The notes beneath the pieces were generated by a model that was given only the letters and a program-made list of their open reading frames with translations, ran no database searches and was not told the origin of the DNA. From NCBI GenBank assembly GCA_035531675.1, contig DATKSL010000008.1, forward strand, positions 1,982 through 65,981: 64,000 nucleotides of DNA. The letters run 5' to 3'. Source of the DNA: Candidatus Binataceae bacterium. GTDB lineage: Bacteria > Desulfobacterota > Binatia > Binatales > Binataceae. Every line of letters begins with the position of its first letter. Positions within the stretch are counted from its first letter, which is position 1. Below, piece after piece: positions 1 through 64,000 of this stretch. The position numbers and the translations under genes are program-made.

Positions 1-15
1 GATCCAGTTTAGCCG

Positions 16-912
16 ATGGCCGGCGTAACGCATCGATGGCAGGTCGGCGGCGTCCGTATCGGACGTCTGCCCGATCATCAGACAACGCTGTTCGGCGCTT
101 TCCTGGTGCCAGAGTTCACGGCCGAAAATATCCAGCGCGAGATCGACTGGCTGGCGCCGCATTTCGCCGCGCCCGACGGCCGCATCGGCCTCAGCTTCCA
201 CTCGCTGCTGGTGGAATCGGCCGGGCGAAAGATCGTCATCGACACCTGCATGGGCAACCATAAACCGCGCCCCACCCCGCTGTGGGACGCGCAGCTCGGC
301 TGGCATCTGCGCCAGGGCGATTATCTCGAGGGGCTGGTGGCGGCAGGCTTCGCGCGCGAAGCGGTCGACCTGGTGGTGCTGACGCATCTGCATGGCGATC
401 ACGTCGGCTGGAACACGATGCTCGAGGGCGGGCGCTGGGTGCCGACCTTTCCCAACGCGCGCTACCTGATCGTGCGCGAGGAATGGGAGTTCTGGTCGCG
501 CTCCGACGACCCCCACTTTCGCATCCCGCTGGAAGATTCGGTGCGGCCGGTGATCGCGGCCGGGATGGTCGAGTGGGTCGGCACCCGCCATCGCATCAAC
601 GATGAGCTGCGCCTCGAGCCAACCCCCGGCCATACCCACGCGCACGTAAGCGTCATTATCGAGTCGGGCGGCGCGCACGCGATCACCACCGGCGACCTGA
701 TTCATCATCCGCTGCAGTGCGCCCATCCGGACTGGAACTGCCGCTTCGATCTCGACCCGGCGCAGGCGCGGGCGACGCGTCGGGACTTTCTGCGGCGCGC
801 GGCCGAGCACGATCTGCTGGTCTTCGGCACCCATTTTCCGGCGCCGTCGGCGGGCCGCGTCGTGCGGCATCACGACACGTTTCGATTCATCCCCGACTTC
901 GGGTTAAGCTGA
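16..912 (+). CDS. MBL-fold metallo-hydrolase (lactonase-like)
   Basis: 298-aa ORF with the HxHxDH zinc motif (THLHGDHVGW) and later His/Asp ligands (GHTHAH, TGDLIHH) in the order expected for the metallo-beta-lactamase fold. Confidence 0.8.
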   Translation: MAGVTHRWQVGGVRIGRLPDHQTTLFGAFLVPEFTAENIQREIDWLAPHFAAPDGRIGLSFHSLLVESAGRKIVIDTCMGNHKPRPTPLWDAQLGWHLRQGDYLEGLVAAGFAREAVDLVVLTHLHGDHVGWNTMLEGGRWVPTFPNARYLIVREEWEFWSRSDDPHFRIPLEDSVRPVIAAGMVEWVGTRHRINDELRLEPTPGHTHAHVSVIIESGGAHAITTGDLIHHPLQCAHPDWNCRFDLDPAQARATRRDFLRRAAEHDLLVFGTHFPAPSAGRVVRHHDTFRFIPDFGLS

Positions 913-919
913 ATTCGCC

Positions 920-2032
920 ATGGCAGATGCGAAACCATTGTTCGTCGATTGTTCCAATGAAACGCCGCGGCCGATGAATTTCTGGGCGCCGCTGGTGATG
1001 ACCGGGGCGGAACTCGAGGCCGAGGCTGCGCGGCTGGCCGAGCTTGAGGTGCCGCGCGGCGGCCGGCGCCGCTCGCGAATCGTGCATCCCAGCGCGACCG
1101 CACCGGGGCTCGGCTTCGCGCCCGGAATCGAAGTGACGCTCAACGTCCTGCGGCCCGGCGACAGCACGATTCGCTACCGCCAGAATTCGAGCCAGGTCGC
1201 GATGTGTATCCGCGGCGCGGCGACCGCAACCGTCGGACGGCGCGGCCTCGCCTTCGAGCAATTCGACGTCTGGAACATCCCCTCGATGGAGGCCTATCGT
1301 TACGAGAACCGCGGCCCCGAACTCGCGGTCTTCCTGAGTTACAGCAACGCGCCGCTGCTGGAAAAGCTCGAGGTCCATTACGTCGAGGAAAACGTCGCCG
1401 AGCCCGCCGCCGCGGCGATCACCGCCGTCCCGGCGACCAAGCGCGCCAAGGACTTTGCCGACGACCTCGCGCTCGGCGGCGACGGCGCGCGCCTGCTCGG
1501 CTACGAGCATCTGATCGATATCGACGTGGTGCCCTCGCGCGCGCTGCTATGGCCGTGGCGTGCGGTCGAGCAGTATCTCAGCCGGGTCGAGAAGCTGGGC
1601 GGCGCGGCCGGCAAAGCCTATCGCGGACGCCATCTTTACCTGCTGTACAACCCCGCCACCGAGCGCCGCAACGGCACCACCCATGCGTTTTTCGCGACTA
1701 TCGCTCAGTATCCGCCCAACCGCGTCGACATTCCCCATCGGCACAGTTCGGCGGCGATCAACTATATTTTCGGCGGCAGCGGCCGCAGCGTCGTCGACGG
1801 CCATCGCTTCGAGTGGCAGGCGGGCGACATCATGCTGTCGGCGCCGGCCTGGGCGGTGCACAATCATGCCGCCGGTCCCGACGGCTGCCGGATCCTGACG
1901 GTTCAGGACCATCCGCTGCATATCGCGATGGAGTCGTTGATCTGGCAGGAAACGCTCAAGGAGCCGGTGGTGAAACTCGGCACCGAAGTCGGCGCGCAAA
2001 CCAACCTCGGCAAGCTGGTCGCGGGCGGCTGA
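920..2032 (+). CDS. bicupin protein, gentisate 1,2-dioxygenase-like
   Basis: 370-aa ORF with two cupin-like halves. The second carries HRHSSAAINYIFGGSG ... WAVHNH. Overall layout resembles the clearer gentisate dioxygenase at 10044..11102. Confidence 0.6.
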   Translation: MADAKPLFVDCSNETPRPMNFWAPLVMTGAELEAEAARLAELEVPRGGRRRSRIVHPSATAPGLGFAPGIEVTLNVLRPGDSTIRYRQNSSQVAMCIRGAATATVGRRGLAFEQFDVWNIPSMEAYRYENRGPELAVFLSYSNAPLLEKLEVHYVEENVAEPAAAAITAVPATKRAKDFADDLALGGDGARLLGYEHLIDIDVVPSRALLWPWRAVEQYLSRVEKLGGAAGKAYRGRHLYLLYNPATERRNGTTHAFFATIAQYPPNRVDIPHRHSSAAINYIFGGSGRSVVDGHRFEWQAGDIMLSAPAWAVHNHAAGPDGCRILTVQDHPLHIAMESLIWQETLKEPVVKLGTEVGAQTNLGKLVAGG

Positions 2033-2045
2033 CCCCCGCTTCAGA

Positions 2046-2588
2046 TCACCGCGGTATCGGCGTCAATTTCGAATTGGTCGCGGCGGCCGGCGCGAAGCTC
2101 GGCGCGCCACCGGCGCCGCCCTTCTGTGAGAACTCGCCGGTCACCGGCGCTACCGTCAGTATCGAGCTGACCATCCCGCTTTCGCTTCTCAGGTAGGCGG
2201 TCGACGGCGCGGGCGTATAGACCAGCACCGGCACGACTCCTTCCAGCTGGAAAATCCTGAGCGGATTGAATCCGGTCGGCTGATTGACGGTACCCAGGCT
2301 CACCGCTTCCCGGCCGATCACGACGATTTCGGGTACGAAGATCTTTCCGCGCTCGCCGCGCAGGCTGTAGCTTCCCGGCGGCAGGTCAGCCTGGAAAGCG
2401 CCATGGTTGCTGGTCGGCGCCATGTAGATGTCGCGGGTGGCGTGGTTCTGGAAATGGAGCTGACGGCCTGCGATCTGTCCGCCAGGATCGGAGAGCACTC
2501 CGCTCACCTGAGCCGCGCGAACATTGAAACCGCCGCAGAGCAGCGCGAGGATGGTGACGAGGACCGGGATCGAACTTTTTCGCATCAC
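2046..2588 (-). CDS. secreted carboxypeptidase-regulatory-like (beta-sandwich) domain protein
   Basis: N-terminal signal peptide (MMRKSSIPVLVTILALLCGGFNVRAAQ), then a G/S-rich beta-sandwich-like segment (GSYSLRGERGKIFVPEIVV). GTG at 2588 or ATG at 2585 could be the start. Confidence 0.55.
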   Translation of the reverse strand: MMRKSSIPVLVTILALLCGGFNVRAAQVSGVLSDPGGQIAGRQLHFQNHATRDIYMAPTSNHGAFQADLPPGSYSLRGERGKIFVPEIVVIGREAVSLGTVNQPTGFNPLRIFQLEGVVPVLVYTPAPSTAYLRSESGMVSSILTVAPVTGEFSQKGGAGGAPSFAPAAATNSKLTPIPR

Positions 2589-2679
2589 GCTACCGCTCCC
2601 AAGGGTTCATCGACACGCGCTTGATTTCATATCGCGGCGGCGCTCCAAAATCTATTCCGGAATACGACAGGAGGAAAGC

Positions 2680-3030
2680 ATGGCACGCATCACAATCTAC
2701 CATAACCCGGGCTGAGGACAGTCGCGCGGCGCTCATCGAATCCTGAGCGACCGCGGCGTCGAGTTCGACGCCATCGAATACTTGAAGCATCCACTCGACC
2801 GCGCCACGCTGGTGCGGATCCTTACGATGCTCGAGTCGCCGCCGGCCGAACTGGTGCGCAAGGACAAGCGCTTCGCCGAGCTCGGACTCAAGGCTGAGGA
2901 TTACGTCGATCGCGACCCGGTGATCGAGCTGCTGCTGAAACATCCGGAGCTGATGCAACGACCGATTGTGATTCGCGGCCAGCGCGCGATTATCGCGCGG
3001 CCCGGCGAGAAAGTGCTGGAGCTGCTGTAG
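2680..3030 (+). CDS. arsC: ArsC-family (glutaredoxin-type arsenate reductase-like) protein with in-frame UGA at the catalytic Cys position; candidate selenoprotein
   Basis: AGGAGG (2669-2674) precedes ATG 2680. The frame reads MARITIYHNPG-TGA(2713-2715)-GQSRGAHRILSDRGVEF... and continues uninterrupted to TAG 3028-3030. Full-length resemblance to R773 ArsC (ITIYHNPACGTSRN ... RPIV ... RP.E.VL..L). The ORF track shows only fragments 2524..2715 and 2782..3030 in this same frame. Confidence 0.75.
2725..2755 (+). promoter_or_regulatory. candidate bacterial SECIS hairpin downstream of the ArsC UGA
   Basis: CGCGGCGCUCA / loop UCGAAUCC / UGAGCG-A-CCGCG. This is 11 bp with one bulged A, starting after a 9-nt spacer from UGA 2713-2715. 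Confidence 0.45.
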
Positions 3031-3032
3031 CG

Positions 3033-3758
3033 CTAGCGCACCGTGATCGGGATGCGCAGATCGAATTCCGAGGCCACCGCCACGCCGTTGCGCATCGCCG
3101 GGAAGAAGCGCCACTGCTTGAGCGTATCGATCAGGATGGCGTTGAGCGACGGATTATCAGTCGGCTTGGTCAGCGCCACTTCGACCGTGCCGTCGGGCGC
3201 AACCTTGAAATGCGCGACCGCGACGGCGTTGAAGATTTCGTCGCGCAGATCGTCGGGAATCGCCGGCGTCGGCGCGTAGATCGCGCGGGCGCCGGCGTTG
3301 TCGCTGCCCAGTCCAGCGCCCGATCCGCTGCCGCTGCCGCCGCTGACTCCGGGACGTGCGGCGCGGCTCGGCGCAGCGGCGGCCGGCGGCGTCTCGACGT
3401 GCTTCGCGGTGCCGTTAGCCGACGGCGGCGCCAACGGCATCACCGGCTTGGGCGGCGCCCGGTGATGAACCGGATGAAACACGTGCGGATGGGGCCGCAC
3501 GATCGGTTTCGGCGTGGCCGGCACGCGGGCCGGCGCCGGCGCCGCCGGCCCGCCCTGCAGGCCGGGCCGCGGCAGCTCGACGATCCGCGCCTGCACGGGA
3601 GTCAATTCGGGCGGCGGTGGCGCGGTCCGCTCCAGGAGCCGTGAAAATCCGAACAGGATAGCGGTCCAAAGGACCACCGCCAGCGGCACGATCCAGAGCA
3701 GGCGCCGCCGCGGATCGTCGAAGTCGAACGGCGCGGCCGCAGTGGCGCCGTCTTTCAT
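3033..3758 (-). CDS. tonB: energy transducer TonB
   Basis: N-terminal membrane anchor, Pro-rich spacer (PPPPELTP, PAPAPARVPATPKP) and a TonB C-terminal domain. The start overlaps the exbD stop. Confidence 0.8.
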   Translation of the reverse strand: MKDGATAAAPFDFDDPRRRLLWIVPLAVVLWTAILFGFSRLLERTAPPPPELTPVQARIVELPRPGLQGGPAAPAPARVPATPKPIVRPHPHVFHPVHHRAPPKPVMPLAPPSANGTAKHVETPPAAAAPSRAARPGVSGGSGSGSGAGLGSDNAGARAIYAPTPAIPDDLRDEIFNAVAVAHFKVAPDGTVEVALTKPTDNPSLNAILIDTLKQWRFFPAMRNGVAVASEFDLRIPITVR

Positions 3759-4156
3759 TGGCGCCGCACCGCGATCAGAAAATGTTCCACCCCGGCGCGC
3801 CGCGCCTGGAGCATCGCCTGCACCACGATTCCCTCCGGCGCCGCGCTGTCGGCATTCACCACCACCCCGGGGTCGTGCGGGCTCAGCATCGGCCGGAGCG
3901 TCGCCGCCATCGTTTCCAGCGTGACCGGGGTCTTGTCGAGGAACAGCTTGGCGTCGCGGGTGACGGTCAGCGTGACCGGTTCGCGATGATTCAGGTTCGG
4001 TGCGTCGCCCTGCGGGAGATTGACCCGCAGCGAGTTGAGACTCTGCATCGACAGCGACGCCAGCATGAAGGTCACCAGCAGAAAGAACATCACATCGATC
4101 ATCGGGATGATCTCGATGCGGCCGCGGCGATAACTTCGCGCCCTGCGGAGTTTCAT
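3755..4156 (-). CDS. exbD: biopolymer transporter ExbD/TolR
   Basis: 133 aa starting MKLRRARSYRRGRIEIIPMIDVMFFLLVTFML (typical ExbD N-terminus), ATG at 4154-4156. The longer track ORF (to 4570) is an Arg/Gly-rich extension overlapping exbB. Confidence 0.85.
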   Translation of the reverse strand: MKLRRARSYRRGRIEIIPMIDVMFFLLVTFMLASLSMQSLNSLRVNLPQGDAPNLNHREPVTLTVTRDAKLFLDKTPVTLETMAATLRPMLSPHDPGVVVNADSAAPEGIVVQAMLQARRAGVEHFLIAVRRQ

Positions 4157-4158
4157 CG

Positions 4159-4845
4159 TCAGGCTCGCCCGCCGCGCGTCGATAGCGGCTCCAGCGGCGC
4201 TACCTTGCCAGGCTCGCCGCCTTCCTGATCGAGCCGGATATGGTCGACCAGGCGCGAGCCGAGGCGTTCCATGCTGTCGAGCGCCTGCGACTGTACGCGG
4301 GCGAAGAAGTTGAAGCCGAACAGCGCGAAGATCGCAATCAGCAGGCCGAGCGCGGTCGAGATCAAAGCCTCGGCCACACCCGCAGTAACCTGGGTTGGCG
4401 CCACCAGGCCCGAGCCGCCGATCACCTTGAAGGCCCCCATCATGCCGGTGATGGTCCCCAGCAGACCCATCAGCGGCGCCGCCGTCACGATCGTCTCCAG
4501 CATCCACAGACCGCGGCTCAGCGTCCGTTCGATGCTGCCGGCCTCGTCGCCGGCGCGCGCTTCCACCCACCAGGCCGGTTGATGGTGATTCTTCGTAATC
4601 ACCCCCAGAAAGCGGTTATAAGCGTTGTGCGCGCTCAGCCCCTCGAGCTGACGCTCGAGCTGGTCCCAGGCAAAGCCGTAGGTCGCGACCAGCGCCGGCA
4701 CCGCGGCCGGCAGCCGCAGGCATCGGCGGTAGGCCACCGCGCGGTCCAGGATGATGATAAACGCCAGCACCCCGACCGCCAGCAGCGGATAGACCATCGG
4801 CCCGCCGTAACTCAGGGCCTCCCAGGCGCCGGCTATACCGGGCAT
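4159..4845 (-). CDS. exbB: MotA/TolQ/ExbB proton channel protein
   Basis: 228 aa with three TM segments and the conserved LGLLGTITGMMGAF ... AEALISTALGL motif region. Confidence 0.85.
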   Translation of the reverse strand: MPGIAGAWEALSYGGPMVYPLLAVGVLAFIIILDRAVAYRRCLRLPAAVPALVATYGFAWDQLERQLEGLSAHNAYNRFLGVITKNHHQPAWWVEARAGDEAGSIERTLSRGLWMLETIVTAAPLMGLLGTITGMMGAFKVIGGSGLVAPTQVTAGVAEALISTALGLLIAIFALFGFNFFARVQSQALDSMERLGSRLVDHIRLDQEGGEPGKVAPLEPLSTRGGRA

Positions 4846-4959
4846 AGGATGCCCTCCCCGGCTCGGCGATACCGCTTGAATCGATTAGTCATTGATGGAT
4901 TCCTCACACTACTCAGTTTGACTACTAACGTATCATCGACAGAATAAGCTATTTTTCTT

Positions 4960-7371
4960 CTAATGCGTGGCCGCGGATGCGGACCAGGGGAAGTACCACT
5001 TGACTCCAGCGTAAACGGCTCTGCGCGGGCCGTACTGCGGGGCGAATACCCCAATCCCCGAGCCGCTGCGCAGCTGGTAAATCCAGTCGCCCAGATTCAC
5101 TGCCACCAGTCGCGTATCGAACCGTCCGACCCGCGGGATCGTCAGGCTTTTGACGATACCGGCATTGAACTGGACATAGAAGGGCTGATTACCGGTATTG
5201 GCGAAACCGCTGCGCAGGCCGCTGGCGTAATTGCCGTCGAGGGTGAGCAGAAAGCCGCCGAGGTTGTAGGCGGTTCCCCAGGAAGCGGTATAAGTCTGGT
5301 CGTGATCAAGGAATACATAGTGCGATTTGATATAGGCGAGCTCGGCGGGGTCGAACAGAAATTGATCCGAAACGATATTAGTTCCCTGCGCCACCGAGTA
5401 TGCGAAGTTAGCATAGGCCGTGAGCTTTTTGAGATTGAGCGAGGTGGTTAATTCGACTCCGTACTGGCGGCCCTTGTCATAGTTGAAAGGAGTATAGATC
5501 AGGGTCGGTCCGAACTGGCCTTCGTCGATCAGATCGCTCGACTTCTTGTAGTAGCTATCGAGATTCAGCTTGAGCCCGTGCGGAAGCTTCTGCGTCGCAC
5601 CGACGTCGAAGTAATGGGCGCGCTCGGGCGAGATGGTGGAATCGCGCGTCACCGCGGGCTCGTTGGTAGTGCCGGCAAACTTGCCGATATCCTCGCCCGA
5701 TACCGCTTCGAGCGGCGGCGGCGTGAAGTAGCGCGCGTAGGCCGCGTGCAGCGCGGTGCGCTCGAAAAGCTGGTAGGCGACCGCCACCCGCGGACTGGCC
5801 TGGTCGGAGCGGGTGAGGCCGTCGTAGAGGTCGAAGCGCACCCCGTAGTTGATGGTCAGCTTCGGCAGCGGACGCCATTCGTCCTGCAGGTAGATGCCAT
5901 AAAGCCACGCGACTTCGGCGCCGTTGTCGACTACGTTGATCGGGACGTCGCTGGTCTGGAAGCCTGGGCCGCCGGGAAAGACCCGCGCGTGATTATCGAT
6001 CTCGGCGCGCTCGCCGGTGAAATAGTAACCGGCCCGGACCGTATGATGCGCCCAGCCGCGCCATGTAAAATCGCCCTCGGAGCCGCTCACCCAATCGCCG
6101 CGAAAGACGCGCGAGGCAACTCCATTATAGATCAGGTCGCCGGCCGGGTCGGGATGAAAGGACAGCGTCGAGTAACGATTGAAAACTGATACCTGGTAGT
6201 CGATGTCATTCGGCAGCACGCCCTGCAGCGCCACGACACCGTAGTAATTCTGCTCGAATTGAGTTTCCTGAAGTCCTGCCGAAGGATAGTCGCTGATCCC
6301 GGACAACATGAAGGCGGGCGACTGGTCCGGATTTGCCGGGATTTGAAAGTGCGACACATTGAAGCCGCCGAACGCGGCCAGGCGCGTCGTGGGGCTCAGA
6401 AAATACGACAGATAGCCGAACCCGTTGCCCTGGTTGGTATCGTCGTGGATCGCCTCGGGACCGGGCGTGGGGGGCGCGAGCCCGCGATTATTCTGCAGAT
6501 AATAACCGGTCGCGTAGTAGTCCAGCTTGCCCTTGGTGCCGCCGACCTCGAAGTTCGGTTGCAGGGTGCCGCGCTGGCCGCCGTACGTCTCGAGGTCGCC
6601 GCCCTGCAGGCTCGCGCCACTCTTGGTCTGGATCTCGACCACCGCCGCGGTGTGATAGCCATACTGCGCCGGCAGCGCGCCTTCCAGCAGTGAGATGCTG
6701 CGGGCGAAGCGCGGGCTGAAGGTCTCCGAAAATCCGGAGGTGATACCCTCGGGGATTTCGATGCCGTTGAGGCGGTACTGGATGTCCGCATGTTCGCCGC
6801 GGATATGCAGCCCGCCGTTGGAGTCCTGCGCGACGCCTGGGGCCTGCAGCAGCACGCTGCTCATCGAGCTATTGGCGCCCTGCGGCAGCTCCTTGACCGC
6901 CTGCTCGCTGAAGCGGTAGACGCTACCGCCGGTTTCGGGACTGAGCCCGTTGCGCGCGCGGTTGAGCCGCTTGGCGACCACCGCCAGGCTCAACGCCTGC
7001 TCGGCGGCGAGCGCGACCGTGATCGGCTTGGCATTCGAGCCGCCGACCGTGACGATCGCTACTCCGGGCTTGAAGCCGCCGTGATGGGCGTCGAGCTCGT
7101 AGGTGCCGTGCGCCACCGCCGCGAAGCTGAAGTGGCCGTGGGAATCGGTGACGCCGCGCCTAAGCGCCCGCCCGTTGGCGCCCTTGAGCGTCACCTTCGC
7201 CCCCGCGATCGGCCGTCCCAAAGAATCCTCGACGGTACCGCTCAGGCCTCGCGATGGCCGAGGGTTGGTTGCGGCCGCCGCAGCGATCGAACCGGTCATC
7301 TGCAGCAAAATCATCGATGCCCCGACCAGCAAGGCAATAACTTTATGCGTCATCAGCTCCCACCCGCGCAT
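4960..7371 (-). CDS. TonB-dependent receptor with N-terminal carboxypeptidase-regulatory-like domain
   Basis: 803 aa with signal peptide, CarboxypepD_reg-like segment (GTVEDSLGRPIAGAKVTLKG...HGHFSF), plug and beta-barrel regions, and an aromatic C-terminal end (VKWYFPW...). Confidence 0.85.
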   Translation of the reverse strand: MRGWELMTHKVIALLVGASMILLQMTGSIAAAAATNPRPSRGLSGTVEDSLGRPIAGAKVTLKGANGRALRRGVTDSHGHFSFAAVAHGTYELDAHHGGFKPGVAIVTVGGSNAKPITVALAAEQALSLAVVAKRLNRARNGLSPETGGSVYRFSEQAVKELPQGANSSMSSVLLQAPGVAQDSNGGLHIRGEHADIQYRLNGIEIPEGITSGFSETFSPRFARSISLLEGALPAQYGYHTAAVVEIQTKSGASLQGGDLETYGGQRGTLQPNFEVGGTKGKLDYYATGYYLQNNRGLAPPTPGPEAIHDDTNQGNGFGYLSYFLSPTTRLAAFGGFNVSHFQIPANPDQSPAFMLSGISDYPSAGLQETQFEQNYYGVVALQGVLPNDIDYQVSVFNRYSTLSFHPDPAGDLIYNGVASRVFRGDWVSGSEGDFTWRGWAHHTVRAGYYFTGERAEIDNHARVFPGGPGFQTSDVPINVVDNGAEVAWLYGIYLQDEWRPLPKLTINYGVRFDLYDGLTRSDQASPRVAVAYQLFERTALHAAYARYFTPPPLEAVSGEDIGKFAGTTNEPAVTRDSTISPERAHYFDVGATQKLPHGLKLNLDSYYKKSSDLIDEGQFGPTLIYTPFNYDKGRQYGVELTTSLNLKKLTAYANFAYSVAQGTNIVSDQFLFDPAELAYIKSHYVFLDHDQTYTASWGTAYNLGGFLLTLDGNYASGLRSGFANTGNQPFYVQFNAGIVKSLTIPRVGRFDTRLVAVNLGDWIYQLRSGSGIGVFAPQYGPRRAVYAGVKWYFPWSASAATH

Positions 7372-7450
7372 CGCCGGCGATGCGATCGAAACCGCCGCCG
7401 GCCGTGCCTGCTACACACGCCGTTGGAAAAAAAGCTCGCGAAGCTGAAGC

Positions 7451-7786
7451 TTAGAGCGCGGCGGGGGGCGCCCTGCCGAACAGGCAGGTCTTTACCGATG
7501 AGCGCAGCGGGCTCGAGGCCGTGGCAATCGGCAAGGCTTCGACCAGCGGTGGCCGCGCGACAACTATCGGCGGGCTGGCGCTGGCCGGACAATTGAAATG
7601 CAGCAGGCAGAGCGCGCACAGGCCGTCGTTGGCCACGACCTGCGCGTTGGCATGAAAACCCTTGTCAAAGGCAAACGGATGGACGTGGGCGAGGGCGAGA
7701 AATTGCGCGCTCAGCAGCAACGCGGCAATCGCCAGCGCGCGCCTGCCGGCCTGGTATCGAAAACGGCTCTCTGCTCGCTGCTGCAC
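7451..7786 (-). CDS. small exported hypothetical protein (possibly DUF2946-like)
   Basis: 111-aa ORF directly upstream of, and co-oriented with, the receptor. It has a hydrophobic signal-like segment (ALAIAALLLSAQFLALA) and His/Cys clusters (HVHPF, CALCLLHFNC). The family assignment is tentative. Confidence 0.4.
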   Translation of the reverse strand: MQQRAESRFRYQAGRRALAIAALLLSAQFLALAHVHPFAFDKGFHANAQVVANDGLCALCLLHFNCPASASPPIVVARPPLVEALPIATASSPLRSSVKTCLFGRAPPAAL

Positions 7787-7912
7787 CGTCTCAGCCGGAC
7801 GCCCCGACTAGGGAGCAGCGCCACGGCATGATCACCCTGCCAAAAGATCGGTGACGGCGCAACGCACAGCTCGATTGCGCCCGGCGAGCGCCGACGAGGC
7901 CGTGCCGCCCGG

Positions 7913-8476
7913 CTACGGACCGTTGGTGCTGAAACCGCTGAAGATAAGCTTCTGCGGGACGTTGAAGTTGTAGAAATTGAGCTTGCCGGTGACCTTGCCG
8001 AAACCGACTTTGATACCGCTCAGGTCGGTCAGTCCCCAGGTCCCGCCGAGCGGCGCGGCGCGCGGCTTGAAGTTGCTGTCGAGCAGACACATCGAGCCGG
8101 TAAAATCGAGCCGCTCGGAGTCGCGATTACCGGGCATAAACGCACTGGCATAGATCGGCGAACATTGCGCGTTCGGGCTCCATCCGACCGCCGGCCCGCC
8201 CAGATCGAAGGTGATATCGATCTCGGCGCCGTCCTTGACCGTACGGCCGAGCACATTGCCGGTGGCGCGCCCGGTCAGTTCGAGACAATCGCAGATTCCG
8301 CTCGGGCACTGGCTGTTGAAATCCGAACTGCCGCAAAAGCCGGTGGTATTCAGGACGCTGCTGCTGCTGATGAAAGTGGCGGTGTAGGGCGCCGCCCAGG
8401 CTGCGGGCGCCGGCCCGAATCCGGACAGTATCGCCGCGATGGCGCTCCACAGGCATAGTCGTCGCACTTGAGGCAC
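7913..8476 (-). CDS. secreted Cys-rich hypothetical protein
   Basis: 187 aa with signal peptide ending AAWAAP and several Cys (FCGSS, QCPSGICDCLE, AQCSP, SMCLL). No family recognised. Confidence 0.5.
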   Translation of the reverse strand: MPQVRRLCLWSAIAAILSGFGPAPAAWAAPYTATFISSSSVLNTTGFCGSSDFNSQCPSGICDCLELTGRATGNVLGRTVKDGAEIDITFDLGGPAVGWSPNAQCSPIYASAFMPGNRDSERLDFTGSMCLLDSNFKPRAAPLGGTWGLTDLSGIKVGFGKVTGKLNFYNFNVPQKLIFSGFSTNGP

Positions 8477-8603
8477 CCCCCGCGTTCAACGCTAGCGGTC
8501 CGACCGCAGCCAAGCCAGTGGGCTCCTCTCCTGCCCGCATTAAAGGAGCGGCCTTGCTTGTCAGCCTAGGGGCGGCTAAGAGGGACGGCGAGAGGACCCC
8601 AAG

Positions 8604-8906
8604 ATGGAAGAGTCGACGGCGCGTTTCCCGTTGTTGGTTTTCTACTGCACGGTGCTGGAGATTATCGGCTGGACCGCGATCTTCGTCGGCGGCGTAGTCG
8701 CACTGGTAGCGCTGAGCGTAATCCTGTTGCATCTGCCGAATAATATCGATCGCGACCTGGCGTCCTTCGATCTGCTGCCCGGCGGCCTCGGCCTGTTGTT
8801 CGGCGGCGTCTTTACGGGCGCGGTGGCGGAGCTGTTGCGGGTGTTCGTCGCGATCGAGCATAACACCCGGGTGATGGCCGGCGGCGAAACCCGCCATCTG
8901 AACTGA
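8604..8906 (+). CDS. small membrane hypothetical protein
   Basis: 100 aa with two or three clear hydrophobic helices (LLVFYCTVLEIIGWTAIFVGGVVALVALSVILL; GGLGLLFGGVFTGAVAELL). The overlapping minus-strand ORFs are Arg/Ala/Pro-rich shadows. Confidence 0.45.
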   Translation: MEESTARFPLLVFYCTVLEIIGWTAIFVGGVVALVALSVILLHLPNNIDRDLASFDLLPGGLGLLFGGVFTGAVAELLRVFVAIEHNTRVMAGGETRHLN

Positions 8907-9271
8907 CGTTCATCCCGCCACAGTGGCATCTGCGATGCCTCGCCGGTGACCAGCAAGGGCGGTCGCGCCATTGCTTGAGGGGCGGCGGCCGGGCGATCTG
9001 ACCCGCGCGTCGCGCTCCGGCGCCCGGCTACCCCGAAGAGCAGAGAAGGCTCTGTGGGCCAAGCCGCCGGTCGCCCCGAAATACTCACTCACTCGGTACT
9101 CTGGATAACACAAACCCCCGGTAGGACGCGGTCCGGCTGATACTTCTGTTGTTCTCCCGGATCAACCCCGTTAGGGTCAAGATGGTAGCGTTCCATCTCA
9201 ATGAGGTGACTCACTTGCTCAGCGCAAATCAGGAGCAGTGGTTCTCCAACTAATAACGGAGGTTCCAGAAA

Positions 9272-9586
9272 ATGAAACTTTTTGTACCAATAATGGCAAC
9301 CGCTGCTCTCGCCGTCTGTGTCGGTGCAAGTGGACTCGCATGGTCGCAAACGACCGAAAACTCGAGTTCTCAAACCACCACGACCAGCGCAATGGCGCCT
9401 GCAGCCGTGACGAAAAAGACCACTACGGTTACCGCTCCCGCCACGACCAGTGAGACCACCACCAGCACTGCCAATATGCCCGCTCAGCCCTCAATGGCGG
9501 AGGAAAACCACACTGACAGCACTACTTACGGGCCGCTGGGTAATAAGACTGTGACCCATGACAGCTCGACGACTAACAGTCCGTGA
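9272..9586 (+). CDS. secreted Thr/Ser-rich low-complexity peptide
   Basis: GGAGG 7 nt upstream of the ATG. Signal peptide MKLFVPIMATAALAVCVGASGLAWSQ, followed by T/S/A-rich sequence. Third-position A/T usage differs visibly from neighbouring genes. Confidence 0.5.
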   Translation: MKLFVPIMATAALAVCVGASGLAWSQTTENSSSQTTTTSAMAPAAVTKKTTTVTAPATTSETTTSTANMPAQPSMAEENHTDSTTYGPLGNKTVTHDSSTTNSP

Positions 9587-9729
9587 GCTAAAGGGCTGAG
9601 AGTATTTGACTATTCGAAAAGTGGTGAACTGAGCAAAGATGCATCAATAGTCATTCGACCGTCATCATTTACATTGATGATTTGAAACTCCCTCACGAGG
9701 CGGAACCGGAGCCCTGCACGCTTTCTTAT

Positions 9730-9755
9730 CCCCTCCCCCGGATTGGGGGGAGGGG
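9730..9755. repeat. perfect 10-bp G/C palindrome (CCCCTCCCCC-GGATTG-GGGGGAGGGG), REP-like
   Basis: Read directly from the sequence. The G-rich arm extends into four G-runs (9745-9767). Confidence 0.7.
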
Positions 9756-10043
9756 CAGGGTTGGGGGTAGGACCCTCATCAGCGGCGCGCAGATGGCGGC
9801 GCGCACCGCGTCTGCTGACAGAGGGACCGCAGCAACAGCTACGCGGCACCCCGAAAATCGGCGCCGCCACCGACCTCCTTGCTCGGCGCGAGGGTTAGAT
9901 CGCTCTGCTCCGCTCGAGAGGCCTTCTATCGAGTAGCAAGTGGTCGGCACGCCTGCGTTTGACATCCCATCCCCGGTTCGTCTCTGATACCATTCCGGTA
10001 GGGAACCGTCCCGAGCGAAGCGTCCATCGAGGAGAAGCGAACC

Positions 10044-11102
10044 ATGCGAGAGCAGCCCAAGCGCACACCCGAACGCGAGGCCTATTACGCCCGCATCCGG
10101 AACAAAAACCTGACCCCGTTGTGGGAGGTCCTCAAGGGCATCCAGACCAACGAGCCCAAGCCGCACGAGTTGCCGACGCTGTGGAAATACGACCAGGACG
10201 TGAAGCCGGCGTTGATGGAGTCGGGCTCGGTGATCTCGGCGCGCGAGGCCGACCGCCGCGTGCTGATCCTCGAGAATCCCGGCCTGCGCGACTACTTCTT
10301 CCCCTGTATCACCCACTCGCTGTTCGCCGGACTGCAGATGATCATGCCGGGCGAGGTCGCCCCCAGCCATCGCCACACCCAGGGCGCGCTGCGCTTCATC
10401 ATCGAGGGCGAAGGCGCCTACACCGCGGTCAACGGCGAGAAGACCACCATGCGGCCCGGCGATTTCGTGATCACGCCGAGCTGGACCTGGCACGACCATG
10501 GCAACGAGACCGACCAGCCGATGGTATGGCTCGACGGCCTCGATATCCCGATCGTCGACATGCTCAACTGCAGCTTCTTCGAGCCCTACCCCGAGGACCA
10601 GTTTCCGATCGACCGGCCCGAGGGCGATTCCGAGGCCCGCTGGGCGACCGGGATGGTGCCCGACGGTCATCAGCATCGCGTCCCCACCAGCCCGATCCTC
10701 AACTACAGCTACACCCGCACGCGCGAGGCGCTGGAGCGGATGGCGGCGCGCGGCGACTACGACGATTGTCACGGGCTCAAGATGAACTATATCAACCCGG
10801 TCACCGGCGAGTGGGCGATGCCGACCATCGGCACCTCGATGCGGCTGCTGCCCAAGGGCTTTTCCGGGACGCCGTTTCGCTCGACCGACGGCACGGTTTA
10901 CGTGGTATGCGAGGGCGAGGGGCGCACGGTGGTCAACGGCACCAGCTTCGAATGGGGTCCGCGCGATGTTTTCGTGGTCCCGACCTGGTGCTGGCATTAC
11001 CATGAGACCAACGGCAACGAGGCGGTGATCTTCAGCTACTCGGACCGCCCGGTGCACGAGAAGCTGGGGCTTTACCGGGAGCAGCGCGGGAAGCGCGCGT
11101 GA
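10044..11102 (+). CDS. gentisate 1,2-dioxygenase (bicupin)
   Basis: 352 aa. The N-terminus (REAYYARIRNKNLTPLWEVL ... LWKY) and the cupin motif PGEVAPSHRHTQGALRFIIEGEGAYT are characteristic of gentisate 1,2-dioxygenases. Confidence 0.85.
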   Translation: MREQPKRTPEREAYYARIRNKNLTPLWEVLKGIQTNEPKPHELPTLWKYDQDVKPALMESGSVISAREADRRVLILENPGLRDYFFPCITHSLFAGLQMIMPGEVAPSHRHTQGALRFIIEGEGAYTAVNGEKTTMRPGDFVITPSWTWHDHGNETDQPMVWLDGLDIPIVDMLNCSFFEPYPEDQFPIDRPEGDSEARWATGMVPDGHQHRVPTSPILNYSYTRTREALERMAARGDYDDCHGLKMNYINPVTGEWAMPTIGTSMRLLPKGFSGTPFRSTDGTVYVVCEGEGRTVVNGTSFEWGPRDVFVVPTWCWHYHETNGNEAVIFSYSDRPVHEKLGLYREQRGKRA

Positions 11103-11536
11103 GCGCAGCGGCGGCGCGGCCGCTGGTGAGCCGGCGGACTTTCCGGGTGCAATGGGGCGAGTGCGACGCGGCGCGGATCGTCTTCTATCCGAACTACTTC
11201 ATATGGTTCGACGAGGCGACCGCCGCGCTGCTGGAGAAGGCCGGGATGTCGCAGCGCATGATGGTCGAGGCGGGCGGCGTGGGAATCCCGCTGGTCGACG
11301 CGCGCGCCAGCTTTATCATTGCGGCCAGCCATGGCGACGACCTCGAGATCGAGAGCTTCGTCGAGCGCTGGGGCAACAAAAGCTTCACCGTCCGGCATCG
11401 AATCTACAAGGACGGCAAGCTGGCGGCCGAGGGCTACGAGACGCGAATCTGGGGGGGGCGCGATCCGGCCGATGAGCGGCGGCTCAAGGCGATGCCGATA
11501 CCGGCAGAGATCAAGGCGCGACTCAGCGAGCCCTAG
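11099..11536 (+). CDS. acyl-CoA thioesterase, 4HBT/YbgC-like hotdog fold
   Basis: 145 aa. FRVQWGECDAARIVFYPNYFIWFDEA is the typical 4HBT/YbgC N-terminal motif. The GTG start overlaps the dioxygenase stop (GTGA). Confidence 0.75.
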   Translation: MSAAAARPLVSRRTFRVQWGECDAARIVFYPNYFIWFDEATAALLEKAGMSQRMMVEAGGVGIPLVDARASFIIAASHGDDLEIESFVERWGNKSFTVRHRIYKDGKLAAEGYETRIWGGRDPADERRLKAMPIPAEIKARLSEP

Positions 11537-11590
11537 CCGCGCGATAGATCAGGAACTTGAAGGCAGGGCGGACCGAATTGGCCCGCGTCG

Positions 11591-11779
11591 TCAGGCGCTC
11601 TTGCTGACCTTGCCGCTGCGGATACATCGGGTGCAGACCAGGATTCGCTGCACACCGCCGCCGATCTTGGCGCGGACCTCCTGCAGATTCGGATTCCAGC
11701 GCCGCTTGGTCTTGTTGTTGGCGTGACTCACGCTATTGCCGACCGACGGCCGTTTGTTGCAGATCGCACAATGTCTCAT
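11591..11779 (-). CDS. rpmB: 50S ribosomal protein L28
   Basis: 62 aa: [33 protein letters not shown]..., ATG at 11777-11779. Confidence 0.9.
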
Positions 11780-11793
11780 GGTTGAACCAGCTT

Positions 11794-11823
11794 CCCGGAG
11801 ATAACGCCCCCGGAGATAACGCC
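11794..11823. repeat. perfect 15-bp tandem duplication (CCCGGAGATAACGCC x2) in the rpmB upstream leader
   Basis: Read directly: 11794-11808 is identical to 11809-11823. Confidence 0.85.
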
Positions 11824-11897
11824 CAAGGATAGCGATATCGGTCGCGCGATCAAAGGGCCCGGGCTCATTCGGTAGCAGCGCTTCCTGCGCCGGAGCC

Positions 11898-12833
11898 GTG
11901 TATGATTGCGGCATGCGGCGGCAAATCAACGACTTTGCCAAACGCGTGTTGTTTCGTGTTCACCGCCTCGGCCTGCGGGCTGGGATCATCGTCACGCCGG
12001 TGCACTATTACGGCGCGATGCCCAACCTGCTCGAACTCGAGCGGACGCGCGACCGCTGGGCGCAGCGTTCTACCTGGACGGGCGTCGGACTCGATGCGAA
12101 CGCACAGGCCGAGCAGCTCGCACAGATCTGCGCGCCTTTCGAAGCCGAATATCGTGGCAATCAGGTCTATCTCGATGCCTGCCGCTCCGACAGCGGTCCG
12201 GGCTTCGGCTACCTCGAAGCCCAAGCGCTTTACGGCGCGATTCGCCACTTCCGGCCGCCCCAGATTATCGAGGTCGGCTCTGGCGTCTCTACCAAGGTGG
12301 CGCTGGCGGCCATCGCCCGCAACGGCAACGGCAGCCGCGTCACCTGCATTGAACCGCACCCGCGCCCATGGCTGCGAAGCGCCGGCGTTACTCTGATAGA
12401 CAAGCCGGTTCAGGATGTGCCGGTAAGCCTGTTTCGCGAAAAACTCGGCAAGGATTGCTTGCTGTTCATCGATTCTTCGCACGCGGTCAAAACCGGAAGC
12501 GATGTCAACTACCTGATTCTGGAAGTGCTGCCCGCGCTGGCAAGCGGCGTCATCGTGCACCTCCACGACATCTACTTCCCCTACGATTATCCGCGCGACA
12601 CGCTCACCAACTTCCTCGGCAGCACGCAGGAATGCGCGATGCTGCACGCCTTCCTGATCGGCAACGCACGCGTGCGGATTCTCTTTTCGCTGAGCCTGCT
12701 CCACTACGACCGGCCCGAGGTTCTACAGCGCGTGTTTCCGGAATACCGGCCGCAGTCGGGCCGCGACGGATTGCGCGACGAGCACAGCGCTGCCGGCCAC
12801 TTTCCCTCATCGATCTACCTGCAGATGCTGTAG
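11898..12833 (+). CDS. class I SAM-dependent methyltransferase (Methyltransf_24/CmcI-like)
   Basis: 311 aa with the SAM-binding glycine motif [12 protein letters not shown] and an acidic loop (FIDSSH). GTG 11898 or ATG 11913 could be the start. Confidence 0.6.
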
Positions 12834-12959
12834 TCAACGGCCGCTGCCCAAACCGCTGGGGGTGCACGCTGCCCCACGCTGCGTACCGGGATGTGGATTG
12901 ATTCGCGGCCCCGACGCTTGAGTAGCCGGTCCGAAAACTCCATTGTGTAGGCAGGCCAC

Positions 12960-14846
12960 ATGGACCAGCGGCTGATTCATATTCTGCCGGAGCAGGTCGC
13001 CAGCCAGATCGCCGCCGGCGAGGTGGTGGAACGGCCCGCCTCCGCCATCAAGGAGCTGGTCGAAAACTCGCTCGACGCCGGCGCGCGCTCGGTAAGCGTC
13101 GAGGTCGAGGGCGGCGGGCAGAGCCTGATCGCGGTCGCCGACGACGGCGCGGGGATGAGCCGCGAGGATGCGATCCTCTCGATTCGCCGCCATGCCACCT
13201 CCAAGATTCGCGACGCCGCCGACCTAAGCGCGATCCGCACGCTGGGTTTTCGCGGCGAGGCACTGGCCGCGATCGCGAGCGTCTCCCGCCTGACACTCCG
13301 GACCCGTCCGGCCGCCGCCGCCCACGCGCTCGAGCTGCGGGTTGACGGCGGCGAGATCGGCGCCGCGAGCGAGTGCGCGCTGGGGCCGGGCACGCGTATC
13401 GAAGTGCGCGAGCTGTTTTTCAATACTCCGGCGCGGCTCAAGTTTCTCAAGACCCGGGCCACCGAGCAGGCCGCGATCGCCGAAACCATCCAGCGCCTGG
13501 CGCTGGCCAACCATGCGATCGCTTTCCGCTTCGCTGCCGACGGCCGCATCGTCTATGAGCTGCCGCGCGCCGGCTCGCTGCTGGAGCGCTTCCGCCAACT
13601 GTTCGGTGAACGGCTGGCGGCCGCGATGCTGCCCTTCGAGCTGCTCCGCGACGGCGCGCGCGTCCACGGCCTCGTGGCGCAAAGTCAGAGCTCCTTTCCG
13701 AGCCCCCGCATGATTTTCAGCTTCGTCAACCGGCGCGCGGTGCGCGATCGGATGCTGATGCGGACGGTCGCCCAGGCCTACCAGACCCTGCTGCCCCGCG
13801 GACGCCATCCGGCGGTCGCGCTGTTCGTCGAGCTGCGCCCCGAACTGGTCGACGTCAACGTCCATCCGATGAAGACCGAGGTCCGCTTTCGCAACTCGGG
13901 CGCGGTCTTCGAGCTCTGCTACCGGGCGTTGCGCGATCGTCTGGCCGATCAGCGCGAGGATACCGCGCGCGCCGCCGTCGGCAGTCTCAACGAGATCGAC
14001 ATCGTCGATCACCTGATGGCGGCCGGCGCCGAAGCGAACTTCGCGCCGGGGTCGGGAGCGGTCGTCGAGCAGACCTCGGCTCCCACGGCCGCGCCCGCCC
14101 AGGACCTTCGCCCGGCCGGCGAACCGCGGGCGCTGCGGCTGGTGCCCGATTCCGCCGCCGCGAGCCGGCCGCAGCAATCGCCGCTCGGACTCGGCTATGG
14201 CGGCGTGCTGCGCGAGGCGTTCGAGCGCGCGACGCCGGCGCCCGGCGATCGTTCGGCAGCCATCCCGCAATACTCAAGTTTGAAAATCCTCGGCCAGTTG
14301 TTCGCCGGCTATATCGTGCTGGAAGGGCCCGACGGCTTCATCCTGGTCGATCAGCATGCCGCCCACGAACGCGTCACCTTCGAGCAGTTGCGCGCCCAGA
14401 TGCGCGCGGGCGGCGTGCGGGTGCAGGCGATGCTGACCCCGGTCACGCTGGAGCTCAACCCGGCGCGTGCCGCATTGATCCAGGCCTCGCTCGCCGAGCT
14501 TGGCGCGCTCGGCTTCGAGCTCGAGGCGTTCGGCCCGGCAACGCTCCTGCTCAAGGGCGCGCCGGCGGTGTTCGGCGCCGAGCGAGGGCTCAGGCTGTTG
14601 TCCGACATGATCGAGAGCCTGGGCGATTCGGGGCTCCGCGCCGGCGGCGCCGAGGGGCTCGAGGAGTGGCTGAAACAGCTCGCCTGCCACGGCTCGATCC
14701 GGGTCGGACGGTCGCTGGAGCGGGCCGAGATCGGCGCCCTGCTGGCGGATCTCGATCGCACCGAGTTCAAGACCAACTGCCCGCACGGCCGCCCGGTCCA
14801 TATCCGCTTCGGCCGCGGCCAGATCGAGCGGATGTTCCGCCGCTAG
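12960..14846 (+). CDS. mutL: DNA mismatch repair endonuclease MutL
   Basis: 628 aa. N-terminus LPEQVASQIAAGEVVERPASAIKELVENSLDAG (GHKL ATPase) and C-terminal endonuclease region (DQHAAHERV). Confidence 0.95.
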   Translation: MDQRLIHILPEQVASQIAAGEVVERPASAIKELVENSLDAGARSVSVEVEGGGQSLIAVADDGAGMSREDAILSIRRHATSKIRDAADLSAIRTLGFRGEALAAIASVSRLTLRTRPAAAAHALELRVDGGEIGAASECALGPGTRIEVRELFFNTPARLKFLKTRATEQAAIAETIQRLALANHAIAFRFAADGRIVYELPRAGSLLERFRQLFGERLAAAMLPFELLRDGARVHGLVAQSQSSFPSPRMIFSFVNRRAVRDRMLMRTVAQAYQTLLPRGRHPAVALFVELRPELVDVNVHPMKTEVRFRNSGAVFELCYRALRDRLADQREDTARAAVGSLNEIDIVDHLMAAGAEANFAPGSGAVVEQTSAPTAAPAQDLRPAGEPRALRLVPDSAAASRPQQSPLGLGYGGVLREAFERATPAPGDRSAAIPQYSSLKILGQLFAGYIVLEGPDGFILVDQHAAHERVTFEQLRAQMRAGGVRVQAMLTPVTLELNPARAALIQASLAELGALGFELEAFGPATLLLKGAPAVFGAERGLRLLSDMIESLGDSGLRAGGAEGLEEWLKQLACHGSIRVGRSLERAEIGALLADLDRTEFKTNCPHGRPVHIRFGRGQIERMFRR

Positions 14847-14847
14847 G

Positions 14848-15852
14848 TTGTGCGTGACTGCATCCCAAGAGAATTTCCGCCCGCGAGTCGGCTTTATCGT
14901 CGGACCGACCGGCTCGGGCAAGTCGGCGCTGGCGATCGAAGTCGCCACGCGGCTCGGAGCGGAAATCGTCAACGCGGATTCCCGGCTGTTCTACCGCGGA
15001 CTCGATATCGGCACTGCCAAGCCCAGCGCTGTGGAGCGCGCCCGCGTGGCCCATCATCTGATCGATATCTGCGCGCCGGACGACGCGATCGACGCCGCCC
15101 GCTTCTCCACCCTGGCGCGCGCCGCGATCGACGAGATCGTGCGGCGCGGGAAGCGTCCGCTGGTGGTCGGCGGCAGCGGACTCTATCTGCGCGCGCTGCA
15201 GCATGGTTTGTGCGATAGCCCGGCGGCCTCGCCCGAGCTGCGGGCGAGCCTCCGGCAGGCGGCGACCGAGCATGGTGCGACCGAGCTGCATCGCGAGTTG
15301 AGCCTGGTCGACCCCGCGGCCGCGGCACGGATTGGATGCCATGACCTGCCGCGTATCGTGCGGGCGCTCGAAGTCTTTCGGCTGACCGGCGAGCGGCTGA
15401 GCGATCGTCAACGCCGGCACGGATTTTCGGCGCGCCGTTACGACTCGCTGACCATCGGCCTGACGCTCGATCGCGCCGCGCTCTACCGGAGAATCGATGA
15501 ACGCTTCGCTGCGATGCTGGCCGCGGGGCTGGTCGACGAGGTCCGCACGCTGATCGGCGCCGGCTATCGTCCCGACCGCCCGCCGCTCAGCACTATCGGC
15601 TACCGCGAGCTGGCGGCCCATCTGCGCGGCGAGCTGACGATGGCGGCGGCGGCCGACGCGGCCCGGCGCGAGAGCCGGCGGCTGGCCAAGCGCCAGCTCA
15701 CCTGGTTTCGGCGCGATCCGGAAATCTTATGGCTCGACGCCGCGCGCGCCGGCGAGCGGGCACTGACCGAGCGGGCACTGACGATGTTCACCGAGTTTTT
15801 CGATCGCCGCGCCGAGTCGCGGGGCGCGCCACAACATCATGCGGCCGGCTGA
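14848..15852 (+). CDS. miaA: tRNA dimethylallyltransferase
   Basis: P-loop GPTGSGKSALA, then NADSRLFYRGLDIGTAKP and IGYRE motifs. TTG start 1 nt after the mutL stop. Confidence 0.9.
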   Translation: MCVTASQENFRPRVGFIVGPTGSGKSALAIEVATRLGAEIVNADSRLFYRGLDIGTAKPSAVERARVAHHLIDICAPDDAIDAARFSTLARAAIDEIVRRGKRPLVVGGSGLYLRALQHGLCDSPAASPELRASLRQAATEHGATELHRELSLVDPAAAARIGCHDLPRIVRALEVFRLTGERLSDRQRRHGFSARRYDSLTIGLTLDRAALYRRIDERFAAMLAAGLVDEVRTLIGAGYRPDRPPLSTIGYRELAAHLRGELTMAAAADAARRESRRLAKRQLTWFRRDPEILWLDAARAGERALTERALTMFTEFFDRRAESRGAPQHHAAG

Positions 15853-16846
15853 TAAGCGACCGCCCGGAGCGAGCGTGGAATTTCCACAGCCTGATATCGA
15901 AGCGCAGATCGAAGGGCTCCAGAGCCGGCTCGAGGCGGCGCACTCGGCACGCGAACGGGCGGCGTTGAGCGCCGAGCGGCGGCGGCTCGAAGGCAAGTGG
16001 GCGGCGAGCCTGAGCGCTATCGAGCGGGTCCGGATGGCGCGTAATCCGGCCCGTCCGCAGACCCTCGACTACGCGGAATATCTGCTCAGCGAGTTCATCG
16101 AAATTCACGGCGATCGGCGCTTTGCCGACGACGGCGCGATCGTCGCCGGGCTCGGCTACTTTCTGAAGCGTCCGGTCGCGATCGTGGGCCATCAGCGCGG
16201 CCGTTCCACCCGTGAGCGGCTGGAGCGCAACTTCGGCAAGCCGCGTCCCGAGGGTTATCGCAAGGCGGCACGGCTTTACGAACTGGCCGACCGCTTCGGC
16301 CTGCCGCTTATCACTTTCGTCGATACCCAGGGCGCGGACCCCGGGGTCGGCGCCGAGGAGCGCGGGCAGGCCGAGGCGATCGCCCGCAACCTCGAGCTGA
16401 TGGGCCGGCTTACGGTGCCGGTAATCAGCTGCGTGATCGGCGAGGGCGGCTCCGGCGGCGCGCTGGCGCTGGGCGTCGCCAACGTGATCCTGATGCAGGA
16501 GTACGCTTCGTACTCGGTGATTACGCCGGAAGGATGCGCGGCGATTCTGTGGCGGGCGGCGGGACCGGAGAAGGTCGCGGTGGCGGCCGCGGCGCTCAAG
16601 CTCTCGGCCCCCGACCTGCTGGCCGCCGGCGTTATCGATCAGATCGTGCCGGAGCCGGCCGGCGGTGCGCATCGCGATCCCGCCGCGGCGGCGAAGGCTT
16701 TGGGCGCGGTCCTGCGCCAGCATCTCGGGCGCCTGCTCAAGCTCGGCGCGGCGGATTTGCGCAAGCATCGCGAGCGCAAGTTCGGCGCGATCGGCAACGG
16801 CTTCATCGCCCGCCGCGCGGTTGCATCAGACCGCCCGATCGAATAG
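15839..16846 (+). CDS. accA: acetyl-CoA carboxylase carboxyltransferase subunit alpha
   Basis: 335 aa with ARNPARPQTLDY, FVDTQGADPGVGAEERGQAEAIARNL and GEGGSGGALA motifs. Confidence 0.9.
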   Translation: MRPADKRPPGASVEFPQPDIEAQIEGLQSRLEAAHSARERAALSAERRRLEGKWAASLSAIERVRMARNPARPQTLDYAEYLLSEFIEIHGDRRFADDGAIVAGLGYFLKRPVAIVGHQRGRSTRERLERNFGKPRPEGYRKAARLYELADRFGLPLITFVDTQGADPGVGAEERGQAEAIARNLELMGRLTVPVISCVIGEGGSGGALALGVANVILMQEYASYSVITPEGCAAILWRAAGPEKVAVAAAALKLSAPDLLAAGVIDQIVPEPAGGAHRDPAAAAKALGAVLRQHLGRLLKLGAADLRKHRERKFGAIGNGFIARRAVASDRPIE

Positions 16847-16848
16847 CG

Positions 16849-17976
16849 ATGGGCTCCGCCATGCGCGCCGCGAAGCCGAAGAAACCCCCGGCGCCCGCCG
16901 TCTCGATCGAGCATCTCAGGGCGCGAATCGACCAGCTCAATCGCGAACTCGTGCGCCTGGTCTCGGAACGCGCCGAGGTCGCGCGTGCGATCGGACGGCT
17001 CAAGCCGCCCGATCCCGGCGCGGTCTACCAGCCGGCGCGCGAGCGCCAGGTGCTGGACCAGGTCGCGGCGCTCAACCCGGGACCGCTCGGCGCCGAGCAA
17101 CTGCGCCGGATCTTCATCGAGATAATCTCGGCCTGCCGCGCCCTCGAGCATCCCATCCGGGTCGCCTTCCTGGGCCCCGCGCATACCTATTCGCACGAGG
17201 CGACGCGCGAGCATTTCGGCTCCAGCGTGGAGTTCGATCCGCAGCCCACCATCGCGGCGGTGTTCAACGCGCTGGAAACCGACCGGGCGGATTTCAGCGT
17301 GGTACCGGTCGAGAATTCGACCGACGGCTCGGTGACGCTCACGCTCGACCTGCTGATCGACACGCCGCTGGTGATTATCGGCGAGATTCTGATTCCGATT
17401 CGGCACGCGCTGATGTCGCGCGACGGCGAGCGCGAGGCGATCCGCAAAATCGTTGCCCATCAGCAATCGCTCGGTCAGTGCCGCGCCTATCTGGCGGCGA
17501 ATTTCCCGCACTGCGAGATCGAAGCGATGGTCTCGAACGCGGCCGCCGCGCAACGCGCCGCCACCGAGCCGGCGCTGGCCGCGATCGCCTCGTGCGCGGC
17601 GGGCGAGGCCTACGGGCTCAAGCTTATCGCCGAGAATATTCAGGACCAGTCGCACAACACCACGCGCTTCCTGGTGATGGGCAAGAATCCGGCCGCGCCG
17701 AGCGGCACCGACAAGACCACGGTGCTGTTCGCGGTGCGCGACAAGGTCGGCGCGCTGCACGAGGTGCTGAGCCTGTTCGCCCGCGCCCGCATCAATATCA
17801 CCAAGATCGAATCGCGCCCGCTGCGTTCGCGGCCGTGGGAGTACCTGTTCTTCATCGATCTCGGCGGCCATCGCGCCGACCCGCGGGTGCGCCGCGCGCT
17901 CACGGCGCTGGCACGGGTAACTCTTTTTTCCAAGGTGCTGGGATCGTATCCTGAAGCCAGACTGAGCGGCGCTTAG
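16849..17976 (+). CDS. pheA: bifunctional chorismate mutase / prephenate dehydratase (P-protein)
   Basis: CM domain (LRARIDQLNRELVRLVSERAEVARAIGRLK), PDT domain (VAFLGPAHTYSHEA) and ACT domain (TRFLV...ESRP). ATG at 16849. The track start at 16534 is an Arg/Gly-rich extension inside accA. Confidence 0.9.
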   Translation: MGSAMRAAKPKKPPAPAVSIEHLRARIDQLNRELVRLVSERAEVARAIGRLKPPDPGAVYQPARERQVLDQVAALNPGPLGAEQLRRIFIEIISACRALEHPIRVAFLGPAHTYSHEATREHFGSSVEFDPQPTIAAVFNALETDRADFSVVPVENSTDGSVTLTLDLLIDTPLVIIGEILIPIRHALMSRDGEREAIRKIVAHQQSLGQCRAYLAANFPHCEIEAMVSNAAAAQRAATEPALAAIASCAAGEAYGLKLIAENIQDQSHNTTRFLVMGKNPAAPSGTDKTTVLFAVRDKVGALHEVLSLFARARINITKIESRPLRSRPWEYLFFIDLGGHRADPRVRRALTALARVTLFSKVLGSYPEARLSGA

Positions 17977-18022
17977 CCGCCAGGAAGGAAAAGTCGGGCG
18001 GCGCCGAGCCGCCGGAGTCCCC

Positions 18023-19117
18023 TTGGTCAGAGCTGAAGATCTGGTCCTGCCCGGCGTCGCGGCCATCCATCCCTACGAGCCCGGCAAACCGATTGAAGAG
18101 GTCGAGCGCGAACTCGGAATCGACGCCGCGGTCAAGCTCGCCTCCAACGAAAATCCGCTCGGCCCCTCGCCCAAGGCGATCGAGGCGATCGTCAAGGCGC
18201 TGCCCGAGGTGAACCGTTACCCCGACGGCGGCTGCTGGCTCTTGCGCCACAAGATCGCCGCCCGCCATCAGGTGACGCCCGAGCAGGTGTTCGTCGCCTC
18301 GGGTTCGGTCGAGGTGCTGAACCTGCTCAGCTTCCTGTTTCTGCGGCCGGGGCTCAATGCGATCTACCCGGAGCATTGCTTCGCGATCTACCCGCTGGCG
18401 ACCGCGGCGGCGGGCGGCGAGGGTCGTGCGGTCGCGGTGCGCGACGGCTTCTACTTCGATCTCGAGCGGGTGGCCGACGCGATCGACGAGCATACCCGCA
18501 TCGTGTTCCTGGATAATCCCAACAACCCCAGCGGCACTATCTTCCGGCGCGCGGAGTGGGAGCGCTTCCTGGCGCGCCTTCCCGAGCGGGTGGTGGTGGT
18601 CGCCGATGAAGCCTACTTCGAGTTCGTGCGCGATGCCGACTATCCCGATTCGCTCGCCTACCATCATCCGGATCGGATGATCGTGACGATGCGCACCTTC
18701 TCGAAGATCTTCGGGCTGGCGGGATTGCGGGTCGGCTACGCGGTGGCGCGACCCGATATCGTCACGCTGCTCAACAAGGTGCGCCAGCCGTTCAACGTCA
18801 CCTCGCTCGGGCAGATCGCGGCGATCGCCGGGTTGGATGATCATGAACATGTGCGCCGCACGCTCGAAGTCAACGCGCGCGGCATCGAGTACCTGGAGGG
18901 CGAGTTCCGGCGCCTTAAGCTGGGCTTCGTGCCGAGCCATGCGAATTTCATTCTGGTCGACGTCGGTGACGGGCAGGCGGTGTTCGAAAAGCTGATGCGC
19001 GCGGGGGTGATCGTGCGGCCGATGGGCGGCTACAATTTTCCGCGTCACGTCAGAATCAGCGTCGGCACGGCCGGCGAGAATCAACGCCTGATCGAGGCGC
19101 TGGCGAAGGTGCTCTGA
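18023..19117 (+). CDS. hisC: histidinol-phosphate / aromatic aminotransferase
   Basis: 364 aa class-II aminotransferase (LASNENPLGPSP ... RTFSKIFGLAGLRVGY) in the conserved pheA-hisC-tyrA position. TTG start. Confidence 0.85.
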   Translation: MVRAEDLVLPGVAAIHPYEPGKPIEEVERELGIDAAVKLASNENPLGPSPKAIEAIVKALPEVNRYPDGGCWLLRHKIAARHQVTPEQVFVASGSVEVLNLLSFLFLRPGLNAIYPEHCFAIYPLATAAAGGEGRAVAVRDGFYFDLERVADAIDEHTRIVFLDNPNNPSGTIFRRAEWERFLARLPERVVVVADEAYFEFVRDADYPDSLAYHHPDRMIVTMRTFSKIFGLAGLRVGYAVARPDIVTLLNKVRQPFNVTSLGQIAAIAGLDDHEHVRRTLEVNARGIEYLEGEFRRLKLGFVPSHANFILVDVGDGQAVFEKLMRAGVIVRPMGGYNFPRHVRISVGTAGENQRLIEALAKVL

Positions 19118-19168
19118 AATCTCGCTGCCGGCCTCACTCTTTTATCCGCCGCCGGCCGCGAATAACCT

Positions 19169-20059
19169 GTGCGGGTGGCGGCAACCGCGCGCCCGATGAC
19201 CGTGCTGTTCAAACAAATGACGATTTGCGGGGTCGGCCTGATTGGCGGCTCGCTCGCGCTAGTCGCGCGCCGGGCCGGGCTGGTCGAAAAGATCGTCGGG
19301 CTCGGGCGCGGCGCGCAAAACCTGGAGCTGGCGCGCGAGCGCGGGATAATCGATCACGCCACGCGCGACCCGCTCGAGGCGGCGCGCGGCGCCAACCTGG
19401 TGGTGCTGGCGACGCCGATCCGCGCGATGCCGGCGACGCTTATCGCGATGAAGCCGGCGCTGCCGCCCGATACGATCGTCACCGACGTCGGCAGCGTCAA
19501 GCAGTGGGTGATTGCGCAGCTCGAGCCCGAGCTGGGTCCGCAGATGGCGCTGGTGGCGGCGCATCCGATCGCCGGCAAGGAGTTAACCGGCGCCGGCGCC
19601 GCCGACGCTACGCTGTTCGCCGGCCAGCGCGTGATTATCACGCCCTCGGCGCGCAGCACTCCCGCGGCGCTCGGGCAGGTCGAGGCGCTCTGGCAAGCGA
19701 CCGGGGCGCGCGTCAGCCGGATGACGCCCGAGCTCCACGACCGGGTGCTGGCCCGCGCCAGTCATCTGCCGCAGATCGTGGCGAGCGTGCTGGCCGCCGC
19801 ACTTGACGACGCGTTGGTGGACGGGACGCGGGCGGTCGATTACGGCGCGGGCGGGCTGCGCGACACCACTCGTATCGCCGCTTCATCGCCGGAGATGTGG
19901 ATCGATGTCTGCCTGACGAATCGCGCGGCGATTATCGAAGCGCTGGCCGGCTTCCGAGGCATCCTCGAGGAGTTCGCGGCCTGCCTCGAAGGCAGCGACG
20001 TTGACGGACTCAAGCGGGTTTTCGAGCGCGGGCGCGCGATGCGCAAGGGACTATCGTGA
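19169..20059 (+). CDS. tyrA: prephenate (arogenate) dehydrogenase
   Basis: Rossmann motif ICGVGLIGGSLA, then AHPIAG and ASHLPQ motifs. GTG start. Confidence 0.85.
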   Translation: MRVAATARPMTVLFKQMTICGVGLIGGSLALVARRAGLVEKIVGLGRGAQNLELARERGIIDHATRDPLEAARGANLVVLATPIRAMPATLIAMKPALPPDTIVTDVGSVKQWVIAQLEPELGPQMALVAAHPIAGKELTGAGAADATLFAGQRVIITPSARSTPAALGQVEALWQATGARVSRMTPELHDRVLARASHLPQIVASVLAAALDDALVDGTRAVDYGAGGLRDTTRIAASSPEMWIDVCLTNRAAIIEALAGFRGILEEFAACLEGSDVDGLKRVFERGRAMRKGLS

Positions 20060-20742
20060 AAACACCATCGTCCGGCGGCGCACGCAGCCGCCCGATCGTC
20101 GCCATCGACGGACCGGTCGGGGCCGGCAAGTCGACCGTGGCGCGGCGGCTGGCGCAGGCGCTCGGCTTCGACTACCTGAACACCGGCGCGATGTATCGGG
20201 CGGTGGCGCTGGCGGCGCGCAACCTGGGTATCGCGCCCGACGATCCGCAGCTCGGGCAGAAGCTCGGCGCGCTGCTGCGCTCGATGACGATTTCATTCGC
20301 CGGGGATCGTCTGCTGCTCGACGGCCGCGACGTGAGCGACGAGCTGAGCGCTCCCGAGATCGGCGACCTGGCCTCGCGCTTGTCGACCCTGCAGGTGGTG
20401 CGCGACGCGATGCGCGAGCTGCAGCGCCAGGCCGGCGCGCCGGGCGGGGTGGTGATGGAGGGGCGCGATATCGGCACCGCGATTTTTCCTGATGCCGAGT
20501 TCAAATTCTTTCTCGACGCCGACGTCACGGTGCGCGCGCGCCGGCGTCATCAGGAGCTGGCCGCCAAGGGCGTTCAAACCGATTTCGACGAGGTGCTCGC
20601 GCAGCTCCGGGAACGCGACCGGCGCGACCGCGGGCGCGAGCTCGCACCGCTTAAAAAGGCAGCTGACGCGACGCTGGTCGATTCGAGCGGACTCACCGTC
20701 GACGAGGTTGTCAAGCTCATGAAGCAGCAGGTTGCGGGTTGA
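20056..20742 (+). CDS. cmk: (d)CMP kinase
   Basis: IAIDGPVGAGKSTVARRLA P-loop, plus MEGRDIGT and RD.RD motifs. The start overlaps the tyrA stop. Confidence 0.9.
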   Translation: MKTPSSGGARSRPIVAIDGPVGAGKSTVARRLAQALGFDYLNTGAMYRAVALAARNLGIAPDDPQLGQKLGALLRSMTISFAGDRLLLDGRDVSDELSAPEIGDLASRLSTLQVVRDAMRELQRQAGAPGGVVMEGRDIGTAIFPDAEFKFFLDADVTVRARRRHQELAAKGVQTDFDEVLAQLRERDRRDRGRELAPLKKAADATLVDSSGLTVDEVVKLMKQQVAG

Positions 20743-20829
20743 GGCGCGCAGGTAAAGGCCTTGCAACCCTGCTAGACTGGTTGTAAGCATTCGTCATAGC
20801 CTCGAAGTTCTCGCGGAAGGTCCCACTAA

Positions 20830-22572
20830 ATGGAGAAAGCTTTGCCTGAAAAGATCGACGGAGGAGAAAATGATTTTGAGTCGTTGATGGAACAGAGCCT
20901 GCGTGCTCCCCGCGCCGGCGACGTACTGACCGGAACTGTGCTGCTGGTCACACGCGACAACGTCATCATCGACATCAATTACAAGTGCGAGGGTCAGGCG
21001 CCGCTCGCCGAGTTCCTTGACTCTGAGGGCAACCCCACGGTCAAGGAAGGCGACGAGGTCGATGTCTACTTCGAAGGCACCGAGACCGACAACGGCACGG
21101 TGATGCTCTCGCACGCCAAGGCCGAGAAGTTCAAGGTCTGGCGTGAACTCGAGCGCGCCTTCCAGGAAGAGGCGGCGGTTGAAGGCGTGATCCTCGGCAA
21201 GGTCAAGGGCGGACTCAAGGTCGATATCGGCGTGCCGGCCTTCCTGCCCGGTTCGCATGTCGATATCCGCCCGGCGCGCAATCTCGATCGCTACGTCGGC
21301 CAGCGCGGCCGCTTTCAGATCCTGAAATTCAATCGCGCGCGCGCCAACGTGGTGGTCTCGCGCCGCACCGTGCTCGAGCGCGAACGCTCGTCACTCAAGG
21401 AACAGACCCTCAAGGTGCTCGAAGAGGGCGTGATTCTCGAAGGCACCGTCAAGAACATCACCGACTACGGCGCGTTTATCGATCTGGGCGGGCTCGACGG
21501 GCTGTTGCATATCACCGATATGTCGTGGGGCCGCCTGCAGCATCCCTCGGAGGTGCTGAAGGTCGGCGACAAGGTCAAGGTGGTGGTGCTGAAGTACGAC
21601 GCCGAACGCGAGCGGGTCTCGCTCGGCATGAAGCAGATCATGCCCGATCCATGGACCAAGGCGGCCGAGAGTTATCCGCCCGGCTACCGCATCAAGGGCA
21701 AGGTCGTCAGCGTTACCGATTACGGCGCGTTCGTCGAGCTCGAGAAGGGCGTCGAGGGACTGGTGCACGTTTCCGAGATGAGCTGGAGCAAGCGCGCGGT
21801 CCATCCCTCGAAGGTGGTGAACGTCGGCGATATGGTCGAGGTCCAGGTGCTGGGCGTCGACGAAGCCAACCGCCGGATTTCGCTGGGTCTCAAGCAGACC
21901 GAGCCGAATCCGTGGCAGGAGCTGGCCCGGCGCCATCCGGTCGGCAGCAGCGTGCACGGCAAGGTCAAGTCGATCACCGACTTCGGCGTGTTCGTCGAAA
22001 TCGAGCCGGGCATCGACGGCCTGGTGCATATCTCCGATCTGTCGTGGACCCGCAAGCTCCGCCATCCCTCGGAACTGGTCAAGAAGGGCGACGAGGTCGA
22101 CGCGGTGGTGCTGGGTGTCGAGGTCGAGCACGAGCGGGTCAGCCTCGGCATCAAGCAGACTGCCGGCGATCCGTGGCAGACGGTGGCCGAGCGCTATCCG
22201 CTCAACACGCGGGTCAAGGGCCAGGTCAGCTCGGTCGCCGACTTCGGCGTGCTCGTCGAGCTGGAGGAAGGCATCGAGGGGCTGATCCACATCTCGCAGC
22301 TCAGCTCGGAGCGGGTCGACAAGCCGCAGAGCCTGTTCAAGGTCGACGACCAGGTCGAGGCGCTGGTGGTTCAGGTCGATACCAAAGAGCGACGCATCGG
22401 GCTGTCGATCAAGGCGCTCAAGCAGCACGAGGAACGCGAAGAGATGCAGGCCTATCTCAAGCGCGAGCACGAGGCGGCCCGTTTTTCGCTCGAAGACATT
22501 CTCAACGAAGAGTTGCGGCTGGATCGCGACGACGCCGAGGGTCGCGCGGCCCGCGGCCGCGGCCGCGGTTAG
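20830..22572 (+). CDS. rpsA: 30S ribosomal protein S1
   Basis: 580 aa with six repeated S1 domains (G.V..ITDYGAFV.L..G..GL.H.S). Confidence 0.95.
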   Translation: MEKALPEKIDGGENDFESLMEQSLRAPRAGDVLTGTVLLVTRDNVIIDINYKCEGQAPLAEFLDSEGNPTVKEGDEVDVYFEGTETDNGTVMLSHAKAEKFKVWRELERAFQEEAAVEGVILGKVKGGLKVDIGVPAFLPGSHVDIRPARNLDRYVGQRGRFQILKFNRARANVVVSRRTVLERERSSLKEQTLKVLEEGVILEGTVKNITDYGAFIDLGGLDGLLHITDMSWGRLQHPSEVLKVGDKVKVVVLKYDAERERVSLGMKQIMPDPWTKAAESYPPGYRIKGKVVSVTDYGAFVELEKGVEGLVHVSEMSWSKRAVHPSKVVNVGDMVEVQVLGVDEANRRISLGLKQTEPNPWQELARRHPVGSSVHGKVKSITDFGVFVEIEPGIDGLVHISDLSWTRKLRHPSELVKKGDEVDAVVLGVEVEHERVSLGIKQTAGDPWQTVAERYPLNTRVKGQVSSVADFGVLVELEEGIEGLIHISQLSSERVDKPQSLFKVDDQVEALVVQVDTKERRIGLSIKALKQHEEREEMQAYLKREHEAARFSLEDILNEELRLDRDDAEGRAARGRGRG

Positions 22573-22617
22573 GACGGCCCCGCGCGCCGCGCCGGCTGCG
22601 CGGCGCGCATCATTGCT

Positions 22618-22926
22618 ATGACCAAGCGCGAGATCATCGAGGAACTGCTGGCGCGCCAGCAACACTTTTCGCGGCGCGACTCGGAAACCACGATCAACGC
22701 GATGTTCGACGCGATGGCCAAGGTGCTGGCGCGCGGCGATCGCATTGAACTGCGCGGTTTCGGCAGCTTCGGCGTCAAGCAGCGGCGTGCCCGCCAGGGG
22801 CGCAATCCCAAAACCGGCGCACTGGTGGCGGTCGAGGCCAAGCAGGTGCCGTTCTTCCGCGCCGGCAAGGAGCTGCGAATCGAGGTCAATGGCACGACGC
22901 GCGGACGATCGTCGCAATCCGGCTGA
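22618..22926 (+). CDS. ihfB: integration host factor subunit beta
   Basis: MTKREIIEEL ... RIELRGFGSFGVKQRRARQGRNPKTG, HU/IHF fold, downstream of rpsA as in other proteobacteria. Confidence 0.85.
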   Translation: MTKREIIEELLARQQHFSRRDSETTINAMFDAMAKVLARGDRIELRGFGSFGVKQRRARQGRNPKTGALVAVEAKQVPFFRAGKELRIEVNGTTRGRSSQSG

Positions 22927-23449
22927 GAGCGCGGCGGGGCTCCAGCGGCTGTGGGCGCCGTGGCGCCGGGGCTACCTCGAGGCGGCCGCCGGCCGCCGTC
23001 CCCTGAAATGTATCTTTTGTCTGCGCCGGGCCGCGGCCACGGCGCTTCACGAGCGGCTGGTGCTGCGCGCCACTCCGCTCGTGATCGTGATGCTCAACCG
23101 CTACCCGTACAACACCGGCCATCTGATGGTCGCGCCGCGCCGCCACGTCGCGTCGCCCGAGCTGCTGACTCCGCGGGAGCAGACGGCGCTGGCCGCGATG
23201 GTCGCGGCGGCGGTCGCCAACCTGCGCCGCGCCTATCGTCCCGACGGCCTCAATCTCGGCGCCAACCTGGGCCGCGCGGCGGGCGCCGGTTTCGCCGCGC
23301 ATATGCATTGGCACCTGGTGCCGCGCTGGACGGGCGACAGCAACTACATGACGGTGACGGCGGGCACGCGGGTGCTTTCCGAGATGCTCGATGAGACCTT
23401 TGCGCGCCTGGCCCCGCTTTTCAAAGCCGGGCGGCAACCCGTATCCTAG
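22889..23449 (+). CDS. HIT-family nucleotide hydrolase/transferase (GalT/Ap4A-phosphorylase-like)
   Basis: LWAPWRRGYL, CIFC and the histidine triad region AAHMHWHLVPRW. ATG 22889 is the most plausible start and overlaps the ihfB 3-prime end. Confidence 0.7.
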   Translation: MARRADDRRNPAESAAGLQRLWAPWRRGYLEAAAGRRPLKCIFCLRRAAATALHERLVLRATPLVIVMLNRYPYNTGHLMVAPRRHVASPELLTPREQTALAAMVAAAVANLRRAYRPDGLNLGANLGRAAGAGFAAHMHWHLVPRWTGDSNYMTVTAGTRVLSEMLDETFARLAPLFKAGRQPVS

Positions 23450-23475
23450 ACGACAATACTTTCACGCCAGGACTC

Positions 23476-24891
23476 ATGATGAACCAGGACCTGCTCGCGA
23501 TTACCACTTTGGGCGCGCTCAAGAGCGCCGGCTACCGGACGGCGCCGGTGCGGATCGAGATGCGCAACAACCTGCTCAAGCGGCTCACGGGCAGCGAGCG
23601 CACGCTGCCCGGGATAATCGGCTACGACAAGACCGTGGTGCCCGAGATCGAGAATGCGATCCTGGCCGGCCATCACATGATCTTCCTGGGCGAGCGCGGC
23701 CAGGCGAAATCGCGGATCATTCGCTCGCTGGCGGGCCTGCTCGACGAGCTGGTGCCGGCCGTCAAGGGCTGCGAGATCAACGACGATCCGTACGCGCCGA
23801 TCTGCAAGTTCTGCCGCCGCCAGCTCGAGGAGCATGGCGACAATCTCGAGATCACCTGGCTCACGCGCGAGCCTCGCTACGCCGAGAAGCTCGCCACGCC
23901 CGACGTCTCGGTAGCCGACCTGATCGGCGAAATCGATCCGATCAAGGTTGCCGAAGGGCGCTACCTGGCCGACGAGGAGACCATCCACTACGGCCTGATT
24001 CCGCGCACCAACCGCGGCATCTTCGCGATCAATGAGCTGCCCGATCTGACCGAGAAGGTGCAGGTCGGACTGTTCAACCTGATGGAAGAGAAGGACGTTC
24101 AGATCAAGGGTTACAAGATTCGCCTGCCGGTCGACGTAATATTCGTCGCCAGCGCGAATCCGGAGGACTACACCTCGCGCGGCCGTATCATTACGCCGCT
24201 CAAGGACCGTTTCGACGTCCAGATTCGCACCCACTATCCGAAGACCATCGAAGACGAGATCGCGATCATGGAGCAGGAATGCAGCTATCCGCTGCGCCCC
24301 GAGCTGCCGCTGCGGGTGGCGCCGTTCATGCGCGAAATCCTCGCCCACATCACCTTCGAGGCCCGCGCCTCCAACGAGATCAACCAATCCTCCGGCGTTT
24401 CCGTGCGCGTGACGATCAACAACTTCGAAGCCGTCATCTCCAACGCCGAACGGCGCGCGGTGATGGTGGGCGAGAACGAGATCGTGCCGCGCATCACCGA
24501 CCTGCCCTCGCTCTACGCCTCGACCGCCGGCAAGATCGAGCTCGAGTACGTCGGCGAGGACAAGAAGGAAGAGGACCTGGTCGAGCGCCTGATCAACCGC
24601 GCGGTGCTCAAGGTCTTCGACCATCACCTCAAGCTCGACGATCTTAAACCGATCATCGCCTACTTCGGCCAGGGCTGGGGCGTCGAGGTTTCCGACATGG
24701 CGCCGGCCACCGAGTACCTCGAACCGCTGCGTGAGGTGCCGGGCCTGCGCGAGGTGGTCGAGCGGCTCGGACCGTTCGAGACCCCGGGGCTGATGGCGGT
24801 GGCGAGCGAGCTGATCTTCGAGGGGCTGCACCTTCATCAGAAACTCAACAAGGAGCGCCAGGGCGGCGGCCGCTTCGCCTATCACGCCTGA
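23476..24891 (+). CDS. ChlI/BchI-like AAA+ ATPase (often mis-annotated as a sigma-54 interaction protein)
   Basis: Walker A FLGERGQAKS, Walker B region GIFAINELPDL, sensor-1 ASANPE and Arg-finger region LKDRFD. These are collinear with Mg-chelatase ChlI as recalled from memory. Confidence 0.75.
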   Translation: MMNQDLLAITTLGALKSAGYRTAPVRIEMRNNLLKRLTGSERTLPGIIGYDKTVVPEIENAILAGHHMIFLGERGQAKSRIIRSLAGLLDELVPAVKGCEINDDPYAPICKFCRRQLEEHGDNLEITWLTREPRYAEKLATPDVSVADLIGEIDPIKVAEGRYLADEETIHYGLIPRTNRGIFAINELPDLTEKVQVGLFNLMEEKDVQIKGYKIRLPVDVIFVASANPEDYTSRGRIITPLKDRFDVQIRTHYPKTIEDEIAIMEQECSYPLRPELPLRVAPFMREILAHITFEARASNEINQSSGVSVRVTINNFEAVISNAERRAVMVGENEIVPRITDLPSLYASTAGKIELEYVGEDKKEEDLVERLINRAVLKVFDHHLKLDDLKPIIAYFGQGWGVEVSDMAPATEYLEPLREVPGLREVVERLGPFETPGLMAVASELIFEGLHLHQKLNKERQGGGRFAYHA

Positions 24892-24901
24892 CGCCGCGCC
24901 G

Positions 24902-26494
24902 ATGAACATCCATCGCTACACGCGCTGGGACGGCAGCCAGCGGGTCCGGCTGACCGCCGACCAGTTGTTCGAGAAGCTGGCCGAATATCTTTCGTACACC
25001 GACGACGTGCGCCAGGCGATGGACTGGATCACGCGCCAGGGGCTCGACCTCGACGGCACCAAGATGGCCGGGCTCGAGGAGTTCATCGAGCAGCTGCGCC
25101 AGGAGATGCGCAAGCGTTATCGCGAGTCCAACCTGAAGAACGCGCTCGGTGAGATCGAACGCAAGCTCGAAAGCATCCTGGAGCGCGAGCGCAGCACGCT
25201 CGGCGCGCTGCGCGACCGCAAACCCGGCATCGAGGAGAAGGAGCGCGAGCTCGAGCACGTGCCGCGCAAGCTCTCGGAGGCGCTCCGGCGGCTGGAGAAT
25301 TACGAGTTCGAGGACGCCGAGGCGCAGGCCGATTTCGACGAGCTGCTCAAGGAATACGAGAACGTCCGCGACCTCGAGAACTTCCGCGAGCGCCACGGCC
25401 AGGCCTTTCGCGGGCCCCAGAGTCTCGGCTATCGCGAGGCGGTCGACATGATGCGCGAGATGGAGCGGATGCGCAATCTCGAGCAGGCGCTGATGGCGGG
25501 CGATCTCGACCAGGTCTCCGGCGACGAGTTGCAGGCCATGCTCGGCGGACAGGCGCAGCAGGACTTCGAGAATTTGAAGCAGGTCATGATGCTGCTCGAC
25601 GAGTCGGGCTATCTGGCCACCAAGGGCGACCATCTGACGCTCTCGCCCAAGGGCGTGCGGCGCATCGGACAACTGGCGCTGCGCGATATCTTCCAGGGGC
25701 TGCTGCGCGATCGCGGCGGCGGCCACGCGATGGAGCATCGCGGCGCGACCCAAATCCGCCCCGATATCACCAAGCCCTATGCCTACGGCGATCCGCTGAA
25801 TCTCAACCTGGTGGCGACCCTCAAGCACGCGCTGACGCGCCGGCCGGGCGTTCCGCTCACACTCAGGCCCGAGGATTTCGAGGTTTTCGAGAGCGATTAC
25901 GCCACCACCTCCTCGACCGTGCTGTGCCTGGATATGTCGTGGTCGATGAGCTGGGAGGGACGGTTCGCGGCGGCCAAGAAGGTTGCGATGGCGATGGAGA
26001 CGCTGATTCGCTCCAGGTACCCGCGCGATTTCTTCGCCATCGTCGGCTTCTTCACCCGCGCCGTCGAGCTCAAGCTGAAGGATCTGCCCGAGGCCTCATG
26101 GAACATGGGCGACCCGTTCACCAATCTGCAGGACGGGCTGCGCCTGGCCTCCGAGCTGCTCGGCCGCCATCCGTCGCGCAACCAGCACATCATCGTGATC
26201 ACCGACGGTCAGCCGACCGCCTATTTCCAGAACGGGCGGGTGTTCTGCGAATGGCCGTTGTCGTTCGGCGGTATCAGCATGCGGGCCGCGCAGGAGACGC
26301 TCAAGGAAGTTGAGCGGGTGACGCGCAAGGGCATCACGATCAACACTTTCATGCTCGACGATTCGCCGAGCCTGCGCGCATTCGTCGAGAAGATGACCCA
26401 GATCAACCGGGGCCGGGCGCTGTTCACGCGTCCCGATCATCTGGGCGAGTACCTGCTGGTCGACTACCTGTCACATAAGCGCAAGAAGATTTGA
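24902..26494 (+). CDS. vWA-domain protein with N-terminal charged coiled-coil region
   Basis: 530 aa. The N-terminal half is E/R/L-rich. The C-terminal vWA domain has an intact MIDAS (LDMSWSMS ... ITDGQPT). It starts 10 nt after the ATPase stop. Confidence 0.75.
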   Translation: MNIHRYTRWDGSQRVRLTADQLFEKLAEYLSYTDDVRQAMDWITRQGLDLDGTKMAGLEEFIEQLRQEMRKRYRESNLKNALGEIERKLESILERERSTLGALRDRKPGIEEKERELEHVPRKLSEALRRLENYEFEDAEAQADFDELLKEYENVRDLENFRERHGQAFRGPQSLGYREAVDMMREMERMRNLEQALMAGDLDQVSGDELQAMLGGQAQQDFENLKQVMMLLDESGYLATKGDHLTLSPKGVRRIGQLALRDIFQGLLRDRGGGHAMEHRGATQIRPDITKPYAYGDPLNLNLVATLKHALTRRPGVPLTLRPEDFEVFESDYATTSSTVLCLDMSWSMSWEGRFAAAKKVAMAMETLIRSRYPRDFFAIVGFFTRAVELKLKDLPEASWNMGDPFTNLQDGLRLASELLGRHPSRNQHIIVITDGQPTAYFQNGRVFCEWPLSFGGISMRAAQETLKEVERVTRKGITINTFMLDDSPSLRAFVEKMTQINRGRALFTRPDHLGEYLLVDYLSHKRKKI

Positions 26495-26649
26495 ACGTCG
26501 GGCGGCCAGCTTCGAAGCCTTAGGGTCGGCCAGAATAGCGCCCGGACTTCGACCGCTTCCCGGCCTGGCGGGCTTGGCTTTACTCGGCTGCCGGGCTCTG
26601 TTACGCTTCCTTCTCAAGAAAAAGTAAAAAGGAACAAGCAAGACTCCTG

Positions 26650-26919
26650 ATGCCCCTCGCGTCCGCCCGCAAGCGGGAAATAGTCCAGTCGCACGCGCGA
26701 ACTCTCACGGATAGCGGTTCTACCGAAGTCCAGGTGGCGCTTTTTTCTGCTCGTATTGAGCAGTTGAGCGGCCATCTTCGGACCCACGCGAAAGACCATC
26801 ATTCGCGTCGGGGACTGCTCAGATTGGTCAGCAAGCGCCGCCGGCTGCTGGACTATCTACATGCGCGCGATTTTGCTCGCTACCGAGAGCTGATCGAAAA
26901 GCTGGGTATCCGGAGGTAG
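26650..26919 (+). CDS. rpsO: 30S ribosomal protein S15
   Basis: 89 aa with [35 protein letters not shown]. Confidence 0.95.
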
Positions 26920-27062
26920 GCCCGGACGGATGGTCGTGCGGCCCGCGCCGTATCGACCGGGCTGGCCTATCGGCTGCTTGACGGCATTAGACTGGCCGCA
27001 AGCCATCGCCGCCGGTCTACCGCCTCGGACCTGCATCCTGCCTTCCTGACAAGGGCAAGGAA

Positions 27063-29156
<2,094 letters not shown>

Positions 29157-29174
29157 CCGGCCGCCGAGGCGCCC

Positions 29175-30437
29175 ATGATTCGCAAAACCGAGCTTCCCAA
29201 CGGCGTCCGGGTCATGACCGAGGCGATGCCGCAGGTGGTTTCCTCCTCGATCGGAATCTGGGTCGAGAATGGTTCGCGCTACGAGGTGCCCGAGCACAAC
29301 GGCGTCTCGCACTTTATCGAGCATCTGCTGTTCAAGGGCACCAGGCGGCGTACCGCCGCGCAGATCGCCGAGGAGATCGACGCGGTCGGCGGCGTGCTCA
29401 ACGCCTTCACCGGCAAGGAATACACCTGTTACTACGCCAAGGTGTTGGGCGCCGACCTGCCGCTCGCTATCGACGTGCTGGCCGACATCTTTCTCGACTC
29501 GTTGTTCGAACCGGCCGAAATTGACCGCGAGCGCCAGGTCGTAATCCAGGAGATCTCGCAGGCCGAGGATACGCCCGACGATTTCATCCACGACCTCTTC
29601 AACCTGCGCTTCTGGGAAGGCCATCCGCTCTCGCTGCCGATCTTCGGCTGCGAACAGACCGTCAACGCGATGGATCGCGAGCTGCTGACCTCGTTCATGG
29701 CCGAGCGCTACCGCGCCGGCAAGATCCTGGTCGCCGCGGCCGGGATGGTCGATCACGACCGGCTGGTGGCCGAGTGTGCGCGGCTGTTCGGCGCAATCCC
29801 CGGCAACGGACGGCCGCCGGTAATCGGCCCGCCGGCCGAGCGTCCGGTGGTGCAGCAGTACGAGAAGGAACTCGAGCAGGTCCATCTATGTATCGGCGGA
29901 CCCGGGCTCAGCCAATCCGATCCGCTGCGCTACGCCAGCTATGTTCTCAACACCGCGCTGGGCGGCGGGATGTCGTCGCGCCTGTTCCAGGAGGTGCGCG
30001 AGCGCCGCGGCCGCGTCTACAGTATCTACTCGTTCAACGCCTCCTTCATCGATTGCGGTTACATGGCGATTTACGCCGGCACCAACCCCGGCTGGATCGA
30101 CGAGGTAATCGAGGTGACGCTCGGCGAGGTCGGCAAGGTCGCACGCGCCGGACTCACGCCGGCCGAACTGGCCCGCGCCAAAAGCCAGCTCAAGGGCAAC
30201 ATGCTGCTCGGGATGGAGTCGACCGACAGCCGGATGAACCGGTTGGCGCGCAATGAGATTTATTTCCGGCGCGAGATCCCGCTGCAGGAACTGGCCGACG
30301 CGATCGAGCGGGTCACCAACGAGCAAATCGTCGAGCTCGGCGCCACCTGCTTCAAGCCCGAGCGGATGGCGATGGTGGTGCTGGGCGATCTGAAGGGCCG
30401 CAAGCTCGGCACCGAAGTCTGGTCGGCGATGAACTAA
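29175..30437 (+). CDS. M16-family zinc peptidase (pitrilysin-like)
   Basis: 420 aa with the inverted zinc motif HFIEHLLFKGT (HxxEH). Confidence 0.85.
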   Translation: MIRKTELPNGVRVMTEAMPQVVSSSIGIWVENGSRYEVPEHNGVSHFIEHLLFKGTRRRTAAQIAEEIDAVGGVLNAFTGKEYTCYYAKVLGADLPLAIDVLADIFLDSLFEPAEIDRERQVVIQEISQAEDTPDDFIHDLFNLRFWEGHPLSLPIFGCEQTVNAMDRELLTSFMAERYRAGKILVAAAGMVDHDRLVAECARLFGAIPGNGRPPVIGPPAERPVVQQYEKELEQVHLCIGGPGLSQSDPLRYASYVLNTALGGGMSSRLFQEVRERRGRVYSIYSFNASFIDCGYMAIYAGTNPGWIDEVIEVTLGEVGKVARAGLTPAELARAKSQLKGNMLLGMESTDSRMNRLARNEIYFRREIPLQELADAIERVTNEQIVELGATCFKPERMAMVVLGDLKGRKLGTEVWSAMN

Positions 30438-30459
30438 TCGCTCAGCGGCGTTTCCAGCC

Positions 30460-32043
30460 TCACTGCTTTCCGCTTCCTGACAACCACACGCGCCACGGGC
30501 TGCCGCCCGCCACGTCGGTGATCAAGACGTGCGCCGAGCGGAGCCCCTTCGCGGTCGGCACGAAGCTCACGCTGAGGGTGCACTGCGCTTGCGGCGCGAG
30601 TTGGCTCGCGCATCCCGAGACCATAAAATCAGTGCTCGCCTTGCCCGCCAGCTGCCAGGCGATCTGAACCGGCACTGGACTTCGATTGATGATCGTGACG
30701 GTCTTCGCTTGGCTCTGGGCGCTCACTTGCCAGCGACCGAACGCCATCGTGCGCGGGCTGAGCCGGATTGGCGGACGCACCCCCCTGCCGACCAGGCTCA
30801 CGTACTGGGGACTGTTATGCGCATTGTTGACGATCGTCAAGGTACCGGTGCGGCGGCCAATCTGCGCGGGCACGAACTCGACACCTATCTTGCAACTCTT
30901 CCCGACGGGGAGACTCGGCGCACAATTGTTGGACGAGATCTTGAACTCGTCGCTGTCCGTCGACGGCGTCCCGAAGATTATCGCGGCCTTCAGCCGGTTG
31001 AGGGGATTGTGCAGCGTGACACGATGCTCGGGGCTTGAAGCCGCGGTGACGCCGACCGGCTCGTTGGGGAAAATAATTTCGGCTGGCCAATGACGGAGTT
31101 TTACCGGCACCACCGTGGGCGTCGCCGTCGGCGTCGCGGTCGATGTAGCAGTTGGCGTGGGCGTCGCGGTGGTCGTCGGGGTGGCGGTCGCGGTGATGGT
31201 GGCAGTGGGCGTAGGCGTGGCGGATTCGATCGCAAACACGCCCTGGATATGCGCCGGGGCGAATCCCGTTTCGGCCCCGTAAGCGAGTGACCAGGCGCCG
31301 CCGCCCGAGGGATCGAACTCGAGCACCTCCTGCGGCGTAAAATTCTCGCCGCCGATCGATCCCGTGCCGTCAAACACCATCAGCAGATGGCCGTCGCTGG
31401 CGAGATAATCGGCGCCCACCAGGTTCACTCCCGCCGGCACGCCATTCGCTCGCCCATCGAAGAAAATCTTCCGGACCGGCGCGACCGAGCCGGTGAGTTG
31501 CGTCAGATCTGACGGGTAGACGGTGACCGGGGCATTATTGGGTCCGGTAAGCGAGACCGGGATGTCGAAGGAGAGCGCGAGGTCGCCGCCGATCATCGTC
31601 AGTGCGTCGATCGCCGCCCCGGCCGGCACGCCGTTGTCAGAACCCTTGAAGTAGTACGAGTACTTCGTGCCATCGAAGCTCGCGACGTCGCGCGGCGTGA
31701 TCGTGATCGAACCCGAACCCGAACTAGACGGCAGCGAAACCGGATTGTCGAAAGTCAAAAGTTGCTGATTAACGGAGATTCGATAATAGCCGGTGATATG
31801 AACACCGGGTACAACCGCGGGAAACGCGGGGAGCGTGGTGTCAGTATTTCCCGCCAGATCGACAGCCACCACCTGGTTGGGCTCGACCATGACGCTGCCG
31901 AGCATGACCGGCACGTCCGGGGTGAAGAAAATGCTGGACAGCGGAGTGGCAGAGAAGGCCGCCATCGCGCCGGTGAGCAGCAGCATCATCGCCACCAGCG
32001 ACGCGACCAACCGCGATGTGATCAGGCGTCGGGACCGCTTCAT
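30460..32043 (-). CDS. secreted multidomain protein with Thr/Pro/Ala linker and C-terminal Ig-like (choice-of-anchor-D/ASH-like) repeats
   Basis: Signal peptide ([21 protein letters not shown]), central linker [35 protein letters not shown], and two C-terminal beta-rich modules each with paired Cys (NNCAP...KSCKIGVEF; [16 protein letters not shown]). Confidence 0.6.
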
Positions 32044-32115
32044 CTTCCCTCTGGGCGGAAGCGAGTCCGCCCGGGCGATGCTGTTTGTTCGCGGCGCCGC
32101 GCTTGCGGCGCGCGC

Positions 32116-33561
32116 TCAGAGCTCGGGACTGGCCGGCAGAAAGCTTTCGCCCATCAGGTACGCGTCGACGGCGCGGGCGGCTTCGCGTCCCTCCCATATC
32201 GCCCATACCACTAACGACTGGCCGCGGCGAGCGTCACCGGCGGCGAACACACCGGGCACGCTGCTGGCGTAATCCTGGCACGCGATATTGCCGCGCTGGT
32301 CGAGCTTGAGTCCGAGCTCGGCCACGATCGTGTCGGGCTCGGGTCCGAGGAAGCCCAGCGCCAGCAGCACCAGATCGCAATCGATCGCGAACTCGCTGCC
32401 CGCAATCTCCTCCATCGCCATCCGTCCGTTGTCGCGCTTCCAGTGCAGCCGCGCGGCGTTGAGCCGCGTGACGCGGCCATTCTCGCCGCTAAAGCTCTTG
32501 GTGTTGATGCTCCAGTCGCGGCGCACGCCTTCCTCGTGCGAGGTCGAAGTGCGCAGAATCATCGGCCACTCCGGCCACGGCATCTCGACGGTGCGCTGCG
32601 CCGGCGGCATCGGCAGCAACTCGAACTGCGACACCTCGGCGGCGCCCTGGCGGTTCGAGGTGCCGAGGCAATCCGAGCCGGTGTCGCCGCCGCCCAGGAT
32701 GACGACTCGTTTGCCGTGCGCGGTAATCTCCGTGCGCGGATCGATCGCATCGCCGAAGTTGCGCTTGTTCTGTTGCGGCAGGAATTCCATCGCGAAGTGG
32801 ATTCCGCCCAGTTCGCGCCCCGGCACCGTCAGATCGCGCGGCTTGGTCGATCCCATGGTCAGGCAGATAGCGTCATGGCGGGCGCGCAGCTCGTCGGCAT
32901 GCAGGTCGCGCCCGACGTGGCAATCGGTGACGATTTCGACGCCCTCGGCGCGCATCTGTTCGACCCGCCGATTCACCATCCACTTCTCGAGCTTGAAGTC
33001 CGGTATCCCGTACATCAGCAGTCCGCCGACCCGGTCGGATCGTTCGTAGAGCGTGACCGCGTGACCGGCGCGCGCCAGTTGCTGAGCGCAGGCCAGCCCG
33101 GCCGGTCCCGATCCCACTACCGCGACGCGTTTGCCGGAGCGGCGCGCCGCCGGCTGCGGCGTGACCCAGCCCTCGGCGAAAGCGTGATCGATGATGCTCT
33201 TCTCGATCAGTTTGATAGTGACCGGATCGTTGTTGATATTGAGGACGCAGGCTTCCTCGCACGGCGCCGGACACACCCGCCCGGTGAACTCCGGGAAGTT
33301 GTTGGTCGAGTGCAGCCGCTCGATCGCCTCGCGCCAGCGCCCGCGGTAAACGAAATCGTTCCAGTCCGGAATGATGTTCCCGAGCGGGCAGCCCTTGTGG
33401 CAGAACGGAATCCCGCAATCCATGCAGCGCGCGCCCTGCTCGCGCAGCTTCTCCTCGGGCATCTTGAGCTCGAACTCGCGCCAGTCCTTGAGCCGCTCGG
33501 CGGCCGGCCGCTTATGCGGGGTTTCGCGTTCGAATTCGAGAAAGCCGGTGATCTTGCCCAT
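32116..33561 (-). CDS. gltD: glutamate synthase small subunit (NADPH)
   Basis: 481 aa with Fe-S Cys clusters ([14 protein letters not shown]) and FAD/NAD motifs ([25 protein letters not shown]). Confidence 0.9.
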
Positions 33562-33600
33562 CGTTGAGTAACTTCGCTCCCCTCAGTGCTCGGCGCCGCG

Positions 33601-38149
<4,549 letters not shown>

Positions 38150-38157
<8 letters not shown>

Positions 38158-38716
38158 GGCTGTCTCCCTTCGGGACCGGGGGGTCGGACTTGCGCGCGCC
38201 ATGACGATGGGTGCGGCCGTTGCCGGCGCCCTGCGGCTCGCGGTTGGTGACCGCGACCTGATGGCGTTCGGTATGAGTCGACAGCACCACCATGGTTTCG
38301 GTGCGCGCCACGCCTTCGATCAGGCGAATGGTTCGGATCAGCTTTTCGAGCGAAGCGGTGTTGGTGGTTTTGACCTTGAGCAGCACCGTATGCTCGCCGG
38401 TCACGTGATGACATTCCAGCACGTCATCGAGCAGATCGACGGTCTCCTCGAACAGCGCAATCGTCTTGGGATGCGCGATCGAAACGCCGATGAATGCGGT
38501 GACGTCACGGCCGAGCCGCTTGGCGTCAACCGTGGCGGAATAGCCGGAAATAATGCCGCTGTCCTCGAGCTTCTTGACGCGCTCGATGACCGACGGCGCG
38601 GACAGGCCGACCTGCTCTCCAAGCTTGACATGCGGGATACGGCCATGTTCCTGGAGAATCGAAATGATTTGCAGGTCGATCGAATCGAGTTCTGGAGCTT
38701 CGTTTCCTAATTTCAT
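38150..38716 (-). CDS. lrp: Lrp/AsnC-family transcriptional regulator
   Basis: [47 protein letters not shown] (HTH) followed by a RAM domain. ATG at 38714-38716. The 3-prime end overlaps the gltB start by 8 nt. Confidence 0.85.
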
Positions 38717-38986
38717 AAGGCAAACCTGACGACAGCCTGTCGAACGTAGCGAAAATACGCACCTGAGGTCAAGGAAACTTAGGACGGCGTTCTGAAAGAA
38801 TCTATTTGCAACGGCACAGGATGTCAAACGGAAGGAAGCATCGGAATAAACGAGCCCTTGCCTAAAAAAGTATCAGAGCTGGATCGTCAGTGCATAACAA
38901 ATCGGCATAAAGAGAGAAAATAAAACGTAGTCCCGTTTATTGGATATCAGACACAAAAGAGCGCGTAACTAATTCGACAAGTAAAA

Positions 38987-40480
38987 TTAACTTATGGACC
39001 TTGCCGAGGTCGGAACCCCTATCGCAACCATCAGGAGCGGGCTCTTGCCGTCGGCATGAGGGGCAAAGAACGCCGTCGTGTCATCGTCGTAAAAGGTCAG
39101 CCCGGTCGCACCATGACCCAGCGCGAACGACGCCAGCCAGGCCCGCCCGCCCATCAGACCGGCCTCCAGGTGCAGGTCGCGATAGCCACGATTCCCGACC
39201 TCGCCGAGCGCGCGATCGAGCCTGGCCATGTAACAGATCAGGACGCTGCAATCAGCGCCAATCGGCTGCTCCAGGCATAGGTAGCCGGCGTTGCCGCGGA
39301 ACTCGCCGCGCTTGATGAGCTCGAGCGCGCCGCGCCGGCGATCGTGGAAATAGGCGCCCGGTTCCATCCCGTCGACCGCGTTGACGATCAGGTAGGCCTC
39401 GCACCTCGACGCGAAGTCGGCGCGCGGATGGCGGCTCGAGGCCGCCAGAATCTCGTTCAGATCCGCGGCCGGTATCGCTTCAGGGCTGAACGCCCGGGTT
39501 GCGCCGCGACGCAAAATCGTCTCGCCCAGTCCCAGTCCCCGGCTCGACCCGGCCAGCGACAGGCCCGGCTCCCCCGGCTCCGACGATGTTCCCGCAATCG
39601 CACTGACCTCGTCGCTGGTCTCGAGTCGCGATTCGCGATGGACGCTCACCAGTTCCGGGTAGATCACCTCGCTCGGCGAGAGCGGCAACGATTCATAGGC
39701 GATCGCATCGATAGCGGCGGCCTCGCCTGCCGCAGCCGTCGTGCCGAGCGCCACCGCGCAGGCGACTCCTTCGCGTTCGCCGTCGACGCCGATCAGGGTT
39801 TCGAGTTGCGCGTCGACAAACGCCGTCACGAGCTCGCTGCCGAGACTTTCGGCGCGGACCGCGGCCAGCAGGTTGGCGAGCATCGTCCCACTGTCCCAGA
39901 AGCAGTAACGATAGGCGCGGGCGCGATATTTCCAGGCGCTGCGCCAGAAGTTCGTGCTCAGGATCAGGATCGCGCGCGCCTCTCGCAGCGAGCGGCGCCC
40001 ATCGGCCGCGCCGGCGATATTCAATCGGCAATCCCCCCCTCGCAGCGCCCGCAGCTTCAGGTCGGCCGGCGAGAAGTGGTAGAGGCCGGGCGCGAGCCCC
40101 TGCACCTCCGCCGCCGCGAGATAGATCTCGACCGGGTAGAGCGCTCCGGCCGACGGCGCGGCGCGGAAATGATAATCCTCGCCGTTGACCTGGCGATGGC
40201 GGGTCAGGCCGCCGGCACAGAACAGAATTCGGGTCAGCGCCGCAAGATCGATTTCCGTGCCCGCCGCTTGCGCCGCCTCGGTTGAGATCGCTTCAAGCGC
40301 CGGTATCGGCGCAAGACTGAGGTCGCGCGGCAGCATCACCGCCGGCGCGTCGGGATAAATCTTGTAGGGGCTCGGCCGGTTCTCCCAATCGAGCCGATGC
40401 GGCGTGCTGCGGACGCTGGTGTACGAATGTTTGGTCAGATCATGAAAGCGTTGCGCCGCCTCGATATCGCGGTTGCCCAT
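38987..40480 (-). CDS. SagB/ThcOx-type dehydrogenase (tandem nitroreductase-fold domains)
   Basis: 497 aa. The N-terminus AAQRFHDLTKHSYTSVR...LDWENRPSPYKIY is the hallmark start of SagB-type dehydrogenase domains. The second half repeats the nitroreductase-like pattern. Confidence 0.7.
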   Translation of the reverse strand: MGNRDIEAAQRFHDLTKHSYTSVRSTPHRLDWENRPSPYKIYPDAPAVMLPRDLSLAPIPALEAISTEAAQAAGTEIDLAALTRILFCAGGLTRHRQVNGEDYHFRAAPSAGALYPVEIYLAAAEVQGLAPGLYHFSPADLKLRALRGGDCRLNIAGAADGRRSLREARAILILSTNFWRSAWKYRARAYRYCFWDSGTMLANLLAAVRAESLGSELVTAFVDAQLETLIGVDGEREGVACAVALGTTAAAGEAAAIDAIAYESLPLSPSEVIYPELVSVHRESRLETSDEVSAIAGTSSEPGEPGLSLAGSSRGLGLGETILRRGATRAFSPEAIPAADLNEILAASSRHPRADFASRCEAYLIVNAVDGMEPGAYFHDRRRGALELIKRGEFRGNAGYLCLEQPIGADCSVLICYMARLDRALGEVGNRGYRDLHLEAGLMGGRAWLASFALGHGATGLTFYDDDTTAFFAPHADGKSPLLMVAIGVPTSARSIS

Positions 40481-40617
40481 CTATCGCCGATACGTCCCGA
40501 ACCGGGGTGTGCGTCCCGCCGCGACTGGCAGGGCTTTAATGACCTTTACTTCGATAGCGGCTGTAAGGATCACACGATCCTGCAAATTTGCGGTCTCCGA
40601 TTCTGCACCGGGGATGG

Positions 40618-40947
40618 CTACTTCTTCGCTTTCTTGAGCCGCGCCATCATCTCCCGCTCTTCCGCCGCGCGGGTGTCGAAACCCTCGAGCGGGATGACTT
40701 CCCATTTGACCATTCCCCAAAAGGGAATCTCGCGCAGCATCCGGTCCAGCTTCTCGTTCGACTCGGCTTCCGCCACGAACACGAACTCGCGTTCGCCGAC
40801 GATCACTCCGCCGGCCAGAATCCGCTTCTCGGCCTGCAGCCTGTTCAGCGCATCGAGGCTCGGCAGCACGACCTTCTCCAGCAGCTCAAGCGCATCCTCG
40901 GGAGTTGCGAATCCCGGCGCGTCGGACCCTGAAACGAGGTATTTCAT
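40618..40947 (-). CDS. muconolactone-isomerase-like (dimeric alpha/beta barrel) small protein
   Basis: 109 aa. GGAG 8 nt upstream of ATG 40945-40947. The pattern ...LQAEKRILAGG...FVFVAEAESNEKLDRMLREIPFWGMVKWEVIPL resembles muconolactone isomerase (from memory). The assignment is tentative. Confidence 0.5.
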   Translation of the reverse strand: MKYLVSGSDAPGFATPEDALELLEKVVLPSLDALNRLQAEKRILAGGVIVGEREFVFVAEAESNEKLDRMLREIPFWGMVKWEVIPLEGFDTRAAEEREMMARLKKAKK

Positions 40948-40984
40948 CAACCATTCTCCTTCAATCGGGGGCTTCGGTCTTAAT

Positions 40985-42136
40985 TTAATTCTCGTATTCC
41001 TGGCGCAGATGGCGCGCGATCACCAGCCGCTGAATTTCCGAGGCGCCTTCGTAGATCCGCAGCGCCCGCACCTGCCGATAGAGCCGCTCGACCCGCACCC
41101 CGCGCCGCACCCCGTTGCCACCGTGAATCTGCACCGCTTCGTCGATCGCGCGCCACGCCGCCTCGGTCGCGAACAGCTTCGCCATCGAGGCCTCCTTGCT
41201 GACGCGCGCCGCTCCGCGATCCTTGAGCTTGGCGGCCCGATAGACCAGCATCCGCGCCGCCTCGAGCGAAGTCGCCATGTCGGCCAGCTTGAACTGGATG
41301 GCCTGGTTGTCGATCAGCGGATGGCCGAACTGGACGCGCCCGCGGCTGTAGCGAATCGATTCTTCGAGCGCCGCCTGCGCCATCCCGATCGCCGCCGCAC
41401 CGACCGACGGCCGGTAGACATCGAAGGTCTGCATCGCGATCCGAAAACCCTGCCCGGGTTCGCCCACGATCTGGTCGGCGGGAATCGTGCAGTCCTTGAA
41501 GCTCAACTCGCCGATACAATGCGGCGCCGAAAGATCGAACTGCTGCACGACCGCGAAACCCGGCGCCTCCTTTTCGACGATAAAGCACGACAGGCCGCGC
41601 ACGCCCGCCGCTGGATCGGTCTTCGCGAACACCGTGTAGGTGCCGGCCACGCCCGCGTTCGAGATGAAGATTTTGCCGCCGTTGAGCACCCAGCTCGCGC
41701 CACGCCGCTCGGCGACGGTTTCGATCATCGACAGGTCGGAGCCCGCCGCCGGTTCGGTGAGCGCGTAGCCGGCGAGCTTTTCGGCCCGCGCGATCGGCGG
41801 CAGAAAGCGGCGCTTTTGCGCCTCGCTCCCGGCGACCACGATCGGATAGCTCCCCAGCCCCTGCATCGTGAACAGCAGGTCGATATTGGCCGAGCCGCGC
41901 GCCAGCTCCTCGCGCACCAGGCAGACCTCGGTCGCCTTGACGCCGGGACCGACGCCGCCGTACTCCTCGGGAATCACCACGCCGAGGATTCCCTCGCGCA
42001 CCAGCATCGCGGCCACGTCCCATGCCACCGCCGTGGTCTCGTCGAGCTCCGCCGTGCGCGGCATGATCTGCCCGTCGACCAGCGCGCGCACCCGCTCGCG
42101 CATCCGCTGCTCGTCTTCGCTCAGCAACAGCTCCAT
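40985..42136 (-). CDS. acyl-CoA dehydrogenase
   Basis: 383 aa starting MELLLSEDEQRMRERV. It has YALTEPAAGSD, a catalytic-region IYEGASEIQRLVIAR and the ending. The track start at 42490 is a spurious extension. Confidence 0.9.
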   Translation of the reverse strand: MELLLSEDEQRMRERVRALVDGQIMPRTAELDETTAVAWDVAAMLVREGILGVVIPEEYGGVGPGVKATEVCLVREELARGSANIDLLFTMQGLGSYPIVVAGSEAQKRRFLPPIARAEKLAGYALTEPAAGSDLSMIETVAERRGASWVLNGGKIFISNAGVAGTYTVFAKTDPAAGVRGLSCFIVEKEAPGFAVVQQFDLSAPHCIGELSFKDCTIPADQIVGEPGQGFRIAMQTFDVYRPSVGAAAIGMAQAALEESIRYSRGRVQFGHPLIDNQAIQFKLADMATSLEAARMLVYRAAKLKDRGAARVSKEASMAKLFATEAAWRAIDEAVQIHGGNGVRRGVRVERLYRQVRALRIYEGASEIQRLVIARHLRQEYEN

Positions 42137-42167
42137 AAAATTCGTCCCGTCCGCTTCGATTGCCGGA

Positions 42168-43229
42168 TCAGCCGCGCTTGGGCTCCGGGATGGTGGCTGC
42201 GACTTTGATCGGCAATTGAAAGCGGATGATCTGCGGCGCCTCGCATTCGGTGTCGCTGCATTGCTGCAGATCGACGGTTCCGGCCAGCGTGTAGTCGGCC
42301 GGCTGCAGCGGAAACTTGAGCAACACGCGGCCGGCGGCGGTGAAGTTGCCGGCGTGAACCGGGAGCGTCTCGCCCAGCGCCTCGAAGCGCTTGGTTTGCG
42401 GCGGCGGAAATTTGAAACTGTAGCTCGCCACGTGATGGGTCTCGAAGCGAATCGCGGTCGCGGTGTAACTGCCGGGAACCGGCGCGCCATAGATATGCCA
42501 TCCGGGGGCGATCGAAAATTCCGCGCTCACACCCAGCTCCTGCCCGCCGAAGGCTTGGGCGGCCGAGAGGCCGATGCGAATCCCGACGTGACCGCTCTTG
42601 AGTTCGACAGCGGCGCTCGAACCGGCGCCCGCCGTACGCATCGCCACTTCCGAGCCGGTCACGCGATGCTGATAATTGGGGACGAAAAATTTCTCGCGCA
42701 CCGTACCGTCGGGTGCGAGCAGGTATTCGACCGGATGCGGCACGCCATAGGAGCGCATATCGGGCAGCATGTTTTCGTTGAACAGCCCGAAACGGCGAAT
42801 CACCGCGCTACCCTGGTCCGAGAGCAGCGGGTAGCCGATATGGTTAAGCTCGCTGAAGGTTTTGAGAATCTCCTGCGAGTCGTAGCTCACCCCGACGATC
42901 TTGATTCCAGACCGCTCCAGGAGAGCGCGCGACTGTTCCAGCTCGACGAGCTGGTTGCGGCAAAACGGTCACCAGTCGGCGCTGCGATAAAACACCAGCA
43001 GCAGGCCGTCGGGACCGGTCAGATCGCCGAGCGCGCGCGCTTTGCCATTCTGATCCGGCAGCGTGAACTCAGGCACCCGCGTACCGATCTCGGGGCCGGT
43101 GGTGAAGCCCTCGTTGGTGACCGCGACGAAGCGCGTGTAAACCTCGGGCGGCACCGGCTGACCGCTGGCCCGCAGCCGATAGAATTCGCGCATGATACGA
43201 GTCTTGGTTTCGAGATCGGTGGTGCTCAT
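42168..43229 (-). CDS. redoxin (AhpC/TSA-thioredoxin fold) fused to a DsbD-N-terminal-like domain, with in-frame UGA giving a U-x-x-C motif; candidate selenoprotein
   Basis: GGAGGA 10 nt upstream of ATG 43227-43229. The frame reads ...LLLVFYRSADW-TGA(42969-42971)-PFCRNQLVELEQS...GVSYDSQEIL... and continues in frame to 42168. Track ORFs 42969..43331 and 42168..42890 are in the same frame, 26 sense codons apart. The C-terminal GWHIYG ... LQQCSDTECEAP matches the DsbD-alpha/PF11412-like domain. Confidence 0.7.
42939..42953 (-). promoter_or_regulatory. candidate SECIS hairpin downstream of the redoxin UGA
   Basis: mRNA CAGCUC-GUC-GAGCUG (6-bp stem, loop containing GU), 15 nt after the UGA. A second small hairpin (CGCUC-UCCUG-GAGCG) lies at 42913-42927. 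Confidence 0.35.
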
Positions 43230-43370
43230 CGATGAACGATCCTCCGTGTGAAATGACAAGGTGCGAGACGACGCTTCACGATATTGCCACGCGCCAAACA
43301 ACCCCCGCAAGGTAAGCCGGACTCGAACCACCGCGCGCGTCGATGCGCCGACTCATCTATACTGGCCGGC

Positions 43371-43709
43371 ATGGACGATTTCATCGTTACTACCATGAAC
43401 GAGATCCCGGGCTACGAAATCGTGGCGGTCTACGGCGAAGTGTTCGGCCTGGTATGCCGGGCGCGCAACGTGTTCGCGAATCTGAGCGCGGGCTTGCGCA
43501 CGCTGATCGGTGGCGAGGTGCCCGAGTATACCCAGCTGCTGACCGACAGCCGGCGCAACGCGGTCGCGCGGCTCAAAGATGAAGCGCAGTTGATGGGGGC
43601 GAACGCGGTGATCGCGATGCGCTTCGATTGCAACGAGATCGCCAACCTGGTGAGCGAAATCGCGGCCTACGGCACCGCGGTCAGGGTGCGCAAGCAGGGG
43701 CAGGTCTGA
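43371..43709 (+). CDS. ybjQ: YbjQ-family (UPF0145) protein
   Basis: 112 aa: TTMNEIPGYEIV.VYGEVFGLVCRARNVFANLSAGLRTLIGGE...Y..LL...R..A..RL...A..MGANAVI.MRFD is the typical YbjQ pattern. Confidence 0.8.
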   Translation: MDDFIVTTMNEIPGYEIVAVYGEVFGLVCRARNVFANLSAGLRTLIGGEVPEYTQLLTDSRRNAVARLKDEAQLMGANAVIAMRFDCNEIANLVSEIAAYGTAVRVRKQGQV

Positions 43710-43728
43710 GCAGGGTTGAACCCTGCTC
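43708..43728 (+). terminator. possible terminator hairpin after ybjQ
   Basis: GAGCAGGGT-TGA-ACCCTGCTC (9-bp stem) overlapping the ybjQ stop, followed by only a weak T-containing tail (TCGATT). Confidence 0.35.
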
Positions 43729-43794
43729 TCGATTAAGGCGCGCTCGAGATCCTCGCAGAGCTCACGAGTTATCTACTCTGCGAAGCGTTAAGAC

Positions 43795-44388
43795 TTACAG
43801 CCGCCGGCCGACGGTCAGTGTCTCACGCAGCGGCGGTGCGATTTCGGCGAACCATTCCTCGCCTTCGAGGCCGAGCGCCGCGGCCATGCGGGTGACGAAC
43901 ACCCGGTACGAGGCGTTGAGCGCGATGTCGAGGATATTGACGTCGGAGAAGCCGTGCTCGCGCAGCCCCGTGATGTCGGCTTCGGAGATGCGCTCCGGGT
44001 CGAGTGCGATCTTGGCGGCATAGTCGAGCATCGCCACATCCGCCGCCGACAGACCGGCGTCGTGATAGTTGCAGGCCAGGGCGCTTACCTGGTCGGCGGT
44101 GGCTTTCCCGCTCTTCACCATCAGACCGCCGTGGGCGACGGCGCAGTAGGTGCACTTGAGCAGCGCCGCGACCACCAGCGCGATGCGCTCCTCGCGTTCG
44201 CGGCCGAGCGAGGTGCCGCCGAAATGCGATCGCTTGGCGAGCAGTTCCAGCGCCTCGACGGCCCCCGGTCTGAGGCTCGCCAGCTGGCGCATCTTGGGCA
44301 CGAACGGCATGGTTTTCAGGATGCCGTCGTAGACTTCTTTGAGCTGCCCGCTGGCTTCACTCGGGGGAACGGTTTTTATCCAGGCCAT
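43795..44388 (-). CDS. AhpD-like / carboxymuconolactone decarboxylase family peroxidase-related protein
   Basis: 197 aa. The N-terminus MAWIKTVPPSEASGQLKEVYDGI and the CxxC motif KCTYCAVAHG are typical of the peroxidase-related CMD subfamily. Confidence 0.75.
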   Translation of the reverse strand: MAWIKTVPPSEASGQLKEVYDGILKTMPFVPKMRQLASLRPGAVEALELLAKRSHFGGTSLGREREERIALVVAALLKCTYCAVAHGGLMVKSGKATADQVSALACNYHDAGLSAADVAMLDYAAKIALDPERISEADITGLREHGFSDVNILDIALNASYRVFVTRMAAALGLEGEEWFAEIAPPLRETLTVGRRL

Positions 44389-44497
44389 GCCGATGCTCCG
44401 ATGGTCGTTGATGGGTTGCCGATATCGCTCTACTCAAACCGCAATAAATGGTTGAGCGCAAGATGAGCGAAGTCAATCGCAGCGCTCACCGCCCGCG

Positions 44498-46966
44498 TCA
44501 CAGCATGTTGAGCGGATCGATATCGATCGCGACGCGCACCGCCGCCTCCGGTTTGAGCGCGGCGCGCATCGCGCCGAGCGCCGCGCGCATCGCGCTCAGC
44601 GCCGTCGACTTCACCATCACCTGAAACCGGTAACGACCGCGCAGCCGTTCGATCGGCGCCGGCGCCGGACCCAGCACGCGCAACGCGCCCTCGGCGGCCG
44701 CCGCGGCGGCGCGCTTGAGCGCCACCGCCGCCTCGGCCGCGACCCGCGCCGCAGCCGCCGCATCCTCGCTCTCGATCCGCACCATCGCCAGCCGCGTGAA
44801 GGGCGGATAGCCGAGTTCGCGGCGCAGCGTCAACTCGCGGCGCATGAAGCGCTCGTAATCCTGATCGCGCGCGGCCCGGATACTGTAATGGCCGGGGGCA
44901 TAGGTCTGGATCAGCACCCGGCCGGGACGCTCGCCGCGCCCGGCGCGGCCCGCGACCTGGGTCAGCAGTTGAAAGGTGCGCTCGGCAGAGCGGAAGTCGG
45001 GCAGATTCAGAGCGACGTCGGCCAGGATCACGCCGACCAGCGTCACGCCGGGAAAATCGAAGCCCTTGGTGACCATCTGGGTGCCGACCAGGATATCGAT
45101 CTCGCCGCGCTCGAGCGCCGCCAGCATCCGCGATCGCTCGCCGCGCCGCCCGCTGGTATCGGAGTCCATCCGCTCGACCCGCGCTGCCGGCACGATCTTC
45201 GCCAGCTCCGCCACCAGCCGTTCGGTGCCAAAGCCGAGTCCCTCGAGTCCCGGCGCGCGGCACTCGGGGCAGCTTTCCGGCGCCAGCCGCCGCTCGCCGC
45301 AGTAATGGCAGCGCAGCGATCGATCGCGCAGATGGAAGGTCTGGCTGACGCTGCAGTTCGGGCAGGTGAGCACCGCGCCGCAGCTGTGGCACTGCAAGAA
45401 ATTGTGATAGCCGCGCCGATTGAGAAACAGGATGGTCTGGCCGCGGGCGGCAAGATTCGCGTGGATCGCTTCGAGCAGCGGCTCTGAAAGCGGCACCGGG
45501 CCAGCGGCCGCGGCGTCGTCGGGCGCCGGCTTGGCGCGATTTCCGGGCTTGGCAGCGCCGCGCCGCAGATCGACAATCTCGACCGCGGCGAACGGCCGCT
45601 CCATCACGCGCCGCGCAAGCTTGAGCATCCGGTAGCGGCCGTTGCGCGCGTTGGCCCACGATTCGGCCGACGGCGTGGCCGAGCCCAGCACCACCGGGCA
45701 GCGCGCGAAGCGGCCCAGCGCGACGGCCAGGTCGCGCGCGTTGTAGCGGATACCCTCCTCGTTCTTGTAGGCGGCGTCGTGCTCCTCGTCGACCACGATC
45801 AGGCCCGGGTCGTGGAGCGGAGCGAAGATCGCCGAGCGCGGTCCGATCATGATACGCGCGCGGCCGGCCAGCGCCGCGCGCCAGTTGGTCCAGCGCTCGG
45901 CCACCTTCTGCGCGCTGTGCGCGATCGCGACCAGCGCTCCGAAGCGGCGGCGAAAGGCGCGCACCAACTGGTCGGTAAGCGCGATCTCGGGCACCAGCAG
46001 GATTACGTTGCGCCCGAGGCCGAGCGCGCGCGCCGCCAGGCCCAGGTAGATCTCGGTCTTGCCGCTGGCCGTGACGCCCCACAAGAGAAACGTTTCGTCG
46101 CGCCGATTCTCGATCGCCGGGGCGATGGCGTTGAAGGCGGCCTGCTGCTCATCGTTCATCTTGAGCGGCGTTTCGTGCCCGTCACCAGCGGCCGCCACGA
46201 CGGCATTGTCGGCCGGCGCGCCGGGTTTGATTTCAATCCATCCGCGCGCGGAGAGGACTCTGAGCAGCGGGCCGATCTCGCCCAGCGACCTCTTGAGCCC
46301 GTCGAGCGGCAGCCCTTCGGCGGATGCGGCGGCGAGCATCGCCATGACTTCGCACTGGCGCGGGCCGCGCAGCTTCAGTTGGGCCGGATCGATCGTCGCG
46401 CGCACGCGCAGGTGGACGGCTTCGCGATGGCGCCCAAGCGTCGCGGTCTCCTCGGCCACGATTCGCTCGGCGGCGAGCCGGCCGAGCGCCGTGGTCAGCT
46501 CGCGTTCGGAGGCGAGGCGACGGAGCTGGCGCGGGGTCATCGGATGGCGTTCGAGCGCCGCCACGATTTCGCGCTCCAGCGGCGTCAGCGCGGCGCGCAT
46601 CAGCGGCGCCGGCGCCGCTTCCATCCGATAGCGGCGGTGCGATTCGATCCGCACCAGGCCCGGCACCACGCTGCGATAGGCCTCGGCGATCGGCGCCAGG
46701 TAGTAGCTGGCGAGGAAGTTGAGCAGCTCGAGATGAGGCTGGTCGAAGAGCGGCTGCGGCTCGAGCAGTTCGGCGATCGGTTTGAGGGTCTTGCCCGCCG
46801 AGTCGAACGCGCCGACCTCGATTACCACTCCGGTCATGCGGCGCGAGCCGAGCGGCACGATCACGCGATGGCCGGGTCTTATGGCGCTCGCCAGCTCCGG
46901 CGCGATCGCATAGGTGAGCGGGGCGAGGTCGCCCGCCGAGCCCAACACTACCACCTTGGCCTGCAT
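44498..46966 (-). CDS. priA: primosomal replication restart helicase PriA
   Basis: Walker A GVTASGKTE, DEEHD box and Cys4 zinc fingers (CHSCG...CPNC, CHYCG...CPEC). ATG 46964-46966 is preferred; a TTG at 46984 is also possible. Confidence 0.9.
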   Translation of the reverse strand: MQAKVVVLGSAGDLAPLTYAIAPELASAIRPGHRVIVPLGSRRMTGVVIEVGAFDSAGKTLKPIAELLEPQPLFDQPHLELLNFLASYYLAPIAEAYRSVVPGLVRIESHRRYRMEAAPAPLMRAALTPLEREIVAALERHPMTPRQLRRLASERELTTALGRLAAERIVAEETATLGRHREAVHLRVRATIDPAQLKLRGPRQCEVMAMLAAASAEGLPLDGLKRSLGEIGPLLRVLSARGWIEIKPGAPADNAVVAAAGDGHETPLKMNDEQQAAFNAIAPAIENRRDETFLLWGVTASGKTEIYLGLAARALGLGRNVILLVPEIALTDQLVRAFRRRFGALVAIAHSAQKVAERWTNWRAALAGRARIMIGPRSAIFAPLHDPGLIVVDEEHDAAYKNEEGIRYNARDLAVALGRFARCPVVLGSATPSAESWANARNGRYRMLKLARRVMERPFAAVEIVDLRRGAAKPGNRAKPAPDDAAAAGPVPLSEPLLEAIHANLAARGQTILFLNRRGYHNFLQCHSCGAVLTCPNCSVSQTFHLRDRSLRCHYCGERRLAPESCPECRAPGLEGLGFGTERLVAELAKIVPAARVERMDSDTSGRRGERSRMLAALERGEIDILVGTQMVTKGFDFPGVTLVGVILADVALNLPDFRSAERTFQLLTQVAGRAGRGERPGRVLIQTYAPGHYSIRAARDQDYERFMRRELTLRRELGYPPFTRLAMVRIESEDAAAAARVAAEAAVALKRAAAAAAEGALRVLGPAPAPIERLRGRYRFQVMVKSTALSAMRAALGAMRAALKPEAAVRVAIDIDPLNML

Positions 46967-47076
46967 CCCAGAGATCCGCGGCAACGGCTGCCGCCGTGGG
47001 ATTCTAGCTCAAGCGCAGCCGCGATGTGCGCCGGCGGGGGGAGCGGGATTCCTGGCCGCGCGCGGCGGGTGACGAA

Positions 47077-47292
47077 TCAGGAAACTTTGTCGGGCTTGGC
47101 CTCGCTCGGCGGAAGATCGCTCTTGGCGACCGGCGCCGCGCTCTTGGCCGCTTCGGGTTCGTTCATGGCGTGCTTGAAATCGTGAATCGCCTTGCCCAGC
47201 GCGCCGCCGACGTCACCGAGTTTGCTGGGCCCGAAGATGATCAGAATGATCAGCAGCAGGATCAGCAAGTGTGAGGGGGCGAAAATATCCAT
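47077..47292 (-). CDS. tatA: twin-arginine translocase subunit TatA/E
   Basis: 71 aa: MDIFAPSHLLILLLIILIIFGPSKLGDVGGALGKAIHDFKHA. GGAG is present upstream. Confidence 0.85.
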   Translation of the reverse strand: MDIFAPSHLLILLLIILIIFGPSKLGDVGGALGKAIHDFKHAMNEPEAAKSAAPVAKSDLPPSEAKPDKVS

Positions 47293-47383
47293 AAAGGTCT
47301 CCGGCCGGCAGCCATCGCCAGCCATTGGGGAGTCTATCGCGCCGCGATCGCGTTTGCCACCCGCCGCGACGCCACGCCAGGCG

Positions 47384-48841
47384 TCAACTTTCCCGGCCCA
47401 TCGCGCTCTGCGGAGCGGCGGCGGTGGCGCCGTCGGGCGCTTCGAGCCGGTAGCGCTGGACTTTGCGATAAAGCGTCGAGAGATGGACGCCGAGGATCTG
47501 CGCGGCCTTGACCTTGTCGCCCTTGACCTTGTCGAGCACGCGTTTGATGTGCTCCTGCTCGAGTTCTTCGAGCGTCAGCCCGGAGCCCTCGAGCTCGCTC
47601 CATCCCGAGGCCGGCGTGTTGCGGACCTTCTCGGGCAGGTCGTGCGAATGAATCACGTTGGTCTCGGCCAGGATGACGGCGCGTTCGATGGCGTTCTCGA
47701 GCTCGCGGACATTGCCGGGCCATGGATAGCCGACCAGCGCGCGCATCGCACCGCGCGAAAACCGGATCGTCGAGCGGTTCAGCGCCTTCTCGTACTTGTG
47801 CAGGAAATGGTTGGCGAGCAGCGGGATATCGTCGCGCCGCTCGCGCAGCGGCGGCAGCGTAATGGTGATGACGTTGATGCGGTAGAGCAGCTCCTCGCGG
47901 AAGCGTCCGGCCTTGACCTCGCGATCGAGATCGCGATTGGTCGCGCACAGCACCCGCACGTCGAAACGCACGGGCTCGTTGGCGCCGAGCGGATAGGCTT
48001 CGCGCTCCTGCAGGGCGCGCAGCAGCTTGACCTGCAGCGACAACGGCAGCTCGCCGATCTCGTCGAAGAACACCGTGCCGCCGTCGGCGGCCTTGAGCAG
48101 TCCCTGCTTGTCCTGGCCCGCGCCGGTAAAGGCGCCGCGCTTGTAGCCGAAAAGCTCGCTCTCGAGCAGATTTTCGGGCAGCGCGCCGCAGTTGATCGGC
48201 AGGAAACGCGCGTTGGCGCGCTCGGAGCTGAAATGGATCGCGCGCGCGACCAGCTCCTTGCCGGTCCCCGACTCGCCCGTGACCAGCACGCTGGAGTCGG
48301 TGCGGGCGACCTTCTCCATCACCCGGTAGACCTGCTCCATGGCGTCGCTTTTGCCGATGATGTTCTCGAAGCGGTACTTCTCGCGCAGCTCGCGGCGCAG
48401 GAAGCGATTCTCGCGGAACAGCGCCTTCTCCTTGAGCGCGTTGCGGACCACCGCCTTCAGATGATCGTTGGCGAAGGGCTTGGTGATGTAGTCATAGGCG
48501 CCGGTATGCAACGCCTCGATCGCCGACTCGACGCTCGCATAGGCGGTCACGATGATGCCCATCACCTCGGGATCGATCGCCCGAATCCGGCTCAGCAGTT
48601 CGAGCCCGCTCGCGCCGCCGCCGAGATTGAGGTCGATGATCGCGGCGTCGATACCCTCGCGCGCGAAGCGCTCGCTGTTGAAGATTTCCAGCGCGGTGGC
48701 CGGCGAATGGGCGTCGATCACCTCGTAGCCGTCGCCGCGCAGGAGCTGGACGATAATCGAGCGCATCAACTGCTCGTCCTCGACCACCATGATGCGGCAG
48801 GGACCGCCCTGCGGGGCACTCAATTTCTGCTCGGTTTCCAT
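47384..48841 (-). CDS. sigma-54-dependent response regulator (NtrC family bEBP)
   Basis: REC domain (IMVVEDE ... AAIIDLNL), AAA+ domain ([14 protein letters not shown] loop, FFDEIGE) and a C-terminal Fis-type HTH ([16 protein letters not shown]). Confidence 0.9.
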
Positions 48842-50550
48842 CAGGCGTTCAGCGTCTCACCCTCGACTTCGGTTTCGGCCACATAGGCCGGCAGGTAGAT
48901 GGTGACCGCGGTGCCCTGCCCGACCTCGCTTTCGACCTTGATGGTGCCGTGGTTGCCAAGCACGATCCGCTGGCACAGCGAAAGTCCGAGCCCGGTGCCG
49001 GCGCCCGCCGGCTTGGTGGTGAAGAACGGATCGAAGACCCGTTCCAGATGCTCGCGCGGGATGCCGATGCCGTTGTCGATCACTTTCATCTTGACCTTGC
49101 GCACCCGCGGGCCGGCCTCGGGCTTGAAGTTCTCGGTTACGATCCGGATCGTCGCGCCCTCGCTGGGCACCGCGTCGGCGGCATTGAACAGCAGGTTCAG
49201 CAGCACCTGCTGAACCTCGTTGTTGTCGACGTGGGCCGGGGTCAGGTCGGGGGCCAGCTCGGGCTTAAGGGTGATGCCGCTGAAGCGCTTGTTATAGCTC
49301 ACCAGGCGCAGCGTCTCCTCGATAAGCGCGTTCAGGTCGACGGCCTGGCGATGGGCAGTTGAGGGGCGCGCGAAGTTGACCAGATCCTTGAGGGTCCCCG
49401 AGATGCGGGTGATTTGGGTCAGGATGGTATGGAGCGTCGAGCGCCGCGTTGGATCGTCTTCGCTGGTGAGCAGCGACTGGACCAGCGACGAGATCGAGGC
49501 CAGCGGATTATTCACCTCGTGCGCGACGCCGGCGGCGAAGGTGCCGACCGCCGCCAGGCGCTCGGCCTTGAGCAGCTCATCGAGCATCTCACGGCGCTGG
49601 GAGACGTCGTGCAGAATGAGCTGGATAAAATTATATTCGCCGAACGGGATGAGCGCCGAGTTGACGTCGAAATAGCGCCCGCCGATGGCGAGGTCCCGGA
49701 TCTGATCGAAGCCGTTGTGGACCACCGTGCGCAGATGGCGGGTGAGCTGCGGCAGCCCGTCGGCCGGGGAAAGTTCCGCGATCGTGTGGCCCACCAGTCG
49801 CGCGTCGCCGTTGCCCGGCATCCGGTCGTGCAGCCGTTCGGCCGCGGAGTTGGCGCTGGTCACGATCCAGGACTCCGGGTCGATCTCGTACATCGGGTCG
49901 GGCGCGTGATTGATCGAGTTGCGGTACTTCTCCTCGGAGAGCCGCAGCGCCTTCTCGCGCGACTCGACGTAGAACTGCGACACCATCAGGCGGCGCTCGT
50001 CGATCGCGGCGACCACGGTATTGCGCAGATGCTCGCGGCGCTTGCCGTAGCGCTCGGGAGTGATGCGGCTCAGGATGATCTGTTTGAGCGCAATATGGAC
50101 CCCGTTGAACTGCGACGGCTCGGCCCGCGACAGCATCCCCTCCTGGCAGTGCCGGCGCAGATGGATGTAAGTCCGGATGTCGTCGGGATCGCGCAGATGG
50201 TCGCGGAAGCGGAGCAGCGCGTTCCCGAGTTCAGCGCCGATTTGCGCGGCCGGACGACGGGTGGGCGAGGTGCCGCTGAAGATCGACTCGATCGAAGTGC
50301 GCCACTGCTCGACGATCGCGCTGAACTCCTCATCGATCAGCTCGGCGATCGTGGCCCGCGCGGCGAGGCTCTCCCGCGAGCGGCTGTAGGCGTGGTCGAA
50401 CAGCGGCACCAGGAACTTCTCGATTCCGCCCAGCGCCTTGCGAATCGATTCGATCTCCTCGGCGCTGGCTTGAATCGGGAGATCGCTCGGCTGCCGACGC
50501 GTCGTCGTTTTGCTTACCCGGCAGCGGGAAGATCGGGGGGTCGTTCTCAT
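48841..50550 (-). CDS. cytoplasmic PAS-domain sensor histidine kinase
   Basis: H-box GVAHEVNNPLASI, N-box LLNLLFNAADA and G-boxes DNGIGI / GTGLGLS. No hydrophobic TM segment was seen. The stop shares 1 nt with the regulator start. Confidence 0.85.
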   Translation of the reverse strand: MRTTPRSSRCRVSKTTTRRQPSDLPIQASAEEIESIRKALGGIEKFLVPLFDHAYSRSRESLAARATIAELIDEEFSAIVEQWRTSIESIFSGTSPTRRPAAQIGAELGNALLRFRDHLRDPDDIRTYIHLRRHCQEGMLSRAEPSQFNGVHIALKQIILSRITPERYGKRREHLRNTVVAAIDERRLMVSQFYVESREKALRLSEEKYRNSINHAPDPMYEIDPESWIVTSANSAAERLHDRMPGNGDARLVGHTIAELSPADGLPQLTRHLRTVVHNGFDQIRDLAIGGRYFDVNSALIPFGEYNFIQLILHDVSQRREMLDELLKAERLAAVGTFAAGVAHEVNNPLASISSLVQSLLTSEDDPTRRSTLHTILTQITRISGTLKDLVNFARPSTAHRQAVDLNALIEETLRLVSYNKRFSGITLKPELAPDLTPAHVDNNEVQQVLLNLLFNAADAVPSEGATIRIVTENFKPEAGPRVRKVKMKVIDNGIGIPREHLERVFDPFFTTKPAGAGTGLGLSLCQRIVLGNHGTIKVESEVGQGTAVTIYLPAYVAETEVEGETLNA

Positions 50551-50767
50551 GCTCTGCCTTATTCGGCGCTCTGACCGAAAACCTACAACTAACTTCGCAT
50601 TCTGATAACTTTAACGCAACAATCTTTCTTTGCATAACGCGAATCCCCGCAGCTACAAAAACCATATGCTTCATCGACTCACCAAATCGTTGGCATGAGC
50701 ATCCCAATTGGTTCTCGCGTCGATTCGTAAGCCATCGTAACCGCTTGATTTTATTGATTTGTCGTGA

Positions 50768-50783
50768 TGGCACAGGTTTGGCA
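50768..50783 (+). promoter_or_regulatory. candidate sigma-54 (-24/-12) promoter for the GT2 synthase gene
   Basis: TGGCAC-AGGTT-TGGCA versus consensus TGGCAC-N5-TTGCW. The GG and GC dinucleotides are correctly spaced. It lies in an AT-richer intergenic region next to a divergent bEBP operon. Confidence 0.55.
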
Positions 50784-50828
50784 CCTTGGTCCTTTGTGCC
50801 ATCCGTTGTAACTTCCATTCCGATCGTC

Positions 50829-53273
50829 GTGCCGCACGGAAAATTTTTCCTGCGCGGTGCGCAGAAGTTCTTCCTCAAGGCCGTGCGCCTCGACGGTCCG
50901 ATTAACGTCTCGGATTTCGATCACAAGCTGCGCGCCCTGGCGCGGCTCGAAGAGCTCCATCGCGACCATACCACCGCCCTGGTTCTCAGCGAGGAGCAGG
51001 CCGAGGCGGCGCTCGATCTGGCCGCGCTGGGCGGACTCTACGCGCTGGTCGAGCTCGCCGTCGAACCGCAACAGCTCCTGACACGCCAGGGGCTGCGTAC
51101 CGCGGAAGCCTGGATCGAATCGGCTGTGCATTCGCTCGGTGGACGCCCCGGGTTGGTCGGTTTTCTGATCGATTGTCCGATCGAGCAGGATGCGCTGCGG
51201 GCCCACGGCGTCAAACGGATACGCGCGGCGCTGCGGCGGCTGGTTCGCAAGATTCGCGCGGCCGGTTTCGCCGGCGGGATTCATCATCGGATCGAAACCC
51301 GCGCGCTGGCGCTCGAGGAAGAGGATTTCATTTACAGCGACGCCACCGGTCTGTCGCCCGGCGAGCTGCGCGACTACCTGGCCGCGATGCACAATGTCGC
51401 CGACGCGCGCCCGGTCATAATCGAATTCAAGGGCTTTAACCCCGGCAGCGAGGAACTGGTCGCCACCGCCTTCGGGATGGGTGCGGCGGGCGTGGTCGCC
51501 CCGGCCGTGCCGATGATGCCGCCGCTCCACGCGCTCGCGCTGGGCCGTGTCCCAGGGTCCGAGCTGCATCCGTTCCTGGCGATGAATGGCAACTGCCCGC
51601 CCGCTCCGGCTCGCACGCCGATGGTTTCGATCGTAATTTGCGCCTATAACGCCGAGCGCACCATGCGGGCCTGCCTCGAATCGCTGACCAAGCTCGACTA
51701 CGCGGACTACGAGGTGATAATCGTCGACGACGGCGCGCGCGATCGGACTGCTGCAATTGCGGCCGACTTTCCGCAGTTCCAGCTGATCCGTCAGCCCAAC
51801 CGGGGCTTGAGCGTCGCCCGCAACGTCGGGCTCAATCGTGCGCGCGGCGAGCTGGTCGCCTACACCGATTCGGATTGCGTGGTCGATCCGCACTGGCTCA
51901 CCCTGATGGTACGGGCGATGGACGAGCGCGGCTTCGACGCCTGCGGCGGCCCCAATTATGCCCCGCACGAAGAGGGGCGTCTCGAAGCCTGCTGCGCGGC
52001 GTCGCCCGGCGCGCCCTGCCAGGTGCTGATCGGCGAGGAACACGCCGAGCATCTGGCGGGCTGCAACATGGTGTTCCGCAAAGCGGTGCTGGCGCAGATC
52101 GGCGGCTTCGACCCGCAGTTCACCGCCGCCGGCGACGACGTCGATATCTGCTGGCGGATGAGCGCGGCCGGCTTCTGCATCGGCTTCGCCCCGGCCGCCT
52201 TCGTCTGGCATTTCCGCCGCAACACGGTGCAGGCCTACTACGGCCAGCAGCGCGGCTACGGCCGGGCCGAGGCGATGCTCTACTTCAAGTATCCCGAGCG
52301 CTTCAACCTGCTCGGTCAAATCAAGTGGCGCGGCCGTATTCCCGGGATCAACCGGATGCTGCCGGGCGGCGACGAAAAGCGCATCTGGTGGAAGGCGCCG
52401 GCTGCCCATGCCCAGGCGCTCGAAGCTCCGGCCGATAGCCTGATCGGGTTTCTGCCGCAGACCCTGGAGTGGAACCTGGCCTGGGGCGCGGCGCTGGCGG
52501 TCTGCGCATTCAAGGGCGTGACTATCCTGCCGGCGCTGGTGATGATTCTGACCGGGCCATTGTGGGCGCTTCATTACGCGCGCCGCGCGCCGCTCGAGCG
52601 CTGCCACGACCGGCTGAGCTCGCGCCTGCTAATCGCGCTGCTGGCCTACACCGGCCCGATGGCGAGAACGCTCAGGCGCTACCGGACCCGGTTCACGATG
52701 GCGGCGAATATGGGTATCGATACGCCGCCGCGCCAGCGCCCGCGAATCGATCTCCGCCGCCGCGCGCTGACGCTCAGCTACTGGAACGATCGCTACATCA
52801 CCCGCGACGCGCTGCTCGCCGATCTGACCCGGCTCTTCCAGCAGCTGCGTTGCCCGGTAACCGTCGAGCCCGGATGGCGCGACTACGACCTCGAGGCCCG
52901 ACCCGACCCGTGGACCCGCGTCGAGATCCGCAGCGCCGACGAAGAGCACGGCGGGATGAAGCTTATCAACCGGGTCGCCGCGCGCGTGCGGCTTAGCGCC
53001 GCCGGCAAACTGGCACTGCTCGCCGGAGTGGCCTCGACCGCCGCCTGCGCGATGCTCGGCGCGCCGGATGCGACGATTGCGGCCGCGGCGCTGACCCTGG
53101 CCGGGACCGTCTGCCTGGTGGCCGAGACCTTCGAGGCCGGCCGCTTCGCCTACCGCGCCATCGAAGTCTGCGCGCAGGGGCTTGCGCTCACACCGCTCGG
53201 CGCACCCGCCCGCGCCGCCCGAACGATCGACGCATCGTCAGCGGCGCCCGCTTCCGAAGCGCTCGCCAAGTAA
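50829..53273 (+). CDS. large membrane glycosyltransferase family 2 (processive synthase-like) with N-terminal glycoside-hydrolase-like domain
   Basis: GT2 core VSIVICAYNAE ... VDDGARD ... YTDSDC ... GDDVDICWR ... GQQRGYG, followed by several TM helices. The start is uncertain: GTG 50829 lies downstream of the predicted sigma-54 promoter, while the track ORF opens at TTG 50745. Confidence 0.75.
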   Translation: MPHGKFFLRGAQKFFLKAVRLDGPINVSDFDHKLRALARLEELHRDHTTALVLSEEQAEAALDLAALGGLYALVELAVEPQQLLTRQGLRTAEAWIESAVHSLGGRPGLVGFLIDCPIEQDALRAHGVKRIRAALRRLVRKIRAAGFAGGIHHRIETRALALEEEDFIYSDATGLSPGELRDYLAAMHNVADARPVIIEFKGFNPGSEELVATAFGMGAAGVVAPAVPMMPPLHALALGRVPGSELHPFLAMNGNCPPAPARTPMVSIVICAYNAERTMRACLESLTKLDYADYEVIIVDDGARDRTAAIAADFPQFQLIRQPNRGLSVARNVGLNRARGELVAYTDSDCVVDPHWLTLMVRAMDERGFDACGGPNYAPHEEGRLEACCAASPGAPCQVLIGEEHAEHLAGCNMVFRKAVLAQIGGFDPQFTAAGDDVDICWRMSAAGFCIGFAPAAFVWHFRRNTVQAYYGQQRGYGRAEAMLYFKYPERFNLLGQIKWRGRIPGINRMLPGGDEKRIWWKAPAAHAQALEAPADSLIGFLPQTLEWNLAWGAALAVCAFKGVTILPALVMILTGPLWALHYARRAPLERCHDRLSSRLLIALLAYTGPMARTLRRYRTRFTMAANMGIDTPPRQRPRIDLRRRALTLSYWNDRYITRDALLADLTRLFQQLRCPVTVEPGWRDYDLEARPDPWTRVEIRSADEEHGGMKLINRVAARVRLSAAGKLALLAGVASTAACAMLGAPDATIAAAALTLAGTVCLVAETFEAGRFAYRAIEVCAQGLALTPLGAPARAARTIDASSAAPASEALAK

Positions 53274-53339
53274 TCGGCGGCGAAATCGTCGGCCCGCTGG
53301 TATCGTACCGGCCGCTTCTGCTTGAATCGGCCGGTGGTG

Positions 53340-53714
53340 ATGCTCAGGCGGATTCTACTGCTGGCGCTGGCCGGCGCGACGGGAACCCTGGCGCGCTATT
53401 GGTTGTCGGGCTTCGTCCAGCGCTCGAACCTGACCTTTGCGTGGGGCACGCTGGCGGTCAACGGCCTGGGATGCTTCCTGTTCGGCCTGGTCTGGACGCT
53501 GGCCGAGGAGCGGCTGCTGATCAGCGGTGAAACCCGCATCATCCTGCTGGGTGGCTTCATGGGCGCCTTCACCACCTTCTCCACCTACATGTTCGAGACC
53601 CGCCAGATGCTGGCCGCCTCGGAGTGGCTCCTGGGCGCAACTAACTTCGCGGTCGAAAACTTAGCCGCCTTTGCCCTGCTGATTCTCGGCATTGTCCTGG
53701 GCCGAATGATTTAG
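53340..53714 (+). CDS. crcB: fluoride efflux channel CrcB/FluC
   Basis: 124 aa with four TM helices: GATGTLARYW, GTLAVNGLGCFLFG and GFMGAFTTFSTY motifs. ATG 53340 is preferred over TTG 53322. Confidence 0.85.
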   Translation: MLRRILLLALAGATGTLARYWLSGFVQRSNLTFAWGTLAVNGLGCFLFGLVWTLAEERLLISGETRIILLGGFMGAFTTFSTYMFETRQMLAASEWLLGATNFAVENLAAFALLILGIVLGRMI

Positions 53715-53726
53715 AGGAGAGCGCGT

Positions 53727-54083
53727 ATGCATCTTCCGTCAGAGGGTGAGCTGCTCAGAATTTTTATCGGCTCGAGCGACCTCTACCATCATCGCCCGCT
53801 GCACGAGGTGATCGTCGAGGAGGCGCGCAAGCGCGGGATGGCCGGGGCGACCGTGCTGCGCGGCACGCTCGGCTTCGGCGCCCATAGCCGCATCCATTCG
53901 GCCAAGATCCTGCGGCTCTCCGAGGACCTGCCGATGGTGATCGAGATCGTCGATATCCCCGAACGTATCGAAGCCTTCCTGCCGGATCTCGACAGCTGGA
54001 TGGACGAGGGGATGGTAACGGTCGAAAAGGTCCGCGTGATCACCTACCGGCACAGCGAAACCAAGGCTCGCAATTTGCGCTGA
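53727..54083 (+). CDS. DUF190 (PII-like) protein commonly paired with crcB
   Basis: 118 aa: LLRIFIGSSD.YHHRPLHEVIVEEARKRGMAGATVLRG..GFG is the typical DUF190 pattern. It is adjacent to crcB. Confidence 0.75.
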   Translation: MHLPSEGELLRIFIGSSDLYHHRPLHEVIVEEARKRGMAGATVLRGTLGFGAHSRIHSAKILRLSEDLPMVIEIVDIPERIEAFLPDLDSWMDEGMVTVEKVRVITYRHSETKARNLR

Positions 54084-54124
54084 CCCCGGCGCCGGCACGC
54101 GCCAGCCGGCAATAGAACGGAAGA

Positions 54125-54586
54125 TCAGTCGAGCTTGGCGCGCAACTGGACCAGTTCGCGGCGTACCTCGGTCAGCGCGCGCCGCAGGATCGCCTCCGAC
54201 TTGCCGCCACCGGCGCTATCGGCACCGCCCGCCCCGGCGGCCGGGGCAGCAACGCGGCGGATCGGCTCCTCGCCCTTGAGCGCCGCCTCCAGACCGTTCT
54301 CGCGGATATACTTCTTGGCCCCCTCGATCGTGAAGCGCTCCTTGTGGAGCAGGCGCTTCACCGCCTTTAGGGTCTCGAGGTCCTGCTCGAGATAGTAGCG
54401 ATGGCCCGACGGCGTGTGGCGCGGTTTGAGGAACGCGAACTGCGTCTCCCAGAAACGCAGCACGAACGGCGCGACTCCAACCTTTTTGGCCGCCTCGCCG
54501 ATCTTCAGGTTGCGTCCGCTCTCCGGCGCCGATGAGGCCTTGCCCTTGCTGGTGCGCGTCTCAGACTTGCGTGACGAATGACTCAT
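54125..54586 (-). CDS. MerR-family transcriptional regulator
   Basis: HTH IGEAAKKVGVAPFVLRFWETQF..LKP.HTPSGHRYY. It overlaps the ihfA stop by 4 nt, the same ihfA-merR arrangement as in pseudomonads (from memory). Confidence 0.8.
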   Translation of the reverse strand: MSHSSRKSETRTSKGKASSAPESGRNLKIGEAAKKVGVAPFVLRFWETQFAFLKPRHTPSGHRYYLEQDLETLKAVKRLLHKERFTIEGAKKYIRENGLEAALKGEEPIRRVAAPAAGAGGADSAGGGKSEAILRRALTEVRRELVQLRAKLD

Positions 54587-54876
54587 GAGCGCGTCTTGTC
54601 GCCGTTGGCAACCATCTCCTTCAATGCCTGGCTGGGTTTGAAGGATAGCACGCGGCGGTGGTCGATGATGATGGGGTCGCCGGTCTGCGGATTGCGCCCG
54701 CGCCGGGCGCGCTTGTGGTTGACGATGAAGCTGCCGAAGCCCGATATCTTGACCTTCTCACCCCGGCACAAGGTATCGCGGATGATGCCCAGCACCGCTT
54801 CGAACACTTCGGCGGCTTCCTTCTTCGAGGAACCGGTGCGCTCGTAGATCAGCTCTACGAGATCGATTTTCGTCAT
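54583..54876 (-). CDS. ihfA: integration host factor subunit alpha
   Basis: 97 aa: MTKIDLVELIYER ... KISGFGSFIVNHKRARRGRNPQTGDPI. Downstream of pheT. Confidence 0.85.
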   Translation of the reverse strand: MTKIDLVELIYERTGSSKKEAAEVFEAVLGIIRDTLCRGEKVKISGFGSFIVNHKRARRGRNPQTGDPIIIDHRRVLSFKPSQALKEMVANGDKTRS

Positions 54877-54915
54877 CCCTTGAGGCGTACCGTCCCCCGA
54901 CGCGAAGCCCGCAAG

Positions 54916-57366
54916 CTATTGTCTGAGCTCGGCCCCCAGGCGCGTCCGCGCCTGCTCCACCAGTTGAGCGTGCGCGCGGTTGACCTCGCCGTCGGTGAGC
55001 GTACGGTCGCGGGCCCGGTAGAGGCACGCGATTCCCACGCTCTTTTTGCCCGGCGGCAGTGAACCACCCTCGTATACGTCAAACAGCCGCACACTCTCAA
55101 GCAGATTCAACTCCATTTCGGCCAGCGCCTGCAGCACCGTAGCCGCCGCCATCGCCCGATCGACCAGCAGCGCGAGATCGCGCCGCACCGCCGGAAAGCG
55201 CGGCGGCAACTCGATCGGCCGCTGCTCGGGCGCGCCCCAGGCCGCCAGCAAGGTCAGGTCGAGCTCGAAAATTCCACAGGCACCGCCCAGCTCGAGCCGC
55301 ATCGCCTCGCCCGGATGCAGCTCGCCGACGTAACCGGCGAGCGCGCCCCCGACCCGGATATGCGCCGACTTGCCCGGATGGAGAAACCTCAGCTCACCGT
55401 CGCCGGGCGGCTCGAAACTCGCGCGCGGCGCGCCGGGCAGCGCCTGCAGATAGCGCTCGACGATCCCCTTGGTCGTCAAGAAATCGGCCGCCACCCCGGG
55501 CCGTCCGATCGCGCTGAGCGCGTACTCGCCGTAGCTGATACCCGCCAGCCGCTCGGCTTCAGGAGCCGACTCGCGATCCTTGAGGACGAAGGCGCGGCCG
55601 ATCTCGAAAGCGTGGAAGGCGCCGGCCTCGCGGTTCAGGTTGAATTGCAACGCGGCGCGCAATCCCGGTATCAGGCTGCGGCGCATCTCGCCGAGCTCGG
55701 CCGAGAGCGGATTGGTGACTCGCACGGTTTCGCCCGCGCCAATCCCGGGATAGGCCTGGTTATCGGCCGGCGCGACGAAGGCGATCGATTTGATCTCCGT
55801 CAGTCCGCACCCCAGCATCACCTCGCGCGAGGCGCGCGCGAAAATCCGCGACGCATCCTCGACCGCCGGGCCCGCCGAGGTCCGCGCCGGCGCGATAGCG
55901 GGAATCTCGTCGAGGCCGCGCAGGCGTGCCACCTCTTCGGCCAGGTCGGCCGATTCGTTCAGGTCGGGGCGGAACGACGGCGCGGTAACGATCAACCGGC
56001 CGCGGCCGCCCGGGCGCACCGTGGCGCCCAGCGCCTTGAGCCGGCGGCTGACTTCGGCCGACGGAATCTCGACTCCCAGCAGCTTCGCGATCGCGCCCGC
56101 TTCGAGCGTGATTTCACGGGCCGATGACGGGCGCGCCTCGACGTCGACCAGCGCTCCGGCCGGACGGCCGCTGGCGATTTGACGAATGATCGCGGCGATA
56201 CGATGGAGCGCGCGGACCTGGCCGGCGCGATCGATACCGCGCTCGAAGCGATAGCTCGCCTCGCTGCGCAGCCCCAATCGCCGCCCGGTGCGCGCCACCG
56301 TCAGGGCCTCGAAGTAGGCGCTTTCGAGCAGAATGGTTTCGGTCGCGGCGCTGACCTCGGAGTTGCCGCCGCCCATCACGCCCGCCAGCGCGACCGGTTT
56401 TTCGGCGTCGGCGATCACCAGGTCGTCGGGCAACAGCTCACGGCGCAGGCCGTCGAGCGTGGTCATCTCGCGATCAGTGCCGGCGCGCCGGACGATAATT
56501 TTGCCGCCGGCGAGCCGGGCGTAATCGAAAGCATGGAGCGGCTGCCCCAGCTCCAGCATCACGTAGTTGGTCGCGTCGACCACGTTGCTCACCGCGCGCA
56601 TCCCGCTGAGCTCGAGCCGCCGCTTGAGCCAGGCCGGCGAAGGTCCGACCTTGACACCCGACATCGCCAGCGCGGCGTAGCGCGGGCACAGATCGGGGGC
56701 CTGGATTTCGACCGCGATCGGCGCCGCGGCATGGTCTGCATGGGCAAGCGGCGCGATACGCGGTGGCTTCATTTTGACGCCGAACAGGGCGGCGATTTCG
56801 CGCGCCAGTCCGATCACCGACAGACAATCGCCACGATTCGGGGTGATCGCGATATCGAGCACGACATCATCGAGCTGGAGCGTCGCAGCGAGGTCGGCAC
56901 CGGGGTCGCCGGAGGAGAGCTCGAGGATTCCCTCGTGCTCGTCCGAGAGCCCCAGCTCGCGCTCCGAACAGAGCATCCCGTCCGACTTGACGCCGCGGAT
57001 GACGGCGGCCTGCAGCGGCGGCGCCTGCTCGACGCTCGCCGCGCCACCGGCGCCGTGCACCCCCGCCCGCAGCCGCGCCCCGACCCGGGCATAGGCAGCG
57101 GTCATGCCGGCGCGCACGTTCGGCGCGCCGCAGACCACGCTGAAGCGTCCGACCGGGCCGGCATCGACCTCGCACAGGCTCAGGCGATCGGCATTGGGAT
57201 GGCGTTCGGCCTTGAGCACGCGGGCCACCACCACGTCCGAGAAAGCGGGGCGCAGCCGCTCGAGATTCTCGACCTCGACCCCGGCTGCGGTCAGCCGCCG
57301 GCCGATCTCCTCGACCTCGAACGGCAGGCTCACGAACTCGCCGAGCCAACTGAGCGGAAGCTTCAT
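54916..57366 (-). CDS. pheT: phenylalanine--tRNA ligase beta subunit
   Basis: 816 aa: MKLPLSWLGEFV start, tRNA-binding, B3/4, B5 and anticodon-binding-like domains. Confidence 0.95.
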   Translation of the reverse strand: MKLPLSWLGEFVSLPFEVEEIGRRLTAAGVEVENLERLRPAFSDVVVARVLKAERHPNADRLSLCEVDAGPVGRFSVVCGAPNVRAGMTAAYARVGARLRAGVHGAGGAASVEQAPPLQAAVIRGVKSDGMLCSERELGLSDEHEGILELSSGDPGADLAATLQLDDVVLDIAITPNRGDCLSVIGLAREIAALFGVKMKPPRIAPLAHADHAAAPIAVEIQAPDLCPRYAALAMSGVKVGPSPAWLKRRLELSGMRAVSNVVDATNYVMLELGQPLHAFDYARLAGGKIIVRRAGTDREMTTLDGLRRELLPDDLVIADAEKPVALAGVMGGGNSEVSAATETILLESAYFEALTVARTGRRLGLRSEASYRFERGIDRAGQVRALHRIAAIIRQIASGRPAGALVDVEARPSSAREITLEAGAIAKLLGVEIPSAEVSRRLKALGATVRPGGRGRLIVTAPSFRPDLNESADLAEEVARLRGLDEIPAIAPARTSAGPAVEDASRIFARASREVMLGCGLTEIKSIAFVAPADNQAYPGIGAGETVRVTNPLSAELGEMRRSLIPGLRAALQFNLNREAGAFHAFEIGRAFVLKDRESAPEAERLAGISYGEYALSAIGRPGVAADFLTTKGIVERYLQALPGAPRASFEPPGDGELRFLHPGKSAHIRVGGALAGYVGELHPGEAMRLELGGACGIFELDLTLLAAWGAPEQRPIELPPRFPAVRRDLALLVDRAMAAATVLQALAEMELNLLESVRLFDVYEGGSLPPGKKSVGIACLYRARDRTLTDGEVNRAHAQLVEQARTRLGAELRQ

Positions 57367-58412
57367 GAGAACCTTTCGACCGTGGCCGGAAACTGACCGA
57401 GAAAGCGCAAATCGTTTTCAAAGAACAGCCGCATGTCCTCGACGCCCAGCTTGAGCAGCGCGGTGCGCTCGACGCCGAGGCCGAAAGCGAAGCCCTGGTA
57501 CTCGGCCGGATCGTAACCGACCGCGCGGAAGACGTTGGGATGGATCATCCCGGAGCCCAGGATTTCGGTCCATCCACTGTGCTTGCAAACCCTGCACCCC
57601 TTGCCGGCGCACAGCAGGCACGAGATATCGACCTCGGCGCTGGGCTCGGTGAAAGGGAAAAAGCTCGCGCGGAAGCGCACCGCGGTGCCGGGTCCGAAGA
57701 AGGCGCGCAGGAATTCGGTCAGCACGCCCTTGAGATGGGCCATGGTGATTTTGCCGGAGCGGTCGACCATGAAGCCTTCGATCTGACTGAACATCGGCGA
57801 GGCCCGCACGCTCAGCTCGTCGCGCCGGTAGCAATTGCCGGGGCAGACGATCGCCAGTGGCGGCCGGCGCTGCTCCATCACGCGAATCTGGCCGTTTGAA
57901 GTATGGGTGCGCAGCAGCAGCCCGCCGCCCAGGAAGAACGTGTCCTGCATTTCGCGCGCCGGATGGTCGGGCGGAAAGTTGAGGGCCGCAAAGTTATGGA
58001 AGTCGTCCTCGATATCGCGCGTCGCCGCAATTTCGAAGCCCATCGCGCTGAAGATATGCAGCATCTGCTCGATAATGAGCGTGACCGGATGGAGCCGGCC
58101 GCGCGGCAGTTGCGCGCCCGGCAGGGTCACGTCGAGGCGCGTTTCGGCCAGCGAGCGTTCGAGCGCCGCCTGCTTGAGCTGGCCCTGGAGCACCTCGATG
58201 CGCGCCTCCAGCTCGCCCTTGATCTGATTGACGAGCTGGCCGATGGCGGGGCGTTCGGCGGGCGCCACCTCGCGCATCCGGCGCATGATCTCGGTGAGCT
58301 CGCCCGAGCGGCCGAGCACGCGCACGCGGACATTCTCGATCGCCGCCTCGGTGGCGTCGTCGGCCAGTTCGCGGAGCGCGCGAATGCGGATTTCTTCGAG
58401 CTGATCCTTCAT
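57363..58412 (-). CDS. pheS: phenylalanine--tRNA ligase alpha subunit
   Basis: 349 aa from ATG 58410-58412 (MKDQLEEIRIRAL...) with class II motifs (FRASFFPFTEPSAEVD, GFAFGLGVERTALL). The track start at 58673 is a spurious extension. Confidence 0.95.
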   Translation of the reverse strand: MKDQLEEIRIRALRELADDATEAAIENVRVRVLGRSGELTEIMRRMREVAPAERPAIGQLVNQIKGELEARIEVLQGQLKQAALERSLAETRLDVTLPGAQLPRGRLHPVTLIIEQMLHIFSAMGFEIAATRDIEDDFHNFAALNFPPDHPAREMQDTFFLGGGLLLRTHTSNGQIRVMEQRRPPLAIVCPGNCYRRDELSVRASPMFSQIEGFMVDRSGKITMAHLKGVLTEFLRAFFGPGTAVRFRASFFPFTEPSAEVDISCLLCAGKGCRVCKHSGWTEILGSGMIHPNVFRAVGYDPAEYQGFAFGLGVERTALLKLGVEDMRLFFENDLRFLGQFPATVERFS

Positions 58413-58456
58413 GGCTTTACAAGTGGCCGCGGCCGGGAGGTTTCGGTGCGACCGCT

Positions 58457-58487
58457 CAAACGAAAGACCATGTGGCATACCACATGG
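58457..58487 (-). terminator. intrinsic terminator/attenuator between rplT and pheS
   Basis: On the minus strand: CCAUGUGG-UAUG-CCACAUGG (8-bp stem, extendable by flanking pairs), immediately followed by UCUUUCGUUU. Confidence 0.5.
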
Positions 58488-58521
58488 CCTTGACAACCTG
58501 GAAGCGTCGCCGCGGGCGGAT

Positions 58522-58884
58522 TCAGGCGGCGAGGCCGAGCGCGTTCTTGGCGGTGCGTACCAGCTCGGTGAAGAGGCCGTCGCGCTCCTTGGCGAGCAGC
58601 GCCAGTTGCTTGCGATCGAGTTCGACGCCGGCCTTCTTGAGGCCGTTGATAAAGCGACTGTAGCTGAGCCCATGCTCGCGCGTCAGGGCGTTGATGCGGG
58701 TAATCCACAGCGAGCGGAAATCGCGCTTCTTCTGCTTGCGATCGCGATAGGCGTAGGTGAGGCCCTTTTCGAGCGTGCTACGGGCCTGACGATAGAGCTT
58801 GCGTCCGCCGACGAAGCCGGAAGCCAGCTTGAGCTGGCGCTTATGACGACGGCGACTGGTGAAGCCGCCTTTTACGCGAGGCAT
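58522..58884 (-). CDS. rplT: 50S ribosomal protein L20
   Basis: 120 aa: [27 protein letters not shown]...YR.A. Confidence 0.95.
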
Positions 58885-58978
58885 CGGAGTTCTGCGTCCT
58901 TCCTTGAGATTAAATCGGTCTTCAGGCTTGAATCAGCCGCTGCATCCTACCTGATTACGCGAGCGGAATCAGCCGGCC

Positions 58979-59176
58979 TCATCGAAAAGGGATAAGGGCC
59001 TTGATCTTGCGCGCGTCGGCCGCGTTGAGCACCGCCGGGACGCCCAGATGGCGCTTGCGCGAGCGGCTTTTGCTCGACAGCAGATGGCGCAAATAGGCGC
59101 GTTTGTGCTTGACCTTGCCGCCCTTGGTCACCTTGAAGCGCTTGGCCGCGCTGCGATTGGTCTTGAGCTTGGGCAT
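58979..59176 (-). CDS. rpmI: 50S ribosomal protein L35
   Basis: 65 aa: MPKLKTNRSAAKRFKVTKGGKVKHKRAY.RH. ATG at 59174-59176. Confidence 0.9.
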   Translation of the reverse strand: MPKLKTNRSAAKRFKVTKGGKVKHKRAYLRHLLSSKSRSRKRHLGVPAVLNAADARKIKALIPFR

Positions 59177-59209
59177 ACCGTTTTCCTGTCCTAATCCAAC
59201 TAGATCCAA

Positions 59210-59746
59210 CTAGCGCGGCGTGAGCAGCACCGACATATTGCGCCCTTCCATGCGGGCCAAACCCTCCGGCTGCGCGATATCCTGGACCTGCTCGAGGATC
59301 GCGTGAATCAGCGTCCGTCCCAGTTCGGGATGGGTAATCTCCCGGCCGCGAAACCAAATCGAGAGCTTAACACGCTGGCCCTCGCCGACAAAGCGCCGGA
59401 TATGCTTGACCTTGAATTCGACGTCATGCTTCTCGGTGCGCGCCCCCATCTTGACTTCCTTGATCAGGCTGGCGCTGGAGCTGCGGCGCGAGTCGTGGGC
59501 CTTTTTCTTCTGCGCGTAGCGATACTTGTCGAAATCGGTGATCCGGCAGACCGGCGGTTGGGCGTTGGATGCGACCTCGACCAGGTCGAGTCCGCGGCTC
59601 TCGGCGAGCTTGATCGCGTCGCGCAGGCTCAGGATGCCGGCCTGATGGCCGTCGACGTCGATCACGCGCACCTCGGAGGCGCGGATCAGGTTGTTGGTCC
59701 GGATCGCCGGTTCCCGCGACGGTGGCGTTCTGAAATCCCTACGAAT
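59210..59746 (-). CDS. infC: translation initiation factor IF-3, AUU start
   Basis: The conserved IF-3 sequence (...TNNLIRASEVRVIDVDGHQAGIL...) extends upstream of the first GTG/ATG. In-frame ATT at 59744-59746 lies 6 nt downstream of AGGAGG (59753-59758). Confidence 0.8.
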   Translation of the reverse strand: MRRDFRTPPSREPAIRTNNLIRASEVRVIDVDGHQAGILSLRDAIKLAESRGLDLVEVASNAQPPVCRITDFDKYRYAQKKKAHDSRRSSSASLIKEVKMGARTEKHDVEFKVKHIRRFVGEGQRVKLSIWFRGREITHPELGRTLIHAILEQVQDIAQPEGLARMEGRNMSVLLTPR

Positions 59747-59826
59747 AAGACACCTCCTGTTTAAGCGGCATCGGGCGCGGCGTCCGATGCACCGTTATTA
59801 TTACCGCTGCGGGTGCCGTGCGGCTA

Positions 59827-61740
59827 TCATGACGGCAGCGGCTCGCCCCGCAACATTTCGATCAAACCGCCGATCGTCAGCGCCTGGCTCTTGGCGCCGC
59901 GCAGCAGCCGCAGCGACACCGAGCGCGCCGCGGCCTCGCGCTCGCCGACCACCGCCATGTACGGGACCTTGGCGAGCTCCGCCTCGCGCACCTTGAAGCC
60001 GAGTTTTTCATTGCGCAAATCGGCGCTGGCGCGAAAGCCCTCGCGCTTGATCTGCGCGGCCAGCTCGGCGGCGTAGCCCTCGACCTTCTCGCTGAGCGAC
60101 AGCACCCGGACCTGCTCGGGCGCGAGCCAGAACGGCAGCACGCCGCCGGTATGCTCGAGCAGCAGGCCGATGAATCTTTCCAGCGAGCCCAGGATGGCGC
60201 GATGGATCATCACCGGGCGCGCCTCGCTGCCGGCGCTGGTGGTGTAGGTCAGGTCGAAGCGCTCGGGCATGTTGAAATCGAGCTGAATAGTCGCGAGCTG
60301 CCAGCGGCGCTTGAGCGCATCGGGGATGTCGATCTCGATCTTGGGGCCGTAAAAGGCGCCCTCCCCCGGATTGAGCTCGTAGGCCAGGCCGTTGCGCTCC
60401 AGCGCGCGCGCCAGCGTCGCCTCGGTCTCGCGCCACATGCGCTCGTCGCCGAGATGCTTGTCGGGCATGGTGGCGACCTTGGCCTCCATCCGCTCGAAGC
60501 CGAGCGCGCCGTAGATGTCGTGCACCATCCGCAGGTTGAGATCGATTTCGCTCTCGACCTGTTCGGGCGCGCAGAAGATATGCGCGTCATCCTGCGACAT
60601 CGCGCGCACCCGGGTGAGGCCGTGGAGCGTGCCCGATCGCTCGGCGCGATGGAGCCGGCCGAAATCCGCAATCCGCAGCGGCAGATCGCGATAGGAGCGC
60701 TTCTCGGCGCCGTAGATGAAGGTATGGCCGGGGCAGTTCATCGGCTTGAAGGCGTAGTCGAGCTCGCCGCCGCGATTCTCGCCGTCGGTGGTGAGAAACA
60801 TATTCTCGCGGAAATTCTCCCAATGGCCCGAGGTGTGCCAGAGCTCGTTCTTGTAGAGTTGCGGCGTCACCACCTCGTCGAAACCATAGCGGCGGTAGAG
60901 CCGGCGGATATAGTCGATTAGCTGGTTGTAGATAATCGCGCCCTTGGGCAGAAAAAAGGGTGAGCCCGGCGCCACCGGGTCGAAGATGAACAGGCCCATC
61001 TCGCGCCCGAGCTTGCGATGGTCGCGGGCCCGCGCCAGCTCCATCAGCTTCAGATGCTCCTCGAGATCCTCCTTGCTGGCGAACGCCGTGCCGTAGATTC
61101 GCGACAGCATCGGATTGTGCTCGTCGCCGCGCCAGTAAGCGCCGGCCACGCCGGTCAGCTTGAAGGCGCGCAGATGGCCGGTTGCGGGCACGTGCGGTCC
61201 ACGGCACAGATCGAGCCAGTCGCCCTGGCGATAGATTGAGACCTTCGGCTCGGGAATCTGCTCGATGATCTCGACCTTGTAATCCTCGCCCATGGCGCGA
61301 AAGCGGGCGATCGCAGCCTCGCGCGGCTCCTCGATTCGTTCGACCGGCAAATCCGCCTTCGCCAGCTCGCGCATCCGGGCTTCGATGCGCGGCAGGTCCT
61401 CGACCGTGAACGGCCGCGCCGGTGCGAAGTCGTAAAAGAAGCCGTCCTCGATTACCGGGCCGATAGTCACCTGGGTGCCGGGATAGAGGCCCTGCACCGC
61501 CTGCGCCATCAGATGGGCAGTGGAATGGCGCAGCACCTCGAGGCCCTCGGCGCTGGCCGCGGCCACCGGCTCGACCTCGGCGTCGTGGTCGAGCGCCGCG
61601 CCGAGATCGACGATACGCCCGTTGACCCGCGCCGCGACCGTCTCGCGCCGGCGCGCGCCGTCGAGCAGCTCGCGCACCCGGGTACCCCGCGGCACGGACC
61701 GACGCTCCCCTCCGATCGTCACAATGACTTCGGAGCTCAT
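59827..61740 (-). CDS. thrS: threonine--tRNA ligase
   Basis: 637 aa with TGS, editing (HSTAHLMAQA) and class II catalytic and anticodon-binding domains. Confidence 0.95.
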   Translation of the reverse strand: MSSEVIVTIGGERRSVPRGTRVRELLDGARRRETVAARVNGRIVDLGAALDHDAEVEPVAAASAEGLEVLRHSTAHLMAQAVQGLYPGTQVTIGPVIEDGFFYDFAPARPFTVEDLPRIEARMRELAKADLPVERIEEPREAAIARFRAMGEDYKVEIIEQIPEPKVSIYRQGDWLDLCRGPHVPATGHLRAFKLTGVAGAYWRGDEHNPMLSRIYGTAFASKEDLEEHLKLMELARARDHRKLGREMGLFIFDPVAPGSPFFLPKGAIIYNQLIDYIRRLYRRYGFDEVVTPQLYKNELWHTSGHWENFRENMFLTTDGENRGGELDYAFKPMNCPGHTFIYGAEKRSYRDLPLRIADFGRLHRAERSGTLHGLTRVRAMSQDDAHIFCAPEQVESEIDLNLRMVHDIYGALGFERMEAKVATMPDKHLGDERMWRETEATLARALERNGLAYELNPGEGAFYGPKIEIDIPDALKRRWQLATIQLDFNMPERFDLTYTTSAGSEARPVMIHRAILGSLERFIGLLLEHTGGVLPFWLAPEQVRVLSLSEKVEGYAAELAAQIKREGFRASADLRNEKLGFKVREAELAKVPYMAVVGEREAAARSVSLRLLRGAKSQALTIGGLIEMLRGEPLPS

Positions 61741-61797
61741 CTAAGCGACAACGGGCGCAACAATCACGATGAATATCGACCGATCAGGCAAGTATAT

Positions 61798-61872
61798 TGG
61801 TAGGCACGGGCGGGATTGAACCGCCGACCCCTTCCGTGTCAGGGAAGTGCTCTCCCGCTGAGCTACGTGCCT
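61798..61872 (-). tRNA. tRNA-Val (anticodon GAC)
   Basis: Manual cloverleaf, 75 nt: AGGCACG-UA-GCUC-AGCGGGA-GAGC-A-CUUCC-CUGACAC-GGAAG-GGGUC-GGCGG-UUCAAUC-CCGCC-CGUGCCU-A-CCA. All four stems are Watson-Crick paired and the CCA is encoded. Confidence 0.9.
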
Positions 61873-62058
61873 TTGGATTCGGGTTCTTCACTGACACCAT
61901 CAGACCCTGAAGCGGTAACAAAAATCGCGTTTTCGAGCAACCCGACGGGTCGCCGCGCGCCGTCGCGCCGGCGGAAGTTGAGGCTGCGAAGCGGGCGCCG
62001 ACGGCCTGCCGGCGCCCCGCGACCGGGCCGCGTCCGATCTGATAGGCTGGCGCGGCCG

Positions 62059-63141
62059 ATGGACCACGAGCGAATCGTACAGCTGTTCTTCTTCGGTTTG
62101 CTGGCCCTGATGGCCTACGAGCTCTACCAGGTGCTCGGGCCGTTCCTGATTCCGATCGCCTGGGCCGCGCTGCTCGCCTTCATGGTCCATCCGCTGTTCG
62201 AATGGCTCAACCGGCACGTGCGCAGCCGCTCGCTGGTCGCCGTGATAATCACGGTCGGCGTCACGCTGCTGATCATCCTGCCCGCCCTGTGGCTGCTCGG
62301 CCGGCTCGCTGCGGAAGCGCAGAACTTTTACAACGAGCTCTCGGTAATCGTGAACCGGAGCAGCAGCGGCCAGGCGCAGGCCAGCCATTGGCTTACCCAT
62401 ACCCGGATCGGGATAGCGCTCAACCGGATGCTCGCACGCCGCGGCATCCGGCTCGAGGATGAAATCTCGAAGCTCGCCTATGCGGCCGCCAAGCTGACCA
62501 GCGACTACGTGGTGCTGCACGCCAGCTACGTGGCCCGCAACGTGATCACGGCGGTGATCGACTTCGGCATCATGCTGATCACTTTCTTCTATCTGCTGCG
62601 CGACGGCAACTACTACTACCACGAACTGCGCGCCATCACGCCGCTCCATACCGAAGACAAGCGCGCGATCTTCGAGACCCTGCGGGCCACGCTTTCCTCG
62701 GTGATGCGCGGCCTGATGCTGGCGGCGCTGGCGCAGGGCCTCGCAATCGGCGTCGGCTACCTGGTCTGCGGCGTCCCGTACTGGGCCTTCCTCGCGCTGG
62801 TGACGGCGGCCTGCGGACTCTTCCCGTTCGGCGGCACGGCGCTGGTGTGGGTACCGGTCGCGATCTATGTCGGCTACCATTCCGGATGGGCGTGGGGCGC
62901 GGGGCTGCTGGTATGGGCGACGCTCGCAGTCGCAGTGATCGATAATTTTCTGAAGCCGATCGCGATGCGCCACGGGATGGGGCTGCCGACGCTGGTGGTG
63001 TTCTTCGGGGTCGCCGGCGGCCTGGCGGCCTACGGCCCGCTCGGGCTGTTTTCCGGTCCGGCGGTAATCTCGGTGTTCGTCGCGCTGTTGCGGGTCTTCC
63101 GGCGCCTTTACGGCGACGAGGAATCGCTCCAGGCCGCCTGA
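62059..63141 (+). CDS. AI-2E family transporter (PerM/YdiK-like permease)
   Basis: 360 aa with multiple TM helices and the typical layout (LIPIAWAALLAFMVHPL ... FLKPIAMRHGMGLPTLVVFFGVAGG). ATG 62059. The track start at 61816 runs through the tRNA gene. Confidence 0.8.
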   Translation: MDHERIVQLFFFGLLALMAYELYQVLGPFLIPIAWAALLAFMVHPLFEWLNRHVRSRSLVAVIITVGVTLLIILPALWLLGRLAAEAQNFYNELSVIVNRSSSGQAQASHWLTHTRIGIALNRMLARRGIRLEDEISKLAYAAAKLTSDYVVLHASYVARNVITAVIDFGIMLITFFYLLRDGNYYYHELRAITPLHTEDKRAIFETLRATLSSVMRGLMLAALAQGLAIGVGYLVCGVPYWAFLALVTAACGLFPFGGTALVWVPVAIYVGYHSGWAWGAGLLVWATLAVAVIDNFLKPIAMRHGMGLPTLVVFFGVAGGLAAYGPLGLFSGPAVISVFVALLRVFRRLYGDEESLQAA

Positions 63142-63236
63142 ACGATTGTCGCGCCGGCCTGCGCCCCATGGCTTATAACCCGACTGGCTAAGCGCCGTCC
63201 GCGGCGGTTAAACTTAGGCCCGAGAGACTCCTTTCG

Positions 63237-64000
63237 ATGACGGCCAAGGAGGAAAAAGCGCTCGCGATTATCCGCCGGCTCCATCGGGCGGGCTTCAAGG
63301 CCTACCTGGCGGGCGGATGTGTGCGCGACCGCCTGCTCGGCGTCGAGCCGAAAGACTACGACATCGTGACCGACGCCCGTCCCGAGGTGGTGCAGCAGAC
63401 CTTCGAGCGCACCGTCGCCGTCGGCGCCCGCTTCGGCGTGATCGTCGTGATTCTCGACGGCGACAATTTCGAGGTCGCGACCTTTCGCGCCGACGCCGCC
63501 TATCTCGACGGGCGGCGCCCCTCGGCGGTGCGCTTCGGCACTATCGAAGAGGACGCGCTGCGGCGCGACTTCACGATCGGCGGGATGTACTTCGATCTCG
63601 AAAGTGCCAAGGTCATCGACCTGGTCGGCGGCGCGCGCGACTTGCGCGCCGGAATCATCCGCGCCATCGGCAACGTTTACGAACGCTTCGAAGAAGATCG
63701 CCTGCGCATCCTGCGCGCCGTCCGCTTCGGCGCGCGGCTCGGCTTCGCGATCGATCCTGCTACCTGGACCGCGATCAAGCGCGCCGCCGCGACTATCACC
63801 ACGGTCTCGGCCGAGCGGATCGGCGAGGAGCTGGTGATGATCATGACCGAGGGCGGCGCCGCGCGCGGGCTCGACCTCATGATGGAGTGCGGGCTCGTCG
63901 AAACCCTGCTGCCGGAGGTGATGCCGCTGGTGGGATGCGAGCAGCCGGCCAATTTCCATCCCGAGGGCGACGTCTACGTGCATACGCGGCTGATGCTTTC
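63237..64000 (+). CDS. cca: CCA-adding tRNA nucleotidyltransferase (class II, HD domain), 3-prime partial at window edge
   Basis: Translated by hand from ATG 63237: MTAKEEKALAIIRRLHRAGFKAYLAGGCVRDRLLGVEPKDYDIVTDA ... RRDFTIGGMY ... EDRLRILRAVRF ... HPEGDVYVHT. It is absent from the ORF track because no stop lies within the window. Confidence 0.75.
   Translation, partial: MTAKEEKALAIIRRLHRAGFKAYLAGGCVRDRLLGVEPKDYDIVTDARPEVVQQTFERTVAVGARFGVIVVILDGDNFEVATFRADAAYLDGRRPSAVRFGTIEEDALRRDFTIGGMYFDLESAKVIDLVGGARDLRAGIIRAIGNVYERFEEDRLRILRAVRFGARLGFAIDPATWTAIKRAAATITTVSAERIGEELVMIMTEGGAARGLDLMMECGLVETLLPEVMPLVGCEQPANFHPEGDVYVHTRLML

Follow-up and report, generated by a model that had tools for sequence, protein, structure and literature searches.

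A predicted selenocysteine-containing ArsC-family protein from Binataceae with two UGA-linked hairpins downstream of the recoded codon

Results

An arsC-type gene with an in-frame UGA codon

The window analysed here is a stretch of 64,000 nucleotides from contig DATKSL010000008.1 of a Candidatus Binataceae bacterium, which includes a small arsC-type gene (Table 1). Its reading frame starts at ATG 2680, encodes MARITIYHNPG, meets a TGA and continues for 104 sense codons to a TAG at 3028–3030. Read through, with U denoting selenocysteine (Sec), the predicted ArsC-type product has 116 residues (MARITIYHNPG-U-GQSRG...EKVLELL). An initial annotation made from the sequence alone had proposed this frame as a candidate selenoprotein gene, and the Shine-Dalgarno sequence, start codon, TGA and TAG all lie where it had placed them. 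It had also anticipated that automatic gene callers would truncate the gene; they do, but the fragment in the public record is a 67-aa protein (2827–3030) rather than the 82-aa one (2782–3030) that it had expected. An opposite-strand ORF of 174 aa (2590–3114) was taken as an artefact of GC-rich DNA. The gene is identical in independent assemblies, namely an ENA contig, a JGI contig and a metagenome stretch (L105) that is identical to the window.

Table 1 Features of the window discussed in the text.
Feature	Coordinates	Strand	Description
Shine-Dalgarno AGGAGG	2669–2674	+	5 nt 5′ of the start codon; read directly from the sequence
arsC-type CDS, complete	2680–3030	+	116 codons plus TAG, codon 12 = UGA (predicted Sec); translation, Pfam, TIGR00014, collinearity with R773 ArsC
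In-frame UGA, proposed Sec codon	2713–2715	+	Catalytic Cys12 position; motif U-G-Q-S, of the form UxxS
Hairpin hp1	2726–2754	+	10 bp, A2750 bulged, 8-nt loop UCGAAUCC; minimum-energy fold
Hairpin hp2	2755–2772	+	GGCGUCG-AGUU-CGACGCC; 7-bp stem, tetraloop 2762–2765 with G2763 and U2764
Prx-like gene with W-U-P-F-C	42168–43229	−	TGA at a cysteine of WCxxC; canonical SECIS

Family membership and active site

Searched with U replaced by C, the product matched the Pfam ArsC profile (PF03960) over residues 7–114 with an E-value of 9.4e-13 and a score of 48.7 bits (gathering cut-off, 24). The match to TIGR00014 was full-length (residues 4–116 on profile positions 1–114) and scored 100 bits, just below the curated equivalog cut-off of 106.05; the second-best family, Spx/MgsR, reached only 49 bits. 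The initial annotation had noted a full-length collinearity with the glutaredoxin-dependent arsenate reductase R773 ArsC, with the TGA on Cys12. Alignment to PDB chains 1JZW and 1I9D confirmed both points: residues 1–116 align with residues 1–116 (E about 1e-18), and the TGA occupies the Cys12 column. The nucleophile at position 12 of the HNPxCGxSR loop is therefore encoded by UGA here, and is Cys in R773 ArsC and in the nearest homologues.

In R773-type ArsC, Arg60, Arg94 and Arg107 form the oxyanion (arsenate-binding) site. R60 (LVRKD), R94 (MQRP) and R107 (IARP) of the window protein coincide with these arginines in the alignment to 1JZW. The protein thus resembles R773 ArsC (PDB 1I9D, 1J9B, 1JZW) in its HNPxC(U)GxSR loop, the three arginines and its length class. 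It differs in carrying a predicted Sec in place of Cys12, in an overall identity of roughly 40% by eye, in the location of its gene outside any ars operon, and in falling short of the TIGR00014 cut-off.

Sec and Cys forms alternate at codon 12

Homologues carrying Cys and homologues carrying TGA coexist at the codon-12 column: of the 67 related genome loci compared, one of which is the window, 26 carry TGA and the remaining 41 TGC or TGT. A further 119 metagenome stretches, retrieved with a TGAGG-anchored pattern, all read in frame through the TGA as HNPG*G (asterisk, TGA) or a close variant. This gives 145 TGA-form loci (26 genome loci and 119 metagenome stretches), and no further disruption was seen inside the gene in any of them. 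Among full-length homologues, the closest two (P0001 and P0002; 85% and 82% identity) are Cys forms, reading HNPGCGQSR and HNPSCGQSR, and two truncated homologue calls (P0048 and P0110) have a TGA at the same codon. In a neighbour-joining tree the Sec and Cys forms are intermingled, which requires six or more transitions between them, and a parallel set of predicted ArsC selenoprotein forms occurs in Acidimicrobiia.

Coding constraint extends to both sides of the TGA. At codons 8–11, on its 5′ side, the amino acids are fixed while synonymous positions vary, indicating purifying selection, and codons 13–65 are likewise conserved as protein with synonymous variation. TGA is also the commonest stop on the same contig, where it ends 36 of the 59 called genes, so it is not globally reassigned. 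More than 140 independent sequences share a TGA at the Cys12 column, with coding conservation on both sides and Cys forms interspersed. These comparisons strongly support the prediction that the gene encodes an ArsC-family enzyme containing Sec and is truncated by gene callers. We assign the UGA as a selenocysteine codon, and the product as a predicted selenoprotein, with high confidence.

No match to SelA, SelB or SelD (tblastn with E. coli queries) or to tRNA-Sec (ARAGORN) was found in the window and related loci, a total of 1.87 Mb made up mostly of syntenic arsC neighbourhoods.

Genomic neighbourhood

In the window, arsC is flanked by a TonB/ExbBD/TonB-dependent receptor cluster and by genes for a cupin, a metallo-beta-lactamase-fold protein and mutL. 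Common neighbours around the 26 Sec-form loci are mutL, SDR, glyoxalase, cupin and TonB/ExbB. The initial annotation had reported no ars genes nearby. This holds in the window flanks and extends to relatives: 45 neighbour families were found around those 26 loci, and the 25 commonest of them include no arsR, arsB, acr3, arsA, arsD or arsM. Given the absence of ars genes nearby, the case for arsenate as substrate comes from active-site conservation.

Two adjacent hairpins downstream of the UGA

The initial annotation had singled out a hairpin of 11 bp with one bulge (2725–2755) as a possible bacterial SECIS element. In the minimum-energy fold of 2713–2775 this region does form a stem with one bulge, but of 10 bp, with 2726–2735 paired to 2744–2754 (hp1); the putative eleventh pair, C2725–G2755, competes with the first pair of a second hairpin, hp2. 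The 63-nt segment has a folding energy of −30.9 kcal/mol (z = −2.6 relative to dinucleotide shuffles). The second hairpin is absent from the initial annotation, yet is present in the same minimum-energy fold.

Comparison across relatives assigned the two hairpins different properties, and the conserved, UGA-specific element proved to be hp2 rather than the hairpin flagged at the outset. It was the sole consensus structure recovered by RNAalifold. In the covariation analysis it was 97.3% paired with compensatory changes in four of seven pairs, values matched by none of 500 shuffles, and over a set of 129 distinct Sec forms it was 97.7% paired. The pair at +45/+58, for example, is C-G in 65 Sec forms, U-A in 48 and G-C in 14. 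The loop is AGUU in 117 Sec forms, CGUG in nine, AGGU in two and ACUU in one, so that 128 of 129 have NGUN or AGGU. Synonymous entropy is about 0 at codons 27–30, which lie within hp2 (GTC GAG TTC GAC, essentially invariant), whereas other codons are divided between synonyms (V59, 61 GTC and 54 GTG; E33, 65 GAA and 61 GAG). Most Cys forms, the two nearest relatives among them, have a degraded version of the hairpin. The window contains a single match to its core motif, GTCGNGTNCGAC, located at hp2, a count that is uninformative by itself because 28 of 100 shuffles reach one match. An Rfam scan of the window at gathering thresholds matched only tRNA-Val, and a permissive Rfam scan of 2650–2850 returned only a chance match (CC3552, E = 4.9).

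The sequence and register of hp1 vary among relatives, with register shifts between clades. When each sequence is folded singly, 123 of the 129 Sec forms nevertheless place its 3′ end between +40 and +42, and its mean minimum free energy is −15.6 in Sec forms against −11.5 in Cys forms. Only in Sec forms is it more stable than synonymous recodings of the same protein (mean z of −1.38, against −0.23 in Cys forms; window, −2.0), although it is weak in a few of them, such as L046. We assessed hp1 by these per-sequence folds and the synonymous-recoding test and make no claim of covariation, because a helix in fixed register (a 5-bp core) is just 74% paired. Both of these adjacent hairpins show selection at the RNA level, and do so only where codon 12 is UGA.

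Comparison with bacterial SECIS elements

The bacterial SECIS (bSECIS) model specifies an apical loop of 3–9 nt, an upper stem of 4–16 bp, a distance of 16–37 nt from the UGA, a G as the first or second loop nucleotide, mostly with G or U after it, and an energy of −7.5 kcal/mol or lower; a subset of selenoprotein genes lies outside it (PMC13188914). For hp2, the 4-nt loop on a 7-bp stem, the A-G-U-U loop sequence and the energy of −12.0 kcal/mol all conform to the model, but the spacing between UGA and loop is 46 nt (loop start at +50), beyond its range. Hairpins satisfying the loop, G and energy requirements at a spacing of 46 occur in 119 of 129 Sec forms and in only three of 41 Cys forms. 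For hp1, the loop (8 nt), upper stem (6 bp) and spacing (20 nt) fall within the model, but the loop of the window, UCGAAUCC, lacks a G at both its first and its second nucleotide.

The SECIS of E. coli fdhF, which has a GGUC loop at +22 to +25 (checked in the sequence), offers a useful comparison. Like hp2, it is a short GC-rich stem inside the coding region, 3′ of the UGA, whose tetraloop has G-U as its second and third nucleotides (GGUC, compared with AGUU or CGUG here). Unlike fdhF, where the loop starts at +22 with a spacing of 18 nt, hp2 starts its loop at +50 with a spacing of 46 nt and a 29-nt hairpin in between, and it lacks a bulged U. Measured against the bSECISearch consensus, hp2 agrees in loop and stem, in G-then-U and in energy and departs from it in spacing, while a second candidate gene on the same contig agrees in every respect.

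A second selenoprotein candidate on the contig

That second gene encodes a Prx-like protein (Table 1). Cys homologues exist, and its TGA is conserved in two related loci (L201 and L202). The associated SECIS has a GUC or GUG loop (GUC in the window), a spacing of 21 and a compensatory change, and fits the bSECIS model fully. The gene is on record as a 240-aa fragment, and most of the 120 matches listed for the protein are N-terminally shortened calls. A window-wide scan for in-frame TGA codons, using GC3 and hairpins, failed to list arsC; most of the 60 candidates that it did return were off-frame, and the Prx-like gene (42971) was the one credible case. Such a scan is too noisy in DNA this rich in GC. 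A CMD/AhpD-like gene (43795–44388, minus strand), whose family has known Sec forms, was set aside as an ordinary Cys form since its CxxC is present.

Discussion

An arsenate reductase selenoprotein family was predicted in 2005 by Zhang, Fomenko and Gladyshev from the Sargasso Sea (PMC1088965), and a 2026 AEM review lists arsenate reductase selenoproteins as TIGR00014 with the motif UxxS (PMC13188914). The initial annotation's remark that ArsC-like selenoproteins had been predicted in metagenomic surveys is thereby substantiated: the family is an established prediction. The window protein has the features of that family, being an ArsC/TIGR00014 homologue with a predicted Sec for the catalytic Cys (U12-G13-Q14-S15, or UxxS), widespread Cys homologues, a computational origin and a truncated database entry. 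The original members came from a marine metagenome, whereas this one is from Binataceae (Binatota). Since the UxxS family was already known, the window gene is a new member of it, from Binataceae. A literature search combining Binatota or Binatia with selenocysteine or selenoproteins found no paper linking them.

The gene is small and intact but for one in-frame stop, and the automatic caller retained only a 67-aa fragment of it; this could signify pseudogene decay, or an error of sequencing or assembly at 2713–2715. Against such an explanation stand the identical gene in the ENA, JGI and L105 assemblies and the recurrence of TGA at the same codon, free of other disruptions, in 119 metagenome stretches and in the 26 genome loci that include the window. 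Codons 8–11 remain under purifying selection, and in relatives the same TGA comes with the conserved, covarying hairpin hp2; the probability of this explanation is negligible. It is also very improbable that the UGA is recoded as something other than Sec, either as Cys through a Cys-charged tRNA(Sec)-like tRNA and a SelB-type factor, or by low-level near-cognate read-through. Some tRNA(Sec)-like tRNAs have been proposed to insert Cys at UGA in a SelB-dependent manner, and the 1.87 Mb of mostly syntenic arsC loci gave no SelA, SelB, SelD or tRNA-Sec match. Against this, selenoproteins are as a rule recognised by alternation of Sec and Cys at the catalytic nucleophile, TGA is not globally reassigned, and the contig also carries a typical redoxin selenoprotein gene of the UxxC type whose SECIS is canonical. 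The ArsC family, moreover, is already catalogued as a selenoprotein family (PMC1088965; PMC13188914).

If Sec is inserted, the hairpin that directs it might be hp1, with hp2 accessory or unrelated, for instance a stabiliser or a ribosome-pausing element. The hp1 loop begins within the bSECIS range, and the hairpin is more stable in Sec forms than in Cys forms or synonymous recodings. Its loop sequence, however, is not conserved and in the window lacks the early G, its register shifts between clades, and RNAalifold fails to recover it. Similar hairpins also occur in Cys forms, as SRGA...ER is conserved protein. A contiguous-stem hairpin satisfying all four requirements in the canonical range is present in just 39 of 129 Sec forms, at inconsistent positions, compared with 119 of 129 for hp2. 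We regard hp1 as an improbable SECIS, and hp2 as probably the SelB-binding core of the element. The role of the enzyme is a separate matter. A selenoprotein serving a purpose other than arsenate detoxification, such as a general reductase that is coupled to glutaredoxin and acts on a different oxyanion or a thiol substrate, or a redox sensor, as with the ArsC-family members Spx and YffB, would accord with a TIGR00014 score just under the equivalog cut-off and with the ars genes not found near the window gene or among the commonest neighbour families of Sec-form loci. Yet arsC is by far the best family match (about twice the bits of Spx/MgsR), the arsenate-binding arginines and the HNPxU/CxxSR loop are all kept, and stand-alone arsC genes are common. 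This makes a different role rather unlikely, and conservation of the active site somewhat favours arsenate as the physiological substrate.

Taken as a whole, the reading in which we are confident is that of a 116-residue glutaredoxin-type ArsC from Binataceae (candidate phylum Binatota) whose catalytic nucleophile is a selenocysteine encoded by UGA 2713–2715. In catalysis, the selenolate would attack arsenate or a related oxyanion in the three-arginine pocket and, as in R773 ArsC, glutathione and glutaredoxin would restore it. For insertion, SelB carrying Sec-tRNA(Sec) would bind hp2 at its N-G-U-N tetraloop. When the UGA occupies the A site, hp1 would begin 10 nt downstream, roughly at the exit from the mRNA entry channel of the ribosome, and hp2 adjoins hp1 with no linker. 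Folded, hp1 would cut the linear spacing of 46 nt to an effective one of about 17 nt (a 10-nt spacer plus the 7-nt 5′ strand of hp2), so that a tethered SelB could reach the A site. On this model hp1 might act as a putative distance-shortening spacer, a role we propose tentatively. We advance with similar caution the wider possibility that ArsC selenoproteins of Binataceae and some Acidimicrobiia use a bipartite SECIS outside the accepted bacterial model, in which an invariant distal SelB-type hairpin is combined with a selected, sequence-variable folded spacer that restores the working distance. As part of that proposal, the co-variation of residues 26 and 31 (G with A, T or V; D with I or V; K with L) may be imposed by the RNA rather than by the protein.

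To our knowledge, the bSECIS distance limit is part of the model behind every bacterial selenoprotein finder. The more than 140 natural variants assembled here provide a well-controlled comparative case of a SelB-type hairpin beyond that limit, with an intervening hairpin under RNA-level selection of its own. If confirmed, this arrangement would define one class of the non-canonical bSECIS elements that recent reviews say exist but are uncharacterised, and would be a reason to relax the spacing rule for genes with a folded insert. The findings also expose an annotation error, the arsC gene being recorded as 67 aa and the Prx-like gene as 240 aa; N-terminally shortened calls recur among ArsC homologues (two ArsC matches). 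Because selenoprotein genes are recorded as truncated calls, the selenoproteome of the soil-dwelling Binatota goes uncounted. If confirmed, the family would offer a natural series of Sec and Cys forms, with at least six switches between them, in which to ask what selenium gives an arsenate reductase.

An arsC gene with an in-frame UGA at the catalytic cysteine codon

Direct reading of the sequence confirmed the ribosome-binding site, start codon, N-terminal residues, in-frame TGA and terminal TAG that the initial annotation had given for an arsC-type frame (see table). The product, searched with C in place of U, matched Pfam ArsC (9.4e-13) and, end to end, NCBIfam TIGR00014 arsC at 100 bits, under the cut-off of 106.05. 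The claimed full-length collinearity with R773 ArsC, the glutaredoxin-dependent arsenate reductase of an E. coli plasmid, was borne out: residues 1–116 aligned with residues 1–116 (PDB 1JZW and 1I9D, E ~1e-18), with the TGA on catalytic Cys12, as proposed, and R60, R94 and R107 on the three active-site arginines. Truncation by gene callers had also been anticipated, and the recorded call is indeed a fragment, but of 67 aa at 2827-3030 rather than the expected 82 aa at 2782..3030. Judged by its nearest homologues, the organism belongs to Binataceae, in the candidate phylum Binatota.

Features of the two candidate selenoprotein genes (window positions)
Feature	Position	Strand	Details
Shine-Dalgarno	2669-2674	+	AGGAGG; from the sequence
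arsC-type frame	ATG 2680 to TAG 3028-3030	+	from translation
arsC in-frame TGA	2713-2715	+	after 11 sense codons (MARITIYHNPG); 104 codons follow
hp1	2726-2754	+	10 bp, A2750 bulged, loop UCGAAUCC
hp2	2755-2772	+	GGCGUCG-AGUU-CGACGCC, from the fold of 2713-2775
Prx-like candidate gene	42168-43229	-	AhpC/TSA (Prx-like) and DsbD_N fusion, 353 codons
Prx-like gene start	SD 43245-43241; ATG 43229	-	GGAGG
Prx-like in-frame TGA	42971-42969	-	...FYRSADW-U-PFCRNQL, motif W-U-P-F-C
Prx-like SECIS	42954-42938	-	CCAGCUC-GUC-GAGCUGG, spacing 21

The TGA might reflect a sequencing error or a decaying pseudogene. Both explanations were rejected. The region is recorded in several independent ENA and JGI assemblies; it sits in a 116-kb contig, and the window's gene recurs unchanged in one metagenome stretch (L105). 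Among full-length homologues, the closest two have Cys here, in HNPGCGQSR (85% identity) and HNPSCGQSR (82%), and two N-terminally truncated calls (86-87% identity) carry TGA at exactly the codon that is TGA in the window. The initial annotation had raised the question of whether Cys and Sec forms coexist at this column, and they do. Scanning a single genome from each species yielded 70 related loci; counting the window and two earlier contigs, codon 12 is TGA in 26 and TGC/TGT in 41, with 6 further loci unplaced. A metagenome search pattern blind to hairpins, combining a TGAGG anchor with two distant protein motifs, recovered at least 119 stretches, and the TGA is read through in frame in every one among the matches listed, almost always as HNPG*G. 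At codons 8-11, H-N-P-G is constant while third positions vary, which shows that translation in this frame covers the N-terminal 11 codons. Sec and Cys forms are interspersed in a neighbour-joining tree, implying at least six switches. Since UGA is a normal stop on this contig, terminating 36 of its 59 called genes, the arsC UGA must be recoded locally. The reading as a selenocysteine-containing ArsC-family protein is thus supported, with the relevant hairpin reassigned to 2755-2772.

A conserved hairpin tracks the UGA

The 2713-2775 segment folds into two adjacent hairpins (-30.9 kcal/mol, z = -2.6 against dinucleotide shuffles): hp1, flagged in the initial annotation, and hp2, immediately downstream and absent from it. 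RNAalifold applied to the 26 TGA forms returned hp2 as the sole structure. On this alignment hp2 is 97.3% paired, with compensatory changes in four of its seven pairs; neither pairing nor covariation was matched by any of 500 shuffles, and slid registers drop to 13-69% paired. Among the matches listed, 129 distinct TGA forms show 97.7% pairing. In these, pair +45/+58 (the UGA starting at +1) occurs as C-G (65), U-A (48) or G-C (14), pair +44/+59 as G-C (48), A-U (44) or G-U (37), and the loop as AGUU (117), CGUG (9), AGGU (2) or ACUU (1). Synonymous entropy is ~0 for the inner stem and loop codons, GTC GAG TTC GAC, whereas the same amino acids vary freely in codon elsewhere in the gene (V59 GTC 61/GTG 54, E33 GAA 65/GAG 61, D57 GAC 63/GAT 17). 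Pairing in the outer stem of hp2 ties the codons of residues 26 and 31 together, so that they change jointly (GGC/GCC, GGC/GUC, GGU/ACC, GAU/AUC, AAG/CUU, AGU/ACU).

All seven hp2 pairs are present in only 4 of 41 Cys forms, and L027 alone among these four also has the AGUU loop. This locus, with TGC at codon 12 and a perfect hp2 while nested in a Sec clade, seems to have switched from Sec to Cys recently, its SECIS (the hairpin directing Sec insertion at UGA) not yet having decayed. The window's two closest Cys relatives, which share its synteny, have a broken outer hp2 stem (AAGAUCG...CGACACC; AGCAUCG...CGAUACC) and have lost one hp1 pair. Intermediate hp2 decay was seen in loci L031 and L044. 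A Sec subgroup with the CGUG loop (L088, L107, L112 and others) encodes GVACDV, with codons GCG TGC for Ala-Cys; two Cys forms (L005 and L038, GVAHDV) have the same hp2 stem and a CGCA loop, with codons GCG CAC for Ala-His. The two loops differ at their third and fourth positions, and the G-U dinucleotide is gone in the Cys forms.

The hairpin originally proposed as SECIS-like, hp1, is real and occurs in nearly all TGA forms, but the UGA-linked conserved element is hp2 instead. Although its 3′ end falls at +40 to +42 in 123 of the 129 listed Sec forms, hp1 differs in sequence and register between clades, and a 5-bp core held in fixed register reaches just 74% pairing. Its loop is unconserved, and that of the window has no G at the first two positions. 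Hairpins resembling hp1 are found in Cys forms too, reflecting conservation of the encoded SRGA...ER at the protein level. Even so, hp1 is stronger in Sec than in Cys forms (-15.6 versus -11.5 kcal/mol, p = 3e-6), and two control segments show no such difference. When the gene was synonymously recoded with the protein held fixed, hp1 stability exceeded expectation for Sec but not for Cys forms (mean z -1.38 versus -0.23; window z = -2.0), with corresponding means of -2.36 and -0.50 for hp2 and no Sec/Cys difference for a control segment. Both hairpins are therefore under RNA-level selection, conditional on the UGA.

Fit to the bacterial SECIS model and a possible mechanism

The accepted bacterial model has a 3-9-nt loop capping a 4-16-bp stem, a G among the first two loop nucleotides (as a rule with G or U next), a UGA-to-loop distance of 16-37 nt and a free energy of -7.5 kcal/mol or lower, and a subset of bacterial selenoprotein genes falls outside it (PMC13188914). 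A simple contiguous-stem implementation found exactly one qualifying hairpin in the window's arsC, hp2, whose loop lies 46 nt from the UGA, beyond the 16-37 range. A qualifying hairpin lies at the hp2 position in 119 of 129 listed Sec forms versus 3 of the 41 Cys forms. Within 16-37 nt of the UGA, just 39 of the 129 have such a hairpin, at inconsistent positions.

The SECIS of E. coli fdhF, re-derived from the K-12 genome, carries a GGUC tetraloop at +22 to +25. The hp2 tetraloop is similar in kind, with G-U at loop positions 2-3, but lies at +50 to +53. In the mechanism we propose, SelB would recognise the hp2 loop. When the UGA occupies the A site, hp1 begins 10 nt downstream, approximately where mRNA would be expected to leave the ribosome entry channel. 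As hp1 adjoins hp2 without a linker, keeping it folded would reduce the effective path from UGA to hp2 loop to ~17 nt (a 10-nt spacer plus the 7-nt 5′ stem strand), comparable with 18 nt in fdhF and 21 nt in the contig's second selenoprotein gene. From the comparative evidence hp2 is probably the SelB site; that hp1 serves as a distance-shortening spacer is a more tentative suggestion from this geometry.

A second selenoprotein candidate

The Prx-like gene is on record merely as a 240-aa C-terminal fragment. Once its TGA is read through, AhpC-TSA is matched over its full length (2.5e-26), and full-length homologues have W-C-x-Y-C at the TGA site. At two further loci of truncated homologues, L201 and L202, the codon is likewise TGA, upstream of position 10001; in all three genes a hairpin of 7 bp, its loop GUC or GUG, follows at a spacing of 21, with a compensatory G-C to A-U change in one. 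This element is a canonical bSECIS, so the contig holds at least two Sec/Cys-type genes, and the Prx-like gene provides independent support for Sec use by this genome. Most of 120 listed Prx-like/DsbD_N homologues are calls of ~250-260 aa covering ~68-73% of the query; each of three truncated calls whose sequence was read begins just past the Sec position. This suggests, with two loci inspected, a large selenoprotein family widely truncated in public protein sets.

Searches for SelA, SelB and SelD (E. coli, tblastn) and for tRNA-Sec (ARAGORN) gave no match in 1.87 Mb, which says little because this is mostly the same syntenic neighbourhood. Locus L201 also encodes an FdsABGD-type formate dehydrogenase cluster (3050-5893) and a fragment of the GRDB family (glycine/betaine reductase B; 20713-20816), some of whose members are selenoproteins. 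In the window, a CMD/AhpD-like protein (43795-44388, minus strand), whose family has known Sec forms, was considered and rejected: it carries CTYC (CxxC), an ordinary Cys form.

Function, distribution and novelty

The active-site loop and three arginines, read against knowledge of R773 ArsC, argue for a predicted glutaredoxin-coupled arsenate reductase of R773 type with a selenolate nucleophile. Arsenate is, by a modest preference, the predicted substrate; the initial annotation's caution here was fair. Gene context is of no help. In the window, arsC lies between an upstream cupin and metallo-beta-lactamase-fold gene and a downstream TonB/ExbB/ExbD/TonB-dependent receptor cluster. Recurrent neighbours across the 26 Sec-form loci are mutL, short-chain dehydrogenases, glyoxalase, cupin and TonB/ExbB, with no ars family among the 25 commonest of 45 neighbour families. 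A divergent upstream gene (2046-2588, minus strand) encodes a 180-aa protein with a weak, sub-threshold CarboxypepD_reg match; its homologues (32-75% identity) occupy the same place in many Sec-form loci.

TGA-form ArsC with hp2 also occurs in Acidimicrobiia/Actinomycetota MAG loci (L045 and L047). These two fall among Acidimicrobiia sequences in the neighbour-joining tree, where such forms adjoin actinobacterial Cys forms outside the Binataceae clade; many metagenome TGA forms with hp2 group similarly (for example L081, L096 and L121). This distribution would fit either an old origin of the Sec form and its SECIS or a transfer between phyla.

An 'arsenate reductase' with UxxS was described as a new selenoprotein family from the Sargasso Sea in 2005 (14 sequences; PMC1088965), and a 2026 review (PMC13188914) includes arsenate reductase selenoproteins, under TIGR00014. 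Such proteins were therefore known before, in keeping with the metagenomic prediction cited in the initial annotation. No Binataceae selenoprotein was found in the literature searched. New are the Binataceae lineage for an ArsC selenoprotein, the scale (>140 TGA forms across the searched collections of genomes and metagenomes) and the comparative evidence placing the conserved element past the model's distance limit, behind a second hairpin under selection. The interest of the locus comes mainly from this atypical two-hairpin SECIS and from the second, unannotated selenoprotein.

Follow-up and report, generated by a model that had tools for sequence, protein, structure and literature searches.

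Selenoproteins of the Prx-like thiol:disulfide oxidoreductase type (named "Prx-like protein" or "Prx-like 1"; PF00578, UxxC) go back to Kryukov and Gladyshev 2004 (cited in PMC13188914; see also PMC1088965 and PMC2398784), and the "Prx-like (UxxC)" selenoprotein family has been known since 2004–2008. Sec-peroxiredoxins carry TxxU, whereas the Prx-like family carries UxxC (PMC13188914, PMC1088965, PMC2398784). On its sequence, the gene described here, from a 64-kb window of Binataceae DNA (the window being the whole stretch that was analyzed), belongs to this published family, and the family is not new. Its product has the family's AhpC/TSA-type domain with a thioredoxin-like U-x-x-C motif, and Sec forms outnumber Cys forms among its relatives as they do in the family at large. 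The GOS "Prx-like 1" read JCVI_READ_900765 (...LFHRSADW-U-PYCKAQLVELQ...) has the motif RSADW-U-P-[FY]-C in common with the window protein; it aligns with residues 45–247 at 32% identity (E 2e-41) and extends into the first part of the second domain. This read has a signal peptide, which the clade of the window protein lacks. The family descriptions in these sources include neither a DsbD_N-like C-terminal domain nor an N-terminal helical hairpin, and the GOS fusion figure presents other fusions.

Three further groups of proteins invite comparison. The alpha domains of DsbD and ScsB are periplasmic electron carriers with an immunoglobulin fold (PF11412), which the C-terminal domain of the window protein matches by Pfam and by structure; near its C-terminal strands are two invariant cysteines, putatively equivalent to the DsbD pair. 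The window protein nevertheless lacks the membrane (beta) domain of DsbD/ScsB, has its alpha-like domain fused after rather than before the thioredoxin-fold domain, and is predicted to be cytoplasmic; its cysteines are spaced C-x4-C, compared with C-x5-C in E. coli DsbD. The extracytoplasmic proteins ResA, TlpA, and CcmG, which are physiological partners of DsbD/CcdA-type systems, have W-C-x-x-C at the start of helix alpha1 of a thioredoxin fold, and the window redoxin domain matches them in sequence and structure; the window protein differs in its Sec in place of the nucleophilic Cys, its extra domains, and its want of a membrane anchor, and its redoxin scaffold is nearer BCP than ResA. The best match in both sequence and structure is to BCP/PrxQ, but the catalytic-triad Thr and Arg of these peroxiredoxins are missing from the window domain.

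The in-frame UGA and its conservation

The original prediction took two minus-strand ORFs, 42969..43331 and 42168..42890, to lie in a common frame split by a TGA, and translation bears this out: 43229..42168 gives 353 residues and a stop, interrupted solely by the TGA at codon 87, across which the junction reads ...LLLVFYRSADW*PFCRNQLVELEQSRALLERSGIKIVGVSYDSQ... The GGAGGA predicted 10 nt before the ATG is likewise in place. The N-terminus and entire length of the CDS align with full-length Cys homologues of 358–374 aa. Features of the gene are collected in Table 1.

Table 1. Features of the Sec-type redoxin gene, in window coordinates
Feature	Position	Strand	Details
Selenoprotein CDS, complete	42168..43229	-	353 residues; ATG 43229-43227; Sec codon 87; terminal TGA 42170-42168
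Shine-Dalgarno-like GGAGGA	43240..43245	-	10 nt 5' of ATG; read from sequence, function putative
N-terminal helical hairpin, about residues 5-42, not a signal peptide	43103..43217	-	Kept in Sec and Cys homologues
AhpC/TSA-type redoxin (thioredoxin-fold), residues 48-179	42693..43088	-	Pfam PF00578, E 2.5e-26
Active-site motif W86-U87-P88-F89-C90	42960..42974	-	Alignment with BCP; AF2 model of a Cys homologue
In-frame UGA, codon 87, read as Sec; first position of W-U-P-F-C	42969..42971	-	Codon alignment of homologues
SECIS-like hairpin C-CAGCUC-GUC-GAGCUG-G	42938..42954	-	Sole RNAalifold consensus helix
DsbD/ScsB-alpha-like immunoglobulin-fold domain, residues 222-333	42231..42566	-	Pfam PF11412, 29.2 bits (cut-off 25)
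Cys pair C324-x4-C329 (QQCSDTECEAP), presumed second redox centre	42243..42260	-	Invariant in alignments

A search for homologues returned 701, the full-length members of which have W-C-x-Y-C at the UGA site and the same two-domain architecture. About 90 of the best 120 matches among the 701 are gene calls of 250–270 aa that begin just past the motif, as expected of truncated Sec forms, and the DNA of such calls has an in-frame W-TGA-x-[FY]-C with the conserved N-terminal part ahead of it. We scanned species-representative genomes, 80 in all, from Binataceae, Acidobacteriota, and other groups; the gene copies come from different species. The codon aligned with UGA-87 is TGA in 75 of the 80 copies and TGC or TGT in the other 5, the copies coming from Binataceae, Bryobacterales, Acidiferrales, Terriglobia, "Deltaproteobacteria," and Dormiibacterota. 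The protein flanks are conserved on both sides of the UGA, and the retention of TGA in 75 copies at 42–87% protein identity is incompatible with sequencing error or decay. An alternative genetic code was rejected because TGA ends 21 of the 32 confident ORFs in the window, the 353-codon gene included.

A conserved hairpin downstream of the UGA

A hairpin with the core CAGCUC-GUC-GAGCUG (42953-42939) had been predicted 15 nt past the UGA; it is present, and an extra C-G pair extends it to 42954-42938, for a helix of 6–7 bp at positions 18–34 counting from the U of UGA. Its loop, G25-U26-C27, begins 21 nt past the UGA, and the G-U at +25/+26 resembles that of the E. coli fdhF loop, GGUC. Among 72 distinct Sec-form sequences, 92% of hairpin cells are paired and none of the sequences breaks any of the five core pairs. 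Pair 21-31 occurs as AU in 38, GC in 32, and GU in 2 and is never unpaired, while pair 18-34 occurs as CG, GC, or UA; the covariation exceeds that of every one of 500 shuffles and of all the slid controls. Compensatory changes thus accompany the conservation among relatives, the lack of which the original prediction had named as a refutation, although few independent events underlie these changes, since the AU and GC states mostly follow clades. Synonymous sites in the hairpin are frozen (for example, the Glu codon is GAG in 75 of 75). Most Cys forms have lost the structure: a core pair is broken in seven of nine, compared with none of the 72 Sec forms (Fisher p = 1e-8), the hairpin being retained in two Cys forms (L055 and L091).

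The significance of the hairpin together with the TGA rests on this comparison of 72 distinct Sec forms and not on the window sequence alone, in which a single-sequence fold of the 60 nt past the UGA was no better than shuffles (z = -0.66). Rfam models applied at gathering thresholds to the whole window retrieved only a tRNA-Val, and at E <= 10 they gave only noise for the region of interest. A second small hairpin (42927-42913), also part of the prediction, does fold in the window sequence, but we reject it as a part of the SECIS-like element because it is not conserved: it is kept in the closest relatives only and does not appear in the RNAalifold consensus.

ARAGORN, run on the window and on 83 loci, detected no tRNA-Sec in any of them, and tblastn with E. 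coli K-12 SelA, SelB, and SelD found no selA, selB, or selD within the 64-kb window. At three loci of one Bryobacterales lineage (L012, L019, and L023), selD lies immediately upstream of the homologue with selA-selB divergent. The window also holds the second Cys-position TGA that had been predicted, located at 2713-2715 in an ArsC-type gene (2680..3030, plus strand), where a stable hairpin follows the UGA (z = -2.59).

Two explanations would do away with selenium. Were the TGA a true stop, the locus would encode two products, a peptide of 86 residues and a protein of 240 residues that begins at GTG 42890, or be a pseudogene or a sequencing error, and nearly all public assemblies do carry gene calls split in this way. 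Such a split would, however, cut the thioredoxin fold just ahead of the active site and delete C-x-x-C; the 26 codons from the TGA to GTG 42890 are strongly conserved as protein; the same TGA persists across the 75 diverged copies; and the Cys homologues, whose halves might have proved to be separate genes, run continuously through the site. We find this explanation scarcely credible. Read-through of the UGA by a near-cognate tRNA-Trp or tRNA-Cys, or under a reassigned code, would instead yield a full-length protein devoid of selenium, a reading favored by the negative search of the 64-kb window for Sec machinery and by one database homologue (P0030) recorded with Trp at the Sec position. It is made very improbable by the use of TGA as the main stop codon in the window, by a hairpin at SECIS distance whose conservation goes specifically with TGA, by the catalytic Cys that homologues have at the UGA position, by the sel genes adjoining homologues at three loci, and by the earlier cataloguing of the family as Sec-containing. 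We regard the observation of an in-frame Sec-type UGA gene as confirmed, and the gene as a well-supported member of a selenoprotein family; a single protein of about 353 residues joining a Sec redoxin to a DsbD-alpha-like domain, as originally proposed, agrees with the shared architecture of the Cys homologues, the TGA in 75 of 80 copies, and the covarying hairpin.

Domain structure and predicted location

The helical hairpin near the N-terminus is modelled by AF2 as two helices in a Cys homologue and has no hydrophobic stretch in the window protein. The redoxin domain that follows, which had been proposed with a U-x-x-C active site, is borne out by its Pfam match. Its PDB sequence matches are to BCP/PrxQ, ResA, and TlpA, the best overall being the BCP/PrxQ chain 2cx3_A (E 3e-14; residues 47–195). 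For structure we used the AF2 model of the Cys homologue P0009 (pLDDT 92.8), which Foldseek matched to both BCP and ResA and best to the BCP/PrxQ entry 5epf (E 2e-11; residues 47–195). The model has a strand at 78–83, the motif C90-x-x-C93, and a helix at 91–102, so that the motif lies between strand beta1 and the N-terminus of helix alpha1. As modelled, with its motif predicted at the N-terminus of alpha1 following beta1, the domain is of the thioredoxin-fold UxxC oxidoreductase class (ResA/TlpA-like).

Alignment with BCP places C90 of the window protein at the peroxidatic Cys, U87 at the Ser/Thr of the T/SxxC motif, Arg83 at the Pro position of PxxxT/SxxC, and an invariant proline, Pro166, at the catalytic Arg. 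Both the alignment and the AF2 homologue model put Pro166 ahead of the central strand, where a cis-proline loop would be expected. This subfamily scores below the cut-off of every NCBIfam model, and the peroxidase models fall far short (BCP, 64 vs 140 bits). The domain does not fit a peroxiredoxin proper on these grounds, the catalytic Thr and Arg being replaced by Sec and Pro166 and the NCBIfam peroxidase scores lying under their cut-offs. From the Sec87 at the nucleophile position, the Pro166 for Arg, and the Sec for Thr, we infer that the protein is a selenol/thiol-disulfide oxidoreductase and not a peroxidase.

That the C-terminal half resembles the DsbD N-terminal domain was also correctly anticipated. 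PF11412 matches are precomputed for most homologues in addition to the match in the window protein. An HMM of the domain found no PDB sequence even at E 10, and the fold was therefore established by modelling: the AF2 model of window residues 205–353 is all-beta (pLDDT 94.1), and its best PDB match is the ScsB N-terminal domain 6c29_A (E 1.4e-5, TMq 0.67), with other matches to the DsbD N-terminal domains 6dps, 3pfu, 1z5y_D, and 1vrs_A. Similarity to DsbD/ScsB is thus too low in sequence for the domain HMM, and in structure the top matches span E 1e-5 to 4e-4 and TMq of only 0.43–0.67. C324 and C329 are both invariant in alignments of 57, 34, and 52 sequences, and the pair is presumed redox-active by analogy with DsbD-alpha.

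The window protein and its acidobacterial relatives have no signal peptide or transmembrane segment, so that the absence of a signal peptide noted originally holds for this clade, while a sister clade has signal-peptide-like N-termini. The window copy presumably works in the cytoplasm because it has no signal peptide, and the sister-clade proteins presumably in the periplasm; the window protein in this respect departs from the periplasmic location typical of DsbD_N and ScsB-alpha domains.

Proposed mechanism and wider significance

The best explanation of the locus as a whole is very probably one 353-residue selenoprotein gene, recoded through SelB and the hairpin, whose product would relay electrons between U-x-x-C and C-x4-C. 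UGA-87 would be read as Sec by the bacterial pathway, with Sec-tRNA-Sec delivered by a SelB recruited to the coding-region hairpin. The N-terminal domain would perform thioredoxin-type chemistry on a peroxiredoxin-like scaffold, with Sec87 as the nucleophilic first position of U-x-x-C at the start of helix alpha1. The thioredoxin-like gamma domain of DsbD exchanges electrons with its alpha domain, and by that analogy an intramolecular two-centre relay is the most likely mechanism here: electrons would be exchanged between the U87-C90 selenenylsulfide couple and the C324-C329 disulfide, and the alpha-like domain would in turn serve client proteins as electron donor or acceptor. The relay reading sits uneasily with a cytoplasmic copy, as DsbD-alpha-like domains are normally periplasmic.

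Gene neighborhoods offer limited guidance. All-against-all clustering of the ORFs from 80 loci yielded no universal gene partner, only lineage-specific ones; no conserved neighbor at these loci points to a donor or substrate gene; and no family at all stands out as recurrent in this clustering by sequence, so that individual loci may still hold a CcdA/DsbD-type gene. Upstream in the window is a gene for an AhpD-like "peroxidase-related enzyme," and by eye we found OsmC-like and TlpA-like ORFs near the homologue at six loci each.

These recurring redox and peroxide genes could fit a selenoprotein in which the redoxin is instead the catalytic end-point, either a peroxidase or a reductase for a particular substrate, in the manner of the envelope peroxiredoxin PprX or of CcmG/TlpA, with electrons passing from alpha to redoxin and the fused DsbD-alpha-like domain acting as its dedicated reductant. 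The closeness of the N-terminal domain to BCP/PrxQ peroxiredoxins in sequence and structure favors this arrangement, as does the alignment of C90 with the peroxidatic Cys; moreover, nDsbD and ScsB-alpha reduce thioredoxin-fold partners, a peroxiredoxin among them. Yet Sec and the invariant Pro166 occupy the peroxiredoxin Thr and Arg positions, the NCBIfam peroxidase models score far under their cut-offs, and the Sec stands at the thioredoxin-type nucleophile position and not at the peroxidatic one, unlike in Sec-peroxiredoxins, which are TxxU. We consider the end-point arrangement unlikely and favor the two-centre relay.

With TGA in 75 of 80 gene copies, the subfamily is ∼94% Sec, and it occurs widely among soil Acidobacteriota and Binatia. 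We entertain as a long shot that it is a self-contained selenium-dependent "gamma-alpha" relay module derived from the DsbD system, cytoplasmic here and exported in the sister clade, and that the co-location with selD and selAB in the one Bryobacterales lineage might reflect selenium handling, such as the reduction of selenium compounds for SelD, rather than general redox defence.

None of these findings overturns current understanding. The gene is split or truncated at the UGA in essentially every public assembly, and protein databases consequently lack the active site of a redox protein that is widespread in soil bacteria. Our literature search found no paper joining Binatota, Binatia, or Binataceae with selenocysteine or selenoproteins; the gene and the Sec-type ArsC found elsewhere in the window jointly indicate that this Binataceae organism uses selenocysteine. 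The joining of a U-x-x-C redoxin with a DsbD/ScsB-alpha-like domain, which exists in cytoplasmic as well as exported form, is a natural test case, and it could show why the nucleophilic position of thiol-disulfide relays prefers Sec.

The reading frame and its UGA codon

The minus-strand ORFs 42969..43331 and 42168..42890 share one frame, and translation of 43229..42168 yields 353 sense codons with a sole internal TGA (42971-42969) ahead of the terminal TGA (42170-42168); read across the junction, the product is ...GLLLVFYRSADW*PFCRNQLVELEQS... With U substituted by C, Pfam detects both a redoxin and a DsbD_N domain (see the table). Since the frame, the GGAGGA before the start codon, both hairpins after the UGA and the Pfam domains were all verified, the descriptive statements of the original prediction were correct throughout; its interpretation, a selenocysteine (Sec) redoxin–DsbD_N gene, is also supported, save for the second hairpin and an implied novelty.

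We retrieved 701 homologues from a large protein collection, in two size classes. Full-length homologues (358-374 aa) cover 96-98% of the query and align W-C-x-Y-C exactly at the window's W-TGA-P-F-C. The other, far larger class comprises gene calls of 250-270 aa whose start lies a few residues past the motif. In all three such calls examined (55-80% identity), the DNA contains an in-frame W-TGA-x-[FY]-C-R and, before it, the conserved N-terminal part, annotated by gene callers as an ORF of its own (86-89 aa). Scanning a single genome for each species, we recovered 80 loci spanning Candidatus Binataceae, Bryobacterales, Acidiferrales, Terriglobia, ‘Deltaproteobacteria’ and Dormiibacterota, with TGA at the aligned codon in 75 gene copies (Sec forms) and TGC/TGT in 5 (Cys forms); the nearest relatives of the window gene are Binataceae MAGs, at 82-87% identity, which makes that lineage the most probable source of the window. 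Neither a nonsense mutation nor a sequencing error nor a pair of separate genes can account for this retention of TGA at the catalytic-Cys position across phyla, and reassignment of TGA is rejected because it terminates 21 of the 32 confident ORFs in the window, the selenoprotein gene included. We regard it as highly probable that 43229..42168 is a single Sec-encoding gene.

One homologue, P0030 (JGI sample 3300047160), has a database entry with Trp in place of Sec (SADW-W-PYC), which could reflect a true TGG codon or a TGA under an alternative code in the annotation pipeline. Locus L074 holds tandem paralogues at 4256 and 6083, ~1.8 kb apart, with an in-frame TGA in both and near-identical hairpins. 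On a 2-Mb long-read contig (loci L005 and L075), the N-terminal part of the homologue (upstream of ~5976) is shifted out of the frame seen in every relative, with the TGA and the downstream part intact; the break is probably an assembly indel error, not a real truncation.

The 64-kb window contains no tRNA-Sec, and E. coli SelA, SelB and SelD found no match in it. At three Bryobacterales loci (L012, L019 and L023), selD shares the strand of the homologue and ends ~50-60 nt 5' of it, with selA-selB divergently upstream, placing the selenoprotein gene inside a sel gene cluster. This arrangement, limited to one lineage and 3 of the 80 loci, gives indirect support for Sec decoding, as does a second Sec-type gene in the window, for a glutaredoxin-type arsenate reductase (ArsC). 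Its product reads MARITIYHNPG-TGA-GQSR..., the UGA standing where the catalytic Cys would be, and scores 100 bits (U to C) against TIGR00014, whose cut-off is 106; the 63 nt from this UGA form two stable hairpins (z = -2.59).

Features of the window, its gene product and homologous loci
Feature	Location	Strand	Details
GGAGGA	43245-43240	-	10 nt 5' of ATG 43229-43227
AhpC-TSA	residues 48-179		Pfam, U to C, E 2.5e-26
Redoxin			Pfam match, U to C
DsbD_N	residues 222-333		Pfam, U to C, 29.2 bits (cut-off 25)
Hairpin CAGCUC-GUC-GAGCUG	42953-42939	-	C-G pair extends it to 42954-42938
Second hairpin	42927-42913	-	
Sec-type ArsC (ArsC/Spx family)	2680..3030	+	TGA 2713-2715
AhpD/CMD-like ‘peroxidase-related enzyme’	43795-44388	-	TIGR01926, 95.5 bits, above cut-off; C-x-x-C (CTYCAVAH)
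Acyl-CoA dehydrogenase, 110-aa ORF, SagB-type nitroreductase/dehydrogenase (497 aa)	38987-42136	-	Downstream genes
YbjQ/DUF74-like ORF	43284-43709	+	‘putative heavy metal-binding protein’ models, all below cut-off
sel genes beside homologue	L012 1-960; L019 83-3942; L023 99-3855		
Signal-peptide-like clade	N-termini upstream of ~4000		Sec forms L050, L056, L061, L065, L066, L068, L072; Cys form L069

The hairpin downstream of the UGA

The first hairpin was found as claimed, with one further C-G pair. Folding of the 60 nt 3' of the window UGA is no better than that of shuffles (z = -0.66); a hairpin in one sequence alone therefore proves nothing, and the case rests on comparison. In a gap-free alignment of 72 distinct Sec-form sequences, the sole RNAalifold consensus helix joins columns 18-23 with 29-34, counted from the U of UGA, bearing out conservation of the hairpin among relatives. 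Pairs 19-33, 22-30 and 23-29 are invariant; 20-32 is AU in 71 and GU in 1; 21-31 is AU in 38, GC in 32 and GU in 2, and never unpaired; and 18-34 is CG in 53, GC in 7 and UA in 3, with other combinations in 9. Both covariation score and percentage paired are higher than in 500/500 shuffles and in every slid control. The switch at 21-31 links two synonymous changes, one at the third position of a Gln codon (CAA/CAG) and the other at the first position of a Leu codon (TTG/CTG); in the rest of these genes, only 12-15% of Leu codons are TTG. The Glu of the 3' arm is encoded by GAG in 75/75, and codon use is restricted to CTC/CTG at Leu-7, GTC/GTG at Val-8 and TTG/CTG at Leu-10, whereas three or four codons occur at equally conserved residues outside the hairpin. 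The two main states of 21-31, AU and GC, are largely clade-specific on an NJ tree, so independent compensatory events are few: roughly one at 21-31, besides two G-U intermediates, and two at 18-34.

The strongest test of the hairpin is the contrast between forms, with at least one core pair broken in 7 of 9 Cys forms versus 0 of 72 Sec forms (Fisher p = 1e-8). The breaks are often synonymous, e.g. GAG to GAA under an identical QLVELE peptide. The helix is thus maintained jointly with the UGA, as a bacterial SECIS should be. Its loop is GUC (GGUCG if the closing pair is open) and begins 21 nt past the UGA, within the range of bacterial SECIS models; it is also reminiscent of the E. coli fdhF loop, GGUC. 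Rfam holds no family matching the hairpin. The second hairpin, also noted in the original prediction, is conserved in the nearest relatives only, falls outside the RNAalifold consensus and does not belong to the element. It is well supported that UGA-87 would be decoded by SelB acting at the first hairpin.

Domains, possible chemistry and gene neighbourhood

By sequence and by structure, the closest matches of residues 47-195 are BCP/PrxQ peroxiredoxins, followed by ResA/TlpA; every NCBIfam model is far under its cut-off, including BCP, PrxQ, ‘SelL-related redox protein’, ResA and ‘WAxxUGC’. In the BCP alignment, C90 corresponds to the peroxidatic Cys and U87 to the Ser/Thr of the T/SxxC motif, and an invariant Pro166 takes the position of the catalytic Arg of peroxiredoxins. 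An AF2 model of the 53% identical Cys homologue P0009 (pLDDT 92.8, pTM 0.89), used for the N-domain, places the motif between strand beta1 and the N-terminus of helix alpha1. The U-x-x-C site follows the thioredoxin layout, Sec occupying the nucleophilic position, and is not of peroxiredoxin type, since known Sec-peroxiredoxins carry TxxU.

Residues 205-353 are predicted to form an all-beta sandwich (pLDDT 94.1), for which the best PDB match is the ScsB N-terminal domain (6c29_A, E 1.4e-5, TMq 0.67) and the other best matches are DsbD N-terminal domains (6dps, 3pfu, 1z5y_D and 1vrs_A); a sequence HMM of the domain had no match among PDB chains. C324 and C329 (C-x4-C) are invariant among homologues, and a conserved N-terminal helix pair (residues ~5-42) precedes the redoxin domain. 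As anticipated, there is no signal peptide: a hydrophobic N-terminal stretch is missing from the window protein and from its acidobacterial relatives. Signal-peptide-like hydrophobic extensions ending in AxA-type motifs (judged by eye) occur in a sister clade at 45-50% identity, mostly from Binataceae and ‘proteobacterium’ MAGs, so exported and non-exported versions of the two-domain selenoprotein coexist.

We read the protein as a selenol/thiol-disulfide oxidoreductase in which, as in the gamma-to-alpha step of DsbD, two redox centres (U87-C90 and C324-C329) would exchange electrons intramolecularly, the alpha-like domain serving as interface to client proteins; our confidence in this relay is moderate to low. 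Its main rival is the reverse flow, in which the alpha-like domain may feed a redoxin acting on a small substrate or peroxide; peroxidase chemistry is disfavoured by the missing peroxiredoxin Thr and Arg.

We found no conserved neighbour pointing to a donor or client. Neighbours are lineage-specific, with OsmC-like and TlpA-like ORFs at six loci each (by eye) and selD/selAB at three. The AhpD-like gene, in Cys form, is the upstream same-strand neighbour in the window and is missing from the locus of the closest relative (L001); clustering of Prx-like and AhpD-like selenoprotein genes is mentioned in published surveys. Downstream, the acyl-CoA dehydrogenase gene begins 30 nt past the selenoprotein stop, and the 110-aa ORF has no family match; synteny of the dehydrogenase and SagB-like genes extends to the closest Binataceae relatives (L001 10783-13419) and no further. 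The YbjQ/DUF74-like ORF is divergent from the selenoprotein gene, with which it shares a short intergenic region (43230-43367).

Relation to Prx-like selenoproteins

The family is not new. Thioredoxin-like UxxC selenoproteins with a PF00578 domain have been catalogued as ‘Prx-like’ since 2004-2005 (Kryukov & Gladyshev 2004, as cited in PMC13188914; PMC1088965), and ‘Prx-like 1’ is among the most abundant selenoprotein families in the GOS metagenomic data (PMC2398784). GOS reads carry the RSADW-U-P-[FY]-C motif of the window protein, and residues 45-247 can be aligned with one such read, JCVI_READ_900765, at 32% identity (E 2e-41); this read runs on into the second domain. The window gene thus adds a new member to a selenoprotein family already known, and its architecture was evidently already among published sequences. 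The published read bears a signal-peptide-like N-terminus, unlike the window protein. In those accounts of Prx-like selenoproteins the DsbD_N-like fusion goes without mention: the GOS fusion figure depicts unrelated domains, and the sole DsbD-related entry in the table of a 2026 review is a rhodanese/DsbD fusion, which differs from the window protein. The main value of the finding is that it corrects a systematic mis-annotation and documents Sec use in a Binataceae-like genome.
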